IMG/VR virus record: IMGVR_UViG_3300028027_000061
Length of the DNA stretch: 64,000 nucleotides
DNA from: a virus
Reading direction: 5' to 3' (one strand)
In this document: in pieces, positions 1 through 64,000 of the stretch
How the letters are laid out: each line of letters begins with the position of its first letter
How positions within the stretch are numbered: the stretch's first letter is position 1
The notes under the pieces: model-generated
Told to the model about the DNA's origin: nothing
Seen by the model: only the letters and a program-made list of their open reading frames with translations
The model's database searches: none
Position numbers and translations under genes: made by a program

Positions 1-143
1 ATCCAGACCCTAAACATAAATCTAACATTGCTGTTAAAGAAGCATTGGGGTATGTTAAGGGAACTACTGGTCTTGATGCTAAAATCAAACCAGATTCTTT
101 CGCAGCAACACATGCTGCTGATCACGTGGTAAGACATTAATTT

Positions 144-218
144 GCAGGATTAGCTCAGCGGTAGAGCATCTCGTTTACACCGAGGCGGTCGGCGGTTCAA
201 TCCCGTCATCCTGTACCA
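144..218 (+). tRNA. tRNA-Val (anticodon TAC)
   Basis: Cloverleaf folds by eye. Acceptor gcaggat/atcctgt, anticodon loop tttacac, T-loop ttcaatc, encoded CCA. Confidence 0.7.
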
Positions 219-219
219 G

Positions 220-295
220 TGCCCCATGGTGCAATTGGCAGCACGTCTGATTTTGATTCAGAAGGTTCCACGTTCGAGTCGTGGTGGGGCATCCA
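220..295 (+). tRNA. tRNA-Gln (anticodon TTG)
   Basis: Acceptor tgcccca/tggggca, anticodon stem tctga/tcaga with loop ttttgat, T-arm ccacg-ttcgagt-cgtgg, CCA present. Confidence 0.7.
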
Positions 296-300
296 GATTA

Positions 301-390
<90 letters not shown>

Positions 391-397
391 TAATAAA

Positions 398-434
398 AAG
401 TGCCAAGGAAAAAAACTTGGCACTTTTTTTATTT
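398..434 (+). terminator. rho-independent terminator after tRNA cluster 1
   Basis: Hairpin gtgccaag-(loop)-cttggcac followed by T7-ATTTT. Confidence 0.6.
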
Positions 435-436
435 TA

Positions 437-469
437 GGGCTTGACAATTTCTACATTTCGAGGTATAGT
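437..469 (+). promoter_or_regulatory. early sigma70-like promoter (GGGCTTGACA-N17-TATAGT)
   Basis: TTGACA at 441-446 and TATAGT at 464-469. Member of a repeated promoter family. Followed by RBS aaaggaaat and an ATG. Confidence 0.6.
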
Positions 470-496
470 GATATTATAGTTTGAAAGGAAATCGTT

Positions 497-682
497 ATGG
501 AAGTTTTTGTTTTGAAGGGTGGCATCGGGGTTCAGTTGGGCGTCTATGCATCTGAAGATGAAGCACGGGATGCCCACGGTGTATACATTCGTGACGGCGG
601 TCGGTTCCTCGATTCCTACTATATCGTGCGGCAAGTAGTTGGTGCAACTGCAGATGCCGATGCGGATCGGATCTGGATCTAA
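497..682 (+). CDS. small protein, first of three tandem paralogs (MEVFVL...GVYASEDEA)
   Basis: ORF with RBS aaaggaaatcgttATG just downstream of the promoter. Paralogous to 699-902 and 924-1100. Confidence 0.5.
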   Translation: MEVFVLKGGIGVQLGVYASEDEARDAHGVYIRDGGRFLDSYYIVRQVVGATADADADRIWI

Positions 683-698
683 AGAAAGGAAATTGGTT

Positions 699-902
699 AT
701 GGAAGTTTTTGTTTTGATGGGTGCGATGGATCACGATGCGCATTACGTTCTTGGTGTTTATGCTTCTGAACAAGAAGCAGTAGATGCTTTGGGTGTTTAC
801 CTTCGTGACCTCGATGAATCGTGGCATGATGAGTATTATGTCGATCGCCGTGTGCTCGGTGCACATGCGGAATATGATTCCGATCCTCATCGGTACCTCT
901 AA
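699..902 (+). CDS. small protein, tandem paralog 2 (MEVFVLMG...GVYASEQEA)
   Basis: Same N-terminus and same RBS (aaaggaaattggttATG) as 497-682. Confidence 0.5.
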   Translation: MEVFVLMGAMDHDAHYVLGVYASEQEAVDALGVYLRDLDESWHDEYYVDRRVLGAHAEYDSDPHRYL

Positions 903-923
903 AGTTTTTATGGAAGGTTGATT

Positions 924-1100
924 ATGCAAGTTTATGTCGTGAACAATGAATCTCCTGGTGGAGATCACTCGATTATGGTTGGTATCTACTCGACCGAAGA
1001 AAAGGCGAGAGAGATGATCAAATTCTTGGAACGTGAAACTCCTGAATGGTATCCTACCTACTCAGTTGAAGACGTTGATCCAGAAGATCCGATGTATTAA
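924..1100 (+). CDS. small protein, tandem paralog 3 (MQVYVVNN...GIYSTEEKA)
   Basis: Shares the V-hydrophobic-x-x-G-hydrophobic-Y-[AS]-[ST]-E-[DEQ]-[EK]-A motif. The track start at 918 is a TTG, so the ATG at 924 is the more likely start. Confidence 0.45.
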   Translation: MQVYVVNNESPGGDHSIMVGIYSTEEKAREMIKFLERETPEWYPTYSVEDVDPEDPMY

Positions 1101-1105
1101 AGTTT

Positions 1106-1181
1106 AGACGAGTAGCTCAATGGTTAGAGCCGACCGCTCATAACGGTTTGGTTGGGGGTTCGAGTCCCTCCTCGTCTACCA
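1106..1181 (+). tRNA. tRNA-Met (anticodon CAT)
   Basis: Acceptor agacgag/ctcgtct, anticodon loop ctcataa, three G-C pairs in the anticodon stem, T-loop ttcgagt, CCA. Confidence 0.7.
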
Positions 1182-1241
1182 GTTAGGGTTGCTACTTAAT
1201 AGGCACGCGAGGAATCACGGTTAGTTCCTCAACCAGTTTAC

Positions 1242-1317
1242 GGATCATTAGCTCAGTTGGTAGAGCAGCGGACTCTTAATCCGCTTGTCGTAGGTTCGAT
1301 CCCTACATGATCCACCA
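1242..1317 (+). tRNA. tRNA-Lys (anticodon CTT)
   Basis: Acceptor ggatcat/atgatcc, anticodon stem gcgga/tccgc, loop ctcttaa, T-loop ttcgatc, CCA. Confidence 0.7.
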
Positions 1318-1322
1318 GTTTC

Positions 1323-1398
1323 GGACGCTTAGCTCAGTAGGTAGAGCAACGGGCTTTTAACCTGTTGGTCCTGGGTTCGAGTCCCAGAGCGTCCACCA
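1323..1398 (+). tRNA. tRNA-Lys (anticodon TTT)
   Basis: Acceptor ggacgct/agcgtcc, anticodon loop cttttaa, T-arm ctggg-ttcgagt-cccag, CCA. Confidence 0.7.
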
Positions 1399-1415
1399 TT
1401 TTAAAGGAGTTTGTT

Positions 1416-1592
1416 ATGAGTAAAATGATACTTGCATTTCTGTTCATTTTTACCTGTGTGTTCTTCGGTATTCAAATTGTTCGCGATTTGAATAAATCTG
1501 AAAAATTAAGCTTGACTAAATTGCTTGCTTATAGTATAGTGTGTACTGTGATTACGATGGTCGTGATTACTTCAATTGTTTTGATTTTCTAA
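1416..1592 (+). CDS. small hydrophobic membrane protein
   Basis: RBS aaaggagtttgttATG. Two predicted TM stretches. The track's N-terminal extension overlaps the tRNA and is rejected. Confidence 0.45.
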   Translation: MSKMILAFLFIFTCVFFGIQIVRDLNKSEKLSLTKLLAYSIVCTVITMVVITSIVLIF

Positions 1593-1606
1593 GGAATAAA
1601 GTTATT

Positions 1607-2404
1607 ATGAAAAGTGTTACTAAAGTCGTTCTTCTCGCTGGTCTGATGGCAACGACTGCTGCCTGTACTCGTATTGAAACAGGTGAAGTTGGTGTTCGGC
1701 GTTCGTTCGACAAGACCATTGAAACTACTGAGTTGATGCCAGGATCAATCAACCAGACAATGTTCGGTGATGTTATGACATTCCCAACCAAGGACGTGCA
1801 GGTTGATGTTTCTGACTTGACTCCACTTGCGTCGGACAACTCGACAGTTGCTGACTTTGACATGGCAGTAATCTATTCGATTAATCCTGGTTCGGTTGCC
1901 GAACTGTATATCGAAAAGAATCGTGGTTTCCATGCTGACACTGAAGAAGGCGATACACTTTTGATGTATAATTACATTCGTCAGTTGGGTCGTAATGCTG
2001 CCTACAAGGTTGCTCGTCGTTACGAGTCATTGAAGATGGCAGACAATCGTGCTGAGATTGAGCAACTGGTTCGCCAAGAGATTGTCGCGCAACTTGCTTC
2101 TGAGAAACTCGATGGTGCTATCTCGATTTCACAGGTTCTTGTTCGTCAGGTAAAACCTGCTGCGAATATCGTAGCGTCTGCTAACCAACTTGTCCAGGCA
2201 CAAAACGCTGAGAAGCAGAAGTTGGTAGAGGTTCGTACCGCAAAGTTGGAAGCAGAACGTATTGCTGCTCTTAATGCCAACGCTGGTGCTACTAAATACA
2301 TGGAAGCAACTGCTCTCGTGACAATCGCGGAAGCAGTTAAGGAAGGTAAGGTTTCTACCATTATTGTTCCTTATGACTTCAAGGGTATCGTGAACGTCAA
2401 GTAA
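1607..2404 (+). CDS. SPFH/band-7 (prohibitin/HflKC-like) lipoprotein
   Basis: Signal peptide with lipobox (LAGLMATTAAC). Central SPFH-like region followed by a coiled-coil A/E/Q-rich tail. Confidence 0.5.
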   Translation: MKSVTKVVLLAGLMATTAACTRIETGEVGVRRSFDKTIETTELMPGSINQTMFGDVMTFPTKDVQVDVSDLTPLASDNSTVADFDMAVIYSINPGSVAELYIEKNRGFHADTEEGDTLLMYNYIRQLGRNAAYKVARRYESLKMADNRAEIEQLVRQEIVAQLASEKLDGAISISQVLVRQVKPAANIVASANQLVQAQNAEKQKLVEVRTAKLEAERIAALNANAGATKYMEATALVTIAEAVKEGKVSTIIVPYDFKGIVNVK

Positions 2405-2413
2405 GTTTGAATG

Positions 2414-2499
2414 GAAGGTGGGCAGGACGGTAATGCAACGCACTGCTAATGCGTCTACCAGAAATGGTAGAGTGGGTTCGACTCCCACACCTTCCGCCA
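2414..2499 (+). tRNA. tRNA-Ser (anticodon GCT), class II
   Basis: Acceptor ggaaggt/accttcc, anticodon loop ctgctaa, long variable arm, T-arm gtggg-ttcgact-cccac, CCA. Confidence 0.7.
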
Positions 2500-2500
2500 T

Positions 2501-2578
2501 GGTGGATGTAGCTCAGTTGGTTAGAGTGTCGGCTTGTGATGCCGAATGTCGCGGGTTCAAGTCCCGTCATTCACCCCA
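2501..2578 (+). tRNA. tRNA-His (anticodon GTG) with encoded G-1
   Basis: Extra 5' G followed by acceptor gtggatg/cattcac. C discriminator (a His identity element). Anticodon loop ttgtgat. CCA. Confidence 0.7.
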
Positions 2579-2579
2579 T

Positions 2580-2655
2580 GGGGATGTAGTCCAAAGGCAG
2601 AGACAGAGGACTTAAAATCCTTCCAGTGTGGGTTCGAGTCCCACCATCCCTACCA
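2580..2655 (+). tRNA. tRNA with anticodon TAA (Leu by anticodon) but class-I architecture, with no long variable arm
   Basis: 76 nt. Acceptor ggggatg/catccct, anticodon stem gagga/tcctt with loop cttaaaa, 5-nt variable loop, T-arm gtggg-ttcgagt-cccac, CCA. Leu/Ser/Tyr tRNAs normally have a long arm. Confidence 0.5.
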
Positions 2656-2659
2656 TTTC

Positions 2660-2735
2660 GCGTCTGTAGCTCAGTTGGTAGAGCACTCCCCTGATAAGGG
2701 AGAGGTCGCAGGATCGAGGCCTGCCAGACGCACCA
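2660..2735 (+). tRNA. tRNA-Ile (anticodon GAT)
   Basis: Acceptor gcgtctg/cagacgc, anticodon stem ctccc/gggag with loop ctgataa. T-loop atcgagg is unusual (A at position 54). CCA. Confidence 0.65.
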
Positions 2736-2737
2736 AT

Positions 2738-2809
2738 GCCAGCAGTGCAAGTGCACGACTGACTCTCATAAGGTTGGTTCGGTAGGAGCGTTACCTACTG
2801 CTGGTACCA
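2738..2809 (+). ncRNA. degenerate tRNA-like element or small stable RNA (72 nt, ends ...tgctggtACCA)
   Basis: 7-bp acceptor-like pairing gccagca/tgctggt plus ACCA, and a CAT-containing loop. The D and T arms are non-canonical. Confidence 0.3.
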
Positions 2810-2810
2810 T

Positions 2811-2888
2811 GTCACGATGGCAGAGTGGTCCAATGCACAGGTCTGCAAAACCTGAAAACCGTGGGTTCGAATCCCACTCGTGACTCCA
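2811..2888 (+). tRNA. tRNA-Cys (anticodon GCA)
   Basis: Acceptor gtcacga/tcgtgac, anticodon stem caggt/acctg with loop ctgcaaa, T-arm gtggg-ttcgaat-cccac, CCA. Confidence 0.6.
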
Positions 2889-2905
2889 TTCTAAAGGAAT
2901 ATATA

Positions 2906-3142
2906 ATGACAGATGTTATTGCAATTGATAAGTATCGTTTGTTGGTTGAGCGTATCGAAACCATTGAACAAGAAATTGATGCCAAGAAACTAGATCGTAA
3001 GAATGTTTACGCTGATGTTAAGAGCGAAGGTTACGATGTTAAGGCAACTCGCCAGATTATTCGCCTCCGCAAAAAGGAAGCGCATGTTCGGCAAGAAGAA
3101 GATATGATTCTTGAAACATATCGCACTGCTATTGGTCTATGA
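2906..3142 (+). CDS. gapR: GapR/DUF2312-family DNA-binding protein
   Basis: 78 aa. ...LLVERIETIEQEIDAKKLDRKNVYADVKSEGYDVKATRQIIRLRKKE... resembles the alphaproteobacterial nucleoid protein GapR (recalled as IERIERLEEEK...DVYAEAKGNGFD.K.LRK...LRK). RBS aaaggaatatataATG. Confidence 0.65.
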   Translation: MTDVIAIDKYRLLVERIETIEQEIDAKKLDRKNVYADVKSEGYDVKATRQIIRLRKKEAHVRQEEDMILETYRTAIGL

Positions 3143-3147
3143 TTTAT

Positions 3148-3222
3148 GGCCCCGTCGTCTACTGGCTAGGACACGTCACTTTCACTGACGAGAAGGCGGA
3201 TCGAAACCGCTCGGGGCTACCA
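3148..3222 (+). tRNA. tRNA-Glu (anticodon TTC)
   Basis: Acceptor ggccccg/cggggct, anticodon stem cgtca/tgacg with loop ctttcac, T-arm ggcgg-atcgaaa-ccgct, CCA. Confidence 0.65.
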
Positions 3223-3234
3223 TAAAGGAATGAC

Positions 3235-3987
3235 ATGGATATATTAGTCGCATTACTTACGTCAAGAGACTCTATCAAACTAACCAGATGCATCGAGAGT
3301 GTTCTTCCTCAAACCAGTAATGTGGTTGTGGTATGCAACACTCTCGATTTTTCATATGTAGAACAGGCAAGAAAAGTTGCCGATGCATATAATCTAGAGT
3401 TTTTAGTTACTGAATCTAATGGCACACCAGCGAGAGGAAAGAACTCTGTTCTAGAGATTTTCCGATCGCGATCGCACGCATATTACATGCAAGTTGATGC
3501 GGATGATTATCTTACTCCCGATGCATTGATCAAACTTGACAAGATTGTAACTGAGAATCCAGATGTTGATGTCATTGGTTTAGTCGATGGAGCGATGACG
3601 TATAATGGAAGTGCAACAACCAGTAATGCATTTTTGTCCAATGGTAATGTGTTCAAATTTGCTGACGTGCAGGGTACACATAAACTGCGATTAGTAGAAC
3701 TTGGTAAATTATTATCGAGCAATCTACAGTATAATCGAATGCTGTTGTATTCAAGCAAGGCAATAAACACCTTTGACTTTGACGAGAAATTTATTGGATC
3801 AGAAGATATTGTTGCATCTTATAAATTATACTATGATCCAGATATAAATTATGTTCTAACGGATGAGCATCTTTATGTGTATGACTTGGAAGATAGTGGC
3901 AATTTCCATACCTTCTTGAGTAATGCGTCTGAAATTAAGAAAGTACTTAAAGAATTGAAAGTCATTTTGAATGAGTCTGCAGTATAA
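3235..3987 (+). CDS. GT-A fold (family-2-like) glycosyltransferase
   Basis: N-terminal beta-alpha start with a DxD-like motif (QVDADDYL). Confidence 0.4.
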   Translation: MDILVALLTSRDSIKLTRCIESVLPQTSNVVVVCNTLDFSYVEQARKVADAYNLEFLVTESNGTPARGKNSVLEIFRSRSHAYYMQVDADDYLTPDALIKLDKIVTENPDVDVIGLVDGAMTYNGSATTSNAFLSNGNVFKFADVQGTHKLRLVELGKLLSSNLQYNRMLLYSSKAINTFDFDEKFIGSEDIVASYKLYYDPDINYVLTDEHLYVYDLEDSGNFHTFLSNASEIKKVLKELKVILNESAV

Positions 3988-4606
3988 AACAGATCTGAAA
4001 ACAGCAATAAAGATTGTGGGTAAATTGATTAAAAAACCACACAACACAATCTTTTTGTTTCAGTTACTGCATGCTACGAACGCACCTTCTTTGAAGTGGA
4101 CATATCAAAAACTACTGGAAACAGAGCAGGGTGGTGGGGTCGCATATTCATCAGAAGAAGTATACGAATACTTTCCTACTCTTGTGAATAGACCAGAAGG
4201 TTCTGTCGGTAAACACTGCTACGATATGTTCCCGAACCAAGAACTCCTGATAAAAATAAGCAAACGAAAATCTAACGATACCTGGATTGAAGCGAAGCAT
4301 CCATACAATTGGATGGCAAGAAGATACAGAGATACACACGACACATGGCACATACTAACAGGGTATGATACAACCATACTGGGGGAGATGTGTCTTGCGA
4401 TGTTCTCCTTTGCGCAAACTAAATCGCTCGGTTGGTTGCTCATTTCATTTGTTGGGTTTGTCCACAGAGGGATGAAACTGTCTGACATTGGTTTGATACG
4501 ACAAGCATATTTACGAGGAAAGAATGCCAAGTTCTTACTTGCAGAGAATTATGATAAATTGTTCGATGAGGATTTAATCGCAGCAAGAGCACGGTTGGGT
4601 CTATGA
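3971..4606 (+). CDS. COQ4-family protein (HDxxH-x11-E zinc motif)
   Basis: Motif RDTHDTWHILTGYDTTILGE matches the COQ4 signature HDxxH(x)11E. Confidence 0.45.
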   Translation: MSLQYKTDLKTAIKIVGKLIKKPHNTIFLFQLLHATNAPSLKWTYQKLLETEQGGGVAYSSEEVYEYFPTLVNRPEGSVGKHCYDMFPNQELLIKISKRKSNDTWIEAKHPYNWMARRYRDTHDTWHILTGYDTTILGEMCLAMFSFAQTKSLGWLLISFVGFVHRGMKLSDIGLIRQAYLRGKNAKFLLAENYDKLFDEDLIAARARLGL

Positions 4607-5226
4607 TTCGTATTGACAGTAATTATCCTATAGAAGAAATGTTGGAATTCTGTAAAGAATCCAAGAATGACACACGTCCTGGTGCCGTTAATATGGATTT
4701 CGTTGACTGGGAAAACAAACCACATACTCTACTATATCTTCTGTATAAAGAGAAGAGATTCGATGGCCCCACAAACGGATATGTAATCTGCAAGAAAGGT
4801 GATCGAATTGTTTGTGGTCATGGATTTTATGTCTCAGAAATAGATAGAATGGTATGCATGGGATGCCGCACCTATACTGTTCCAGGTATAAATTGTCATG
4901 CATTACAGGGCGACATCAAAGACTTCATTTTCGATATTGTTAGAAAAAATGGGATGGCAGGGTTTTTTATCTCGATGAACGAATATAATAAACGATTCGT
5001 CCATGGGTATAATAAAATTAATGATCCCGTCAATTTCAAAACTTCTTTTCGTGATGAAACTGGACAGTGGTGGGCGAGGAAAGATAGAAAAATCTCTCCG
5101 ACAGTACCATGCGACTTCCCGATTAACTTGAAAAATGTAAAACAGTGGATTATATATCATTTGTGGGATTCTTCCTATGAAGAAGAATTGAATGTGAAAT
5201 TGAAAACTTTGGAATGGATTGATTGA
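4603..5226 (+). CDS. hypothetical protein
   Basis: 207-aa ORF. Its start overlaps the upstream stop (ATGA). Confidence 0.4.
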   Translation: MIRIDSNYPIEEMLEFCKESKNDTRPGAVNMDFVDWENKPHTLLYLLYKEKRFDGPTNGYVICKKGDRIVCGHGFYVSEIDRMVCMGCRTYTVPGINCHALQGDIKDFIFDIVRKNGMAGFFISMNEYNKRFVHGYNKINDPVNFKTSFRDETGQWWARKDRKISPTVPCDFPINLKNVKQWIIYHLWDSSYEEELNVKLKTLEWID

Positions 5227-6824
5227 TGGCATTAGATGGTATCATTTTTGGTGGGATGATCAATTCAGACGAACCAACACGACCACAGGATTTGTCTGGC
5301 ATCAGTTATAGTTCTGTTCACAGAAGCGCAGGTTCTCATAGAATTGCCTCGTTCTTACGTCAACATGGACTTGACATTGAAGTCGTAGATTTCGCCCCAT
5401 CTTGGAAATTTGAAGAATTTCAAGAGTTGATTCGTTCCCGAATGACACCAACAATGAAGTTTGTTGGACTCGGTGCGGTGTTCAATATGAACACGCAAAC
5501 TCTCTTTCGGTGTTTTGCTTGGTTGAAACAGACTTATCCAGATGTACTGTTGGTAACAGGATCCACTGATTTTTATAATCTTCACTTCATTCCAGTAGAC
5601 TACATGGTGGTTGGTTATGGCGAACTCGCTATTTTGGAGATCTTAAACGGTACTGCAAAATATACTGACGAGGTTATTGATAAGGAAGGTAACAAGCGTC
5701 GAACGGTTCATGCACTTAAACAGTATCCTGCGTATCCAATGCGTAATCTTTCAATCGATTATGAAAAACGAGATTTCCTACAACCATTTGAGTTGCTTAC
5801 TATGGAAACAAGTCGTGGGTGTAGATTTAAGTGTGCGTTTTGCACTTATCCTGTTTTGGGAGTGAAAGATGATCATACCAGATGCTCTGATGACTTTCAT
5901 GATAATCTTATGCGTAACTATGATAACTATGGTGTCTATCGATATTCGATCGCAGACGAAACTTTTAATGATCACAGCGAGAAAATTGTCAAGTACGCAG
6001 ACGTTGTAGAGAAACTTCCATTTAAACCAAATTTCGGTGGATATATCAGAGCAGATTTGCTGCACACAAGACCACAAGATATAGAACAGTTAGCAAGAAT
6101 GCGATTCAACGGGCAGTTCTATGGTGTCGAATCCTTCCATCGTCCAAGTGCTGCTGCCATTGGTAAAGGGATGGATCCTGCTAAAATACAGCAAGCAATT
6201 CTTGACACCAAGGATTACTTCATGAAACACAATGGATACTATCGAGGAACCCTCAGTTTTATTGTAGGATTGCCGCACGAGACAGAAGAAACTATGAACG
6301 AAACAATTAAATGGTGTGACGAAAACTGGAAAACCAACAGTATGCAATGGACTTCATTGATTATTGCCAGCGATCACGCCAATGTTAAGCAAAACACATT
6401 ATCTACGACGTATGAAAAGCAAGGTTATACTCTTGTTGATTCAGAAGAAATTATGCTCGATGAATCTCATCCTGATCTCAAACGAATACTGCAAAGCAAT
6501 TTTGTAGTCCCGGAATTAAAGACTTACATGCAGACCATTGTCCGTAATCTAAAACCAACGGTATTGTTACATCACTGGAAAAGCAATACAGGTATGACAG
6601 AAAGAGATGCCTTGTTGTGGATTGCCAATAATGTCTGGGGTGCCGAAAAGTATATGAATTTCGGAGTAGAACATTGGAAAATGGCAGAATGGTATGTTGC
6701 AGGTAAAACTGATCAGGATATGATGGGTTCGTATCAGGATCTAGGTGGTGTTAGACCGTCACTACATACTAAAATTGATTTTATTGAAAAATATAAGCAA
6801 CAAAAACTTAATGTCACGCAGTAA
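5223..6824 (+). CDS. B12-binding (class B) radical SAM enzyme
   Basis: N-terminal Rossmann/cobalamin-binding-like region. CxxxCxxC motif TSRGCRFKCAFCTYP. 533 aa. Confidence 0.6.
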   Translation: MMALDGIIFGGMINSDEPTRPQDLSGISYSSVHRSAGSHRIASFLRQHGLDIEVVDFAPSWKFEEFQELIRSRMTPTMKFVGLGAVFNMNTQTLFRCFAWLKQTYPDVLLVTGSTDFYNLHFIPVDYMVVGYGELAILEILNGTAKYTDEVIDKEGNKRRTVHALKQYPAYPMRNLSIDYEKRDFLQPFELLTMETSRGCRFKCAFCTYPVLGVKDDHTRCSDDFHDNLMRNYDNYGVYRYSIADETFNDHSEKIVKYADVVEKLPFKPNFGGYIRADLLHTRPQDIEQLARMRFNGQFYGVESFHRPSAAAIGKGMDPAKIQQAILDTKDYFMKHNGYYRGTLSFIVGLPHETEETMNETIKWCDENWKTNSMQWTSLIIASDHANVKQNTLSTTYEKQGYTLVDSEEIMLDESHPDLKRILQSNFVVPELKTYMQTIVRNLKPTVLLHHWKSNTGMTERDALLWIANNVWGAEKYMNFGVEHWKMAEWYVAGKTDQDMMGSYQDLGGVRPSLHTKIDFIEKYKQQKLNVTQ

Positions 6825-6835
6825 TAAATATTGCC

Positions 6836-7396
6836 ATGACAGAAAAAATGAAAATCGCAATTACAGGACATACTAGTGGACTTGGGCTTAGCATATACAA
6901 CCACTTCAATCAAAAACCTGAATGCGCAGTGAGAGGAATAAGCAGGGCAACAGGATTCGATCTAACAACTGATGCAGATGAAGTTATCCAACTAATCAAA
7001 TCAAACAACTTTGATTATTTCTTCAATAATGCATATGTTGATGGTGTTCAATCTAAACTGTTGCGGGAATTGTCTGAGCATACATGCGTAATATCATCTG
7101 GGTCTATGGCAGCAGATGCAGCGCAGGTAAAACGCGAACCATATTATGTGAACAAATTTGATTTAGAGTGCACGCATAGATCGATTAAAAGAAATAATAA
7201 ATTACCTATGTTATTGCTGAAGATGGGATATCTGGAGAACTATGTGGATAAAGAACCTGTCTCATATGACACAATCGTAAGTGCTATAGATTTCTGGATG
7301 CAGAATCCTAGAGTGAGTATGATTGAATTTGACAACATAAACTATTCAAAAAACTTTCCAGAAATTAACAAATACATCGAACAAAAAAATGATTAA
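6836..7396 (+). CDS. Rossmann-fold NAD(P)-binding protein (SDR-like)
   Basis: N-terminal KIAITGHTSGLGLSIY, a TGxxxGxG-type dinucleotide-binding motif. Confidence 0.45.
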   Translation: MTEKMKIAITGHTSGLGLSIYNHFNQKPECAVRGISRATGFDLTTDADEVIQLIKSNNFDYFFNNAYVDGVQSKLLRELSEHTCVISSGSMAADAAQVKREPYYVNKFDLECTHRSIKRNNKLPMLLLKMGYLENYVDKEPVSYDTIVSAIDFWMQNPRVSMIEFDNINYSKNFPEINKYIEQKND

Positions 7397-7907
7397 GGTT
7401 ATCGGTAACATAGATATAGATCTGGTCGTTAACCAGTACAAGGCGATTGAAGACCAAATACAGTGGGTGGAGATGCCTCCACACCACAAACAAGCAGGTT
7501 TGCAGTATGCCGAAGAAACAGAAAATCTCTGGGCAGGTGGAACAGGAAAACTGACAGGTCTGGTCAATCCAGAGCATCAATATAACAATCTAAATCCATT
7601 GTTACGAGGAACTATTTTCGAAGATATTATCAATGAGCACAAATTGGTAAGAACTCGCTTTATGTGGGTAAATCGTATGAGTTGTTACAGTGTGCATAGA
7701 GATCTGAGTCCTAGAGTGCATGTTCCAATAATTACAAATCCAGAATGCTATTTCGTACTCAAACAAGGTTCAGAAGGATTGATTGAGCACCTACCAGCAG
7801 GTAAGGTTTACTGGGCTGACACACGCATACACCACACATTCATGAATTGCTCACTGGAACCAAGATTGCACCTGATTGGTGTTCCTGTCAGCGAACAAAA
7901 TTATTAG
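7389..7907 (+). CDS. cupin-type 2OG/Fe(II) oxygenase-like (Asp/Asn beta-hydroxylase-like)
   Basis: HRD...RIHH pattern (YSVHRD ... DTRIHHTF). Weak. Confidence 0.3.
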   Translation: MIKVIGNIDIDLVVNQYKAIEDQIQWVEMPPHHKQAGLQYAEETENLWAGGTGKLTGLVNPEHQYNNLNPLLRGTIFEDIINEHKLVRTRFMWVNRMSCYSVHRDLSPRVHVPIITNPECYFVLKQGSEGLIEHLPAGKVYWADTRIHHTFMNCSLEPRLHLIGVPVSEQNY

Positions 7908-7915
7908 GAGTTATT

Positions 7916-8233
7916 ATGCCAGTATATGATTTTATAAACACAGAAACAGGTGAAGAGTGGGAAGAAAAGATGTCATACGATGACATGAAAACACTCACGA
8001 ACGATGGAACAGTTAAGATTCTCTACAAGAAGATTAACTTCTTGCATGCTCCTGGTTCCGACGGTGGCGGGAAGGTTCCTGATCACTTCAAGGAAGTCAT
8101 GTCTCGCGTCGCCGATGCCAATCCCAATTCTCCTCTCGCAAAGGAGTATGGTTCTAAATCTGCCAAGGATGTTAAGACACGTGATGTGGTAGAAAAAATC
8201 AGAAAAAAAGCAGGTGGATCTCTAATTGGATGA
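7916..8233 (+). CDS. hypothetical protein
   Basis: RBS ggagttattATG. The track's N-terminal extension is rejected. Confidence 0.4.
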   Translation: MPVYDFINTETGEEWEEKMSYDDMKTLTNDGTVKILYKKINFLHAPGSDGGGKVPDHFKEVMSRVADANPNSPLAKEYGSKSAKDVKTRDVVEKIRKKAGGSLIG

Positions 8234-8237
8234 TTTA

Positions 8238-8271
8238 GGGGCTTGACATTTTCTCATTTTTAGGGTAGAAT
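8238..8271 (+). promoter_or_regulatory. early promoter (GGGGCTTGACA...TAGAAT)
   Basis: TTGACA 8243-8248, TAGAAT 8266-8271. Same family as the others. Confidence 0.55.
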
Positions 8272-8302
8272 GAAATATAAGATGAGAAAAGGAAAAGTGA
8301 AA

Positions 8303-8617
8303 ATGATTAAAGTTTACCAAATCCAGTTGACCGACGCTGAAATCGCTGCCGTAAACAACGGCGAAACTAGCGACCGCATTAAAGCGTACTTCGACCGTTC
8401 GTTTGAACGCACCTTCAAGGCGGAGAACTTCCAGCACTACACCCATGTTGCTAACGTTGATACCAATGACATGGAAGAAGCATTCGCTGCCATGAATCTT
8501 TGGGAAGGTGCTACGGTTGAGAAACTCGGTCCCTGCTCCTCGATGTCGGTTGGTGACATTCTTGAGGTTGACGGTAAACTGTTCCGTTGCGCTTCTTGTG
8601 GGTTTGATGCAATTTAA
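8303..8617 (+). CDS. hypothetical protein
   Basis: RBS aaaggaaaagtgaaaATG downstream of the promoter. C-terminal CxxC. Confidence 0.45.
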   Translation: MIKVYQIQLTDAEIAAVNNGETSDRIKAYFDRSFERTFKAENFQHYTHVANVDTNDMEEAFAAMNLWEGATVEKLGPCSSMSVGDILEVDGKLFRCASCGFDAI

Positions 8618-8628
8618 GGATATTTGAT

Positions 8629-8862
8629 ATGACTGAAGTTGTGCAAAAGAACATGTTCCTCGAAACTATGAAGTGGGCAGGCACTGCATGTGTCGTCGTC
8701 GCCGCGACCTGTCGTGCATTTGATTATCACACGGCAGATCTGTTGATCTCTATCGCTGGTGCTGGTCTCTGGGGTTATGCTGGGTTCGCTATGAAGGATA
8801 AGGCACTGATTGCAGTAAATGCGTTTGTGGTTGGTATTTTGATTGTAGGAGTTATCGTATGA
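8629..8862 (+). CDS. small membrane protein
   Basis: Hydrophobic 77 aa. Confidence 0.4.
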   Translation: MTEVVQKNMFLETMKWAGTACVVVAATCRAFDYHTADLLISIAGAGLWGYAGFAMKDKALIAVNAFVVGILIVGVIV

Positions 8863-9071
8863 GTTATTGGCTTTTAGTATTCCTGTTCACGCCAGAAGGT
8901 GAGTTCTTGGCTAAGGACGTTTATGAGACTGCGGGCAAGGAGCAATGCGTTGCCTTTGCTGGTGATGTAGCAAAGACCTTGGTGAATAGCAAAATTCAGG
9001 CCCAGTTTCATTGCGTAAGCGATGACCATTATATGGGTCGTGAACAGGATGAGGGTGTAGACTATGACTAA
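8859..9071 (+). CDS. hypothetical protein
   Basis: ATGA start/stop overlap, which suggests translational coupling. Confidence 0.35.
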   Translation: MSYWLLVFLFTPEGEFLAKDVYETAGKEQCVAFAGDVAKTLVNSKIQAQFHCVSDDHYMGREQDEGVDYD

Positions 9072-9252
9072 ATCGGATTTCTGGACTATTATGGTTCTAC
9101 AGTGGGCATTGTTTACTGCCATTCTGTTTATTGGTTGGATTATCATGTCTACAAATAATCTTGAAACAGAACTAGAATACATGAAGAATTACAATAGTGT
9201 TATTACCACGGAAAATCTACAAGATATTATGTGCAATGGGAATCCAGTATGA
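9064..9252 (+). CDS. small membrane protein
   Basis: One TM helix. Overlapping starts. Confidence 0.35.
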   Translation: MTKSDFWTIMVLQWALFTAILFIGWIIMSTNNLETELEYMKNYNSVITTENLQDIMCNGNPV

Positions 9253-9683
9253 TGACTAAATGGACTGAGCGATTTCTAGATCTTGCCGAACATATCGGCA
9301 CGTGGTCATATGACCCTCGTACCAAGCTGGGTGCAGTGATTGTTGATGACCGCAATCGTATCATTTCCATTGGTTACAACGGATTCCCTCGTGGTGTATT
9401 AGATAAGGCGGAACGATATGAAGACCGTCCCACTAAGCATCTGTTTGTAGCACACGCTGAACGTAATGCGCTGGACAATTCACCCATGAGTGTTGAGGGA
9501 TGTACGCTGTATGTCCCACTGCTCCCATGCAACGAATGCGCCAAGAGCATCATCCAACGTGGTATCTCGAAGGTGGTCAGTTACCATCCCGATCGCGAGG
9601 ACACATTCAACTGGGATATTACCAAGCAGATGTTCCACGAAGCAGCTGTTGCATTGCAATTGGTGCATAAAAATGAAGTTTGA
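9249..9683 (+). CDS. cd: dCMP (deoxycytidylate) deaminase
   Basis: Zinc-binding CDA motifs HAERNA ... PCNECAKSI. Size matches T4 Cd. The exact start (9231, 9249 or 9252) is uncertain. Confidence 0.75.
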   Translation: MMTKWTERFLDLAEHIGTWSYDPRTKLGAVIVDDRNRIISIGYNGFPRGVLDKAERYEDRPTKHLFVAHAERNALDNSPMSVEGCTLYVPLLPCNECAKSIIQRGISKVVSYHPDREDTFNWDITKQMFHEAAVALQLVHKNEV

Positions 9684-10233
9684 TGTTCTACAAAACGCAG
9701 TCGTCTTCAGGAACGTGTTTGAAGATCTTTCGGCGTTTATCGAAAACCAGAAAGAAAAAACACTCATCGAAAGCGGAATTGTTCGATCAAATAATGCTGG
9801 TTATGACAAAGACTTTCGGTATTCATCACAAGCAAATGTTAGTTCTTCAAATCCTGTAGTAGAGAAGATTCGTGAGTTGTCCAGGTATGCGAATGAAAAT
9901 CACTTTAGGATAAACATCTCGAAATATTCGCATGAGAATCATTTTGTGCAGTATGATGTGAATGGTAAGTTTGATGCACATAGTGATATTATCTGGAGGG
10001 CAGATGTCGACAATCTAGACATGTATCCTGTTCGTAAAATCACTTGTGTTACACTACTGAATGATGATTTCGCAGGTGGTAAGTTGGCACTCTGGTATAC
10101 AGGGCAGAGATACAGTTTTCCCTTCAATAAGGGCGACGTGATTCTGTTTCCCTCATATGTTCAACATAAAGTTGATCCAGTCGAGTCAGGTGTCAGATAC
10201 AGTTTAGTTTCATGGTCTTATGGTGAATTTTAA
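9673..10233 (+). CDS. 2OG-Fe(II) oxygenase (prolyl-4-hydroxylase/PhyH-like)
   Basis: HxD...H facial triad (DAHSD ... VQHKV) in a jelly-roll-like context. Confidence 0.45.
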   Translation: MKFDVLQNAVVFRNVFEDLSAFIENQKEKTLIESGIVRSNNAGYDKDFRYSSQANVSSSNPVVEKIRELSRYANENHFRINISKYSHENHFVQYDVNGKFDAHSDIIWRADVDNLDMYPVRKITCVTLLNDDFAGGKLALWYTGQRYSFPFNKGDVILFPSYVQHKVDPVESGVRYSLVSWSYGEF

Positions 10234-10244
10234 TCAAAATTCTA

Positions 10245-10273
10245 TTGACAAATACCGTGAAACAGCGTATAAT
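10245..10273 (+). promoter_or_regulatory. sigma70-like promoter TTGACA-N17-TATAAT
   Basis: Exact consensus hexamers with a 17-nt spacer. Confidence 0.55.
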
Positions 10274-10305
10274 GCTAATAATGATTGAGTCGAGGAGTAA
10301 ATAAT

Positions 10306-10476
10306 ATGGATATTCAATTGACAATGGAACGTATTCAGAATGCTCGGCGAGCGATGGTTCGTGCTCAAAATCCTGCGTTCCGAAAGTTGTGGGATGATAT
10401 TGCGAACAAGTTGTTTGCTGAACTCGAAGATTATGGGCAACCATGGTTGCGAACTTATGATGGAAAGTTGAATTAA
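10306..10476 (+). CDS. hypothetical small protein
   Basis: RBS gaggagtaaataatATG. Confidence 0.4.
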   Translation: MDIQLTMERIQNARRAMVRAQNPAFRKLWDDIANKLFAELEDYGQPWLRTYDGKLN

Positions 10477-10751
10477 TGCCAAAATATCTTGTAGAAACTG
10501 TTAGTGTATTCCGCATGCGGTATGTAGTCGAGGCGAAGACTGCATCTGATGCTAGGGATGAGGTCACCATGAGTGTTGGTGATGATTTTAAAGAGTTCTC
10601 GCAACTCCATCTCGACGAGATGATTTCATCCACTCGCGAGATTGATCAGGCAGAGTATCTTCGCATTTTTGATGAGGATAATGTTTATCTGAAAGACTGG
10701 ACTGAAGAGCAGAAACTTCAATTCGTGAATGTGATTAATTATGACGAGTGA
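10476..10751 (+). CDS. hypothetical protein
   Basis: ATGA overlap with the upstream gene. Confidence 0.4.
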   Translation: MPKYLVETVSVFRMRYVVEAKTASDARDEVTMSVGDDFKEFSQLHLDEMISSTREIDQAEYLRIFDEDNVYLKDWTEEQKLQFVNVINYDE

Positions 10752-10868
10752 TAATATTCTATTCATTATCATAATTCTATTGCTTTCTGTGACAGTTTAT
10801 AGTATATTCACCTCTAAAGTCACTGCTGAAGAGCGCGACGAAATGTTAAATGATAAGGAAATGTTCCC

Positions 10869-11270
10869 GTGATTATTCAGAATGCCGTAACATGTCTCGG
10901 TTGCGGGGACTTCATTGTCTCCAAGCATCGCCATGACTTTGTGACATGCACTTGTGGTGCCATCTCTGTAGATGGTGGGCAATCCTACCTTCGTCGTGTT
11001 GGTGATTTTGGCAATTCGATCGATCTCTCTTGGAGTCTGCCCGATGCTGTTTACGAAGATTGCGCAGAGGCAGTACAGAATGCCATGGATAGTGGTCGCA
11101 ATAAGTTTGGCATCGCTAATGCTGTGATGCGCACTCTGCGTGAGTATGAACGCATCGTCGCAGAAGGCGAGCAACGTGTGTTGGCAAAGAGCATAGGTCT
11201 CGACGAGATTATGGTCGAGGAAGCAGACGGAAGTTATAACCGTTATAAGAAGGTGAATGAAGATGACTAA
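10869..11270 (+). CDS. zinc-ribbon protein
   Basis: CxxC...CxC pattern (CLGCGD ... CTCG). Likely GTG start. Confidence 0.35.
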   Translation: MIIQNAVTCLGCGDFIVSKHRHDFVTCTCGAISVDGGQSYLRRVGDFGNSIDLSWSLPDAVYEDCAEAVQNAMDSGRNKFGIANAVMRTLREYERIVAEGEQRVLAKSIGLDEIMVEEADGSYNRYKKVNEDD

Positions 11271-11502
11271 GATTTCAGTAGAACTTGATGTTGAGCAGTT
11301 TGATAAACTAGTTGTAGAAGAATTGATCAGAACTCGCGAGGCATTTCTCAATGATCTCGGCGCAAACAATCATGTGTTTGTGTATGGTGATCAGGAAGCA
11401 GATGACATCGAGATTCAGAAGCATATTGATTCCCTTGATGATTTGATCAAGTGGTTTGGCACACCAGAGCAAGTAAAAAAGGTGTTTGGTGATGAAGACT
11501 GA
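11257..11502 (+). CDS. hypothetical protein
   Basis: Acidic 81 aa. Confidence 0.35.
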   Translation: MKMTKISVELDVEQFDKLVVEELIRTREAFLNDLGANNHVFVYGDQEADDIEIQKHIDSLDDLIKWFGTPEQVKKVFGDED

Positions 11503-11677
11503 TGAAATTAAAGGCAAGATGATTGAAGCAATCCCGTATGTTGCAGTGTTTGGCATCGCCGCACTTGCTGTATATGGGGTAACAAAACTCGTTGAGGCAA
11601 CAAAAGAACTTGACTTTCCACTTGATTTCGGGTATGATGAATATCTAGATAAAATTATTGATGAACAAGGAAAATAA
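11486..11677 (+). CDS. small membrane protein
   Basis: TM helix AIPYVAVFGIAALAVYGV. Confidence 0.35.
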   Translation: MVMKTDEIKGKMIEAIPYVAVFGIAALAVYGVTKLVEATKELDFPLDFGYDEYLDKIIDEQGK

Positions 11678-12784
11678 GTGACATATTATATTCGTAATGC
11701 AAATACCTATCGCGTAACAGATAAGAACTCTGTCGACATCGCGACATCTCTACCTGCTGGCAACTATGTTGTCAAGGCAGACCAGTTTGGTGCTCTTTTC
11801 CTCGAAACCGTTGAACCGTTCGAACCGCTGAAGAAGTATTATGGTGATACACTTCGCAATGCTGATCGCATCATGCGCACGTTCAATGACCGAACATCAT
11901 CAACTGGTGTGCTGCTGACTGGCGAGAAGGGTTCGGGTAAGACTCTGCTGGCAAAGCACCTGTCTATCATGGGTTATGCTGCAGGTATGCCGACAATCAC
12001 TATCAACTCTGCGTGGGTTGGTGACTCATTCAACAAACTTATTCAGGATATTGAGCAACCATCCATCGTTCTGTTCGATGAATTCGAAAAGGTGTATAAT
12101 CGCGAGGAGCAAGCAAAGATGCTGACTCTACTCGACGGTGTGTATGCAAGCAAGACGCTGTTCATTCTTACCTGTAATGACAAATGGCGCATCGATAATC
12201 ACATGCGTAACCGTCCTGGTCGTATCTTCTACTCGATTGACTTCAATGGTCTGTCGGAAGAGTTTATTCGCCAGTATTGCGAAGACGTTCTTGATGACAA
12301 GAGTCACATCGACCAGATTACTAAGATTGCTACGCTCTTTGGTGAGTTTAACTTTGACATGCTCAAGGCAATGGTTGAAGACATGAATCGTTATAAGGAA
12401 ACTCCACAAGAAACAATGCGTCTCTTGAATGCGAAACCTGAGTATGATCAAACCGAACCCAAGTATGACATTGAGTTGATCATCGATGGTGAAGCAATTG
12501 CAAAGGAAGATCTCGACGATTACGAGGTTGATTTCAATCCTCTGACGCGAGATGAATTCACGATTTATTATGACTTGGTCGAACCAGATGAAGACGATGA
12601 TGAAGACGATGTGTTGACAACAAAAGTTCGGAGTCGTACTACTGGGGTGCATTTTGTCCCATCTGACTTGAAGCATGTTAATGCTAAGGCAGGTACGTTC
12701 ATCTTCACAAACGCTGATGGCGCCACCGTTCAATTCACCAAGAAGTCACCTGACAAGAAGAGTTTCTACTGGGGTGCGCTGTAA
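11678..12784 (+). CDS. AAA-family ATPase
   Basis: Walker A GEKGSGKTLLAKHL, Walker B IVLFDEFEK. Acidic C-terminal tail. GTG start. Confidence 0.55.
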   Translation: MTYYIRNANTYRVTDKNSVDIATSLPAGNYVVKADQFGALFLETVEPFEPLKKYYGDTLRNADRIMRTFNDRTSSTGVLLTGEKGSGKTLLAKHLSIMGYAAGMPTITINSAWVGDSFNKLIQDIEQPSIVLFDEFEKVYNREEQAKMLTLLDGVYASKTLFILTCNDKWRIDNHMRNRPGRIFYSIDFNGLSEEFIRQYCEDVLDDKSHIDQITKIATLFGEFNFDMLKAMVEDMNRYKETPQETMRLLNAKPEYDQTEPKYDIELIIDGEAIAKEDLDDYEVDFNPLTRDEFTIYYDLVEPDEDDDEDDVLTTKVRSRTTGVHFVPSDLKHVNAKAGTFIFTNADGATVQFTKKSPDKKSFYWGAL

Positions 12785-13335
12785 TGAAAGTCAATATAGG
12801 TCCATATCCTCGCTGGTTCGGTCCATACCAGATCGCAGAAAAGATTCTGTTCTGGAAGGACAAGGACGATGATGCAGTTTTTGCATTAGGGGAATGGTTG
12901 GACAAATACACACCAATTGCCAGAATAGCACAATGGTTTTTCCATAAGAGGAAGGTCAAGATTCGTATCGACCCATATGATACATGGAGCATGGACCACA
13001 CTCTTGGTTTGATCATTGTGCCTATGCTAAAGCAACTCAAGGCGACAAAGCATGGTTCTCCTTGCGTTGATGATGAAGATGTACCTGAAGAACTTCGTTC
13101 CACCTCTGCTCCAGCAAAGGAGAATGAATGGGATGTTGATGACAACCACCATAAGCGTTGGGATTGGGTTATGGATGAGATGATCTGGGCATTCGAACAG
13201 AACATTGATGATTCTTTCCCCGATCGCTTCTGGACAGACTATGTGTATGACAGAGATGGTCACAAAAAACACGAAGAACGTATCGATAATGGCATATTGT
13301 TATTTGGGAAATATTATAGAGGACTATGGGACTGA
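12784..13335 (+). CDS. hypothetical protein
   Basis: 183-aa ORF. Confidence 0.4.
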   Translation: MKVNIGPYPRWFGPYQIAEKILFWKDKDDDAVFALGEWLDKYTPIARIAQWFFHKRKVKIRIDPYDTWSMDHTLGLIIVPMLKQLKATKHGSPCVDDEDVPEELRSTSAPAKENEWDVDDNHHKRWDWVMDEMIWAFEQNIDDSFPDRFWTDYVYDRDGHKKHEERIDNGILLFGKYYRGLWD

Positions 13336-13514
13336 TGGTTAAAGAATCAAAGGGTGGTGTCTTTGCACCGACAGATTATCCTGTAATTAAACGTGCGTTG
13401 CACTCGTATCTTATTGAGTGCATGCGAACAGAAGGTGTCAGCGAACGAGACCCACATCCAGATACAGCAATCATTTCTAATTTACTACACAGATTGGGTC
13501 GCATTCAATCATGA
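13326..13514 (+). CDS. hypothetical protein
   Basis: 62-aa ORF in an operon context. Confidence 0.3.
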   Translation: MGLMVKESKGGVFAPTDYPVIKRALHSYLIECMRTEGVSERDPHPDTAIISNLLHRLGRIQS

Positions 13515-13819
13515 TAAATAAGTCTATGATTGAACCTACTAAAGACCCCAAGTTGAGACTTAACTTTCAAGAGAGGCAGCAGAAACGCATGGCTCTCATG
13601 AGTGATGTCAGTGACTACATAAAAGAAACAATTCTATATTGTGATGATGAAGAAGAAATGATTGCCCTCGGATCTGTGTTGCAGATTCTGTCTAAAGATA
13701 TTCTTACGACAGTGATGGCACGAAATGATTGGAAAAATGCAATCACAGAATTCGCCTCTGATGTGGAAAAAGAAACAGATTACGCCAGCATTCGGAAACA
13801 ATATAGAGATTACTTGTAA
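13511..13819 (+). CDS. hypothetical protein
   Basis: 102-aa ORF. Confidence 0.35.
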   Translation: MINKSMIEPTKDPKLRLNFQERQQKRMALMSDVSDYIKETILYCDDEEEMIALGSVLQILSKDILTTVMARNDWKNAITEFASDVEKETDYASIRKQYRDYL

Positions 13820-14436
13820 TGGCATTTCAAGTTCCCAATATCGCACACGACCCAGAGTTCGAGTTCCCTAACTGGAACCACAAATGGGGTGGTGGTCTAT
13901 ACAAAGGTATCTTTACCCAACAAAATAAGAACTTTTATTCTGCATTTGAAAAACTCATTGCACAGGAGAATATTGTTCGTGTGCTAGAGATAGGTACCGC
14001 AAATGGTGGTTTTATTCGTGCAGTGAGGGATTTAACAGATGCCGAGATTATTACCTATGATGTAATAGAAACTAAGCATAAAGCGACCCTCGAAGAGAAT
14101 AATATTTCGGTAAACGTCAAAAGCGTATTCGATGATTTCGATGCTGTAGAAGAATATATCTCTGGAAAAGGGCAGGTTCTTGTCCTATGCGACGGGGGAG
14201 ATAAGAGATACGAATTTCATGTGTTCTCTAAAATGCTGAAGTCTGGGGATATTATCATGGCGCATGACTATTCCTATGATGAGGCAATGTATCGCGCATA
14301 CATACGTGAGAATGTATGGCGTTGGTGCGAACTCCAGTATAAAGACATTGCCTTCGCCGTAGAAACTCAAAATCTAGAACCGCTTATGACTGAAGATTTT
14401 CAAGAAGCAGTATGGACCTGTTGGAAAAAGGCTTGA
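13819..14436 (+). CDS. class I SAM-dependent methyltransferase-like
   Basis: Motif I-like VLEIGTANGG. Acidic motif II-like ITYD. Confidence 0.4.
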   Translation: MAFQVPNIAHDPEFEFPNWNHKWGGGLYKGIFTQQNKNFYSAFEKLIAQENIVRVLEIGTANGGFIRAVRDLTDAEIITYDVIETKHKATLEENNISVNVKSVFDDFDAVEEYISGKGQVLVLCDGGDKRYEFHVFSKMLKSGDIIMAHDYSYDEAMYRAYIRENVWRWCELQYKDIAFAVETQNLEPLMTEDFQEAVWTCWKKA

Positions 14437-14461
14437 CATTTATCCCATAATATAGTATTAT
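14431..14461 (+). promoter_or_regulatory. early promoter (GGCTTGACA ... TATTAT); the downstream ORF may be nearly leaderless
   Basis: TTGACA 14433-14438, -10 about 14456-14461. The ATG lies at 14468. Confidence 0.45.
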
Positions 14462-14467
14462 GGGAAC

Positions 14468-14737
14468 ATGACTGATAGAAGAAACCCAAAAGTTCGCCGT
14501 TCCAAGTGGGACAAAGTCCTGAAGATTCCAGGATACAATTACAAAAAATCATTTTACACAGGTTTTGTGTGGACATACACCAACTGTATGGGCAAGGATT
14601 ATCACAGTGAACTCACCGATCGTGGGTGGAAATGTGACTGTCCTGGATTCTCATTTCACGGTAAGTGCAAACATGTTCATAAATTCCACAAACAATTGAC
14701 AGGTGACATTTATGAACCAAAGTATGCAATATGTTAA
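14468..14737 (+). CDS. SWIM-type zinc-finger protein
   Basis: CxC-x(n)-CxH pattern (WKCDCPGFSFHGKCKHVH). Confidence 0.4.
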   Translation: MTDRRNPKVRRSKWDKVLKIPGYNYKKSFYTGFVWTYTNCMGKDYHSELTDRGWKCDCPGFSFHGKCKHVHKFHKQLTGDIYEPKYAIC

Positions 14738-14946
14738 TCGCTAGATTTCTAGTAGAGAATGCAATCCGAGGATTCCTATTCGCGTTGCTGTATGCTGCTG
14801 CCAAGTTTTTCATTACAGGCGAGCACATCGGTGAGATGTTGTTTCTTATCTGGTTTGTCGCTGGCACCATGTTGTCGTTATTACTCAAGTTAATTGAAGC
14901 AATCGAAATTTATCATAAACTAAAGGAAATGAATAATGATCATTAA
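14731..14946 (+). CDS. small membrane protein
   Basis: Two TM helices. Confidence 0.35.
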   Translation: MLIARFLVENAIRGFLFALLYAAAKFFITGEHIGEMLFLIWFVAGTMLSLLLKLIEAIEIYHKLKEMNNDH

Positions 14947-15139
14947 TACACAACTTTTGACCAATGAAATGCTCAACGACATGCAAGAAGAAGCAGGTGA
15001 GATGGGACTGACTGGTAACATCTATGTCGATGCTCGTGGTGCTTCACCCAAGGAACGTGATGAAGTCCGCCGCATTCTTGCTGAACATTATGATGCATTA
15101 CGCACTGCATTGAAAAATGTAGGATCTCACTGGGGTTAA
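14936..15139 (+). CDS. hypothetical protein
   Basis: 67 aa. Confidence 0.35.
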   Translation: MIINTQLLTNEMLNDMQEEAGEMGLTGNIYVDARGASPKERDEVRRILAEHYDALRTALKNVGSHWG

Positions 15140-15144
15140 ACTAA

Positions 15145-15705
15145 ATGTTTGATGATGATGAACGTATTAACATTATGTTGATCAGGGATGTGGTAAAGAG
15201 TAAGTTTCGCGAACTCTTATCCGATCTGCCTGTCGACACATATCCATATTTCAAGGATTCCATTCTAACTGGTGGGTGTTTTGCATCTTTGTTCAACGGT
15301 GAAATTACAAACGACTGGGATGTGTATCTCAGGGATGTTGATACTGCTGATCGGTTCGAATCATTTGTCATGAGTGATACTCCGACTCTGAATGTAGTCA
15401 AAGATGCGACTCCTGGGTACATGGCAGAAGTAAAGGTGCAGGGCAAGTTAGTTACTGCCAATGCAATAACGTTTAAGAATAAACTGCAGGTTATCACTCG
15501 CACATGCAAGGCACATCGTGAGACGTTCGACTTCATTCATTGCATGCCATACTTTGACATGGCAACACAGCAGTTGTTTATCTCTCGTGCGCAGTATGAC
15601 AGCATTAAGCAGAAGAAACTCGTGAAGAATCCTGCGCATGTGCAACGGTTGTCAGCGCATAGAAGAGATAAATTTTTAGAGCGTGGATGGACGTTTGGGG
15701 CTTGA
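15145..15705 (+). CDS. nucleotidyltransferase-fold protein (Pol-beta superfamily)
   Basis: h[GS]GS ... DhD pattern (ILTGGCFASL ... DWDVYLRDVD). Confidence 0.35.
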   Translation: MFDDDERINIMLIRDVVKSKFRELLSDLPVDTYPYFKDSILTGGCFASLFNGEITNDWDVYLRDVDTADRFESFVMSDTPTLNVVKDATPGYMAEVKVQGKLVTANAITFKNKLQVITRTCKAHRETFDFIHCMPYFDMATQQLFISRAQYDSIKQKKLVKNPAHVQRLSAHRRDKFLERGWTFGA

Positions 15706-15730
15706 CTTTTATCACATTTCGAGGTATAGT
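15697..15730 (+). promoter_or_regulatory. early promoter GGGGCTTGACT-N17-TATAGT
   Basis: Near-identical to the 437-469 promoter, including the downstream gtattatagtttgaaaggaa. Confidence 0.6.
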
Positions 15731-15756
15731 GGTATTATAGTTTGAAAGGAATTGTT

Positions 15757-15909
15757 ATGCCATATTTTTTGATTTTCGCTGGTTTGCTGACGATGTGTGT
15801 TCCTGAAGATGCAGGATTTCTTCAATTCGCTTTACAGGGTGCTGCTGGTCTTGCTCTGTTTCTGATTGGCACTGTCAACCTGATCAATACGCCTACTACT
15901 GTTCGTTAA
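15757..15909 (+). CDS. small membrane protein (51 aa)
   Basis: RBS aaaggaattgttATG after the promoter. Hydrophobic. Confidence 0.35.
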   Translation: MPYFLIFAGLLTMCVPEDAGFLQFALQGAAGLALFLIGTVNLINTPTTVR

Positions 15910-15924
15910 TAAGGGAATTATACT

Positions 15925-16485
15925 ATGGCAAATCATGTTACATCGCGTGTCGAAATAGATTGTAATGAAGCAGCACAAGTCCTTGTTGAGCAGTGGGCAT
16001 CTGCTATTGATGCAATGGAAGTTGATCCGCCCAATGGTAATGGTTGTAAATATGTCTGGAACATAATGGAAAATGTTCCTGCTGATGTGACACATCAGTG
16101 GACTGCTGACAACATCGGCACCAAGTGGTGTTACTTTGACGACATGTATGACAATACATTTGTCATGACATCTGCGTGGGACTGGCCGATTAAATTCATA
16201 GATTGGATGACGGCACAAATTCTAGCAATCGATGAAGATGCATGTATCACAGTCACCTTTGAAGACGAAGGTGCAAACTTTGCTGGGTATCATATCTACA
16301 CGAAACTCGGTGAACGTGGTGATACCATTGATTGGGATGACCTCGTGCAGATGGTATCTGAGGCATTACCAGAGATAACTGAACTCGAAGAAGGCAGTGA
16401 TGCATATTTTGACATGTTGTATGATAACATCTGGGATGCTATTTACAAATGGCAAGAAGAACAAATCGACCAAAAAGGAAACTGA
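15925..16485 (+). CDS. acidic hypothetical protein
   Basis: 186 aa, rich in D/E/W. Confidence 0.4.
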   Translation: MANHVTSRVEIDCNEAAQVLVEQWASAIDAMEVDPPNGNGCKYVWNIMENVPADVTHQWTADNIGTKWCYFDDMYDNTFVMTSAWDWPIKFIDWMTAQILAIDEDACITVTFEDEGANFAGYHIYTKLGERGDTIDWDDLVQMVSEALPEITELEEGSDAYFDMLYDNIWDAIYKWQEEQIDQKGN

Positions 16486-16487
16486 GT

Positions 16488-16691
16488 ATGATTCATAGTG
16501 TATTTGATATTGTTCCACGCAATGTAGCAATTTCTCTTGTTTGTGGTGATGCTGACATTTTTAATGTTGGGTATTATGATAAATTGTATGCATATTATGC
16601 ATCTGACATGCCATATGGTGTTGCCAAGGCACGGACAGGTGATCCAGATGAGTGGATTCTTAATCGACTAGAAGAAGATCTCGGTGTATGA
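16488..16691 (+). CDS. hypothetical protein
   Basis: ATG overlapping the upstream stop. The track's longer 16449 start is rejected. Confidence 0.35.
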   Translation: MIHSVFDIVPRNVAISLVCGDADIFNVGYYDKLYAYYASDMPYGVAKARTGDPDEWILNRLEEDLGV

Positions 16692-17020
16692 GGTACGAAC
16701 TCCGCCGTTGGACTGATCAGTCTAGATCTTCGTTTGTAGTCAGACAAAAGTCTGATGATTACGGTGCAATCAACCAGCAGTTTAATCGTGCGTTTTTTGC
16801 ATCCAGCGAACCAAATTTGTTACACATTGTAGATACGGAGGAAGAACATGCGATGCAGAATTAACAGTGACGATTGGGAAGATTTAGGTAAAGTATATTT
16901 CGTGCACGCACTGAACAATCGGGCAAACTCTACCGCAGTGGCACTTGTTCTAGAGGATGATGGCGGTAACATCCACAAGCGAGTCGTGGCATCGCATCAG
17001 ATTGAATGGGTTGAAGAATA

Positions 17021-17410
17021 ATGGCAATTTATAATGGACCTCCTACTGGAAATCCAGGAGCAACACCGTTCAAACCGATGGACTGGGATAGTATCAGTAT
17101 CCCATATGATCAATCGCATAGCATTACAGCGGTCAACACTCTCGGAACGACCATCAGTCTTCCAGGTGAACTGCTTGATTTCCAGATGAAGCATGATCTT
17201 GATTACATTAGAGCATCTGGTCTTCCCGAGGAAGACTTGAATAATCTTCTGAAAAAAGAAATGGCAACGAAATTGGCACAGAAGATGATGGACGATGGTC
17301 ATATCCTGTTCACCAAGCAGACAGATTTGGCAGATAATTCTATTCGCTATCGTGCATACACATGGGTGGGCAACAAAGATTTCATTGAACAGCAGAGAAA
17401 AAGAAAATAG
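17021..17410 (+). CDS. hypothetical protein
   Basis: 129 aa. Confidence 0.4.
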   Translation: MAIYNGPPTGNPGATPFKPMDWDSISIPYDQSHSITAVNTLGTTISLPGELLDFQMKHDLDYIRASGLPEEDLNNLLKKEMATKLAQKMMDDGHILFTKQTDLADNSIRYRAYTWVGNKDFIEQQRKRK

Positions 17411-17443
17411 GGGCTTGACTTTTTCGAGAAAATCGAGTATAGT
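17411..17443 (+). promoter_or_regulatory. early promoter GGGGCTTGACT-N17-TATAGT
   Basis: Consensus hexamers. Downstream gaaaaggaaaattgattATG. Confidence 0.55.
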
Positions 17444-17477
17444 GGTTATATTGATTGAGTGAAAAGGAAAATTGATT

Positions 17478-17828
17478 ATGACGATTTCGAAGTTTGACCG
17501 CACCTCGCTGAACACCCTCCGCTCTGACCTGCAGGCAGTGCTTGATGCATATGCCGCCAACCATGGTCTTGAGTTTGACATTGGCGGCATTCGCTTCAGC
17601 GAAGCAGAAGCAACCATCAAGGTTGTGTCAAAGATCAAGGGTGCTGTGACTCGCACCGACCTGAACCTTCAGCGCATGATGCAGGCATATGGTCTGGTTG
17701 CAGAAAAGAACGGTCGCAAGTTGGTTCGCTACGATGTCCGTAAACCAAAGTATCCGTTCATCTATGAAGAAAACGGCAAGCAGTTTAAGACGACTGCCGA
17801 CCGTGCTAAGTATCTTTTTGCAGCGTAA
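17478..17828 (+). CDS. hypothetical protein
   Basis: ATG at 17478. The track start at 17472 is a TTG. Confidence 0.4.
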   Translation: MTISKFDRTSLNTLRSDLQAVLDAYAANHGLEFDIGGIRFSEAEATIKVVSKIKGAVTRTDLNLQRMMQAYGLVAEKNGRKLVRYDVRKPKYPFIYEENGKQFKTTADRAKYLFAA

Positions 17829-17834
17829 GGAAGT

Positions 17835-18074
17835 TTGATTATGTTTGGATTGTATGTAATTGTTGCCATTGTTCTTGGTTTGTTTTGTGCGTATCGTATG
17901 GGACAGGTAGATGACTACACTCGCCGAGAGATTGGTCCGCTATTGTCCTTTTGTGTTTTGTTCTGGCCGCTAGTGCTTATCTTTGGTATCATAGCAGGTC
18001 CATTCGTTGGTGTCTATTACCTCGGACATAGGAAGCGTGAAGCAGCACGTGCTGCAGCAAAGGACAAGCAATGA
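17835..18074 (+). CDS. small membrane protein
   Basis: Two TM helices. Confidence 0.35.
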   Translation: MIMFGLYVIVAIVLGLFCAYRMGQVDDYTRREIGPLLSFCVLFWPLVLIFGIIAGPFVGVYYLGHRKREAARAAAKDKQ

Positions 18075-18328
18075 GCAACACTGGCATGACATTGTGTCCT
18101 CCTAGTTTTGTTCATGCCCCACCACCGCCACCAGCATGGACCATGTTTCTACCTGAGAAGATGGAACTGCGTGTTGTAGAGTATACCAAGACAGATAACA
18201 GTGGTATCGAACGCATTGTCAAGGTAGAACTGCAATATTGCATGCACAATTTCGACCAATATGGTAACAGAACACACTCAACTCCATGGGAATCAGTCGA
18301 GCGTGTGAAGATTAACATGGATGCTTGA
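18071..18328 (+). CDS. hypothetical protein
   Basis: 85 aa. Confidence 0.35.
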   Translation: MSNTGMTLCPPSFVHAPPPPPAWTMFLPEKMELRVVEYTKTDNSGIERIVKVELQYCMHNFDQYGNRTHSTPWESVERVKINMDA

Positions 18329-18599
18329 TCTGCGCGAACCACATGAGATAATTCGCCAGCGTCGACACCAGATGCTGGTGCACTCATATCTGTATTATGT
18401 CAAGGATTCTCCCGTAATCACTGATGACAAGTGGCAGCAGTGGGCAAATGAACTGACAGATCTACAAACACGACATCCAGAAGCAGCAAAACTGGACTTC
18501 TATGATGAAGTGTTTGTTGATTGGGATGGTTCAACTGGCATGCACTTACCATTTGATCCTTGGTTAGAGAAAAGAGTAAAGGAACTATATAATGTCTGA
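18321..18599 (+). CDS. hypothetical protein
   Basis: 92 aa. Confidence 0.35.
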   Translation: MLDLREPHEIIRQRRHQMLVHSYLYYVKDSPVITDDKWQQWANELTDLQTRHPEAAKLDFYDEVFVDWDGSTGMHLPFDPWLEKRVKELYNV

Positions 18600-18760
18600 G
18601 AAATTGAACTTGCTTCGTGAAGAAACACGACGCTACTATCATCGCCAAGATGGCGGTATCATCTTGAAGATTGAAGAAAAGACTTTCATCGGAATGAGAG
18701 ATGGCGAAGAAATTTGGGAAACTAAAGTAAAAACAATCCCGTTAATTGAGGAGTAATAAC

Positions 18761-19306
18761 ATGGAAAATTGGAAAGTACACCCTGACATTGTTCCCAATG
18801 TCGTATTTAAGACTCGCGTTCGCGATGACTCCATCGAGGGTCCAAATCCCTATCGTTGGCAGGAACGGACTAGTTTCGATTACTTTGCAAATAAGCGAGT
18901 AGTTCTGTTCTCCCTTCCAGGTGCATTCACACCCACCTGTTCTACTTACCAACTGCCTGATTTTGAGAAACTGCATCTGGAGTTTCATGATCATGGTATT
19001 GATGAGATCTACTGCATGTCAGTGAACGATGCATTCGTAATGAACTGCTGGGCGAAGGATCAGAATCTAGAGAATGTCAAGGTAATTCCTGATGGTTCTG
19101 GTGTCTTTACTCGTGATATGGGCATGCTGGTAAGCAAGGACAATCTTGGATTCGGTATTCGTTCATGGCGGTATGCAGTCATTGTTGACAATGGTCGCAT
19201 TGAACAGTGGTTCATCGAACCAGGAAAGACTCATGAAGCAGAGGATGATCCATATGGTGAAACTTCGCCGCAGAACATTCTAGAATGGTTAAAGAAAAAT
19301 CATTGA
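18761..19306 (+). CDS. peroxiredoxin (Prx5/AhpC-TSA family)
   Basis: Motif VVLFSLPGAFTPTCS, typical of the Prx5-type peroxidatic Cys context. RBS gaggagtaataacATG. Confidence 0.65.
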   Translation: MENWKVHPDIVPNVVFKTRVRDDSIEGPNPYRWQERTSFDYFANKRVVLFSLPGAFTPTCSTYQLPDFEKLHLEFHDHGIDEIYCMSVNDAFVMNCWAKDQNLENVKVIPDGSGVFTRDMGMLVSKDNLGFGIRSWRYAVIVDNGRIEQWFIEPGKTHEAEDDPYGETSPQNILEWLKKNH

Positions 19307-19331
19307 CTTTTGCCTAGTTTTAGGGTAGAAT
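19304..19331 (+). promoter_or_regulatory. early promoter TTGACT-N16-TAGAAT
   Basis: Same family. Downstream aaaaggaactagattATG. Confidence 0.5.
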
Positions 19332-19358
19332 GGTAATACTAAGAAAAGGAACTAGATT

Positions 19359-19646
19359 ATGATTGATATTTTGACCAATACTAAAGATGCCAGTGTTTTT
19401 GACAAGTTTGACCAACTGCGTATCTCTGAATCTCGACTAGATTCCACCATTCGTTACTTCCCTGAGAGCAGTGAGATTGCTCGGCAGAAGTTTATCATTG
19501 CAGATCTACAGTCCAACATGACCAGTGCTGAACTGGTTGAGTATGATACAATCAAGAATGCAGTTGCCACTGCTGAAGAACTCAAGAAGCAACGTGCTGC
19601 TGACATCAAGCGCATGAACGAAAACCGTGATAGTCAGAGCATCTAA
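19359..19646 (+). CDS. hypothetical protein
   Basis: 95 aa. Confidence 0.4.
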   Translation: MIDILTNTKDASVFDKFDQLRISESRLDSTIRYFPESSEIARQKFIIADLQSNMTSAELVEYDTIKNAVATAEELKKQRAADIKRMNENRDSQSI

Positions 19647-19843
19647 TGGGACACTATGATGATGAACCACGTCGTCCATGGGGGCAAACTTGGCGTGATC
19701 AGTGGCCGCACAACATCCGAGGTAAGTCGGCAGATGTTGTCATTCTGGATGAATACACTGAAAATCTAGGTGATGCACTGAATACGCACATGGCAGACTC
19801 ATACAAGCAGACTGCATTAGATAAACTGTTCGGAGTAAAATAA
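19646..19843 (+). CDS. hypothetical protein
   Basis: 65 aa. Confidence 0.3.
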   Translation: MGHYDDEPRRPWGQTWRDQWPHNIRGKSADVVILDEYTENLGDALNTHMADSYKQTALDKLFGVK

Positions 19844-19928
19844 TGACTGAGCAAGAATGGAAGAAACTACCACTACCAACTGAATCACCACTGATTCCGT
19901 ATAAGCGATATCGTGGTAGCAAGGTAAC

Positions 19929-20207
19929 ATGGTCGAGTGGCAAGACTGCCTACTACTGGGTGGAGTATCACTTTTGATTGTAACTTACCTACCATGGTTG
20001 ATGTCTGCCATGACTATCTGGATGACGTTGCTGGCAGGTAACAATCATCCACGTGCATGGGCAGTTGGACTGATCAATCAGGTGTTCTGGGTAACATGGA
20101 TTATTGCCAGTCAGACGTGGGGACTGATTCCCATGAGCATTGCACTGGGCATTGTCTATGCTCGTAATCATTTTAAATGGAATACAAAGGAGAAATCTAA
20201 TGCTTGA
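19929..20207 (+). CDS. small multi-TM membrane protein
   Basis: Three hydrophobic helices. Confidence 0.35.
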   Translation: MVEWQDCLLLGGVSLLIVTYLPWLMSAMTIWMTLLAGNNHPRAWAVGLINQVFWVTWIIASQTWGLIPMSIALGIVYARNHFKWNTKEKSNA

Positions 20208-20616
20208 ATGTTTAATTATGGGTGACAGTATCGCAGTTGGCACCAAGATGTTTGCACCCACTGAGTGCGTATCCTACTCCAAGGGTGGATACAACACGTG
20301 GCAGTGGAACAAACGCTGGGGTAGCACACCACTGGAAGCAAAGACTGTAGTAATCAGTCTGGGTACCAATGATCACAACGGTGTGAATACCTTCAAAGAA
20401 CTGTCGAAGGTTCGATATCGTATTCGCTCCGTGAAGGTCGTATGGATTATGCCTCCGTGTAACAGTGGATTCTGCAAACCCAAGGTAAATGCCGTCGTAA
20501 AGCAGATTGCTGCACAATACAATGATGTCACTATCTCTACATCCTATGTCCAACCTGACAAAATCCATCCATCATGGCGTGGATACAAGGATCTGGTAAA
20601 GAAGTCTGGTATCTGA
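20200..20616 (+). CDS. SGNH/GDSL-type hydrolase
   Basis: Block I MGDSIAVG and block III GTNDH. Confidence 0.5.
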   Translation: MLECLIMGDSIAVGTKMFAPTECVSYSKGGYNTWQWNKRWGSTPLEAKTVVISLGTNDHNGVNTFKELSKVRYRIRSVKVVWIMPPCNSGFCKPKVNAVVKQIAAQYNDVTISTSYVQPDKIHPSWRGYKDLVKKSGI

Positions 20617-20744
20617 CATGAATCAGAAGGAAAAACTCCTTCAACGATATAAAGAGGCACTCGAGCGTATCGAAAGGTTCGGACACTCACATGGACACGG
20701 ACATGGATACACCTGTGCAAATATAGCAGAGAAGGCACTGAAGA

Positions 20745-20948
20745 ATGAGTGATGCACCATATCTCGGTCGAACACTTGAGGATGCACTGAATCGTGCTGA
20801 TCTAGACAAGAAAATCCTACCACAATTTGCACAGGTATTTCCAGCAGACTATGATTGTATTATCCTTGCTGAGTATATACGTATACTCGAGGCAGTCTGC
20901 GGTCCACATCTAAAACTTGGCAATGCTGGGTATCCTGTGGATGACTAG
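20745..20948 (+). CDS. hypothetical protein
   Basis: 67 aa. Confidence 0.3.
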   Translation: MSDAPYLGRTLEDALNRADLDKKILPQFAQVFPADYDCIILAEYIRILEAVCGPHLKLGNAGYPVDD

Positions 20949-21489
20949 AGAGGAAAAGATCCAAGCAGCAATAGAAGCAGCAATGGAACGTGCTCGCAAT
21001 GATCCTGTGAATCGCGAAGCATTTGTATATCTCTGGTATGATGGTAACACACATAAATTCTATCTCGGTTGGCATCTTGGAACTCCTAATGATGGATATA
21101 CCCATTCCTCAACTGTAATGCCAAAATTTACTGCTGACAACATTCCTCCTGGATTTCGCAGACGCATTCTTGCGTATGGAACACGTGATGAGATGATTGC
21201 ACTAGAAGAACGATTATTGACTGATCGATACTTCCATGGTAAAAAGATGAAAGATCTGAATGAGGCAGAAACAAACCGAATCTTAGAGAAACACTATGGT
21301 ATAAAATCCAAGGAAGATAAACATAAACCTACTTCTCGCTGGCACAAGTATTACAACGAAGGAATCGAGTGGAAATTTAAAAAGAAGCACCAGTATGATA
21401 GTGACAAGGATCGCGAAGTAAGAGCATTTAAAAAGTGGCGTCGTGTAGGTGGCATGAGTGCTAGTAAAGCAATGAAGAATGTGTGGTAA
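20941..21489 (+). CDS. GIY-YIG family homing-endonuclease-like protein
   Basis: N-terminal FVYLWYDGNTHKFYLGWH fits the GIY-(x10)-YIG spacing. Lys-rich C-terminal DNA-binding-like tail. Confidence 0.45.
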   Translation: MTREEKIQAAIEAAMERARNDPVNREAFVYLWYDGNTHKFYLGWHLGTPNDGYTHSSTVMPKFTADNIPPGFRRRILAYGTRDEMIALEERLLTDRYFHGKKMKDLNEAETNRILEKHYGIKSKEDKHKPTSRWHKYYNEGIEWKFKKKHQYDSDKDREVRAFKKWRRVGGMSASKAMKNVW

Positions 21490-21495
21490 AAACAA

Positions 21496-21524
21496 TTGAC
21501 TTTTGTGTAGATTTTTAGTATAAT
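21496..21524 (+). promoter_or_regulatory. early promoter TTGACT-N17-TATAAT
   Basis: Consensus. Confidence 0.55.
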
Positions 21525-21562
21525 GTATGAATAATGGTGAAACAATAAGGAGTGATTATATT

Positions 21563-21838
21563 ATGAAACGTAGCAAAACACACGGTGTTGTATATCGCAA
21601 AACAGTCAGTGAACGGCATCTAACATTACCATTCGAGGGTGTCCCAAAACTCGTAGTAACAACTAAGTACTGCCCATGCTGTGATAGTCATCTACCACTG
21701 GCACACTTTTATCTGAAGTCTGAATTTCCTGGTGATGAACGACTGCGCAATCAATGCGTAGAGTGCTGGGATGAACATAATGGACGCAATCGCGAAAAAT
21801 CTCCTGATGCATCTGCCTCTCTGGTAGCGCTGTTCTAA
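21563..21838 (+). CDS. zinc-ribbon protein (CPCC ... CVEC), possible HNH-like
   Basis: RBS aaggagtgattatattATG. Two CxxC pairs. Confidence 0.35.
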   Translation: MKRSKTHGVVYRKTVSERHLTLPFEGVPKLVVTTKYCPCCDSHLPLAHFYLKSEFPGDERLRNQCVECWDEHNGRNREKSPDASASLVALF

Positions 21839-22107
21839 ATGACTGATGAACAACTAATCGCCCATGCGCTGTATGTATACTGGCAACAGGCACAGTATAC
21901 CCCAGAACATAAACTCGCTACTCGTGCGTATGAATTATATGAAAAATATAGCAACAATCCCACTCGATAAGAACAATCGTATGCTGCGTATCGGATTCGG
22001 TAAGCACAATGGCAGATGGTTTGCACGTATAGATCTATGGTATATTGGAGTAAGAATCTCATGATAAAATACATAGTTGAAAACATCAGTGAATATGGTC
22101 CACTGGA

Positions 22108-22536
22108 ATGGAGCATGGTAGTATCAATCCTAGTAGCACTGATACTCCTGGCATGATATTTCACGCTGATAGAACAACACCCAAGGACGGTCGCATCTTT
22201 GTATTCGGATCGAATCGAGGCGGCAAGCATGGTGCAGGTGCTGCACTGGAAGCAAGACTACGATTCGGTGCATTGCTAGGTCATGGTGAAGGTTTGGTGG
22301 GTAATTCATATGCAATCCCCACCAAGACTGCGAACTTCGAATGCCTGTCACTGGAAGAAATCGAGCAATATGTGGAAACATTTGTTCTATTCACGCTGGA
22401 GAATCCAGACATGCAGTTCTTCGTAACACGTGTCGGATGCGGTCTGGCAGGCAATAAAGACGAGGACGTTGCACCCATGTTCCGTGGTGCAATCAACTGT
22501 TCATTCCCAGAGAACTGGAGGAGTTATCTGACATGA
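22108..22536 (+). CDS. Rossmann-like (SLOG/DprA/LOG-like) nucleotide-binding protein
   Basis: Motif IFVFGSNRGGKHGAGAALEA. Weak family call. Confidence 0.3.
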   Translation: MEHGSINPSSTDTPGMIFHADRTTPKDGRIFVFGSNRGGKHGAGAALEARLRFGALLGHGEGLVGNSYAIPTKTANFECLSLEEIEQYVETFVLFTLENPDMQFFVTRVGCGLAGNKDEDVAPMFRGAINCSFPENWRSYLT

Positions 22537-22856
22537 CTGATGATGGTTACCCAACTGATGAAGAACTGCGGTTAATCTCTAACTGGTCTGTGAAGGATAT
22601 TCCTGGATGGTTTGCATTTGTTCAATCTCTCTGGGCATTGACTGACTGGAAGATCGAAGATGCAGTAGATGATATATCCGAACGTCCTGTAACTCGCTAC
22701 ACAATAAGCACTGGTGGATGGTCTGGTAATGAGGAACTGATTGGTGCAATGCAACGTAACTGGTTGCTGTGGAGTCTTACATGGGTGCAGTCTCGCCGTG
22801 GTGGACAGTATATTTTTGAAGAATACCCATTGTTTCCTGCGAGTAAACAAAAATGA
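22533..22856 (+). CDS. hypothetical protein
   Basis: 107 aa. Confidence 0.35.
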   Translation: MTDDGYPTDEELRLISNWSVKDIPGWFAFVQSLWALTDWKIEDAVDDISERPVTRYTISTGGWSGNEELIGAMQRNWLLWSLTWVQSRRGGQYIFEEYPLFPASKQK

Positions 22857-23508
22857 ATAATTTTCTCATCGAAAAAGACCTAGGATATACGAACTACACC
22901 AATGGTAAGTATGTCACTGAGGATAATGCTACACACATTGCAGTGCATGAACATGGTGCATTAGTAATAAAGGAATATGAGAGAGCATCATTGGAGTCAG
23001 TGATACTGGAGGTGATGAATGGGTGATGATTATAAAGATGCACTGATAGAGAAAATCCACACATGGACGTATGATACACTGAATGATGATGCTAAACTTG
23101 CTGCGTGGAAGGCATATGGTAACTTCCGTATTCCATCTGAGAAAGAAATCGCATTAGATGAACTGTTCGAGGGAGTAAAGTAAATGATAATGATTGGTGT
23201 AGCATTATTGTTATTGAATGTAATGTTTGTAGTGATTGATGTAAAGAATGAGCGTATACGTAAGGGAACACTAATGAATGCAGCAGCAGTTGGTTGTATA
23301 TTGACTACTCTATTGCATTTGGTATTATAAAGTTAGTACTTTTCGCTAACTTTTAGTGTTTTGCACGTCTTGAACTGGTCTTGAATTAGGTGGATGTGTG
23401 GATGCCTGTAGTGACCTGTGGAGACTGGTATAAAAGGACACCCAAAGAAATCCCACACATCGCGCCACACTGATTTAAAAAATTAATCACACAGTCACCA
23501 CATTTCCC

Positions 23509-23537
23509 TTGACATTTCTCCATAAATACGGTATAAT
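23509..23537 (+). promoter_or_regulatory. early promoter TTGACA-N17-TATAAT
   Basis: Consensus. Downstream aggagaactgctATG, 56-aa ORF at 23561-23731. Confidence 0.55.
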
Positions 23538-23560
23538 GGTTACTTAATAGGAGAACTGCT

Positions 23561-23731
23561 ATGCGTGACTACACAATTACTAAGATCCGTCCTGGTACCT
23601 ACGAACTGGACCTATATGTCAATGGTTCATGGGTGGACACCAAGCGTGGCACCAAGGGTGAGGTGGAGCAATTCGCCTCGAACTACATCAACAAGCGCAT
23701 GCCTCGTGCGTTTCGCGCAATCATGTCCTAG
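23561..23731 (+). CDS. small hypothetical protein (56 aa)
   Basis: Promoter plus RBS. Followed by a terminator. Confidence 0.4.
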   Translation: MRDYTITKIRPGTYELDLYVNGSWVDTKRGTKGEVEQFASNYINKRMPRAFRAIMS

Positions 23732-23754
23732 ACTTTATCCTTTTCACTAGGGCA

Positions 23755-23793
23755 AAGAAGCACCCTGCCAGCGATGGTGGGGTGTTTTTTTTT
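23755..23793 (+). terminator. rho-independent terminator
   Basis: Stem caccc ... ggggtg followed by T9. Confidence 0.45.
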
Positions 23794-23800
23794 AATTTTA

Positions 23801-23832
23801 GGCTTGACAACTGTCCTGTTTCGAGGTATAAT
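23801..23832 (+). promoter_or_regulatory. early promoter GGCTTGACA-N17-TATAAT
   Basis: Consensus. Downstream gaaaaggaaataaagcttATG, 48-aa ORF at 23868-24014. Confidence 0.55.
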
Positions 23833-24027
23833 GACTATGTCGTATTGATGAAAAGGAAATAAAGCTTATGACTAATAATTACGTTTACACCCTTCAAGAC
23901 CTTTATAAGATATTTCAACAGGCAGAGGATAAGGTAGCGCAACTCAAAGAGTTTCAATCACTCAACCTAGAGTACCGCATCAACTGGGATAAATTAATTT
24001 CACTTTATTCATAAAAAAGCGATTTAG

Positions 24028-24059
24028 GGGCTTGCTATTTCTGCAGTTTCAGGTATAGT
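24028..24059 (+). promoter_or_regulatory. early promoter GGGGCTTGCTA-N16-TATAGT (degenerate -35)
   Basis: Downstream block gaattatagtttgaaaggaattgattATG identical to the 437/15697 promoters. Confidence 0.5.
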
Positions 24060-24086
24060 GGAATTATAGTTTGAAAGGAATTGATT

Positions 24087-24326
24087 ATGACCAAGTTTGA
24101 AGTTCGCAAAACCCTCGCTCCCTACGGTTTCCAGGTGATTGATAACACCACTGGCACCGTTCTTGACACGTTCAAGCGTAAGTACCAAGCGAATGCCCAT
24201 GCGTTCTACCTTGGTCAGACCACCATGAAGACGGTTACCAACCTGATGACTGGTAAGGAAATCGAGATCGCTGAGAACACTCCTTGGCATTGCAATCCTG
24301 CCTCTGAATCATACTGGAGCATGTAA
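24087..24326 (+). CDS. hypothetical protein
   Basis: ATG 24087 after the promoter and RBS. Confidence 0.4.
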   Translation: MTKFEVRKTLAPYGFQVIDNTTGTVLDTFKRKYQANAHAFYLGQTTMKTVTNLMTGKEIEIAENTPWHCNPASESYWSM

Positions 24327-24592
24327 TGAATATTCTTTACGACGCAGAAGATATAGCAGAATTCCACCGTCTTGAAAAGATCAAGTCTGAAAAGGAAGTA
24401 GAAAATATGACTGATGCTGATCTGACTCAGTTCCTCGTGAATGATGCAATTCCTCAGGACATTGGTAATGCTCGTATGGCATATGCCGCTGGATACTTCG
24501 AGTCCACCATTCTCTCACTGATGGCACGTTTCCCAGAGGTGCGTAAAGAGATCGAAGACCGTGTAAACTTTCGTAAAGGAGAAGCAGTATGA
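24326..24592 (+). CDS. hypothetical protein
   Basis: 88 aa. Confidence 0.35.
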   Translation: MNILYDAEDIAEFHRLEKIKSEKEVENMTDADLTQFLVNDAIPQDIGNARMAYAAGYFESTILSLMARFPEVRKEIEDRVNFRKGEAV

Positions 24593-24822
24593 TGGACATG
24601 ATAGGTTTTGACAATGAATTCATGAGTGATCCATGCACTCACTCGAAGATTCTCCTCCCGATCCCTGAGAATGCACGAGAAATTCCGTGTGATGGATGTG
24701 CACGTGAGAATGAATGTGCGATGCGTATGACCGAATGTGTCGCGTTTCGCGTGTGGAGTGCCACTGGAGATTTCCTCGATAAGGATGTGACTCGTTTGAT
24801 GCGTGTCCCTCGTGGTGTCTGA
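24589..24822 (+). CDS. Cys-rich hypothetical protein
   Basis: 77 aa with six Cys. Confidence 0.35.
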   Translation: MMDMIGFDNEFMSDPCTHSKILLPIPENAREIPCDGCARENECAMRMTECVAFRVWSATGDFLDKDVTRLMRVPRGV

Positions 24823-24975
24823 TTGCTGAATGATGAGTAGTTGAGACCCATGTGAGATTTGAGCTATGGTTTTGAAATTCGGGTCCCCTCTCCATAAAAT
24901 GGGTTTAGCGTCGACTTGTTTTAACATCGACCAACAGTTCACGACACATACCCTGCACATATAAAAGGATTCAAA

Positions 24976-25212
24976 ATGCCAAGAAAAAAAATTGCTGCGG
25001 CCAACACAGAGTCTCCAGAGGTCGCACAGGAAACTGTGGTGGAAACTGCACCTACATACTACGAATACATAACACCTGATGGTATCTCTGTGCTGCTCGA
25101 CCGCTATGAATGGTCAAGGGGTCTTGGTCTATCAGATAAGAACGTAAAGAAAGCGCAAGCAGCACGGCATCGTGAGGTTGCCAAGGGGTTTGCCAGAACT
25201 GAGGAAGCATAA
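24976..25212 (+). CDS. hypothetical protein
   Basis: 78 aa. Confidence 0.35.
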   Translation: MPRKKIAAANTESPEVAQETVVETAPTYYEYITPDGISVLLDRYEWSRGLGLSDKNVKKAQAARHREVAKGFARTEEA

Positions 25213-25820
25213 TGGAATACCAACAATATATCGACTCTAATGGAAACATCATAAGAATGCTAAGTCATGATGCCACATACACTGCATCAACTACAGATTA
25301 TCTAATGGATAATGGTTATGGTCACGTAACTGGACAGATATCTGATCATGACACATTGGCATTTAGAGCGATTATTGAAAAAATGCCACAGCATTTTCGT
25401 ATGGTAGAACTGGGTTCAATGTATGGTGCATCAGCAGTTACATTTGCACTACTTGCTTATGAGATGCGTAAGACCTGCGAAATTCTTTGTATTGATTGCT
25501 TTGGATTGCCAAACCAACTGGAAACATTCAAACAAAACACTATGGACTTCAGTAATATCAGTTATCGAGCAGAATACTTTAATGATGCTTTTGAGTACGA
25601 TGGTGGGCCGATTGACTTATACTTTGACGATGCGAGTCATATCGAAAGACCTACATATAAGCAGTTGGTGTATTGGAGTCAGTATGCCAAGAACATTGCG
25701 GTTCATGACTACACTGCAGAGTGGGAAGGTAACATTGCCGCAGTGGATAAATTTGCTTCCGAGCGAGCAGCGACTGTGCAGCGATTTGATGAATCGAGTG
25801 TCGTGTTACTGGAGTTGTAA
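25212..25820 (+). CDS. class I SAM-dependent methyltransferase-like
   Basis: Motif I-like VELGSMYGASAV. Motif post-I LYFDDASH. Confidence 0.4.
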   Translation: MEYQQYIDSNGNIIRMLSHDATYTASTTDYLMDNGYGHVTGQISDHDTLAFRAIIEKMPQHFRMVELGSMYGASAVTFALLAYEMRKTCEILCIDCFGLPNQLETFKQNTMDFSNISYRAEYFNDAFEYDGGPIDLYFDDASHIERPTYKQLVYWSQYAKNIAVHDYTAEWEGNIAAVDKFASERAATVQRFDESSVVLLEL

Positions 25821-25864
25821 ATGGAGTTGGGCCCTGCCCTTCGGTATCTTAGGAAAGACAAGTA

Positions 25865-26383
25865 ATGTTTATCCACAATAATGGTAATTGTGCTGTTATG
25901 GCAAACCTACGTTGTGGATCAACGAACATGTTTAATTACTTTGAAACGGAAGTAAATAATTTTGGACTGCGGGGTTGGTTGAACCACCGCAATCCCATTG
26001 TAGTTCTTCGTAACCCGATAGACCGTGTTGTTTCTTCGATGGCATTCTTCTGGAGTGATAAAGGAACACCAGAGTTTCGACTCGCTGAGTTTGCTCGACA
26101 TTCAGCCCCATATCTACACAATCTAACAATAAGTAACTTTCGCATCATAGATTTCAACATTCTCGAGCAGTATATTCCAAGGAAGGATACTGTGCGACTG
26201 CAGTCTGTTCGTACTGACACACGCTGCCATCCTTTCACAGCGGCAGAAGATGCTTATGTGCCGAATCCTCTATACACACTGGAAGACTTGCAAAAATGCG
26301 TCGAGGACTATAAAGATTTTATCGCGAATAAAGAACGAGTTACGGTTGATGAGTGGAAAGAACTTACAATCGAAAGGGCTTGA
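25865..26383 (+). CDS. sulfotransferase-family protein
   Basis: 5'-PSB-like NLRCGSTNM and 3'-PB-like RNPIDRVVSS motifs. Confidence 0.4.
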   Translation: MFIHNNGNCAVMANLRCGSTNMFNYFETEVNNFGLRGWLNHRNPIVVLRNPIDRVVSSMAFFWSDKGTPEFRLAEFARHSAPYLHNLTISNFRIIDFNILEQYIPRKDTVRLQSVRTDTRCHPFTAAEDAYVPNPLYTLEDLQKCVEDYKDFIANKERVTVDEWKELTIERA

Positions 26384-26408
26384 CTTTCACTGTGTTTTTT
26401 AGTATAAT
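26380..26408 (+). promoter_or_regulatory. early promoter GGGCTTGACT-N17-TATAAT
   Basis: Consensus. Drives the 56-aa membrane ORF at 26419-26589. Confidence 0.55.
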
Positions 26409-26418
26409 GGATTTATTA

Positions 26419-26589
26419 TGAATATTGGTTTGTTTTTACTCTTCGCAGTCCTAGCATGGATAATCTTTGCAGTGGTTATTTTTCCGCTGCTCGTAATGTT
26501 TATTTTTGCCATACCTATTATCCTCCCATATGTTCTGGGTGCAGCAGCGCTGTATCTTTTATGGAAGTTTGTGAAAAAGAGGGCTTGAC
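26419..26589 (+). CDS. small membrane protein (56 aa)
   Basis: Two TM helices. Its last codons (KKRA*) are encoded by the GGGCTTGA of the next promoter. Confidence 0.4.
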
Positions 26590-26613
26590 ATTTGCATCAT
26601 TTTAGGGTATAGT
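26585..26613 (+). promoter_or_regulatory. early promoter GGGCTTGACA-N17-TATAGT
   Basis: Consensus. Overlaps the 3' end of the previous ORF. Confidence 0.55.
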
Positions 26614-26619
26614 GGAACT

Positions 26620-27111
26620 ATGATGATGAAGGATGTGAATATGAATATCACGGTTACAGGTTTGATTGGTCGTCGTGCTGACAAGAAGAAGTTGATTGAG
26701 GCAGCAGAGTTCTTTGCTGCGCAACTAATGGACCCTCGCATGGTTCGCAATCTGACGTTGGATATCGAAGTCTGGAAAGACTTTGACCTTGAGGGTGAGT
26801 GCGTCGATGAGGATGGCACGAAGAACCCTCGGTGGTTCACGATCGGTCTTAAGAACCAAGACGTGAATGAAATGATCAAGGTGCTTGGTCACGAAATGGT
26901 TCATGTCAAGCAACATGCCAAGAACGAACTCCAGACTGGTCATGCGGTTGCTGCTCGTGGTGGTCTTAAGATCTTCAGCAAGTGGATGGGTCAAATCTGG
27001 AAACCCAAGGGCAAGGAAGATGCCTATTTCGATGCTCCTTGGGAGATCGAAGCATATGGTCGCGAAGTCGGTCTTTATCACAAGTGGTGTGCAACACAGG
27101 AGGCAGCATGA
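26620..27111 (+). CDS. HExxH zinc metallopeptidase-like protein (SprT/WLM-like)
   Basis: Motif VLGHEMVHVKQH. Confidence 0.4.
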   Translation: MMMKDVNMNITVTGLIGRRADKKKLIEAAEFFAAQLMDPRMVRNLTLDIEVWKDFDLEGECVDEDGTKNPRWFTIGLKNQDVNEMIKVLGHEMVHVKQHAKNELQTGHAVAARGGLKIFSKWMGQIWKPKGKEDAYFDAPWEIEAYGREVGLYHKWCATQEAA

Positions 27112-27410
27112 TGGTAACTGAGTATTGGGTAGTTCGCATCAATTATAATCAAATTGACCGTGATCATGTTCTTGTAGATGCTGCAACAGCAAAAGAAGCA
27201 GAGCAACGTCTCCGTGATAATGGATGTAATGCTCCTTATATTAAGGCGATGTATAAAGCAAAGGTTTCGAAGTAATGAATTTAAGTCGTAAAGAACGTAT
27301 CACTGCATACATCGCCAAGTGGATTGTTTTGAACATCGCTTGTCGTATCAATGCAACTGCCGTATTGTCGCTCAGTATGGAAGCGACCCGAATATACATT
27401 GGAAAGCAAA

Positions 27411-27932
27411 ATGCCAGCTAGATTTCTAATCAGTGATACCCATTTTGGTCATGCCAGCACATGGGAAAAGTTTACTCTAGAGGATGGTAGTCCTCTCCGT
27501 CCGTTCACCTCCACTGAGGAGATGGACGAGACAATGGTAGACAACTGGAACAAGACAGTTCGTCCGCAAGATACAGTGTATCATCTTGGGGATGTAGTAA
27601 TCGCCCGACGCCATCTGGAAACAGTGAAGCGTCTGAATGGGCGGAAAATCCTTATCCGTGGAAACCATGACATTTACAAGGATAAGGACTATTATGGGGC
27701 AGGATTCGAGCAGATTCATGGCGTTCGCGTGTTTGTGGATCAGTTCATCCTGTCTCATATTCCCCTTCACCCAGACTGTGTAGGTGAGCGGTTCAAACGT
27801 AACGTCCACGGTCACCTGCACGGTAATCGGATTATGCTTTATAATCAAGTCGATCCTCGGTACCTGTGTGTATGCGTGGAGCAGATTAACTACACACCGA
27901 TTTCTTTTGACGATGTGTTGAAAATGACTTGA
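27411..27932 (+). CDS. calcineurin-like metallophosphoesterase
   Basis: Motifs ISDTHFGH, GNHD, GHLHG. Confidence 0.6.
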   Translation: MPARFLISDTHFGHASTWEKFTLEDGSPLRPFTSTEEMDETMVDNWNKTVRPQDTVYHLGDVVIARRHLETVKRLNGRKILIRGNHDIYKDKDYYGAGFEQIHGVRVFVDQFILSHIPLHPDCVGERFKRNVHGHLHGNRIMLYNQVDPRYLCVCVEQINYTPISFDDVLKMT

Positions 27933-27957
27933 CAAACCATACAACTTATAGTATAAT
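27929..27957 (+). promoter_or_regulatory. early promoter TTGACA-N17-TATAAT
   Basis: Consensus. Confidence 0.5.
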
Positions 27958-27983
27958 GGTTCTTTATTATGAAAGGTGAAATT

Positions 27984-28535
27984 ATGATTGATACGAGCAA
28001 GATTATCCATGTTTCTGAATGGCGTAAGGTTTCGGAACTTCCGTCGACTCCTGCGCGACAGACTGCTCTAGATGAGAAGTATAGCAAGTATGGTGTGTAT
28101 CAGGTTGCCGAGGAAGCAGATATTGACTTGATTGGTGATGACTTAGTAAGTCCCCACATCGGTTATACTGGTAAGTCAGGAAATATCCACGATCGAACTT
28201 ATCATATCCGAATGACGGCAAATTCTAAGACTGCTACTTCGCATGGCGCAGGAGTGTTCATTCGTAAAAATCTTGATATTGATAACTGTTATGTTCGCTG
28301 TTTGTATACCGACGAAAATTCATTTGCGTTGTTGGAGCAAGATATTCAACAAGAAACTATGAAGCAATTCGGATACACGTTTAAGTGGCGTGAAGCATCA
28401 GGTGGAACAGATGGCAATTACACTAATGCTACTGTTCTCGCTGAGAAACTTTCAAACGAAGAACGTAAGAATCTTATCTTTTATCTCAACGAACTGATCA
28501 AAGAAGATTTACTTGCTGAATTTATGTCTCGTTGA
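27984..28535 (+). CDS. hypothetical protein
   Basis: RBS gaaaggtgaaattATG. 183 aa. Confidence 0.4.
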   Translation: MIDTSKIIHVSEWRKVSELPSTPARQTALDEKYSKYGVYQVAEEADIDLIGDDLVSPHIGYTGKSGNIHDRTYHIRMTANSKTATSHGAGVFIRKNLDIDNCYVRCLYTDENSFALLEQDIQQETMKQFGYTFKWREASGGTDGNYTNATVLAEKLSNEERKNLIFYLNELIKEDLLAEFMSR

Positions 28536-28575
28536 CCCTGTCTATATACTAGGTAGGTTTTAATAAGGAGTTTAT

Positions 28576-29913
28576 ATGGTTAAAGTTATTGTCGCCGATT
28601 CTAAACTAGATTGCGAGCATCTGCTCGGTCAATATCTAGATGAGAGTCATTTCGACATTGTGGTCAATGAAGATACAGACTGTTATAAAGAGTCTGATTC
28701 TCTGCTCGATACAGAGTTGACTGAAAACAGGATTGCATTTAAGTTTCGTAAGAACTTCTTCTCGCCAGAAGAACAGGAGCAGGCATACATTGGTCTGCGC
28801 GAAGCAGCAACCGAATCACAGAATCGTGGTCTGGCAGCAGGTCCACGTGGTGAGTTGCTAGGCGTAGAAGGTCGCGGTGGTCGCGACTGGGTAACTGATT
28901 ACGAACTCGAGATTCTTGATTTTCTGATGACAGATAAGGGTCGACTGATCGACGAACTTAGTATCGAGAGCATTCGTGCTAAGCATGCAGGTGCACCACG
29001 ATCTAATGCAGATGAAACTCGAGGCGCAGTCTGGTTGCGCAGTCAAGTATGTAAAGTATATCCAGAATATTTTGGTTGGTTCGACGTATGGGTCGACAGT
29101 CTAGAAACAAAGAGTAAAGAAGATGTTGCAAAGGAAGCGCGAAATATCGCAGAGAACTGGATTTCAACAACCAACTATGCTAAGTCGGTTTTCTCAGGCG
29201 TTGCTGGATGGTATGACCGATATCCTAGAATTCCTTTCGGTCGTGCTACTACTTACACTCGTGACAATTTTGATAAGTTTAAGTTGGCCTTTCCTTTTCT
29301 ACAATCTCTTAATCGCGGGTTTAAAGAACTCCTCCCTCGGCGTTGGTCTAACCAAAAGAGTGCCGTGGATACAATCGATAGTCGATTCGTGGTCCCAGAA
29401 ACAGTATTCACCACGATCACCGTCAACAAGTCTTTCCGAACGGCAGCGCATCGTGACGCAGGCGATTTTGCTGATGGTCTCAGTAATCTTCTGGTCGTTG
29501 GTAGTGGTGACTATACTGGCGGTTATCTAATCTTTCCTGAGTATCGCATCGCAGTGAATGTTCGTCCAGGTGACTTGTTGCTAGTCAGCAATCATGAGAT
29601 CATTCACGGTAACACCGAGATTAAACTGACAAGTCCAGATGCTGAGCGTATTTCGTTGGTTTGCTATTTGCGCGAGAACATGCTAGAACTTGGTTCATAT
29701 GAATATGAAACAACTCGCGAGCAATATGTCATTGACCGCAGAACTAATAGAGAACACCACCACTATCGTCCACTCTGGAATGGCGTATCTCCAGGAATGT
29801 GGGACGAACAAGAATGGTATGACTACCTCGAAACTAAACTTGGTCGAGATACAGTTGCCAAGTATCATCCTAAAGCATACCAAACAACATCAACACTTGG
29901 AGATCTATTTTAA
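28576..29913 (+). CDS. TET/JBP-family 2OG-Fe(II) dioxygenase (nucleobase hydroxylase-like)
   Basis: HxD ... H core: TAAHRDAGDFADG ... GGYLIFPEY ... GDLLLVSNHEIIHG. 445 aa. Sits directly upstream of a GT-A glycosyltransferase. Confidence 0.5.
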   Translation: MVKVIVADSKLDCEHLLGQYLDESHFDIVVNEDTDCYKESDSLLDTELTENRIAFKFRKNFFSPEEQEQAYIGLREAATESQNRGLAAGPRGELLGVEGRGGRDWVTDYELEILDFLMTDKGRLIDELSIESIRAKHAGAPRSNADETRGAVWLRSQVCKVYPEYFGWFDVWVDSLETKSKEDVAKEARNIAENWISTTNYAKSVFSGVAGWYDRYPRIPFGRATTYTRDNFDKFKLAFPFLQSLNRGFKELLPRRWSNQKSAVDTIDSRFVVPETVFTTITVNKSFRTAAHRDAGDFADGLSNLLVVGSGDYTGGYLIFPEYRIAVNVRPGDLLLVSNHEIIHGNTEIKLTSPDAERISLVCYLRENMLELGSYEYETTREQYVIDRRTNREHHHYRPLWNGVSPGMWDEQEWYDYLETKLGRDTVAKYHPKAYQTTSTLGDLF

Positions 29914-30722
29914 TGGAATATAGTATTGCTATTCCGTCTTATCATCGTGAACATACTATTCAGAATAAGACGTTGAAAGTTCTTGAATCATATAACATCG
30001 ATCCTGCTAAAATCACGATCTTTGTTAATGATCAGGATGAAGGCGAATATGATCGATATGCTAATGCGTTGAAGGAAAACCCTTACGCAAAGGATATCCA
30101 GATTGTTCGTGGTGTTCCAACTATCGGAAAACAACGTAACTTTATTGAACGTTGGTATCCGGAAGGCACACGACTGATGATGTTCGATGATGATATTGAA
30201 GAAGTTCAAGTCAAAGTCAGTGAACAGAAGTTGGGTCGTGTCGAAGATCTCGAGCGAGAAATCTTTATTCGTGGATTTGAGGAATGCGAGAAGGTAGGTG
30301 CTAAGACCTTTGGTATCTACGCAGCATCGAATGCATTCTTTATGAAAGATCGAGTATACAATGACATTTGCTATATCATTGCCTCGATGTTTGGTGTGAT
30401 TGTTGAACATGATGATTTTCTCGCTCGAGTAACCAACCATGGTGAAGACTACGAATATTCTATTCGCCAGTATATTAAGAATGGTGTTCTTGCTCGCCTT
30501 GACAACTACACAGTCAAGTCTCGGTACTACAAGGAAGAAGGTGGACTTCAAGATGTTCGCACTAAGGAATATGTGTATGACAGTGTGAAGATTATTGCGG
30601 ACGAGTTCCCCGACCTTTGCACGATGTATATCCGCGAAACTACTGGACATGCTGAATTGAAACTGCATGACCGCAACAAGAAGTATCGTAAAGTAGAATC
30701 TTCACTAGAGGATCTATTTTAG
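29913..30722 (+). CDS. GT-A glycosyltransferase (TET-associated-like)
   Basis: IAIPSYHRE start and DxD-like MFDDDIEE. ATGG overlap with the upstream gene. Confidence 0.45.
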   Translation: MEYSIAIPSYHREHTIQNKTLKVLESYNIDPAKITIFVNDQDEGEYDRYANALKENPYAKDIQIVRGVPTIGKQRNFIERWYPEGTRLMMFDDDIEEVQVKVSEQKLGRVEDLEREIFIRGFEECEKVGAKTFGIYAASNAFFMKDRVYNDICYIIASMFGVIVEHDDFLARVTNHGEDYEYSIRQYIKNGVLARLDNYTVKSRYYKEEGGLQDVRTKEYVYDSVKIIADEFPDLCTMYIRETTGHAELKLHDRNKKYRKVESSLEDLF

Positions 30723-30759
30723 TATTGACTTATCCCTGTAAATGTAGTATAGTCAGTTA

Positions 30760-31878
30760 ATGATACTAGAAAAAACAGATGCAGAATACATTGGTCGTCG
30801 ATTTATTGATTATATGTCAAACTATAATCGTATCGACGACCACATGCGTATGAAAAAACTTGAGCGATTAAAAACTCTTCCTTCCACACTTCCAGGATAT
30901 GAACCAGAGAATATGTTGTTCTCTGATTTTAGTATGCACCCAGAAGATATGGAATTTGAGATCTTTGAACCAACTGCCAGCGAGTTCTCGACTATGGTTG
31001 AGATTACTTCTTCTTTCTGCAACGAGAACTCATTCGGCAAAGAAATTAAATTTATTGTTCGCGAGAAGAACAGTGGTAAGTATGTTGGTTTCTGTCGAGT
31101 CGCAAGCCCATTCATCAATTCTAGACCGAGGAATGAATGGTTCGGGCAAGTCCCCGATCTAAAGTCATTCAACAAGCATGCAGTAATGGGATTCATTATT
31201 GTTCCAACACAACCGTTCGGTTTTAATTATCTCGGCGGTAAACTGCTTGCACTTCTTTGCGCATCTCATGAATTTCGTGAAATGTTCAATAAGAAGTATG
31301 ATATGGAAACTTGTCTCTTTGAAACGACATCATTATACGGAAATATCAAGCAAGCATCGCAGTATGATGGTCTTAAACCATTTTTACGGTACACTGGCGA
31401 CACTGTTAGCAATTTTCTCCTCTCATTCTCCGATGATTTTTGGTTTGAGACCTTAAATTGGTTTGCAAGCAAAAATAATGGCGAACCTTTGTTCGGCAGA
31501 GAGGGAATTGCGTCGTATAAGATGAAAATGCAAAATAAAATGATGTCAATTATCAAAAATTCGCTAAAATATCATAATTCTAGCGAACTTTTGGCGTTTA
31601 CAGACGCAATTCAGGCGAACAAAGACGTTACGACGCAAAAAAGATTTTATATTTCAACTTATGGGTACGAAAATTCGAAAAATTACATCCTCGGAACCGA
31701 TAAAACGCTGATCAAGAGCAAAGAAAACTTCGACAAGCACTATTCAGATAATATTATTCGCTGGTGGAAGAAAAAAGCGTCTTCAAGATACGAAAATCTG
31801 AAGTCAGACGGAAGATTGCGTAACAATCTTGAAATTTGGAACAATGACACCATTGATACAATTGATATCATCCGTTGA
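30760..31878 (+). CDS. hypothetical protein (372 aa)
   Basis: Long ORF in the same operon. No confident family. Confidence 0.4.
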   Translation: MILEKTDAEYIGRRFIDYMSNYNRIDDHMRMKKLERLKTLPSTLPGYEPENMLFSDFSMHPEDMEFEIFEPTASEFSTMVEITSSFCNENSFGKEIKFIVREKNSGKYVGFCRVASPFINSRPRNEWFGQVPDLKSFNKHAVMGFIIVPTQPFGFNYLGGKLLALLCASHEFREMFNKKYDMETCLFETTSLYGNIKQASQYDGLKPFLRYTGDTVSNFLLSFSDDFWFETLNWFASKNNGEPLFGREGIASYKMKMQNKMMSIIKNSLKYHNSSELLAFTDAIQANKDVTTQKRFYISTYGYENSKNYILGTDKTLIKSKENFDKHYSDNIIRWWKKKASSRYENLKSDGRLRNNLEIWNNDTIDTIDIIR

Positions 31879-31886
31879 TATAAATA
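31879..31886 (+). promoter_or_regulatory. T4-type late promoter candidate (TATAAATA)
   Basis: Exact TATAAATA octamer 14 nt upstream of ATG 31900. Confidence 0.35.
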
Positions 31887-31899
31887 CTACATAACATAT

Positions 31900-33177
31900 G
31901 TGAGTATAACAATGGCAACAATAGAGCAACTCAATAATATTAAACAAATCATCGAGGGTGTAGATGGGTTCTCTATAAGAACCTCTACACCCTCAAAGAT
32001 TGTAGTCGATTGCGACAAAGACAGACAAGAAGCAAAAACTCTTCTTGAGTCTACATTCAAAGACAACGACATTAAATTTAAAGAACAGATTGTTTCTGGT
32101 TCTTCTTTTCCTGCAACAGTGATTGATGGGCAAAGTCTCAATATCATTTACAAGAACAAACGTGGTGGAGGGATGCAAGAAACAACACTAAATTCTTCGA
32201 TCACCGAACTGTTTCCTTGTATTGCATTCTTGACAAAGATTGAAAATCAAGATTTAAGCACGATTGATAAGTTTTACGCTGCAATATTAAAAAATAACAG
32301 CACAGATCTAAGTTGTTACATTAGAAATGACAATATTGCTGGAAAAGAATTCGTAGATAAAGCAGAAACCTCTTCGAAGTTCAAACAGAAAACAACTGGC
32401 GCACTTGCTGTCCTAAAATTCATCCGAGAACAAGATAAAGGTAAACCAATAACTGATGTTTATTGGGGATATAGAAACAAACCAACTGGTGTTCTTCCAA
32501 ACCACAAAGGTGACATATTTTTAAAGTTCAATGATAACTCTATGGTTGGTGTCTCGATAAAATCAGGCGGTGCCAAAACACAAGAACCTAAATTGAACAC
32601 ATATGTAAATCCTATTATGGAGTGGTTTGGTAAAAAAGCAGAATTCGATAAAATGAAAGTAGAAGCATTTAATCTGTTCTATACTGATATTCCAGGAATG
32701 CCGAAAGATCCCAAGAAAGTTGGATCTAGAGAGTTCTACGATTCACTGGGTAAATACGAACTTTCCAACAAACAAGATTATGATAAGAAGTATGATGCTG
32801 TGTTGGAGTATATGCGTTCTAAACTGGTAGAACTATTATCAGCGAATGATGCTAAAACAAAGAAATGGTTGACGGAAGTCGTTGCTGGTGAACAAGAGGG
32901 TGTTCCTCTGGTCGTGGTAAAGGCAATCGAAACAACAGGCGACTTTGAGTTGCAGACAGATGAAGATGTTATTAAATCATGCGTAGTCAGATCTAAAAAG
33001 ACGGGTGGATTGAAGATAGAGAAATCCACTACATCAAAACAGAATTTTGACATATCATTGACTTGCAATCTCAGAGTTACTAAACTTAATTTCAGTATAA
33101 GATCGAACAAGGTGGGTGTTCAACATAAGTTGGGGCAATTCCTAAATTTGGCAGTTAAATTTAACGGTGCCAAGTAA
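31900..33177 (+). CDS. putative PD-(D/E)xK-type nuclease
   Basis: Candidate D-x(n)-[ES]xK core (HKGDIFLKF ... VGVSIKSGG). Weak family call. Confidence 0.3.
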   Translation: MSITMATIEQLNNIKQIIEGVDGFSIRTSTPSKIVVDCDKDRQEAKTLLESTFKDNDIKFKEQIVSGSSFPATVIDGQSLNIIYKNKRGGGMQETTLNSSITELFPCIAFLTKIENQDLSTIDKFYAAILKNNSTDLSCYIRNDNIAGKEFVDKAETSSKFKQKTTGALAVLKFIREQDKGKPITDVYWGYRNKPTGVLPNHKGDIFLKFNDNSMVGVSIKSGGAKTQEPKLNTYVNPIMEWFGKKAEFDKMKVEAFNLFYTDIPGMPKDPKKVGSREFYDSLGKYELSNKQDYDKKYDAVLEYMRSKLVELLSANDAKTKKWLTEVVAGEQEGVPLVVVKAIETTGDFELQTDEDVIKSCVVRSKKTGGLKIEKSTTSKQNFDISLTCNLRVTKLNFSIRSNKVGVQHKLGQFLNLAVKFNGAK

Positions 33178-33183
33178 AATCTT

Positions 33184-33191
33184 ATAAATAG
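33184..33191 (+). promoter_or_regulatory. T4-type late promoter candidate (TATAAATA)
   Basis: Exact octamer 7 nt upstream of ATG 33198. Confidence 0.35.
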
Positions 33192-33197
33192 TCGTAT

Positions 33198-33485
33198 ATG
33201 ACATACGATGCAATATTTAAATTAATTGGAGACGTGGGTTTCCCAATCGCAGGCGCTTTACTTGCGGGTGTCTTTGTGTATTTTGTAATCAACTACATTC
33301 TGGAGAGCGTTGTTAAGGCGCTCAAGGGAATGCAGGGTATTATTATGGGACTCGACAATCGAGTCAAGACAATGAACCATGATATTATTCGCGTTGATGC
33401 AGTTGTTAGTTCCGCTTTAGGTCTTAAACCAGATCTAGATAGAATAGCACGAGCAGACGGGAAAAACGATGCTCGGAAAGATTAA
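33198..33485 (+). CDS. small membrane protein, tandem paralog A (holin-like?)
   Basis: One N-terminal TM helix (FPIAGALLAGVFVYFVINYIL). Paralogous to the next ORF. Both end in ...KD. Confidence 0.4.
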   Translation: MTYDAIFKLIGDVGFPIAGALLAGVFVYFVINYILESVVKALKGMQGIIMGLDNRVKTMNHDIIRVDAVVSSALGLKPDLDRIARADGKNDARKD

Positions 33486-33751
33486 TGGACCCATTAATTA
33501 TAACAGAACTAGTTAAACAATATGGATTCCCGATCGTCGCCTCTGTCGGCATGGGTTACTTTGTTTGGTTCATTTATAAGTTCGTAACTGATAAATTAAT
33601 GCCGTTGATTAGTGAAACCAATGTGATTTTGATTGCGTTGATTGACCGTGTTCGCATGCTTGACAACGATTTAATTAGATTAAACCAGAAGGTGAGCGTA
33701 GTTTTACAAATAAAAGAGGATCATAGCAATGACAATCAACCTAAAGATTGA
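33485..33751 (+). CDS. small membrane protein, tandem paralog B
   Basis: Same architecture (GFPIVASVGMGYFVWFIY). ATGG overlap. Confidence 0.4.
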   Translation: MDPLIITELVKQYGFPIVASVGMGYFVWFIYKFVTDKLMPLISETNVILIALIDRVRMLDNDLIRLNQKVSVVLQIKEDHSNDNQPKD

Positions 33752-33819
33752 ATTACTAAAGGTCTTCACAATTGATTTTAATTTTTCTTCTGACAACAAA
33801 AACAAAAAGGAAGAGAAAA

Positions 33820-34269
33820 ATGCTAAAACGAGCGATGATGCTCCTGACGCTACTAAGTCTAAGTAGTCCAGCATACGCAGATCCTATAGTCCAACAGTTT
33901 AAATCACCTTCCTTTACAGGTTACGGGTGGTCTTCACACGTGCAGTCAATCGACGCACAAGAGCGTTCGCGAGAGCAGGCAATTAAAGATGCTGAGGCAG
34001 CAAAGGCAGCATTAGCAAGAGCAGAGGCATCTAATACGCCACTCGCCAAATTCATGGCGCTGTTTACCTCTCAGGTATATGCCCAACTTGCTACACAACT
34101 TTCGAACAATTTGTTCGCAGAAGGTGGGAATGCCAGTGCTGGAACATTTAACCTCGACGGTAACTCTGTGAGTTATGTAAAGACTGGGACAGAAGTTAGA
34201 CTAACAGTTGTCGATAAGAATGGCAATACTACAGTTGTTGTCGTTCCTATTGCTACATTCGCGTTTTAA
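33820..34269 (+). CDS. csgF: CsgF-like curli assembly protein
   Basis: Signal peptide (MLKRAMMLLTLLSLSSPAYA). The C-terminal ...SYVKTGTEVRLTVVDKNGNTTVVVVP resembles the CsgF beta-rich C-terminus. Immediately upstream of csgG. Confidence 0.45.
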   Translation: MLKRAMMLLTLLSLSSPAYADPIVQQFKSPSFTGYGWSSHVQSIDAQERSREQAIKDAEAAKAALARAEASNTPLAKFMALFTSQVYAQLATQLSNNLFAEGGNASAGTFNLDGNSVSYVKTGTEVRLTVVDKNGNTTVVVVPIATFAF

Positions 34270-34278
34270 GGCAGAGTT

Positions 34279-35103
34279 ATGAAAAAAATAATTCTCCTTC
34301 CAATTCTACTAGCAACTTCTGGTTGTGTTGGTGCGCTTCATCCTACTGCCAACCAATCATATCTGTTCAGAGATGATGCAGAAGTCAAACGTTTTGCGAA
34401 TCCAAAATTGTTCAAGAATCTTCCTGAATTAGATGGCCAACCAATTCCTATCGCGCTGTATTCATTTACTGATAGAACTGGTCAACGTAAACCATCTTCA
34501 ACTCTTGCAAGTTTCTCGACTGCAGTAACTCAAGGTGCAGATGCTTATCTGATCAAAACACTGCAAGATACAGGAGACGGTAAGTGGTTTACACCAGTCG
34601 AGCGTGTTGGTATTGATTCGCTGATCAAAGAACGTCAACTTGTTCGTCAAATGCGCGAACAACTTTCTGGCGAGAGTGCTGAACCTCTTCCACCACTCAA
34701 GGTTGCTGGTATCATCTTAGAAGGTGGTATTATTGACTATAACTCGAATATTAAAACAGGTGGTACTGGTGCTAGATTCCTTGGCATCGGTCCATATCAA
34801 CAATACACCCAAGATCAGGTAACAATTAGTCTTCGTCTGGTTTCTGTCCAAACTGGCGAAGTTCTAAATTCAGTTACAGTGGAAAAGACAGTTCTCTCGA
34901 CTTCCGAGGGGGTGACTGCGTTCACATTCTTCGACATGGCGACTAGAGCATTTGAATTTGATGGACAACAAACAAGTAATGAAGCAGGTAGTTATGCGAT
35001 CCGTTCTGCCATAGAAACGGCCGTTGTTGAGTTGATCAAGGATGGTGAAAGAAAGAATCTATGGAGATTCAAACAAAAGGAAACGACAAATGAAACTAAG
35101 TAA
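34279..35103 (+). CDS. csgG: CsgG-family curli secretion channel lipoprotein
   Basis: Lipoprotein signal with lipobox LLATSGC. 274 aa. CsgG-like central region (...IDSLIKERQLVRQM ... ILEGGIIDYNSNIKTGG...). Confidence 0.6.
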   Translation: MKKIILLPILLATSGCVGALHPTANQSYLFRDDAEVKRFANPKLFKNLPELDGQPIPIALYSFTDRTGQRKPSSTLASFSTAVTQGADAYLIKTLQDTGDGKWFTPVERVGIDSLIKERQLVRQMREQLSGESAEPLPPLKVAGIILEGGIIDYNSNIKTGGTGARFLGIGPYQQYTQDQVTISLRLVSVQTGEVLNSVTVEKTVLSTSEGVTAFTFFDMATRAFEFDGQQTSNEAGSYAIRSAIETAVVELIKDGERKNLWRFKQKETTNETK

Positions 35104-35863
35104 GTTTTTATTAGTTGGTGCTGCTCTTTGTTATGGAACATCTGTGATTGCACAAACTGTACTGCCAACAGCACCAACTCCTCCAGCAATTGTAACAACT
35201 TCGCCAAATGAAACAGAGGCAAATACTGTTGCAACTACAAATAAGGTATATATCGATCAAGAAGGGGGCAACGTAGATGTTAACATCGTTCAAACTGGCA
35301 CTGCTAACGTTATCGGTTCTTCTATTGATCCTATTTACCTACGTGGTGATAACCAAAGCGTTATCGCAATACAAACAGGCAATGGAAACCAACTTTATAT
35401 GGGTGTCGTATCCGACACAGGAGCACAAGGAATCGCCGATGTAACAATTCGTCAAATTGGCGATTTAAACACTGCTACTATTCGTTGTGGGACAGAAGTA
35501 ACTGACTCCTCATGTAATCAACTCGACATGAATGCCAAGTTCACTGGTAATAACAACTCGTTTGTTTTCCGTGGTTCGGGTGCTAATATCCGTAACTCTA
35601 TGGATTTCAACGGTAACAATAACACAATCAACATGGATGCACTATCACCAAATGCGTCACAAACTATTCTGGTGACAGGAAACTACAATGACTTTGATGT
35701 TACACAAACTGGTACTGGTGGAACATTCGGTCACTCGCTTTATGTTAATCTAACAGGTTCATTAAACACTATAACAACACAACAGTATGGTGTTTCTGAG
35801 ACTGTGATCAATATTAATAGTGTGGGATCAAATGGCACGTTTAATATCAAAACTGGTCACTAA
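35090..35863 (+). CDS. secreted curlin-repeat (CsgA/CsgB-like) amyloid subunit candidate
   Basis: Signal peptide. Imperfect ~22-aa repeats of the form x-Q-x-G-x-G/N-N-x-(A/V)-x-I, e.g. IDQEGGNVDVNIVQTGTANVI, IAIQTGNGNQLYM, FNGNNNTINM. N/Q/G/T-rich. Confidence 0.5.
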   Translation: MKLSKFLLVGAALCYGTSVIAQTVLPTAPTPPAIVTTSPNETEANTVATTNKVYIDQEGGNVDVNIVQTGTANVIGSSIDPIYLRGDNQSVIAIQTGNGNQLYMGVVSDTGAQGIADVTIRQIGDLNTATIRCGTEVTDSSCNQLDMNAKFTGNNNSFVFRGSGANIRNSMDFNGNNNTINMDALSPNASQTILVTGNYNDFDVTQTGTGGTFGHSLYVNLTGSLNTITTQQYGVSETVININSVGSNGTFNIKTGH

Positions 35864-36977
35864 TCTTCTACTGATATTTCTGTTATCGACTCCTGCCTTT
35901 GCGGATATTGGGTCGATAACAGATTTCAGAGGAGGTGGTGCCATTAAGCGTGGCGCCAAGACTACAGTTGCATCTAAGGGTGCAAGAGTTCAAAAGATGG
36001 ACACTGTTTCAACAAACAGTCAAGGCAGATTTAGGATAACATTTAATGACTCGACTACCGTCAATATTACAGAAAACTCTCGCCTTCTTGTGGATGACTT
36101 TGTGTATGATGGGGGAGGGAACACGAAGGGCAAACTTGGACTTCGGGTCGCGCTTGGCACCGTCAGATACGCATCAGGTAAAGTCGCAAAAACAAATCCA
36201 CGAGGCGTAAACATTCGCACACCGACTGCCACTATCGCAGTCCGTGGCACAGACTTCGTTATGTCGGTTGATGAAGCAGGTCGTTCTACGGTCGTGCTGG
36301 TTCCCGAATGTTATAACGAACTAGACATTACAAAACAAACTGCGGAATGTCCGAATGGAATGATAGATGTCATTACAGCATCTGGCGTAGTTACATTAAC
36401 ACAACCATTCCAAGCAACAGTTGTGGAAAACAACTTTGCGCCACCTGCTCCGCCAGTAGTTATCAATCCATTAGTTAAGACATTAGATAACAATGTTCAA
36501 ATTGTTCCGTTGGAAACAGATGATGGTCAGAGTTTGCTCCAACTTGCCAGAGATAGTCTAAAGAAATTTACGAATCCCGCAAAAGCAGCATCGGATGATA
36601 ACAAAGACCCAGATGCAGGCACAAACGATAACGTGGAACAAGTTACAGTTGCTATGCTTCGCCAAGCAACACCGCAAGAACTTCTGGATGTTTATGCCGA
36701 GTTCAACGAAGGAACCAAACCAGCAGAAACAATCTATACTAATGTATCGCCAACATTCAAGAAGAACGTTCAGGTTGGTTGGGTGTATACTCGATTATCG
36801 GACGACAAACAACAAGCAATTACTGTTTGGTTAGAAAAAGGAACAGAAGCGCAAGTCGTATCTGTTCAAAATGGATTAGTAGATGTTTACAACTTTATGG
36901 ACGACAAGTGGACAACATCGGGAACTGGTAGACCACAGGGCAATATCACAGTGATGCAAGAAACAGGTGCAAGATGA
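35832..36977 (+). CDS. secreted FecR-domain-like protein
   Basis: Signal peptide (LLLIFLLSTPAFA). Central beta-rich region RFRITFNDSTTVNITENSRLLVDDF ... LRVALGTVRYASGK. Confidence 0.35.
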   Translation: MARLISKLVTNLLLIFLLSTPAFADIGSITDFRGGGAIKRGAKTTVASKGARVQKMDTVSTNSQGRFRITFNDSTTVNITENSRLLVDDFVYDGGGNTKGKLGLRVALGTVRYASGKVAKTNPRGVNIRTPTATIAVRGTDFVMSVDEAGRSTVVLVPECYNELDITKQTAECPNGMIDVITASGVVTLTQPFQATVVENNFAPPAPPVVINPLVKTLDNNVQIVPLETDDGQSLLQLARDSLKKFTNPAKAASDDNKDPDAGTNDNVEQVTVAMLRQATPQELLDVYAEFNEGTKPAETIYTNVSPTFKKNVQVGWVYTRLSDDKQQAITVWLEKGTEAQVVSVQNGLVDVYNFMDDKWTTSGTGRPQGNITVMQETGAR

Positions 36978-38428
36978 AAAAACTAATCGCTCTATTCCTA
37001 CTATTCTTTGCAATTCCAGCATTCGCACAAGTTACAAACTATGGATTTGAGAATGGCGACTATGCTGGGTGGACAGCAAGTAATGGTAGCACAACACTAA
37101 GAACATCTTGGAGCGATTCAGGTAATGGCGTCCAAGTAACTACTGGTGTGCAAAATTATTGTCCAGGTGGTGGTAAGTGTTGGACAATTACACCATACGG
37201 TTCATACATGGTTTCTCTGCAAGCAGGCGGTAGTTCTCCACAATTTAATGCTGCAATGACAACACTTGGTCTGCAAAGTTCTACCATCACAACAATTAGA
37301 AATACCATTTACTCCAATGGTAACATGTATCCAACTAATGCTACTTCGATTAGTAGAACAGTCTTTCTTCAGGCAGGTGTTACATACACCTATGCTTGGC
37401 AATATCTTTCAACTGATTATGTTCCATACAATGATGGATCGATGATCACTGTTACTGGTGGACCTGGAACTGCGACTATTAATGGTCAGACACAAGACTA
37501 TGCTCTACTCGGATTTACGAACCAAGGTACTGGTAATTATTCGGTAGGATCTTATGGTGCTACTGGTTGGCAGGTCGCAGTGTTTACTGTTCCTACTGAT
37601 GGTAACTATCTTCTAGGATTTGCTTCGTTCAATCTAGGTGATACTGCATTGTCACCAATTCTATTCATCGACCAGATGCAAGGAACAACTTCACTGAATG
37701 GCACAACATTTACACCTGTTGCACCAAACGCTGGTTCTACTGCGCCACCGCCTCCTGCACCTGAACCACCTGCTCCAACATATCCTCTCGCTTCTATCAG
37801 CGCAAACCAATCATTGAAGATTAATCAAACAAATGCGATTACACAAAACTCTATCTATATCAATGTAACGGGCTCTAGCAATTCTGTTTACATCGAACAG
37901 TTCTCTAAGCAGAACCAAATCCGTGGTGTGAATGGCGCACAAGCAATGACGATTAATGGCAACAGCAACAGCGTAACTATTAATCAGGGAACAGCGACAA
38001 CACCAATTGGTAAGAACTTAGCAGAAGTTTCCGTTACTGGTAATAACAACATAGTCTCATTGACGCAACAACAAGGTAGCAAATACGCCGAGATTATCAC
38101 TAATGGTCTCGGTAATCAAATCTCAGCGCAACAAAAAGATGCTGGAGGAAAATCGTTGTTTATCAATGCTTTAGGAAACTCTAATAATATCAGTACCTTA
38201 CAACAGGGAACTGCTAACCATTTTCTAGATATCAGCGCACCATTTGGTGGAGTTACTGCATCCGTCACTCAATTAGGTTCTTCGATGAAGCAATTTCAAC
38301 TTTTACTAAATAGTCCTGGAATTGGTGTAACTGTCACGCAAAATAACTTGACCGCTGCCGACTCTGCGAAAATGGAAATAACATGCACGACTGGACCATG
38401 TAATGGATACTCTTATACAAAAAACTAA
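36974..38428 (+). CDS. secreted protein with N-terminal beta-sandwich/lectin-like domain and C-terminal curlin-type repeats
   Basis: Signal peptide. Pro-rich linker (APPPPAPEPPAPT). C-terminal repeats SIYINVTGSSNSVYIEQ / AMTINGNSNSVTINQG / EVSVTGNNNIVSLTQQ / LFINALGNSNNISTLQQG. Confidence 0.45.
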   Translation: MKKLIALFLLFFAIPAFAQVTNYGFENGDYAGWTASNGSTTLRTSWSDSGNGVQVTTGVQNYCPGGGKCWTITPYGSYMVSLQAGGSSPQFNAAMTTLGLQSSTITTIRNTIYSNGNMYPTNATSISRTVFLQAGVTYTYAWQYLSTDYVPYNDGSMITVTGGPGTATINGQTQDYALLGFTNQGTGNYSVGSYGATGWQVAVFTVPTDGNYLLGFASFNLGDTALSPILFIDQMQGTTSLNGTTFTPVAPNAGSTAPPPPAPEPPAPTYPLASISANQSLKINQTNAITQNSIYINVTGSSNSVYIEQFSKQNQIRGVNGAQAMTINGNSNSVTINQGTATTPIGKNLAEVSVTGNNNIVSLTQQQGSKYAEIITNGLGNQISAQQKDAGGKSLFINALGNSNNISTLQQGTANHFLDISAPFGGVTASVTQLGSSMKQFQLLLNSPGIGVTVTQNNLTAADSAKMEITCTTGPCNGYSYTKN

Positions 38429-40457
38429 AAAAGTTCTACTCTCGCCTTGGTTGGCACTAATTACTTTTGCGGTATTGTTAACAGTAAAACTAGCAAACCC
38501 ATACTTGGTTGAATCCACAAGATTGAAGTTTTATGATTATTTGATGCTCGGTTCACCGACGCAATCCGAACAAATTGTAACTGTTAATATTGGGGAGAAA
38601 GCAATTGAAAAATATGGACAGTGGCCTTTCCCTCGCGAAGTCCACGCTAAAATTATTAGCGATATTTATGGCAGAGGGGCTGCTCTTGTTGGTAGCACTA
38701 TACTTATGCCTGAGCCTGATCGTCTCGGCACTGACGGAGCTCTTGCTGATGCTCTGAGCAAGTATCCAGTAGTCCTGAGTCAGACAGTAACCGATTCATG
38801 TAAGGCAGGGAACCAGAATATCGCTCGGACTGGCGTTGCCGTCGTCGGCGACGGAGAAGCAACTGAATTTCTTCCTCAATACCCGTGCGTTCTAAGTAAT
38901 ATTCCACCTCTGCAAGAAGCAGCCGTCGGTGTAGGGATAACGTCGACTCTACCCGAGACTGATGGGGTTGTGAGGCGAGTTCCTCTTCTATCTCAATCAA
39001 AAGGCGAATACTATCCTGCATTTGCGATAGAGATGCTGCGTGTAGCTGCAGGAGACTCTTCGTATCAAGCGAAGATAAATCAGACTGGGGTCGAAGCATT
39101 ACGAATTCCTTCTTTTGAAACTATTAACACAGATGAATATGGAAGAACGTTCATTAATCCTAACTACCAATTTCCGTCATACGAAATTGGAGAGGATCCT
39201 TTACCTGTCCTGAGTGGTAAAATCGTGATTGTTGGCGTAACTGCTGCTGGTATTTCGAATCCTGTAGCGACTCCTTCAGGTGCGCAACATCCCCATCAAC
39301 TCCAGGCGAGTATTCTTGAAACTCTGATAAATGGGGATTCTGTTTCGGTTCCGAACTGGTCAGCAATTGCGGATCTTGCTGCATTTCTTGGTCTTGCTCT
39401 GGCATTGATCATTCTTTCTCGTTTTAGATTCTCTATAATTTATATTGCTATTTTACTCGGTGGATATTTCTATCTACCTGTTTATCTGTTCGCGAGCAAA
39501 GGTATTCTGTTCGATGTAACATTTAACATATTTGCTATTGCTCTCATCTATATTCACATCTTTACCGCAAAGTATATTTCTGAATATCTACAGAAGCAAC
39601 AAATTAAGAAACAGTTCGGAACCTATCTGTCACCAGATCTTGTTGCTCAGTTACAGAGACAACCAGAACTTCTGGCGCTTGGTGGCGACTCCCGAGAACT
39701 ATCAATTATGTTTACAGACGTTCGTGGATTCACTACAATCAGTGAACACTACGGCGAAGATGTTCAAGGTCTTACTAAGATTATGAACCGCTACATGACA
39801 GTGATGACAAGAGCAATCCTCGAGAACAAGGGGACACTAGACAAGTATATCGGCGATGCTCAAATGGCATTCTGGAATGCACCATTAGATAATAATAAAC
39901 ATGCCGTAGACGCAGTAAGAACTGCTTTTCAGATGTTAAAAGATTTGGAGACTTTCAATGAAGATATTAAAGAAGAAGGCATTCCAGCTTTCGGTATGGG
40001 TCTTGGTATTAACACTGCCACTGTGGTTGTTGGTAATATGGGCAGCGATCAGCGTTTCGATTATACTTGTTTGGGCGATGGCGTTAATCTGGCTGCTCGT
40101 CTCGAAGGTCAATCCAAACCTTATGGCGTCAAACTCGTCCTCGGACCACAAACTGCCGAATTGGTTGGGGATGTATACCAAGTAGTAGAACTTGACTTGA
40201 TTGCAGTTAAAGGTAAGACAGAACCTGCTAGAATATATACGGCATTCCCGTTCTTTGATGCAGCAGGACATTTACAACATGATAAGTTCTTACAACTGTA
40301 TCGTGAAGGTAAATGGGAAACTGCTAAAAAGTTTGCCAGCGACTTAAAGAAGTGCTGGCAAGGGGAGTTGGTAAATTACTATGACATGATGCTCGAGCGC
40401 ATGGAGGGTGAACCTCCTGCTAACTTCGACGGAATATATCGTGCAACGTCCAAGTAA
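38403..40457 (+). CDS. CHASE2-domain class III adenylate/guanylate cyclase
   Basis: N-terminal TM plus a large periplasmic domain. About four TM helices. C-terminal CYCc catalytic core (FTDVRGFTTISE ... YIGDAQMAFWNAP ... GLGINTATVVVGNMGS ... DYTCLGDGVNLAARLEG). Confidence 0.6.
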   Translation: MDTLIQKTKKVLLSPWLALITFAVLLTVKLANPYLVESTRLKFYDYLMLGSPTQSEQIVTVNIGEKAIEKYGQWPFPREVHAKIISDIYGRGAALVGSTILMPEPDRLGTDGALADALSKYPVVLSQTVTDSCKAGNQNIARTGVAVVGDGEATEFLPQYPCVLSNIPPLQEAAVGVGITSTLPETDGVVRRVPLLSQSKGEYYPAFAIEMLRVAAGDSSYQAKINQTGVEALRIPSFETINTDEYGRTFINPNYQFPSYEIGEDPLPVLSGKIVIVGVTAAGISNPVATPSGAQHPHQLQASILETLINGDSVSVPNWSAIADLAAFLGLALALIILSRFRFSIIYIAILLGGYFYLPVYLFASKGILFDVTFNIFAIALIYIHIFTAKYISEYLQKQQIKKQFGTYLSPDLVAQLQRQPELLALGGDSRELSIMFTDVRGFTTISEHYGEDVQGLTKIMNRYMTVMTRAILENKGTLDKYIGDAQMAFWNAPLDNNKHAVDAVRTAFQMLKDLETFNEDIKEEGIPAFGMGLGINTATVVVGNMGSDQRFDYTCLGDGVNLAARLEGQSKPYGVKLVLGPQTAELVGDVYQVVELDLIAVKGKTEPARIYTAFPFFDAAGHLQHDKFLQLYREGKWETAKKFASDLKKCWQGELVNYYDMMLERMEGEPPANFDGIYRATSK

Positions 40458-40620
40458 GTAGGAATGTATTTGGATTCTTAAAATCAAAATACACAGTATC
40501 TTCTGTCGGTTCTTCCTTTAGTGAATAGAGTTCGCTCTCAACTCGACCGAAGTGTTGATCGAGTTCCTGATCGTGAATTGATGTAGACATTAAAAACTTC
40601 TCCCAATTGTATGTCGGCAA
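40420..40620 (-). CDS. hypothetical small protein (doubtful)
   Basis: ORF overlaps the cyclase 3' end by 37 nt. Confidence 0.2.
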   Translation of the reverse strand: MPTYNWEKFLMSTSIHDQELDQHFGRVESELYSLKEEPTEDTVYFDFKNPNTFLLTWTLHDIFRRS

Positions 40621-40805
40621 AATTGCCGAAATAGTTCCTCAAAATCGCCTCTCTTGTAGACCCATGCATCATAAAGACTCTGTGCGACAGGAATATCGCT
40701 ACTTGACTTACTAACGTAGTAACCTCGATCTGTGAGTTCTTCGATCAGATCCTGATCATCAAAGTCATCCATATAAACTTCGACTTCTGTAGTAATGCTA
40801 ACCAT
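40590..40805 (-). CDS. hypothetical acidic protein
   Basis: 71-aa ORF on the minus strand. Confidence 0.35.
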   Translation of the reverse strand: MVSITTEVEVYMDDFDDQDLIEELTDRGYYVSKSSSDIPVAQSLYDAWVYKRGDFEELFRQFCRHTIGRSF

Positions 40806-41011
40806 TATGCTGCAATCCTTTTCTTATATTCAAGACGACCTTCAAGGTATTCCTCGAAAGATTTATAAGTGGGAACACCGTTCGCTTCGAGTTCGAAGTT
40901 TATTTGAGCGAACTCTTCAAGTTCGTATCCCCAACCATTCCACGGAATCCCGAGGAGTTCCAACAATTCTTCTTCACGAGAAATTATTTCAACAGTCATC
41001 ATATTCTCCAT
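40805..41011 (-). CDS. hypothetical acidic protein (start MENMMTVEI...)
   Basis: The minus-strand promoter gggcttgactttt ... tatagt lies directly upstream (41015-41055). The track's longer 149-aa version would run through that promoter, so it is rejected. Confidence 0.4.
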   Translation of the reverse strand: MENMMTVEIISREEELLELLGIPWNGWGYELEEFAQINFELEANGVPTYKSFEEYLEGRLEYKKRIAA

Positions 41012-41014
41012 CAC

Positions 41015-41055
41015 AATATATTCACTATACCCTAGTTTATGGTAAAAGTCAAGCC
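41015..41055 (-). promoter_or_regulatory. minus-strand early promoter (GGGCTTGACT-N-TATAGT)
   Basis: The reverse complement reads ttagggcttgacttttaccataaactagggtatagtgaat. Confidence 0.5.
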
Positions 41056-41060
41056 CTAAA

Positions 41061-41339
41061 TTACATTCGGTAATATTTTTGTCGATAATATAGGGCGGAC
41101 TCAAGATGAAATTCGTCGTGGCGTTCCCAGAAAGACATTTTCCGTTCAGCGATTTCAATTTCTTTTCCGGCTTGAATTTTCTCTTTAGGATCAGGCGAAT
41201 TCCCAAAAATGTGACGCAGAACAAAATGGTTATAGGAATGATTCGCCCAAGCACTATTAGGGTTCATTTTACGAATCAGGAACGGATCAAAATCCTTTTT
41301 GTTCTTGGCATTACCAGACGTTTCATAAAAAATAGACAT
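41061..41339 (-). CDS. hypothetical protein
   Basis: Minus-strand ORF with RBS ggagg. Preceded by a minus-strand promoter. Confidence 0.4.
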   Translation of the reverse strand: MSIFYETSGNAKNKKDFDPFLIRKMNPNSAWANHSYNHFVLRHIFGNSPDPKEKIQAGKEIEIAERKMSFWERHDEFHLESALYYRQKYYRM

Positions 41340-41354
41340 TATTTTTCCTCCAAT

Positions 41355-41394
41355 CGTGAATGTTCATTCTACTCCATTTTAATCAAATTGTCAA
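41355..41394 (-). promoter_or_regulatory. minus-strand early promoter GGGGCTTGACA-N17-TAGAAT
   Basis: Reverse complement ggggcttgacaatttgattaaaatggagtagaatg. Back-to-back with the plus-strand promoter at 41400-41437. Confidence 0.5.
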
Positions 41395-41399
41395 GCCCC

Positions 41400-41437
41400 T
41401 ATTTTTAGCTTGACATTTTCCATTAGATAAGGTATAA
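41400..41437 (+). promoter_or_regulatory. plus-strand early promoter TTGACA-N17-TATAAG (divergent pair)
   Basis: agcttgacattttccattagataaggtataagagt. Confidence 0.45.
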
Positions 41438-41468
41438 GAGTATGTTGAGTTAGAAAAAGGATTTTGTT

Positions 41469-41870
41469 ATGACTATGCACCTGATGTCTCATGCGTATAC
41501 CACCACTAATACGAAGAAGCGCAAGACTTCTAATAAGGGTGTGACTGCCAAGTATGCACAGGACTGGGTGGATTACAACAAGCAGATGAAGCGGATTGGT
41601 TGTAAGACCAAAACGTTCGACGAGTATGTCCAATATCGTCAAGGCAATTACAAACCCAAGTTGCGTGGCACACCTCTCCCTGACTACCAAGTCAGCGACC
41701 ATCGTCAGAAGTATCCTTCTGGTGACGGTATTGGCGTAACCTTCGCTCGCAAAGAGAATACATATACAGGTACGCTGATCAAAGGAATCGCCACCATGCA
41801 TAAATCTAATGCAGTTCCCATTATAAATGATGAGCAAGCAATTGAAGTAGCAAGGATGCGACGAGGATGA
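41469..41870 (+). CDS. basic hypothetical protein (first gene of the radical-SAM operon)
   Basis: 133 aa. K/R/T-rich N-terminus. Confidence 0.4.
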   Translation: MTMHLMSHAYTTTNTKKRKTSNKGVTAKYAQDWVDYNKQMKRIGCKTKTFDEYVQYRQGNYKPKLRGTPLPDYQVSDHRQKYPSGDGIGVTFARKENTYTGTLIKGIATMHKSNAVPIINDEQAIEVARMRRG

Positions 41871-43186
41871 ATGTACGGGAAACATTAGATTCCGTTGGTA
41901 AGGGATTTTGTCCACAGAAATGGAGATGGCTTGGTCTCTCTTTACATACAGGACAATCTCATAGTTGTTATCATCCTCCATTTTTAACAGTTCCACTCGA
42001 TGAGATTAAATTAGATCCGTCTGCTCTACATAACAATTCTTCTGCAAAACAAGATCGAAAGAAAATGCTCGAGGGCGGAAGACCTGACGGGTGCACATTT
42101 TGTTGGAACATCGAGGATATCGGAGGAAAAAGCGATCGTATTTTACGAAACTATCCGTCAAAAAATAGTATGCTCGATTACATGTCCGAAACAGAAGTTC
42201 TACGCAATACTCCATGGGATTCTAATGTAAATCCATACATGGTAGAAGTTAGTTTTTCTAACTCCTGTAATTTTAAGTGTGGTTACTGTTGTCCGTCGGT
42301 CTCTTCTCTGTGGGAAGATGAAGTAAACCAACATGGTAATTATGATTTACAGTACGACCAATATGGGATAAACGGTAAGATATATTCTGAGAAAGAATAC
42401 AATCCATATGTTGAAGCATTCTGGAAATGGTGGCCTGATTTAAAAAATGATTTGAGGATTTTTCGAATTACTGGCGGTGAACCTCTGATGACAACAAACA
42501 CATTCAAACTATTAGATATGCTGAAGGAAGACGGTAATCCTGAATTATCGCTCCAAATAAACACAAATCTGGGAGTGAGTAATCGCAAAGTTAAAGATTT
42601 CTGTGGGCGAGTGCAGGAATTGGTTGAAATAAACCATATTAAAAATTTTAGACTATTCACCAGTCTTGAGTGCACAGATAAGCAAGCAGAATATATTCGT
42701 CGTGGTCTAAACTATGAATTGTTCTTGGAAAATGTTAACACTGTTCTAGAAACGGTGCCGACTGCATATCTAAGTTTCATGTCAACATATAACGTTCTTA
42801 CGGTTCCCTACTTCAAAGATTTTTTGCAGTTAATTGTAGAACTTCGCAAAAAGTGGGGTGATCGGATTCTTATGGATATTCCGCACCTTAAAGAACCACC
42901 TCATTGGACAATGAATATTCTTCCAAAATCATGGGGTGTGCACATAGATAATGACGTTGAATTTATGCTCCTGGATGGAGGATTTCGAGATGTTGAGATT
43001 GCTAAAATGAAACGGGTGCGTGATTATTTTTATAATGACACACATAACATAACAGAAGAATATAGATTGAATGCTAGAAAAGATTTTGCCAAGTTCTTTC
43101 CGGAATATGACCGTAGAAGCAACAGTAATTTGGCAGAAACGTTTCCCGAATTTATAGAATTTTTAGAATGGTGTAAGGAATTATAA
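41867..43186 (+). CDS. radical SAM enzyme, paralog 1 (N-terminal Cys motif read as SPASM-like)
   Basis: CxxxCxxC SNSCNFKCGYCCP. GGEP motif FRITGGEPLM. N-terminal FCPQKW ... SCYHP ... GCTFCW Cys motif. Confidence 0.6.
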   Translation: MNVRETLDSVGKGFCPQKWRWLGLSLHTGQSHSCYHPPFLTVPLDEIKLDPSALHNNSSAKQDRKKMLEGGRPDGCTFCWNIEDIGGKSDRILRNYPSKNSMLDYMSETEVLRNTPWDSNVNPYMVEVSFSNSCNFKCGYCCPSVSSLWEDEVNQHGNYDLQYDQYGINGKIYSEKEYNPYVEAFWKWWPDLKNDLRIFRITGGEPLMTTNTFKLLDMLKEDGNPELSLQINTNLGVSNRKVKDFCGRVQELVEINHIKNFRLFTSLECTDKQAEYIRRGLNYELFLENVNTVLETVPTAYLSFMSTYNVLTVPYFKDFLQLIVELRKKWGDRILMDIPHLKEPPHWTMNILPKSWGVHIDNDVEFMLLDGGFRDVEIAKMKRVRDYFYNDTHNITEEYRLNARKDFAKFFPEYDRRSNSNLAETFPEFIEFLEWCKEL

Positions 43187-43189
43187 GAC

Positions 43190-43774
43190 ATGGTTAATTT
43201 TGATGTTGTAATGTTATGGATGCAATACATCCGTAATAATCCAGAGAATGCATATCGTTTCTCGGAAAACTTTTGGCCGAGTCAGATCGAAAGTAAGAAA
43301 TGGTTGCTTGAACACGTAACTCCAATGGATCGATCTATCGTAATTTTCGGTGGATGGTATGGAGTTCTTGCACAGTTTATTGCACATAAATTTCCAGATG
43401 CCCGAATTCTAACCACAGATTTAGATTCTAGTTGTAGGCATGTATTCGCTGCTATCGACGAATGTTATCACGATATTGTCTTCCGTCAACATGACATGAA
43501 AAATGGTATGCCAATCAACGTACACCCCGATCTGGTGATCAATACCAGCAGCGAGCATGTTACGCAAGAAGTTTACGATGCTTGGTGGGACTCTATCCCT
43601 AGCACGACTAAATATATCGTCCAAGGAAATAATCTAGAAAATCCTGAGCATGTTCGTCTTGCTAATAGTCTAGAGGAATTCTTAAAAATCAACAACATTG
43701 AAGATCCGCAATATGCAGGTATGTTGAAGTGTGGGCATTTCTATAGATACATGGCAGTGGGTTATAAAAAATGA
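43190..43774 (+). CDS. small class I SAM-dependent methyltransferase-like
   Basis: Rossmann motif VIFGGWYGVLAQ. Acidic TTDLD. Later VINTSSEH. Confidence 0.4.
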   Translation: MVNFDVVMLWMQYIRNNPENAYRFSENFWPSQIESKKWLLEHVTPMDRSIVIFGGWYGVLAQFIAHKFPDARILTTDLDSSCRHVFAAIDECYHDIVFRQHDMKNGMPINVHPDLVINTSSEHVTQEVYDAWWDSIPSTTKYIVQGNNLENPEHVRLANSLEEFLKINNIEDPQYAGMLKCGHFYRYMAVGYKK

Positions 43775-45195
43775 GTGATAGTGCGCACGAAGAGCATAAT
43801 CTAGACGTCCATTCAGTAGATTCATACTGGAATTTTCTCAAAGAAAAACGAGAAGTAATCAACGCAGTTAGTCCATCTTTTTGTGCAGCAAAATGGAAAC
43901 AATCAACCATTCTTTTGTATAGCGGTGAGACACATAGTTGCCACCATCCCTCGCGACACAAGATTACTCTAGAAGATATTAAAGATAATCCACGTGGTAT
44001 TCACAATACTGCTGTTAAAAAGGCAGCACGTATTGACATGCTTAATGGCGTACAAACCAAAGAATGCGATTATTGTTGGAAGATTGAGAATCTAAACAAA
44101 GATTGGATGAGTGATCGGATATACAAATCCACATATTCGTGGGCGCTACCGCACATTGATGAAATTGTCAAATCTGGCGATGGTGCGAATATCGATCCGT
44201 CATATCTGGAAGTTGCATTCGAATCTACTTGCAATTTTAAATGCGTATATTGTAGTCCAGAAAGTTCTTCTAGATGGCAAGAAGAAATCGAAACTCATGG
44301 TCCGATCGAACTAGAAGATTTCAAATTACACGATCTTGAATGGTTGAAGGAAGTTGGAAAACTTCCAATTCATCGCAAAGAACAAAATCCATATATTGAT
44401 GCTTTCTGGGAGTGGTGGCCTGACCTCTATCCCAATTTACATACGTTTAGAATAACTGGTGGTGAACCCTTGCTCAGTAAACATACTTGGCGAGTTCTTG
44501 ATTATATCGCGGAGAACCCAAATCCTAATTTGACACTCGCGATTAATACTAATCTCAATGTTCCTGATAAATTAGTCGAGAAATTGGTGGAATACATCAA
44601 TAGAATCTCTTGCAATATTAAACTGTTTGACGTATACACATCATTAGAGAGCACTGGTAAACATGCTGAGTATTCTAGATTTGGTATGCAATTTGATGAG
44701 TTTAAGAAGAACTGTAAGTATGTCTTAGATAATACGCCGAATACAACACGGTTGCATTACATGACAACCATAAATTTAACAAGCGCACCAACTCTTCTGG
44801 AATATTTGGAATATATCAGAGAAATGCGATTGAAATATTACAGTAAGATACATGAATTTAGAGTAAGAACTCATCTGTCATATCTACGGTGGCCGAGAAT
44901 GTTATGCTTAACCTTACTTTCAGAAGAAGATAAAAAACGATTTGGCGATTCTTGGATAGAATATGTTGACAAACATAAATTAACTTCTAGAAAATCAATC
45001 GAGGAAACGTTTTACTTAGAAGAAGTTGATCAAGTAAAGCGATTAGTTGACTACATGAGATCGACAAAAGAATCGCAGTCTTTATATAAAGATTTTAGAA
45101 ACTATACTCGCAGTTTGGATAAACGCAGGAAAACATCTTTCGTAGACACCTTCCCAGAACTTGCATATTTGATGGATGATGACTATTATGGATGA
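43771..45195 (+). CDS. radical SAM enzyme, paralog 2
   Basis: STCNFKCVYCSP. FRITGGEPLL. N-terminal FCAAKW ... SCHHP ... ECDYCW. Confidence 0.6.
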   Translation: MSDSAHEEHNLDVHSVDSYWNFLKEKREVINAVSPSFCAAKWKQSTILLYSGETHSCHHPSRHKITLEDIKDNPRGIHNTAVKKAARIDMLNGVQTKECDYCWKIENLNKDWMSDRIYKSTYSWALPHIDEIVKSGDGANIDPSYLEVAFESTCNFKCVYCSPESSSRWQEEIETHGPIELEDFKLHDLEWLKEVGKLPIHRKEQNPYIDAFWEWWPDLYPNLHTFRITGGEPLLSKHTWRVLDYIAENPNPNLTLAINTNLNVPDKLVEKLVEYINRISCNIKLFDVYTSLESTGKHAEYSRFGMQFDEFKKNCKYVLDNTPNTTRLHYMTTINLTSAPTLLEYLEYIREMRLKYYSKIHEFRVRTHLSYLRWPRMLCLTLLSEEDKKRFGDSWIEYVDKHKLTSRKSIEETFYLEEVDQVKRLVDYMRSTKESQSLYKDFRNYTRSLDKRRKTSFVDTFPELAYLMDDDYYG

Positions 45196-46513
45196 CGGAT
45201 TACTTCAATTCAGAAACAGTATACTAAATTCTAAATCTGCATCGTTTTGCGGCGCAAAATGGGGCAATAGTACACTGTGGTTAAACAGTGGAGAAACCAG
45301 CAGCTGCCATCTTCCTCCTGTTCATAAAATAGATCCAGAGCAAATTTTATCAGATCCAGCAAAACTGCATAATACTGATCATAAAAGTAAGATGCGACAA
45401 CTTATGAAAGATGGGCATAAACCTTCTGAGTGCGATTACTGCTGGAAGATCGAGAGCATGGGACCCGATTATATTTCAGATCGTGTTTTTAAGTCGTTGC
45501 AGTTTACACCAGAAGAAATGCAATCTTGGTTTGATAAACCAGCAGATGCTCGTATTATCCCGCCTACATTAGAAGTTATGTTTGATAGAACCTGTAATTT
45601 TGCATGCAGTTATTGTAATGCAAATTTTAGCACAACTTGGGAACGAGATATAAAGAAGCACGGACATTATAATCTTGAAACTGCAGGTGGTGGGGCGTTC
45701 AAGCATGATGGTACTACAAATAATTGTCACGAGAAAACAGAAAATCCATATATCAAAGCATTTTGGGAATGGTGGCCAGAACTTAGTAAAGAACTTCGCA
45801 CACTAAGAGTTACTGGTGGTGAACCGCTGATGAGCACAGATGTTTGGAAATTAATAGATCTGTTTGCAGAAGAGAAATACAAATTCGAATTAGGAATCAA
45901 TAGCAACCTTGGTGCAAAAAAATCCATCATAGATAGACTAATAGAGAGATCGCACGATATTAATAATCTTACTATCTTCACAAGTATGGAAACTACGGGT
46001 GCGCAAGCAGAGTATATTCGTGATGGATTAGATTATAACTCTTGGTGCGATAATGTTGAGCGGATTCTTGGAGAATCTAATGTGAAACGTATCGTTGTTA
46101 TGATGACGATTAATGCATTGTGTCTCTTCAACGTAACTGAAATTATGGATCAAATTATGCTATGGAAACGTCGTTATGGAAATCGTATAAGCATGAGTAT
46201 AAACTTTCTTCGGTTTCCTGCGTTTCAGAGTCTAACTGTTTTGCCAGATTCTATTAGGGAAACTGCTTACCAGAATCTTAGTGATTGGATCCAGAAAAAT
46301 AGAGACAATCCCGATCTTATGTTTACCGAGAAGAGTGATGTTGAACGATTAATTTCGTATGTAAATATCATTGAAACACCGCATTCTTACGATACTGATC
46401 TTGAGAAGAATCGCAAAGATTTTAAAAAGTTTTATTCTCAATATAGTTATCGTAGGAATAAACCAATAGATGTATTTCCACAGGAGTTTTTACAATGGTT
46501 CAATACTCTTTAA
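45176..46513 (+). CDS. radical SAM enzyme, paralog 3
   Basis: RTCNFACSYCNA. LRVTGGEPLM. N-terminal FCGAKW ... SCHLP ... ECDYCW. Confidence 0.6.
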   Translation: MMTIMDDGLLQFRNSILNSKSASFCGAKWGNSTLWLNSGETSSCHLPPVHKIDPEQILSDPAKLHNTDHKSKMRQLMKDGHKPSECDYCWKIESMGPDYISDRVFKSLQFTPEEMQSWFDKPADARIIPPTLEVMFDRTCNFACSYCNANFSTTWERDIKKHGHYNLETAGGGAFKHDGTTNNCHEKTENPYIKAFWEWWPELSKELRTLRVTGGEPLMSTDVWKLIDLFAEEKYKFELGINSNLGAKKSIIDRLIERSHDINNLTIFTSMETTGAQAEYIRDGLDYNSWCDNVERILGESNVKRIVVMMTINALCLFNVTEIMDQIMLWKRRYGNRISMSINFLRFPAFQSLTVLPDSIRETAYQNLSDWIQKNRDNPDLMFTEKSDVERLISYVNIIETPHSYDTDLEKNRKDFKKFYSQYSYRRNKPIDVFPQEFLQWFNTL

Positions 46514-47688
46514 GAAATGACGGGTATTGTGCCCTGCCATTCAATCACATGAATCTTCATCCGAACGGAAACGTTTCTGTTTGTTGTGTTTCTAAGATGG
46601 ATGGACCTGACAGTGGATTTGCTAAGGATCAGGATGGAAACTTATTCAACCTAAAAACGCATACGCTTGATGAAATTTTTAATAGTTATTCTACGAATAA
46701 AATTCGTTCAGAAATGTTAACACAACAGTATCCCTCTGCGTGTGAAGGTTGTTACAAGATTGAGCAATATGGCGGAAAGTCGCGACGAATTACTGAAAAT
46801 AATCGATGGGAAAATATTGAGAAACCTAAATTAGAATTTCTAGATATTAGATTAAGCAACCTTTGTAATTTAAAGTGTTTGATGTGTTATCCTGATTCTA
46901 GTTCTTCTCTAGTCTCAGACTACAAAGAATGGTCAGACCAACTTCCGTTTATGACAAAAAACAGTGCCGATTATGAGTTATTCCAGTGGTTCGACGAAAG
47001 TATTATTGATCAACTATATGCACATAAAGACACTCTGAAGTATCTCTATATTAATGGTGGTGAACCTTTTATTATGCCGATGCATTGGAAATTACTCGAA
47101 AAACTAATAGAATGGGGTGTTGCTAGTAACATTCATATTAGTTACAACACCAATTGCACAACTTACGATGAATCGTTTAGTGATTATTGGAAACACTTTA
47201 AGGTTGTTACTGTTGGTTGTAGTATGGATGCAGTAGGAGATAGAAATAAGTTTATCCGATACCCAAATGATTGGGAAAAGGCAAATACGAATATTCGAAA
47301 GTTGTTAGAAAATCCCCATATCGCTGCCTTAAACATTACATGTAGCATCCAATGGTTGAATGCACCTTATTTACCTGAGTTTTATGAATGGGCAGTTCCA
47401 CTCACAAAACTCAAACCCCACACAACTATCAATCAGAACTTTATTGTGTTTCCTGAGTATCTCTCGCTAAACTGTGCATCGAAACAATTCAAAGAAGATT
47501 TGAAAATGCTATATGAAGAATCACCACATTCAAACTGGATTCTTACTGAAACAATGAAATCATATCTTCGCACAGAGTCACAGGACAATGATCTTTGGAT
47601 CAAGGGCAATAAATACTTAGACGTTGTTCAACTGAGTAGAAAAATGGGACCGTGGAAAGACATATTTAACTATGACTATCAATACTGA
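46495..47688 (+). CDS. radical SAM enzyme, paralog 4
   Basis: SNLCNLKCLMCYP. YINGGEPF. N-terminal CALPFNHMNLHPNGNVSVCC ... CEGCYKIE. Confidence 0.6.
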   Translation: MVQYSLRNDGYCALPFNHMNLHPNGNVSVCCVSKMDGPDSGFAKDQDGNLFNLKTHTLDEIFNSYSTNKIRSEMLTQQYPSACEGCYKIEQYGGKSRRITENNRWENIEKPKLEFLDIRLSNLCNLKCLMCYPDSSSSLVSDYKEWSDQLPFMTKNSADYELFQWFDESIIDQLYAHKDTLKYLYINGGEPFIMPMHWKLLEKLIEWGVASNIHISYNTNCTTYDESFSDYWKHFKVVTVGCSMDAVGDRNKFIRYPNDWEKANTNIRKLLENPHIAALNITCSIQWLNAPYLPEFYEWAVPLTKLKPHTTINQNFIVFPEYLSLNCASKQFKEDLKMLYEESPHSNWILTETMKSYLRTESQDNDLWIKGNKYLDVVQLSRKMGPWKDIFNYDYQY

Positions 47689-48961
47689 AAATAACAAAAG
47701 TATTTGTAAATATCCATGGGATCATAGTTACATAGGATCGCAGTACGAGCGGAAACTTTGCTGTATATCAGATGACATTGTCTCACAGGAAAAGACGGAA
47801 ACCAAAGATTTCTGGAATTCTGATGTGATGAAAGATGTTCGAAAAAAGATGCTCGCTGGAGAAAAGGTTGATGCCTGTTCAGTTTGTTATAAAAACGAAG
47901 AACAGAACATTGAATCTTTACGTCAACAGAGTTGGAAGAGTCCCTGTAGCGAAGAAGAAATGATCTCTGAGGTCATAAGCAAGACTAATGAAGATGGTTC
48001 TACGGTAGAACTTCCCACATATTTTGACTATCGAACCATTCACTGTAATTTGCAGTGTATAAGTTGTGGATCGCTATACAGTTCGAAACATGCCTCATTA
48101 TATTCCGAAATGTGGAACAGTCGCCCTAAAATGTTTCCTTCTGGTAAAGAATTTGTCATTGATTATGAGTTCGAAGATTCGATGGCGGAGGAAATTATTG
48201 AATGTCTTGATACGCGAAGGTTGACAAAAATTTATTGGGCTGGTGGTGAACCAATGATGTCAGGCGTGCATTGGAAAGTAGTCGACAAATTGTTGGAGAT
48301 TCAATCAACAGATCCACAATATATATTCAGTATCTTTGTTCATTACAATACCAATCTAACACGCCTTCACTGGAAGGGAAAGATTATTCCTGAGTTATTG
48401 GAGTTTTACCAACCAAGCATACAGGCAAGTTTAGATGGGACGCATGAAACTTTTGAATTTTGTCGAGATGGTGCATCCTGGGAAACAGTTTCTACTAACT
48501 GGAAAGAATATCATTCTAGACTGAACAAGAGAAATCAATTTGGTCTTTCTAGTATTATGTCTGCGCCAGTTCTTATGGATATAGACAGATGGTTTGAATT
48601 TTATGAACCGTATGACCCAGAACTGCATTCGCACAAATTATTTAATCATATTAATCGAAAAACTCAACAAGGATTCCTAGACATTCGGTTATACCCACAA
48701 CAAATTTTTGACCGAATAATTGATCATGCCATTAAGCGGTTTGAAGAGTGTTCTTTGAGAGGAAAAGAAAGAACGATTGCAATATTAAAATCGTATAGAT
48801 TGGACAAAAGCAATAACCCGATTTATTCGGATCTGGAAATGTTAAAACTGATGAAGAAAAACTGGCAATACAGAGAAAAGTTTCTTCTAGGAAAACACAC
48901 CTTTGAGAGTCTAACTGCAATTATTGACCCAGAGGTAAGAGATTGGTATTTGTCAATATGA
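47672..48961 (+). CDS. radical SAM enzyme, paralog 5
   Basis: IHCNLQCISCGS. YWAGGEPMM. N-terminal ICKYPW ... LCCIS ... CSVCYK. Confidence 0.6.
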   Translation: MTINTENNKSICKYPWDHSYIGSQYERKLCCISDDIVSQEKTETKDFWNSDVMKDVRKKMLAGEKVDACSVCYKNEEQNIESLRQQSWKSPCSEEEMISEVISKTNEDGSTVELPTYFDYRTIHCNLQCISCGSLYSSKHASLYSEMWNSRPKMFPSGKEFVIDYEFEDSMAEEIIECLDTRRLTKIYWAGGEPMMSGVHWKVVDKLLEIQSTDPQYIFSIFVHYNTNLTRLHWKGKIIPELLEFYQPSIQASLDGTHETFEFCRDGASWETVSTNWKEYHSRLNKRNQFGLSSIMSAPVLMDIDRWFEFYEPYDPELHSHKLFNHINRKTQQGFLDIRLYPQQIFDRIIDHAIKRFEECSLRGKERTIAILKSYRLDKSNNPIYSDLEMLKLMKKNWQYREKFLLGKHTFESLTAIIDPEVRDWYLSI

Positions 48962-50103
48962 GCGAAACTAAAATTTATTGTCCATCTATGTGGAAATCAG
49001 TGCATGTTGATACCGATGGTTACCTTACTCCATGTTGCCTTTTCATCCACAGAGAAGATAAAAAAAGTAAACTTGTAGATATACAACATGCTGAGAGTGT
49101 CCTACAAGAAGAATTCCAGGAATATCGTGATCAACTATCGAACGGTGTTTGGCCGAGCGGGTGCAACCAGTGTAAATTCGCAGAAGACGAAGGGCGAGAT
49201 AGCAAACGTCAACAAGATATGTGGATGTTACACAATGGAACGATGAAAACGCCACCCGAAGACGTTTCTCTTGAATATTTACAGTTAAAAACTGGAAGAT
49301 TATGTAATCTCCGTTGCACGATTTGCACTCCTGCATGCTCAACTGCAATTTCAACCGAACTTTTACGCATAGGAAAATTGGATCGAGCAACATATGATCG
49401 TCTCAATGAAGAGATTGCTTGGTCTTATGATTTAGAACAGTATAAAAAACTTAATCCTGGTGATGATGGTTACTTTAGAATTGATATTGCTGGTGGCGAA
49501 CCTCTACTAAATAAGACACACTTTGAGTGGTTGGATCAATTATCTAATCCAGAAAAAACAATATTACAATACAATACGAATGGAACACAAAGACCAACCA
49601 GGAAAGAGATTGATATCTGGAAAAAATTCAAAGGTATAGTTTTGTCTTTCAGTATAGATTCTTATGGCGATAAGTTCGAGAAACTTAGAGTTGGTGCTAA
49701 GTGGGATCAAGTTCTGGATAATTTAAAATACTGCCAAGAAGAAATTATTACAAAGGAATTTGATTTACAAACATCAAATGTTTCTATCGTTATGACAGTA
49801 AGTAAAATGAACGTTAGAGACCCAATTACCCTTTATAAGATATTGACTCAATATGTGCAGTTTACTAATTCAGAACCATTAAATTTCAACTATTTGTATT
49901 ATCCCGATCACATGGCATGCCACAATATGTCTCGCCAGGAACTTGAAGAAGTAATTGCATTGTATGATGCTGAAATACCTTCGTTACCCGAAAATAGTAA
50001 GATGCGAAAACAATGTTTGGATTTACGAAACAGTCTATTTACCTTCTTAGATGGAAAGGAAGTAGAAAACCCAAGACCAATGCCGAAAGATCATAGAGAA
50101 TGA
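48943..50103 (+). CDS. radical SAM enzyme, paralog 6
   Basis: GRLCNLRCTICTP. IDIAGGEPLL. N-terminal YCPSMW ... PCCLF ... CNQCKF. Confidence 0.6.
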   Translation: MVFVNMSETKIYCPSMWKSVHVDTDGYLTPCCLFIHREDKKSKLVDIQHAESVLQEEFQEYRDQLSNGVWPSGCNQCKFAEDEGRDSKRQQDMWMLHNGTMKTPPEDVSLEYLQLKTGRLCNLRCTICTPACSTAISTELLRIGKLDRATYDRLNEEIAWSYDLEQYKKLNPGDDGYFRIDIAGGEPLLNKTHFEWLDQLSNPEKTILQYNTNGTQRPTRKEIDIWKKFKGIVLSFSIDSYGDKFEKLRVGAKWDQVLDNLKYCQEEIITKEFDLQTSNVSIVMTVSKMNVRDPITLYKILTQYVQFTNSEPLNFNYLYYPDHMACHNMSRQELEEVIALYDAEIPSLPENSKMRKQCLDLRNSLFTFLDGKEVENPRPMPKDHRE

Positions 50104-50930
50104 AACTCGAAGGAAAAACACGACTAATTTCATTTGGATGCTCATTTACTTCTGGTGCTGAATTAATAGACCATGAAATACTTGGTATTAGTTTTGAAGA
50201 CTGCAATAAAATGAAGCGTCAGTGGACTGCAGATAAAAAACAACTGGTTGAGTTTGAAAACTATGTTGTTCGTGCGGGTAAGACTAACTGGAAAGAGTAT
50301 ATTAATAATTGTTCGAAAAGAAGTTATGCTGCCAAATTAGCAACTAAACTCGGTTTAGAACATGTTAATTGCGCTATACCTGGATCTGCGGTGGATCACA
50401 TGGTTTTAGATTTATTTCGAGAACACTATACTGAGAAATTGAATTCGACAACAGACCTACTATTATTAGGAATGACGATGCCACATAGATACCTGTGTTT
50501 TACAGAACGTGGCATCCCTGTTTCTAGAGTCTTGAGTGAGCGTGATTTTATAACGAGCGACGAGCATTATAATGATTATAAAGTTATGCAAACTTATATG
50601 TGTGCGCTGCAAAATTTTAAGAATTTTTGCATTGTAAATAACTATGATTTTTATATACAACCAATTCTGCCAAAGGAACTTCTTTTTTATAATGCTCCGG
50701 AATCAAAGCATGGTAATATTTTTCCAGATATGCATTTTAACTGGCAATATTTACCGACGTTCAAAAAAACATTTCAAGAGTTACTAGATTGTAGTATTGA
50801 TGGAAACATATCTTTGTTTAGTAGGTCTGAAGAATACGGGATGGTGTGTGGATTTAAACACCCACCTGAACAAGCCCATGTGTTTTTTGCGGAGGCATTA
50901 TATGATAAAATTATTAATACAAAAAATTAG
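50100..50930 (+). CDS. SGNH-hydrolase-like protein (non-canonical block I, GCSFT)
   Basis: ISFGCSFTSG near the N-terminus. HP..QAH near the C-terminus. Confidence 0.35.
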   Translation: MKLEGKTRLISFGCSFTSGAELIDHEILGISFEDCNKMKRQWTADKKQLVEFENYVVRAGKTNWKEYINNCSKRSYAAKLATKLGLEHVNCAIPGSAVDHMVLDLFREHYTEKLNSTTDLLLLGMTMPHRYLCFTERGIPVSRVLSERDFITSDEHYNDYKVMQTYMCALQNFKNFCIVNNYDFYIQPILPKELLFYNAPESKHGNIFPDMHFNWQYLPTFKKTFQELLDCSIDGNISLFSRSEEYGMVCGFKHPPEQAHVFFAEALYDKIINTKN

Positions 50931-50998
50931 AACTTATTTTGTTAAACGTTCGCACATCCGCCGAATGAAGAAAATAAGAAAACTAGATCCCTTTATCT

Positions 50999-52423
50999 AT
51001 GATTGAGTGGGGGATATCTGCTGCAGCGCATGATGCTGCTCTTACTGTAGTTGATGGTGAACAAATTTTATTTGCTTCGCACGCAGAACGGTATAGTGGA
51101 ATAAAAAATGACAAACATCTAAATGCCGATCTGATCAACGCAGCGTTGAAGTTCGGTAAACCAGAGAAGATACATTGGTATGAAAAACCAAAACTTAGAG
51201 GTATGCGTAGATTTCTTTCTGGACAGGGTTTGGTTCGATTTAGCGTAAGGCAGTATCTTAAAGAATTTGGTCTTGACGTTCCTGTTGAGTTTGCTTCACA
51301 CCATGAGTCACATGCCGCTGCAGGTTTCTATACTTCTCAGTTCGAATCTGCGACTGCTCTTGTAATCGATGCGATCGGTGAATTTGACACTGTATCTATT
51401 TGGTTGTGTGATGGTGAAGGGATGATGAAGAAGTGGAGTATGGATTATCCGAAATCTCTCGGATTGTTTTATTCTGCTATAACAGACAGAGTTGGATTGA
51501 AACCAAACGAAGATGAGTATATCCTCATGGGTATGGCAGCGTATGGTAATCCCGACAAATATTATTGGGACATGCGCGAACTCTATGAGAAAGTAAATCT
51601 ACATCGTGGATGTAAGTGGTGGTTGAAAGACGAAGATCCTGATCACTACGATCTTGCCGCATCAGCGCAGAAGATTTATGAGGAAGAATTCGACAAATTA
51701 CTCGTTCGCGCAAAGATGAAAGACACTTTCCAAAATAATCTAGTATTATCAGGGGGTTGCGCACTTAATTGCTCTGCCAATCATATTGCTAAAAAATACT
51801 TTAAGAACGTTTGGATTATTCCGAATCCTGGAGATGCAGGTAGTTCCCTCGGTGCTATTGCTGCAAACAACCGCCGAAAACTAAACTGGCAGGGTCCATA
51901 TCTTGGCGAGAATATTGATACCGAATATCCTGTAGAAAATCTATTGACTTCTTTGCTTAAAGAGGGTATAGTTGGAGTTGCTAGTGGAAGAGCGGAGTTC
52001 GGTCCGAGAGCATTCGGTAACCGAAGTCTCCTTGCCGATCCAACTAGAACAGACATTAAGGACAGAGTAAATGCAATCAAACGCAGACAAAAGTTTAGAC
52101 CATTCGCACCAGTCATCCTTGAGCAACATGCAGCAGAGTATTTTGACATGCCAGTTGAAGTATCCCCTTACATGCAGTTTACTGCAAGATGTAAATTTCC
52201 TACAAAGTTCCCTGCTATCGTTCACGTTGATGGCACATCTCGCGTCCAAACTGTAAACAAGCAACAGCATCCAGGATTGTTTGAATTACTAACTCGATGG
52301 TATGAAGAAACAGGTTGTCCGATGTTACTTAATACTAGTCTGAACATTAAAGGGTTTCCGATGGTAAATGATGAAAAGGATGCTGCCATGTTCCAAGGTA
52401 TGTATAATGTGGACGTATTTTAA
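50999..52423 (+). CDS. NodU/CmcH-family carbamoyltransferase
   Basis: Motifs HHESHAAAGFY and GGCALNCSAN. About 474 aa, typical of O-carbamoyltransferases. Confidence 0.65.
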   Translation: MIEWGISAAAHDAALTVVDGEQILFASHAERYSGIKNDKHLNADLINAALKFGKPEKIHWYEKPKLRGMRRFLSGQGLVRFSVRQYLKEFGLDVPVEFASHHESHAAAGFYTSQFESATALVIDAIGEFDTVSIWLCDGEGMMKKWSMDYPKSLGLFYSAITDRVGLKPNEDEYILMGMAAYGNPDKYYWDMRELYEKVNLHRGCKWWLKDEDPDHYDLAASAQKIYEEEFDKLLVRAKMKDTFQNNLVLSGGCALNCSANHIAKKYFKNVWIIPNPGDAGSSLGAIAANNRRKLNWQGPYLGENIDTEYPVENLLTSLLKEGIVGVASGRAEFGPRAFGNRSLLADPTRTDIKDRVNAIKRRQKFRPFAPVILEQHAAEYFDMPVEVSPYMQFTARCKFPTKFPAIVHVDGTSRVQTVNKQQHPGLFELLTRWYEETGCPMLLNTSLNIKGFPMVNDEKDAAMFQGMYNVDVF

Positions 52424-52434
52424 TAAATAAACAT

Positions 52435-52722
52435 ATGGCGGATATACTGAAATTCCCTGATAAGTTTATTAACGGAAAGCGGTTATACCGAATACCGTTA
52501 TATTCGGACATGGACATTGATGTTGTTTTATTTTGTGTTAATGCATTTGGCGAAACTGATAACCGTGTAATTATCGACGATTTAATTAAAATGGATCCTG
52601 TTGATGTCATAAAATGTATTGACTTTTCACTTGAATCAGAGTATATTTCTAATACTACGAAAGCGCATATCGAATGCATTCGTAAGTCAATCGAGGAAAT
52701 TCCCTTTAAACTTGAGAACTAA
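52435..52722 (+). CDS. hypothetical protein
   Basis: 95 aa. Confidence 0.35.
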   Translation: MADILKFPDKFINGKRLYRIPLYSDMDIDVVLFCVNAFGETDNRVIIDDLIKMDPVDVIKCIDFSLESEYISNTTKAHIECIRKSIEEIPFKLEN

Positions 52723-52728
52723 TATATT

Positions 52729-53271
52729 ATGAATATTTTTTACCTTGACCGTGACGTCAAAACTTGTGCTACATATCACAACGATAAGCATGTTGTTAAA
52801 ATGATTTTAGAGTATGCCCAATTACTGTCAACAGCACATCGCATGCTCGACGGCAAAGAATATATTGATGCCTCTTCTGGGCGTCGAATCAAGCGTTGGC
52901 GACTTGAAGATGATAAGATGGAAAATATGCTTTACAAAGCATCACATATTAATCACCCCAGTGCTATTTGGGCGCGACAGTCCAACAATAATTACAATTG
53001 GTTGATGTGTTTATTTCAGGAACTGTTACAAGAATATACGTATCGCTACGGTAAGATTCATGCAACCGATCGTCTAGTATACTGGTTACGTCAACCACCT
53101 GCTAATATTCCTATTGGATATCTGACACAACCTACACCTGCTATGCCAGACGAATACAAGGTGCAGGGTGACTCTCTACAGTCATATCGTAACTATTATA
53201 TCGGCGCAAAAAAAACTATGGCAAAGTGGAAAAATCGTCCTATTCCAGAGTGGTGGAGGGATACAGTTTAA
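52729..53271 (+). CDS. pyrimidine-dimer DNA glycosylase (DenV/Pyr_excise)-like protein
   Basis: N-terminal CATYHNDKHVVKMILEYAQLLS resembles the LCDKHLLGEHRELH region of that family. Tentative. Confidence 0.3.
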   Translation: MNIFYLDRDVKTCATYHNDKHVVKMILEYAQLLSTAHRMLDGKEYIDASSGRRIKRWRLEDDKMENMLYKASHINHPSAIWARQSNNNYNWLMCLFQELLQEYTYRYGKIHATDRLVYWLRQPPANIPIGYLTQPTPAMPDEYKVQGDSLQSYRNYYIGAKKTMAKWKNRPIPEWWRDTV

Positions 53272-53344
53272 TAAATACCTGTATGAGATTAAAAAGAACA
53301 ATCCCCATTCCAATTTCAGATACCGAGATCGTTCGGTAACAATA

Positions 53345-53377
53345 GGCGACTCCACCTTATGTGGGGTCGCCTTTTTT
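53345..53377 (+). terminator. rho-independent terminator
   Basis: Strong hairpin ggcgactccac-cttat-gtggggtcgcc followed by T6. Confidence 0.65.
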
Positions 53378-53409
53378 GTATTCACTCTAGACAAGATTAA
53401 GGACTGTTT

Positions 53410-54162
53410 ATGACAAGAAGAAAAAACAATCTCCAAGTTGTATCGAATTCTGAACCAAAAGTAACAATCGAAAAGAGTAAACTGTGCAAAGTTAAATATG
53501 AAGATCTAAAACACATTCAACCAAAAACTCAGAATCAACGACTCTTCTTCGATCTTTACAATCAACAGTCCAATGCAATTCTACTACACGGTGTAGCAGG
53601 AACAGGTAAAACATTTATTTCCATGTATAAGGCACTTGAAGAAGTTCTGGACCCAACAACAGATTATGAACGTGTTGTTGTTGTGCGTTCAGCAGTACCA
53701 TCAAGAGATATCGGACACCTTCCAGGTGACGAGAAGGAAAAAACAGAGGTCTATACTTTACCATATGTTGAGATATGTGATGATTTACTCAATCACATTC
53801 AACCATTCCTGCGGTTACAGGAACAAAAGACCGTTCATTTCCTAATCACCTCGTTCGTGCGTGGTATCACACTTGATAATTCAGTGATCATTGTTGATGA
53901 ATGTCAGAATATGACTGACATGGAACTGAACTCTATTATGACACGTATCGGTAAGAACTCCAAGATTATCTTCTGTGGAGACTTCCGACAAACAGACCTA
54001 TATAAAAAGAACGATATGTCTGGTTTGCAAAAGTTTATAACAATTGCTGACATGATGCCTTCGTTTAAAACAGTTGAGTTCTCTGTTAACGACATCGTCC
54101 GTTCTAAACTGGTCAAGGAGTATATCATTGCTCGTTTGGAATACGAAGAAAAATATAATTAG
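53410..54162 (+). CDS. phoH: PhoH-family ATPase
   Basis: Walker A LLHGVAGTGKTF. Walker B IIVDECQNMT. Confidence 0.7.
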   Translation: MTRRKNNLQVVSNSEPKVTIEKSKLCKVKYEDLKHIQPKTQNQRLFFDLYNQQSNAILLHGVAGTGKTFISMYKALEEVLDPTTDYERVVVVRSAVPSRDIGHLPGDEKEKTEVYTLPYVEICDDLLNHIQPFLRLQEQKTVHFLITSFVRGITLDNSVIIVDECQNMTDMELNSIMTRIGKNSKIIFCGDFRQTDLYKKNDMSGLQKFITIADMMPSFKTVEFSVNDIVRSKLVKEYIIARLEYEEKYN

Positions 54163-54165
54163 GGC

Positions 54166-54193
54166 TTGACTTTTCTGTAGAATATAGTATAAT
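54166..54193 (+). promoter_or_regulatory. early promoter GGGCTTGACT-N16-TATAAT
   Basis: Consensus. Confidence 0.55.
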
Positions 54194-54199
54194 GGATTT

Positions 54200-54883
54200 A
54201 TGATGTTTGAAACAATATATGAGTATGAAGATTTTGCCCAGTCAACTACGAGCGAAGATGGTGGTAGAGTTTATGTAAATGCCAGCGGCACTGCATATCC
54301 CTCTGCCACCACCGTTCTTGGTGTTCTCTCTCGCGACTCTATCGCTGCTTGGCGAAAGCGTGTTGGCGAAGAGGAAGCGGATAAGATTTCTAGACAAGCA
54401 TCAACTCGTGGAACTAAAATCCACACGCTAACTGAAGCATATCTTAAAAACGAAAACGTTAGCGACAAGATCGATGAAGTCAAGGCATCGATGCTCGACG
54501 TCGAGATGTTCAACAAATTTAAATCTATCTTAGATCCAATCAGCAACATTCATTGCCAGGAACTCGCGCTTTACAGTGATCACCTGCGTATGGCAGGTCG
54601 AGTAGACTGTATTGCTGAGTATCATGGTAAACGTGCTGTTATCGATTTTAAAACGTCAAATAGACCAAAGTCAAAATCATACATTGAGAGTTACTTTATG
54701 CAGACAGCAGCATATGCTATTATGTATGAAGAACGAACTGGTATTCCTGTTCCATGGTTAGTAATTCTAATCGCAGTTGAAGATGATGTTCCTCAGGTAT
54801 TCATCGAAAAGCGTGACGACTGGGTAAAGAAACTTCTTCGCACCCGCGACTATTATGAAAATGGATATTACACCAGTGAGTGA
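54200..54883 (+). CDS. PD-(D/E)xK (RecB/Cas4/YqaJ-like) exonuclease
   Basis: Core GRVDCIAEY ... AVIDFKTS ... QTAAYAIMY. Confidence 0.45.
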   Translation: MMFETIYEYEDFAQSTTSEDGGRVYVNASGTAYPSATTVLGVLSRDSIAAWRKRVGEEEADKISRQASTRGTKIHTLTEAYLKNENVSDKIDEVKASMLDVEMFNKFKSILDPISNIHCQELALYSDHLRMAGRVDCIAEYHGKRAVIDFKTSNRPKSKSYIESYFMQTAAYAIMYEERTGIPVPWLVILIAVEDDVPQVFIEKRDDWVKKLLRTRDYYENGYYTSE

Positions 54884-55052
54884 ACTGTCCGAACAACGGA
54901 TGAAAATATGCATGGAATGCGAACATCTAATACATAAGCGTATATGTAATCAATGTGGATGTTTGATGCCCGTAAAAACAAAACTTAATCGTGCATCCTG
55001 CCCCAAAGGTAAGTGGGGTCCAGTAGGAAAAAAACTTCCCTGGGAAGCATGA
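54855..55052 (+). CDS. zinc-ribbon protein
   Basis: CMECEH ... CNQCGC ... CPKG. Confidence 0.35.
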   Translation: MKMDITPVSELSEQRMKICMECEHLIHKRICNQCGCLMPVKTKLNRASCPKGKWGPVGKKLPWEA

Positions 55053-55074
55053 CAATTAATAAGAAGAACGTATT

Positions 55075-55989
55075 ATGCAAATTAAAAGATTAGATTATGG
55101 TGCAGTAGAAGTTTTGGGATTTGATATCACAAACTTCACACAGGAAGACAGTAATTATATCCGAGAATTGCTGTTAAAAGAATTAATTGTAGTGTTTAGA
55201 GAACAGGATACTAACACTTTAAATTTCGCAAGAATGATTCACGAGATTGGTGACATTGCTAATTGGAATCAATTAAGATTTGACTTTGATGGTAATATGC
55301 GCCCAATGCTTACAGAGTATCCTGACATACATAACTGGGATAAATCGGAATTTTTCCCAATACAGGCAGTGACTGGTAAGAAATCGAAAGATGGACAATT
55401 CACTGGGATTTTCCCTCTCGGTAAACTAGATTGGCATTGTAATCTCAATGGTCCAGATCGTGCCGATGGTGTTGCATTGCAAGGCATCAAAGGCGTAGAA
55501 GGAACTCGAACATCTTGGATGAACACTGCTATCGCATTAGCAGAAATGCCAGATGAATTGTATGAACGAGTAAAAGGTAAGTATGCGAACTTTCGGTATA
55601 ACTTCTTAAAATGGTCTGATGTAATGGACGAACGTCAGCGACAATACATGCTAAAGAATCAGCATGAATATAAGATGTGGTTAGAGCAAGAAAATGCTGG
55701 TGGTATCAAGGGTATCTATCTCTACACCAATAATGATTGTGAGATCGAAGGTGATGATGGATCATTGTTCCAAGATTTACAAGACTACTTCTTTCAAGAA
55801 AAGTTTTTATATCATCACGACTGGAAAGTTGGTGACATTGTTCTTAGCGACCAGTTATTGACATTACACAAGCGTCGACAAGAGGTTGATCAGGTTTTTG
55901 AGAATAGACTACTAAATCGACTGACATTTAAACTCTCCAATACGGGCGATCCACTGTATATCGTGGAAAGAAATAAGTTTGATGTTTGA
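55075..55989 (+). CDS. TauD/TfdA-like 2OG-Fe(II) oxygenase (tentative)
   Basis: WHCNLNG ... D ... H spacing reminiscent of TauD. Weak. Confidence 0.3.
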   Translation: MQIKRLDYGAVEVLGFDITNFTQEDSNYIRELLLKELIVVFREQDTNTLNFARMIHEIGDIANWNQLRFDFDGNMRPMLTEYPDIHNWDKSEFFPIQAVTGKKSKDGQFTGIFPLGKLDWHCNLNGPDRADGVALQGIKGVEGTRTSWMNTAIALAEMPDELYERVKGKYANFRYNFLKWSDVMDERQRQYMLKNQHEYKMWLEQENAGGIKGIYLYTNNDCEIEGDDGSLFQDLQDYFFQEKFLYHHDWKVGDIVLSDQLLTLHKRRQEVDQVFENRLLNRLTFKLSNTGDPLYIVERNKFDV

Positions 55990-56197
55990 AACTAAAACAC
56001 GAACTTTAGTTAGAGGTATTTCATATAGAGTATCTGCATGGTTATTCACAATTCTGTGGACATATCTGTTCACTGGAAATATTGGTGAAGCGACAGGATT
56101 TTCAACTATCCTACATTTGATGTTGAGTATAGACTACTACGTTCACGAAAGAATTTGGTTGAAAATTAAATGGGGAACTTTAGGAAAAAATACTTGA
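55979..56197 (+). CDS. small membrane protein
   Basis: 72 aa, two TM helices. Confidence 0.3.
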   Translation: MMFETKTRTLVRGISYRVSAWLFTILWTYLFTGNIGEATGFSTILHLMLSIDYYVHERIWLKIKWGTLGKNT

Positions 56198-56222
56198 CTT
56201 TCAAAGAAATCTATAGTATAAA
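56194..56222 (+). promoter_or_regulatory. promoter TTGACT-N17-TATAAA driving the tmRNA precursor
   Basis: Same family as the early promoters. No ORF follows. A structured RNA follows. Confidence 0.5.
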
Positions 56223-56225
56223 TAA

Positions 56226-56727
56226 TATATCAGTTGTTGATACAATCTGAATGCTGCGTAGGACAGGGGTGCAACTCCCCTCGCCTCCACCATAGATAAA
56301 GCAACAGGGACTATACAGCGTACGTAATATAGGAACTGGCTGACCGCATGGCTTGCCCCAAGGGATAATGTTTGGGGGCGTCGTAACTGGATGGGAGTCA
56401 TGACCTTGGATGTTACTTCAAGTTGGTGCTTTATCTATGATGGGGGCGTACTTAGGATTCGACTGCGAGTTGAAGGCGAGAGTAGACTGATTGACTGGGT
56501 AAAGTGCCCACAAAAAGTAAATGCAAACGATAACGTTGCCTTTGCAGGATATGCGCTAGCCGCATGATCCCATTGGGTTTTTGATAGTTTTTCCTCGAAA
56601 CAGAATAAAACTATCAACCGTTCGATTAAACGGGTGGACCGAGTTGCTCTGCGGTTCTATGCTTATAAATATTTGCATAACCCACTACGCCTCTACTTGA
56701 AAAAGCACGCATAGTGGGTTTTTTTTG
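56226..56727 (+). ncRNA. ssrA: circularly permuted (two-piece) tmRNA gene: acceptor piece about 56230-56292, intervening segment, coding piece from 56442. Tag ORF 56523-56567 (ANDNVAFAGYALAA*).
   Basis: 3' piece ...ggacaggggtgcaactcccctCGCCTCCaCCA (T-arm plus acceptor 3' strand plus ACCA, ending at 56292). 5' piece GGGGGCGtacttaGGATTCGAC (56442-). This gives a 7-bp acceptor stem with a G3:U70 wobble, the AlaRS identity element. Resume codon GCA and a tag ending ALAA-stop. Terminator at 56681-56727. Confidence 0.7.
56681..56727 (+). terminator. rho-independent terminator of the tmRNA transcript
   Basis: Hairpin cccactacgc ... gcatagtggg followed by T8. Confidence 0.6.
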
Positions 56728-56797
56728 TCTTCGGGCAACCAGTGTGGGGAGTCACTGGATAATACCCTCTCAAGTTTAACAAGTATTAGGAAATAAG

Positions 56798-57403
56798 ATG
56801 ACTTCCTTTAACAAGAAGTTTTTCAAGTTTCTTTCGATTTTTACAGTATTAGTATATAGTTTATATGGAATCAATTCATATGCTGAAGATGCTATCGAGA
56901 GAGATACGAGGGAATATTCCCTCGGCTTTGTAGAAGTAATCCAAGAGATTAAAGAAGATGCGGCAGAAGAAAAGAAGAAAACCGCACTAAGAAAAATTGA
57001 AACCCAAAACATACATTTAGCAAATAATCGCGAATTGAAGTGTCTAGCAGACAATATTTACTACGAGGCAGGAAACCAGTCAACTCAAGGAAAGTTGGCG
57101 GTTGCTGCAGTAACTATCAATCGCGTAAAAAGTCCCAAGTTCCCGAAGTCTGTATGCGCAGTCGTGTATCAGAGAACTAAGCGTGTTTGCCAGTTCTCAT
57201 GGGTATGCGAAGGTAAAAAAACTGTGCGCAGTGCCCAGCAATATTCAGAATCTAAAAAAGTTGCTGAAAAAGTATTGCTTTCTGGGGCAAATCACGGTAT
57301 ACTTGGACGTAACGTGCTATTCTACCATGCGGATTATGTAAATCCAAGATGGAACTTGAGGCGTGTTGCGAAAATCGGTGATCACATTTTTTATGCAGGA
57401 TAA
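56798..57403 (+). CDS. secreted SleB/Hydrolase_2-family cell-wall hydrolase (endolysin candidate)
   Basis: Signal peptide. Domain LAVAAVTINRVKSPKFPKSVCAVVYQ ... QFSWVCEG typical of SleB-like lytic transglycosylase/amidase_2. Confidence 0.6.
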   Translation: MTSFNKKFFKFLSIFTVLVYSLYGINSYAEDAIERDTREYSLGFVEVIQEIKEDAAEEKKKTALRKIETQNIHLANNRELKCLADNIYYEAGNQSTQGKLAVAAVTINRVKSPKFPKSVCAVVYQRTKRVCQFSWVCEGKKTVRSAQQYSESKKVAEKVLLSGANHGILGRNVLFYHADYVNPRWNLRRVAKIGDHIFYAG

Positions 57404-57408
57404 TAACT

Positions 57409-57684
57409 TTGAATATGGTAATGGATGGTTCTGAAGTAACCAATGAATTTTTAATTACGAAAGAGTATAATTCAGCAACTGAGTTCTCTCAATTTATTGA
57501 GAAACAATCATTCGAGAATGGTATTCCTTGTTTGGATATTCTTCTTGACTATTGTGTCAAAAAAGATATTGAGATGGAATCAGTTGCTGTTTTACTCACC
57601 ACTTCTCTCAAAGAGAAGATTCGAGCAGAAGCAGAAGAACTAAATATGTTAAAGCGCAAATCTGGTGGGAAATTACCTCTTTAA
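57409..57684 (+). CDS. small protein upstream of gp59 (gp33/DsbA-position protein)
   Basis: 91 aa. Same position as T4 33/dsbA next to gene 59. Sequence not diagnostic. Confidence 0.3.
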   Translation: MNMVMDGSEVTNEFLITKEYNSATEFSQFIEKQSFENGIPCLDILLDYCVKKDIEMESVAVLLTTSLKEKIRAEAEELNMLKRKSGGKLPL

Positions 57685-58286
57685 TGCAAGCATATGAAGT
57701 TTATCGCCTCTACATGGCACTTAAACTACACTTCACTACTGAGTCATATGACGTCACTGTTACTAAAGGTGCCGTCAAGTCATCAGAATCTGCCTTCTTA
57801 AAACGAAGAGATGTTTTCCTATTCAGGAAACTGGCGAAGAAGTTCGTCGCTCGTCAAGAAATTATCAACTACTTTGTTGCAAACTTTGCAGCAGGAGATA
57901 AGAACGGCGGCATCTTTAATGCAGATTCTGATGACATCTATGAAAAGTGGAAGGGTAGACAAGACAGATTGTCTTACATGTTCACAAACGATATTAATCG
58001 TTTACTCTTAGAAGCAGAGAAGGCAGAACAAGATCCCTTTGTATCTGTCAACAATCAACATCCAATAATTATTAAGATGTTATTGGGAAATAAAATTTCA
58101 CTAGAAACAGTTATTATACTTGACAAACTACTAGATTTCAGGTATAATGTAAATACTGAATTGTTGAATGATTTTATCTGGAATGATTTAAATCTTTTGA
58201 TAATTAAGTATCGTCCGTTCGTTCGTTTCGATCGGTCGAAATTCTCTCAACTATGGATCAAGGAGAAAGGCCAAGTGGTCTGTTAA
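57684..58286 (+). CDS. 59: gp59-like helicase loading protein
   Basis: N-terminal YEVYRLYMALKLHFT...YDV ... LKRRDVFLFRKLAKKF parallels T4 gp59 (VYKLYLMIKQHMNGKYDV ... QKRRDKYFFQKLSEKY). Directly upstream of gene 32. Confidence 0.6.
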   Translation: MQAYEVYRLYMALKLHFTTESYDVTVTKGAVKSSESAFLKRRDVFLFRKLAKKFVARQEIINYFVANFAAGDKNGGIFNADSDDIYEKWKGRQDRLSYMFTNDINRLLLEAEKAEQDPFVSVNNQHPIIIKMLLGNKISLETVIILDKLLDFRYNVNTELLNDFIWNDLNLLIIKYRPFVRFDRSKFSQLWIKEKGQVVC

Positions 58287-58463
58287 ATGGGTAACTCAAG
58301 AAGTAGGGACTATTGGGGAAATGATGAACCAAAAGTAAGAGAAGTACGTAAAGGTGTTGATAAATCAAATAAACACCGCAAGAACCTGTATAAATACTCA
58401 GGTAGTAATGATGCTGAAGAGTATGACGACTACGATGATTATGATACAAATCGCAAATACTAA
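58286..58463 (+). CDS. small acidic protein (58 aa)
   Basis: ORF between 59 and 32. Confidence 0.3.
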
Positions 58464-58492
58464 CATACAACGCAAATATAAGGACAATACAT

Positions 58493-59416
58493 ATGTCAAT
58501 TAATTCACTATCAGAACTCCGCAAAAATCGCGGAAACTTCGACTCACTCATGAAGGCAGTTGAGTCAATCGCAAACCCATCAAATGAAAAGCGTGGCGAC
58601 GACGATCGCTTCTGGAAACCGACTGTCGATAAGGCAGGTAACGGTCAAGCAGTGCTTCGTTTCCTCCCTGCTCCTGCAGGTGAAGAACTTCCTTGGGTTC
58701 GCGTCTTTGATCATGGTTTCCAGGGTCCAACTGGAAAGTGGTATATCGAAAACTCGTTGACCACAATCAACAAACCAGATCCCGTTGGCGAACTGAATTC
58801 CGAACTTTGGAACTCGGGTATCGAAGCGAATAAGGAAATTGCTCGTAAGCAGAAGCGTCGTCTTTCTTACATCTCAAATGTGCTGGTCGTTCGTGACCCT
58901 GCCAATCCTGAGAATGAAGGTAAGGTCTTCCTCTACAAGTATGGTAAGAAAATCTTTGACAAGATCAAGGATGTAATGCAACCAACCTTTGAAGATGAAA
59001 AACCAGTCAACCCATTTGACCTTTGGGAAGGTGCTAACTTCAAGTTGCGCATTCGTCAGGTTGAAGGTTATCGTAACTACGATAAGTCAGAATTCGATGG
59101 TCCAATGCCTCTTGATGATGATGAAGATAAGTTGGAGAAGATTTGGAAGAATGCGCATTCGCTTGCCACTTTCCTAGATCCTTCGAACTTTAAGTCATAT
59201 GATGAATTGAAGGCGAAGATGAATGCTGTTCTCACAGGTGGTGCTCGTATGGCAACTGCTGAGAAGGTTAATCCGCTTGATGCTGAGGATGAACTGTTCG
59301 TTGAAACCAAGATGCGCAATGCACCTGCTGCTAAGGCAACGGATGACACTCCACCTTGGAAAGAAGACAGTGACGATGACACGATGAATTACTTCTCGAG
59401 TCTCGCTGATGACTAA
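58493..59416 (+). CDS. 32: gp32 single-stranded DNA-binding protein
   Basis: Clear similarity to T4 gp32 blocks: DKAGNGQAVLRFLP, HGFQGPTGKWYIE, NVLVVRDPANPENEGKVFLYKYGKKI, WEGANFKLRIRQV, acidic C-terminal tail. Confidence 0.85.
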   Translation: MSINSLSELRKNRGNFDSLMKAVESIANPSNEKRGDDDRFWKPTVDKAGNGQAVLRFLPAPAGEELPWVRVFDHGFQGPTGKWYIENSLTTINKPDPVGELNSELWNSGIEANKEIARKQKRRLSYISNVLVVRDPANPENEGKVFLYKYGKKIFDKIKDVMQPTFEDEKPVNPFDLWEGANFKLRIRQVEGYRNYDKSEFDGPMPLDDDEDKLEKIWKNAHSLATFLDPSNFKSYDELKAKMNAVLTGGARMATAEKVNPLDAEDELFVETKMRNAPAAKATDDTPPWKEDSDDDTMNYFSSLADD

Positions 59417-59419
59417 AAA

Positions 59420-59450
59420 CTTGGGGGAGCGTTTCGCTCCCCCATTTCAT
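59420..59450. terminator. bidirectional rho-independent terminator between convergent genes
   Basis: Perfect hairpin gggggagcg-tttc-cgctccccc flanked by A-run and T-run. Confidence 0.6.
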
Positions 59451-61954
59451 TATGCTACTGCTCTTTTTTCCTGGAATCTCAACCACGTGCTATCAGTTGG
59501 TCTTGCGTTGATATAATCTCTACCAGAACCAAACACAGGAGATTGCTGCGTATTGGCAGGTGCTTGAATTACTGTTGGTGGTGGCACGTTTATTACTGGT
59601 GCAGCAGATTTAGCAGTCATATCAGTACCACGTTCAATTACTGCGCCATCTAGATTTCTTCCAGTTTCCAATCCTGCAGTCTTACCGACTGGTTTAATTT
59701 GTGAACCAGAATATTCACCAGATGCCATTTTTTCTTCAGTACTATCAACCAACCCAAAGGTCAACCCACTCGCAATATTTCTTCCTGCGTTGAGGAATTT
59801 TTGCCCTGTTGTTGCCTTTTCGTCTGCATTAAAACCTTTATAAGCATCGTATGCTGCCATACCTGCTGCGAGTGGTAAAGCAACTTTACCCAATACTCTA
59901 CCAGCAAATCTTCCTGCAGTTCCTAACCGTCTTCCAGCGGAACCAAGGAACGAAGATGCTTTAGCAGGCATTTTTTTCGCAGAACCCATAACTCTATTGA
60001 ACATGCTCGGTTTTTTCGCAGCACCAGCAGCAGTAGCACCAACAGCGCCTGTTGCCGCAGTAGATGCTAAAGAAGAAGTAGGTGCAGATGTAGGTGCAGA
60101 TGTAGGTGCAGATGTAGGTGCAGATGTAGGTGCAGATGTAGGTGTGTCGCCAGGAAGCGCATTGAGATCTCTCGCTGCCAAACCAGCATCAATTCCTAGT
60201 GAAGCTGCAGTTCCCAAAAACGGAACAGTTCCTGCTGCTCCTGATGCAACTTCTAATCCTGCGCCAACAAAGTCTCCCTGCAATGCTCTTTGTGCGCCAA
60301 AACCAAGGCCAGCAAGTATACTTACGCCTGGAATTTTTTTCAGTAGTGACTTACCTGCTGCCTTTGCACCGAGTTTACTTGCGCCAGATTTACCTATCCC
60401 AGTAGCACCCTTTACTTTATCCCATGCGTTGGACCAGAAACCACCTTTTGGTTTTGCTGATGGGACATCATTTGCAGCAGGAGGAATATTTGGTCTAGTT
60501 CTTGTAGAAGGTTCCGCAGTTCCTGGTTTTTTGGGTGGAGTTTTTTCTTCTGTTTCTGGACCTTGATATGTTGGGCGTTCGTTTACTCTCTTTTTTTGTT
60601 CCTCAACCATTCTGTCATCATCATTGGCAGCCGGAGGAATTTTTACTCCAGGATCATTCGCAGGAGTTGGTAAGGTTCTACTTGGTGTTTGTCCTGGAAC
60701 AGTTTTGGGTGCTTGACCTGGAACAGTTTTGGGTGCTTGACCTGGAACTCGAGTTACATCGTTCGCTGGGGCGTTTGGTGTGGTTCTTGTTCCTGGCATA
60801 GATTCGGGTGCACCGACACTCGATTTGCCGAACCCAAGTTTATCCTTTGCCCAATCCCAAGCACCAACTGCACCTGCTGCTAAACCAGCGGCTGCAGCAG
60901 CACCAGCAGCAAGAATACCAGTTCCTCTGCCTCTCACTCTTGCTCTTTGACTTTGTCCAGGTCTTCTTCGTGGGTCCGGAAGATCTATATCCGGAACAGG
61001 ACTATCACCCGTGCATTGACATGAACAAACACAATCTTTAATTTTGTTCAACATATCCATGAGGTCTGACCAACGAGTTTCCCATGGATCCATGGCGTCA
61101 GTAGCACTTCTGCTAAATGCAGGATCAGTTTCTCGGATTCCGGATTTTAATTCTTCTATATCGCTTCTTGATACCGCATCGGGTTTATTATCAGGATTTG
61201 ATAGACTTGTTGTTTGTTCTCCACCACCAGTTTCAAACTTATCTTGATCGGGCGAATTGGTATTCGATGAATTGACAGAATCTAATATTTTTCCAAAATC
61301 ACTGGCGCTGGACTCAGCGAGAGCAACTTTTTTGTTTTCGTAATCTGCCTTTGCTCGTATTCTTTCTCTTCTCTCTTCATCCTTAACAAAACTGCCACCA
61401 AGACCTTTTCTGAACCCATATGAAAAGTCTTTCAAGACGGATCCAAATATGCTAGTCCCTTGCACCTTTGCCTCGGCAGGCGTCTTCCCTGTGACATTAC
61501 GCATAAAGCGATTTTTGAATGTATCCTGATCACCCGTAAGCGTGGCGTTTGCGTCCTGGAATTTTTCTTGTAGAACAGATTCTTTTAATCGTTCACCAAC
61601 ACTCTTTAGTTGTTCATTGCCAGATTTATCTGCAGAAAGCATTATCTTTTCAGCAAGTTCTGCGAGACGCTTTAACTCTTCAGAATTTTTACCTTGAAGT
61701 TTGCTGATTTCTTTTACTACATCTTTCAATAATGTTTTGTCTTCATCAACAAGATTTTCTACTAGATCTTTGTTTGCAAGTTCTATTGATTTTGCAAAAT
61801 CAGTTACGATTCTTGCAACTGATGTATCAGAAACAGATTTCATTGACTCCGTGCTAACAGATGCAAGAACTTTAACGAGAATTTCGTCTCGTTGTTCAGG
61901 TGTCAGTTTCTGCGCACCCTTTTTAGTATTTTCTTGTTCAATATTAGGCAACAT
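59450..61954 (-). CDS. large virion protein with helical N-terminus and Gly/Ala/Pro-rich repeat region (tape-measure-like)
   Basis: 834 aa. Coiled-coil N-terminal third. Hydrophobic G/A stretches (GILAAGAAAAAGLAAGAVGAW). Tandem peptide repeats (TSAP)x5 and (QAPKTVPG)x3 encoded by nucleotide tandem repeats. Confidence 0.45.
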   Translation of the reverse strand: MLPNIEQENTKKGAQKLTPEQRDEILVKVLASVSTESMKSVSDTSVARIVTDFAKSIELANKDLVENLVDEDKTLLKDVVKEISKLQGKNSEELKRLAELAEKIMLSADKSGNEQLKSVGERLKESVLQEKFQDANATLTGDQDTFKNRFMRNVTGKTPAEAKVQGTSIFGSVLKDFSYGFRKGLGGSFVKDEERRERIRAKADYENKKVALAESSASDFGKILDSVNSSNTNSPDQDKFETGGGEQTTSLSNPDNKPDAVSRSDIEELKSGIRETDPAFSRSATDAMDPWETRWSDLMDMLNKIKDCVCSCQCTGDSPVPDIDLPDPRRRPGQSQRARVRGRGTGILAAGAAAAAGLAAGAVGAWDWAKDKLGFGKSSVGAPESMPGTRTTPNAPANDVTRVPGQAPKTVPGQAPKTVPGQTPSRTLPTPANDPGVKIPPAANDDDRMVEEQKKRVNERPTYQGPETEEKTPPKKPGTAEPSTRTRPNIPPAANDVPSAKPKGGFWSNAWDKVKGATGIGKSGASKLGAKAAGKSLLKKIPGVSILAGLGFGAQRALQGDFVGAGLEVASGAAGTVPFLGTAASLGIDAGLAARDLNALPGDTPTSAPTSAPTSAPTSAPTSAPTSSLASTAATGAVGATAAGAAKKPSMFNRVMGSAKKMPAKASSFLGSAGRRLGTAGRFAGRVLGKVALPLAAGMAAYDAYKGFNADEKATTGQKFLNAGRNIASGLTFGLVDSTEEKMASGEYSGSQIKPVGKTAGLETGRNLDGAVIERGTDMTAKSAAPVINVPPPTVIQAPANTQQSPVFGSGRDYINARPTDSTWLRFQEKRAVA

Positions 61955-62136
61955 GGAGTTTAATTATCCTTGATTCTGTTCTTCTTGTTTTTTCTTCAAG
62001 TGGGTCAGCAATAAACCAATATACACTTCCCTTTCCCAAGGTATCATATTCTCTAATTCGGTTAAACTATATTTATGCTCGTGCATCAATATGAAATTAG
62101 TTTTATAGAAATTCATCAAATTGTCATGAGAAAGGG

Positions 62137-62835
62137 TTACCCGAAAAAACTTTCTAGTCCATCAATTACCACGACATTTTCAGTCTCACATTTCGGGCAT
62201 TTGTATTCAATAACTTTCTCAACTCTTGGTGCAGTTTTGAAGAATTCTGAAATTTTTTCAAACTGTTCAGAGGTCAGACCGTCAACAAATTTAATCACTT
62301 CTTCGATTGGTTCATCGTTTGTTGAGAAAATTTCTTCTTTAGTATAAATCGCATCAATCGCCGCGACCATGATGTCGAATACCTTTAAGTCATCCTGGAT
62401 TAATGTCTCAGCGGCAGGATACTTCATGATCACACCAATATCATCTGTTAATTGGATCTTGTTGCTATGATTTTCTGTTATCTGTAGTTCTATGGTTGAT
62501 AGATCGAGTTCGAATGGAGTTCTGTGACTGCACTCACCACAAATTAAATTGAATTCAGAACTACCACCAATAGATTGCGAGCGCAATTTTACAAATATGT
62601 TTTGTAAATCAAAGAATGGAAGTTCTTTACCATTAACTGCCCCTTTACTGCAAGCAGTAATCACATCTTGCATTGCTTTAAGAATATCTGATTTATTACC
62701 AGATTCTTGCGCCATTATTAGAAGTTTTTCTTCTTTGACGAGGAATGGTCGAAATTCGACCTTTAGATTTTTTGAATAAATTTCAATTTCAAAAGTAGGT
62801 GTTTCTAACACGGGAATCATTATTATATTCTCCAA
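62137..62835 (-). CDS. structural/assembly protein with zinc-ribbon (CGEC ... CPKC)
   Basis: 232 aa in the late structural block. Confidence 0.4.
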   Translation of the reverse strand: MENIIMIPVLETPTFEIEIYSKNLKVEFRPFLVKEEKLLIMAQESGNKSDILKAMQDVITACSKGAVNGKELPFFDLQNIFVKLRSQSIGGSSEFNLICGECSHRTPFELDLSTIELQITENHSNKIQLTDDIGVIMKYPAAETLIQDDLKVFDIMVAAIDAIYTKEEIFSTNDEPIEEVIKFVDGLTSEQFEKISEFFKTAPRVEKVIEYKCPKCETENVVVIDGLESFFG

Positions 62836-62848
62836 ATAATTATATTGT

Positions 62849-63496
62849 TTAAATTACGACGTCGTCTTCTTCAGTTATATCTTCCGGAAATCCATCTGGT
62901 TGATCTTCCGCTGAAAATTGCATTGGATTACCTTCTGGGTCATATCCGCCAATTGCTCTCCAATTTTTATATGTGAAAGTCACAGGCATGCGTAAAACTT
63001 GCGCATTTGTTCCAGATGCTTGAATTGGTGCCAATGATCTCGGGAATGCGCCCTCAATTCTCCATTGCACAACAACTTCATCTTTGTTGTTCAGGGCGAC
63101 CAAGTCAATATCAGCAACATAATCGTCTGGGTATTCGACATATCTTGTTACTGGGTTAACAATTTGCCGCATCCAGTCTCCAAAAAAGTCTTTAACAGTC
63201 CACGATGCATCAACCAAAAATGTCATTGAGATCGAATCTCCACCGAAGTCAATAGACGTTGCACGTGGATAATTTAAATTGTTCAATCTATATGCTCTCG
63301 TTCCGATAAGCAATCCAGGAAAAATTATATCTTCCACCATCATGGAGATTATTTTTGGAGATTCTCCCTGTGAAGTATAATGACTTTGCATAATTTGTGG
63401 ATAATTGAACATTACCTCAAATCTATTAGATCTTGCTAAGTCAGTTTTCTTGACTTGTGAGATGAAATCTGATATACTGTGGAATGCCTGCACCAT
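62849..63496 (-). CDS. tail tube / baseplate tube family protein (gp19/gp48/gp54-like)
   Basis: N-terminal DLARSNRFEVMFNYP resembles T4 gp19 DFARPNLFQVEISY and gp48 NLFQCQLF. Confidence 0.5.
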   Translation of the reverse strand: MVQAFHSISDFISQVKKTDLARSNRFEVMFNYPQIMQSHYTSQGESPKIISMMVEDIIFPGLLIGTRAYRLNNLNYPRATSIDFGGDSISMTFLVDASWTVKDFFGDWMRQIVNPVTRYVEYPDDYVADIDLVALNNKDEVVVQWRIEGAFPRSLAPIQASGTNAQVLRMPVTFTYKNWRAIGGYDPEGNPMQFSAEDQPDGFPEDITEEDDVVI

Positions 63497-63993
63497 TAAA
63501 ATTTGCTCCTAGAATCTCTGAATACCTGTTCTTTTGTGGCACCCACAAAGTTCTCGATCGGCAAGAATATTGCTGCTTGCCAATCTTCAGGGTTGACTTT
63601 CATGAATTGTGAATTAACGTGGTTGGTCAAGTAATGTTTGATACACGGTTTGACCTCATTCGCATTCTTCAAGTTGTTTAATAGATTGTATGACATACGT
63701 AACTTGGTTGTTTCAGAATATGTCTTGGTTGTCTTGTAATCTAACAATTCGCCCAGAACTTGTGCTCGTAGCAGGTAAGGCAGGTAATGTAAGTTGATTC
63801 CATAGAATCCACCTTTTGCTGGACCGAATGGTAACACCAACGGAAAGGTGTCATAGAAAGGAAGTTCTTCCTTCAACTTTGGGTCGTAGAAATACAGATA
63901 CATTGAACCAATCTCGATATTGGTTTTCAATTCACCAATATCTGATTTCATTACGCTGCTCTGAGACAACCTCGCGCCAACGAGGTTTTTCAC
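63496..63993 (-). CDS. structural protein, probably 5'-truncated by the window edge
   Basis: Open frame continues to the end of the window. ATGA overlap with the downstream tube gene. Confidence 0.35.
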   Translation of the reverse strand: MKNLVGARLSQSSVMKSDIGELKTNIEIGSMYLYFYDPKLKEELPFYDTFPLVLPFGPAKGGFYGINLHYLPYLLRAQVLGELLDYKTTKTYSETTKLRMSYNLLNNLKNANEVKPCIKHYLTNHVNSQFMKVNPEDWQAAIFLPIENFVGATKEQVFRDSRSKF

Positions 63994-64000
63994 ATTGTTC

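Follow-up and report, generated by a model that had tools for sequence, protein, structure and literature searches.

Results and Discussion

Organization of the locus

The window, by which we mean the whole stretch of 64,000 nucleotides taken from virus record IMGVR_UViG_3300028027_000061, originates from a T4-like phage and encodes 12 tRNA genes as well as a GapR homologue (2936–3136). Between genes for PhoH, a PD-(D/E)XK nuclease, a TauD-family dioxygenase and a DUF2061 protein on the upstream side and genes for a SleB-type cell-wall hydrolase, the late-transcription coactivator gp33, the helicase loader gp59 and gp32 on the downstream side, it carries a single transcription unit that starts at a conserved sigma-70-type promoter and ends with an intrinsic terminator (Table 1). 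Within this unit a 64-nt acceptor piece ending in CCA is followed by a 149-nt spacer closed by a hairpin and then by the coding piece. The gene is therefore circularly permuted, the acceptor half with its CCA end at 56292 being located upstream of the coding half with G1 at 56442. Both halves together form a tRNA-Ala-like domain with a T-arm, a discriminator A, an encoded CCA and a 7-bp acceptor stem, in which GGGGGCG and CGCCUCC form 7/7 standard pairs and the third pair is the G:U pair G3:U70, the identity pair for alanine. The tag frame starts without an initiation codon at a GCA resume codon, encodes ANDNVAFAGYALAA and ends with a stop codon.

Table 1: Features of the permuted tmRNA gene (positions refer to the window).
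Feature	Position	Strand	Remarks
sigma-70-type promoter	56194–56222	+	-35 TTGACT 56194–56199, 17-nt spacer, -10 TATAAA 56217–56222
acceptor piece, 64 nt	56229–56292	+	ARAGORN 3' tRNA domain, Rfam alignment, pairing check, covariation
outer P2 strand AUCAGUU	56229–56235	+	acceptor piece; very 5' end of the transcript
inner P2 strand CGUAG	56257–56261	+	acceptor piece
T-arm AGGGG/UGCAACU/CCCCU	56265–56281	+	acceptor piece
acceptor 3' strand CGCCUCC	56282–56288	+	followed by ACCA 56289–56292
intervening segment (spacer), 149 nt	56293–56441	+	fold; predicted to be excised
spacer closing arms UAGAUAAAGCA / UGCUUUAUCUA	56293–56303 / 56427–56437	+	11-bp helix, 11/11 pairs
leader UGAU	56438–56441	+	end of the spacer, directly before G1
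coding piece 5' end	56442–56491	+	ARAGORN 5' tRNA domain, Rfam, pair counts
acceptor 5' strand GGGGGCG	56442–56448	+	G3 forms the G:U pair
D-loop analogue UACUUAGGAUUCGA	56449–56462	+	after GGGGGCG
inner P2 strand CUGCG	56463–56467	+	coding piece
outer P2 strand GACUGAU	56485–56491	+	coding piece
small hairpin UGGG-UAAAGUG-CCCA	56496–56510	+	RNAalifold helix; pseudoknot 1 position, upstream of the resume codon
tag frame: GCA resume codon, ANDNVAFAGYALAA, stop UGA	56523–56567	+	ARAGORN and base check
hairpin 3' of the tag, stem GAUAGUUUU/AAAACUAUC, loop UCCUCGAAACAGAAU	56583–56615	+	covariation, RF01849 alignment
intrinsic terminator	56679–56726	+	9-bp basal stem 56679–56687 with 56712–56720, branched loop, U8

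Two independent detectors recognized the gene. ARAGORN called a 'tmRNA*' flagged 'Permuted' at 56200–56658 with the tag ANDNVAFAGYALAA, and the Rfam model RF04321 (tmRNA_permuted) matched 56232–56567 over its entire length (positions 1–213) with 83.9 bits, clearly above its gathering score of 47 (E = 1.3e-14 for the whole 64-kb window). Compared to shuffled sequences the 497-nt transcript has a folding z-score of -4.83, and its MFE fold contains the acceptor stem as well as the terminator. A scan for simple or consensus terminators had found none because the loop is long. Terminators of related phages use other stems in the same layout. The initial annotation had read most of these elements directly from the DNA, and they hold up: the T-arm with the CGCCUCC-A-CCA end was reproduced in a base-by-base check, the proposed pairing with GGGGGCG is complete, ARAGORN returned the permuted call together with the same in-frame tag ending in ALAA-UGA, the predicted strong terminator corresponds to the 9-bp stem plus U8 of the MFE fold, and the GapR homologue is present. 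Its assignment to the permuted arrangement of alphaproteobacteria is supported by ARAGORN, RF04321, covariation and synteny with a published phage SsrA gene (see below).

The promoter had also been attributed to a family within the phage, and this proved right. When the exact pattern was searched with at most one mismatch only the tmRNA site itself matched (0.91 expected), but a looser pattern revealed 11 plus-strand sites of the type TTGAC-N18-TATAAT in the window compared to 1.05 expected by chance, with the tmRNA promoter (TTGACT/TATAAA) among them. Most of the 11 sites share the extended -10 element AGTATAAT. Across all 39 distinct relatives both hexamers stay in place, with variable sequence between them. 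Transcription is predicted to start near A56229, about 7 nt past the -10 element, and as this is exactly where the P2 pairing begins, the acceptor piece may need no trimming at its 5' end.

Covariation of the RNA and selection on the tag

A gene for the flanking hydrolase occurs on more than 558 IMG/VR contigs, from which 80 loci were fetched. A permuted tmRNA was found at the same position in every locus that had at least 650 nt upstream of the hydrolase gene (66/66). For 29 distinct copies the spacer was removed and the acceptor piece joined to the coding piece; from the resulting alignment RNAalifold independently recovered the acceptor stem, the T-arm, the 3' hairpin and the outer P2, in which AUCAGUU (56229–56235) pairs with GACUGAU (56485–56491). 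In the structure as named in Table 1, 99.4% of the cells are paired compared to 36–56% when the partners are slid by 1–3 columns, and 12 pairs are changed on both sides, a number reached by none of 500 shuffles. The acceptor stem and the T-arm contribute two compensatory pairs each, four different pair types are seen at the outer pair of the T-stem, and G3:U70 is kept in all 29 distinct copies. The hairpin at 56496–56510 is paired to 97.7% with one compensatory pair; a partner for pseudoknot 1 was not identified by inspection. In the hairpin 3' of the tag (56583–56615) 6/8 pairs are changed on both sides and 98.7% are paired. Its loop UCCUCGAAACAGAAU is nearly invariant in the relatives and matches the alpha-tmRNA consensus motif CCUGGCAACAGAA of the RF01849 alignment.

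The inner P2 (CGUAG with CUGCG) is wholly different between domain types, yet it always pairs with its own partner, the cognate helices having 5–7 bp compared to a mean of 3.1 for non-cognate combinations. Since MAFFT misregistered this helix between the domain types, its strands were extracted using anchors instead.

The relatives carry the tags ANDNVAFALAA, ANDNVAFAGYALAA, AANDNVAFEMRLAA, ANDNFASEMRLAA, ANDNSTMDIALAA and ANDNNVAFALAA. Five nucleotide versions of ANDNVAFALAA differ at synonymous third positions only, and all length differences between tags are multiples of three; therefore, the tag peptide is under selection. Judged from these alignments we could show that purifying selection acts on both the RNA helices and the tag peptide within a large phage lineage, and the population data offer unusually clean comparative support for both. 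The same data mark the locus as a hot spot of recombination, in which acceptor-domain types, spacers and tags are reshuffled among near-identical phages, and several tag types circulate among them.

Relation to known tmRNAs

Two-piece tmRNAs of phages have been described before. Buchholz et al. (2022) found 53 of them in public phage genomes, mostly marine, and the same study covers the alpha-type SsrA of the OM43 phage Melnitz, which infects a methylophilalean host, and of the related pelagimyophages HTVC008M and Mosig (PMC9004378); a tmRNA database from 2025 lists 79 phage sequences (PMC11915505). Thus, the novelty assumed in the initial annotation does not hold, as a two-piece tmRNA in marine T4-like phages within the same gene neighbourhood is already published. 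What is new here is its presence in a lineage without a cultured close relative and the markedly mosaic nature of the locus.

Melnitz and the window phage are both T4-like (Kyanoviridae-type), and their tmRNA genes occupy the same slot with the PhoH and PDDEXK nuclease genes on one side and gp33-gp59-gp32 on the other. In Melnitz the order is PhoH, PDDEXK nuclease, two small ORFs, SsrA (MZ577097, 45984–46436), gp33, gp59 and gp32, and the SleB-type hydrolase gene located between the tmRNA and gp33 in the window is missing from this position. The window gene is found in the cassette position typical for Melnitz and the pelagimyophages behind a sigma-70-type promoter, and a -10 element TATAAA just upstream of the acceptor piece is common to both phages. 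The Melnitz spacer of 142 nt has complementary arms (TAAACACTT / AAGTGTTTA) and the UGAU leader, as does the 149-nt spacer of the window. Both tags have 14 residues of the form ANDN...YALAA, that of Melnitz being ANDNYVPVDYALAA, and the hairpin 3' of the Melnitz tag with its AAACAGAA loop is similar to that of the window. From the same slot and the same architecture we conclude that the window gene is the positional and structural counterpart of the published phage SsrA cassette.

The two genes also differ. They share about 70% nucleotide identity in both pieces without a match at the BLAST level, and the T-loop of Melnitz is the alpha-typical GGCAGUA, whereas the window has the divergent UGCAACU. 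The scores for RF01849 are 106.7 bits for Melnitz and 49.2 for the window, and RF04321 gives 113.4 bits for Melnitz. Directly after its tmRNA Melnitz carries a glutamine riboswitch (RF01739, 52.8 bits), while neither RF01739 nor RF01704 matched within 55900–57000 of the window at E values up to 10; a riboswitch at the 3' end is common in the Melnitz/pelagimyophage group but does not define it (PMC9004378).

No cultured phage carries a close copy of the locus. A BLAST search in distant mode against 50,697 phage records gave no match to the tmRNA locus, and with the spacer removed and E values up to 1 only 37-nt matches at chance level were obtained from the same records. Nucleotide matches of the window to deposited phages were limited to gp32 (74–80% identity, cyanomyophages), and for gp59 the identity to cultured phages does not exceed about 41%. 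The two-piece tmRNA cassette of marine SAR11 and OM43 myophages is also fixed (66/66 loci) in another abundant, uncultured T4-like lineage. This fixation in a second lineage makes a stronger case for selection on trans-translation capacity in this phage group; our knowledge of how tmRNA works is not changed by it.

The prototype of two-piece tmRNAs is reportedly that of Caulobacter, described by Keiler, Shapiro and Williams in 2000. With the bacterial alpha-type genes the window gene shares the order of acceptor piece, spacer and coding piece, the encoded CCA, G3:U70, an ANDN-type tag, a spacer that forms a hairpin and the conserved 3' motif CCUNGNAACAGAA. It differs from them in being encoded by a virus under a promoter of a phage family. 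Spacers of the phage lineage are hypervariable with 5–151 nt compared to 5–45 nt in the bacterial genes examined, the fixed UGAU leader is found in the phage but not in the bacterial alpha genes, and the T-loop UGCAACU is a feature of the window copy.

One-piece tmRNAs are known from mycobacteriophages of the Bxz1 group and from Bacillus phage G (PMC4131195, PMC11915505). These are likewise encoded by large phages with many tRNA genes but have the standard unpermuted form and belong to other phage families and hosts. The molecule of mycobacteriophage DS6A consists of the TLD only and has no tag frame, in contrast to the window gene with its tag frame under selection.

Clade type and possible host

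As a check the initial annotation had suggested a search with RF01849 (alpha_tmRNA), and the result was mixed: with 49.2 bits the window copy stays just below the gathering score of 50, although this is the best of three clade models, as the beta and cyano tmRNA models scored lower and were suppressed as clan overlaps. Among the relatives L091 reached 117.6, L086 81 and L007 65.8 bits, others 55, 53.2 and 47.5, and L009 44.5 bits. L007 shares the domain type of the window with a spacer of 74 nt, and L009 has a 151-nt spacer of the same family as the window. Since relatives pass the threshold, the shortfall is most likely caused by the 149-nt spacer and the divergent T-loop and not by non-membership. 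The start of the tag (ANDN) and the 3' motif CCUNGNAACAGAA are of the alpha type as well. Taken with the detectors, the covariation and the synteny described above, the identity as a two-piece permuted tmRNA of the alphaproteobacterial type is supported.

We also scanned 185,579 species genomes for the tag coding pattern and obtained 56 loci. The real tmRNAs among them with tags starting with ANDNVAFA were found in Alphaproteobacteria only and are all permuted; their sources are MAGs of Rhodospirillales, Hyphomicrobiales and Rickettsiales, several of which were obtained from lakes, and their tags include ANDNVAFAAAA and ANDNVAFAVAA. The numerous hits in Sphingorhabdus and Sphingomonadales, which had looked like candidate hosts, contain no Rfam RNA and are coincidences within protein genes, so that these bacteria were rejected as hosts. 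The tRNA-like domain of one phage domain type (L090–L092) is 88% identical to a Rhodospirillales tmRNA, and that of the window's type 77%.

An alphaproteobacterial host would fit the tmRNA type, and the GapR homologue, with which the initial annotation had found the permuted arrangement to agree, adds some support. To conclude the host from the tmRNA type is unsafe, however, as Melnitz carries an alpha-type SsrA and has a methylophilalean host (PMC9004378).

Proposed function and alternative explanations

From sequence comparison the locus is very probably an ssrA gene of the alphaproteobacterial type that is circularly permuted, encoded by the phage and functional. Host RNA polymerase would transcribe the unit early in infection and the closing helix of the spacer would bring both halves together. 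RNase P could then cut after the UGAU leader between U56441 and G56442 and thereby generate G1, and 3'-processing enzymes would trim to the encoded CCA, resulting in two RNAs that are held together by the acceptor stem and P2. The prerequisites for two paired RNAs are present, as the pieces are linked through the acceptor stem and both P2 helices. The host alanyl-tRNA synthetase would charge the RNA through G3:U70, and with host SmpB it would enter stalled ribosomes and resume translation at GCA, so that the added tag ending in ALAA may direct the product to host proteases. A tblastn search of the 64-kb window with an approximate E. coli SmpB query gave a best E value of 0.14. As no SmpB gene was found in the window, the function would depend on a host factor, and most likely the gene works with host SmpB early in infection. 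The most likely benefit for the phage would be that ribosomes are kept free and amino acids are recycled when decay of host mRNA and host shut-off generate many non-stop messages.

A role directed against the host might be considered instead, i.e. titration of SmpB, competition with the host tmRNA or rerouting of host proteins by a phage-specific tag. The TLD-only molecule of DS6A can inhibit tmRNA, possibly by titrating SmpB (PMC4131195, PMC11915505), and selective tagging as a way to recycle amino acids has also been put forward by Buchholz et al. (PMC9004378). The phage tags end in ALAA or RLAA, compared to AAAA, AVAA or similar ends in the nearest bacterial tags obtained, and the circulation of several tag types among near-identical phages would also be in line with such a role. 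All canonical functional elements are intact, however, and a pure SmpB decoy would not need a tag frame under purifying selection. Titration as for DS6A is therefore unlikely to be the main function, and we regard a host-directed role in general as improbable.

Hardly credible is the idea of a small protein gene, with the 58-codon ORF at 56391–56567 (MGVMTL...ANDNVAFAGYALAA) being read from its own ATG and the resemblance to a tRNA being accidental. This ORF does exist in frame with the tag, and in the window copy no stop codon interrupts the frame over the 195 nt ahead of the resume codon. But 35 of 39 distinct relatives lack an in-frame ATG ahead of the resume codon, in most relatives the frame closes 9–30 nt before this codon, and G1 and the resume codon are often separated by a distance not divisible by three. 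Moreover, the ATG at 56391 is located within the hypervariable spacer, the ORF has no Pfam or PHROG match, and the strong covariation of the RNA would be left unexplained. Conventional translation of 56391–56567 was thus rejected, in agreement with the non-coding character given to the region in the initial annotation.

Equally far-fetched is a decayed or passive remnant of a host ssrA gene without phage function, for example a relic of integration or excision: tmRNA genes frequently serve as integration sites, fragments of ssrA are often found in phages (PMC9004378, PMC4131195) and the N-terminus of the tag is common to bacterial alpha tmRNAs, but the gene is complete with both tRNA-like halves, tag, promoter and terminator of its own, it is kept in 66/66 syntenic loci, its compensatory and synonymous-only changes point to ongoing selection, and it resides in a T4-like module for replication and late transcription that has no integrase gene close by.

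The spacer and its contents

Returning to the functional ssrA gene, the spacer is its most variable part. The 32 distinct spacers have 5–151 nt and are unrelated in sequence, but almost all of them start and end with complementary arms, the cognate ends forming a mean of 11.7 pairs compared to 5.0 in chimeric controls. In 28 of the 32 the UGAU leader directly precedes G1. In the precursor ACCA can pair with UGAU at 3/4 positions, which would extend the acceptor stem almost continuously and may bear on the cleavage by RNase P. By analogy the spacer of the window copy is probably excised, for which Caulobacter is said to provide a precedent. The permuted alpha-type genes of bacteria have hairpin spacers too, which are short (5–45 nt) and lack the UGAU leader. 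Thus, a paired spacer is a general property of these genes and not a phage novelty, although it is exaggerated in these phages.

At least 18 related contigs contain a small Cys-rich gene inside the spacer. This gene has a ribosome-binding site of its own, and its coding signature is clear, the substitutions being biased to the third codon position ([1,1,10] by codon position). The encoded protein presumably has a 'Bfd-like' resemblance. A stand-alone homologue of it adjoins a different phage tmRNA (L183). No copy of the gene was found in the 64-kb window and no tblastn match in cultured phages, and the spacer ORFs of the window, of Melnitz and of the Cys-rich type gave no significant Pfam or PHROG match.

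One might speculate that the spacer serves as a cargo slot. The cuts of tRNA processing needed for the mature tmRNA would then free the spacer contents as well and turn the locus into a dual-output cassette. This is suggested by the free exchange of spacers between phages under conservation of the closing helix and the UGAU leader, and by the Cys-rich gene within the spacer of at least 18 contigs with its homologue next to another phage tmRNA; we still consider it rather doubtful. If true, the cargo of the window copy would be a structured RNA of 149 nt, which contains a second GGGGGCGU.

Results and Discussion

We compared the tmRNA locus of the window (56194-56727) with L021, L009/L093, L024 and other related viral loci. 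The SleB-type cell-wall hydrolase of L021 is 100% identical to that of the window, yet its 67-nt spacer is unrelated and its tag reads ANDNVAFALAA. In L009 and L093 the hydrolase is only about 52% identical; the spacer family and the type of tRNA domain are shared with the window and the tag is different again. The tRNA-like domain differs markedly (type B) in phages whose hydrolases are 97-99% identical. Judged from these sequence comparisons the tmRNA locus is a mosaic; recombination seems to act separately on its promoter, acceptor domain, spacer, tag and 3' modules.

Features of the window and of related viral loci
Feature	Locus	Position	Strand	Remarks
Cys-rich ORF spacer class	L024, L025, L040, L050, L077, L164-L181	tmRNA spacer		absent from window
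Cys-rich protein homologue MIVCMCRDIRSSEYDSEDELRARILEPDQICGQCQQQY...	L183	about 1200-1370		58% identity to spacer-borne protein
Permuted tmRNA, tag ANDDVYAEDLALAA	L183	1510-1916		a different tmRNA
Spacer with open frame	L163 (Melnitz MZ577097)	6078-6219		142 nt
Second GGGGGCGU	window	56374-56381		inside spacer
Sigma-70-type promoter-like sites	window	10245, 21217, 21496, 23509, 23804, 26380, 27929, 52619, 54166, 56194, 58120	+	TTGAC-N17-19-TATAAT
tRNA gene cluster	window	144-3222		12 genes: Val, Gln, Ser x2, Met, Lys x2, His, Leu, Ile, Cys, Glu
GapR-like gene	window	2936-3136		between tRNA-Cys and tRNA-Glu
834-residue ORF	window	59450-61954	-	low-complexity, repeat-rich
58-residue ORF	window	58287-58463		between gp59 and gp32

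One class of these spacers, 133-134 nt in length, carries a ribosome-binding site AGAGGAAA and an ATG followed by a Cys-rich ORF of 40 codons (MVICSCRDIRDSQYTNREELRARILEDDFCCGTCQDEFLV), whose frame continues into the GGGGG of the tmRNA. Because the differences between its copies fall mostly on the third codon position (1, 1 and 10 substitutions at the three positions in one comparison and 0, 3 and 10 in another), the ORF looks like a real gene nested inside a spacer that is predicted to be excised. No match to it was found in Pfam, PHROG or cultured phages. A homologue is present in L183 (IMGVR_UViG_3300010885_082206), a viral contig of higher GC, as a stand-alone gene that has a promoter-like site of its own and is located about 350 nt upstream of a different permuted tmRNA. 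Spacer-nested in one setting and stand-alone in the other, the Cys-rich protein is therefore associated with tmRNA genes of phages in two different ways.

The spacer of the Methylophilales phage Melnitz also contains a GGAG, an ATG and an open frame of 54 codons reaching GGGGG. This frame matches no family, and chance may account for it. The frame entering GGGGG (GAU GGG GG) is the same in this ORF, in the accidental ORF of the window and in the Cys-rich ORF. Within the window spacer the second GGGGGCGU is followed by GGGGGCGUCGUAACUGGAU, loosely resembling the true 5' end GGGGGCGUACUUAGGAU. The L009 spacer of 151 nt, which is related to that of the window, keeps this element. A past duplication or recombination may have left it behind, or it may offer CGCCUCC another strand to pair with.

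The promoter-like site at the start of the tmRNA gene belongs to a family most of whose members share an extended -10 (AGTATAAT or GGTATAAT). The plus strand of the window has 11 of these sites, where 1.05 would be expected, and the minus strand has only 3. Elsewhere in the window, the GapR-like gene gave E = 3e-7 against a Caulobacter GapR sequence. The 834-residue ORF contains the repeats APTS (five times) and PGQAPKTV (three times) as well as hydrophobic Ala/Gly-rich stretches, and it is conserved in identical contigs as an 822-residue gene, for which no Pfam match was found. The 58-residue ORF has a gene call at the matching place in all near-identical contigs, and Melnitz similarly shows small ORFs in its gp59-gp32 interval.

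The IMG dataset numbers of many related viral contigs (33000423xx-33000448xx) overlap the range of the Lake Mendota time-series MAGs (for example ME2017-11-03_3300044655), and the closest bacterial tags belong to tmRNAs of lake origin (Kivu, Baikal). Judged from identifiers alone, this is probably a freshwater phage lineage.
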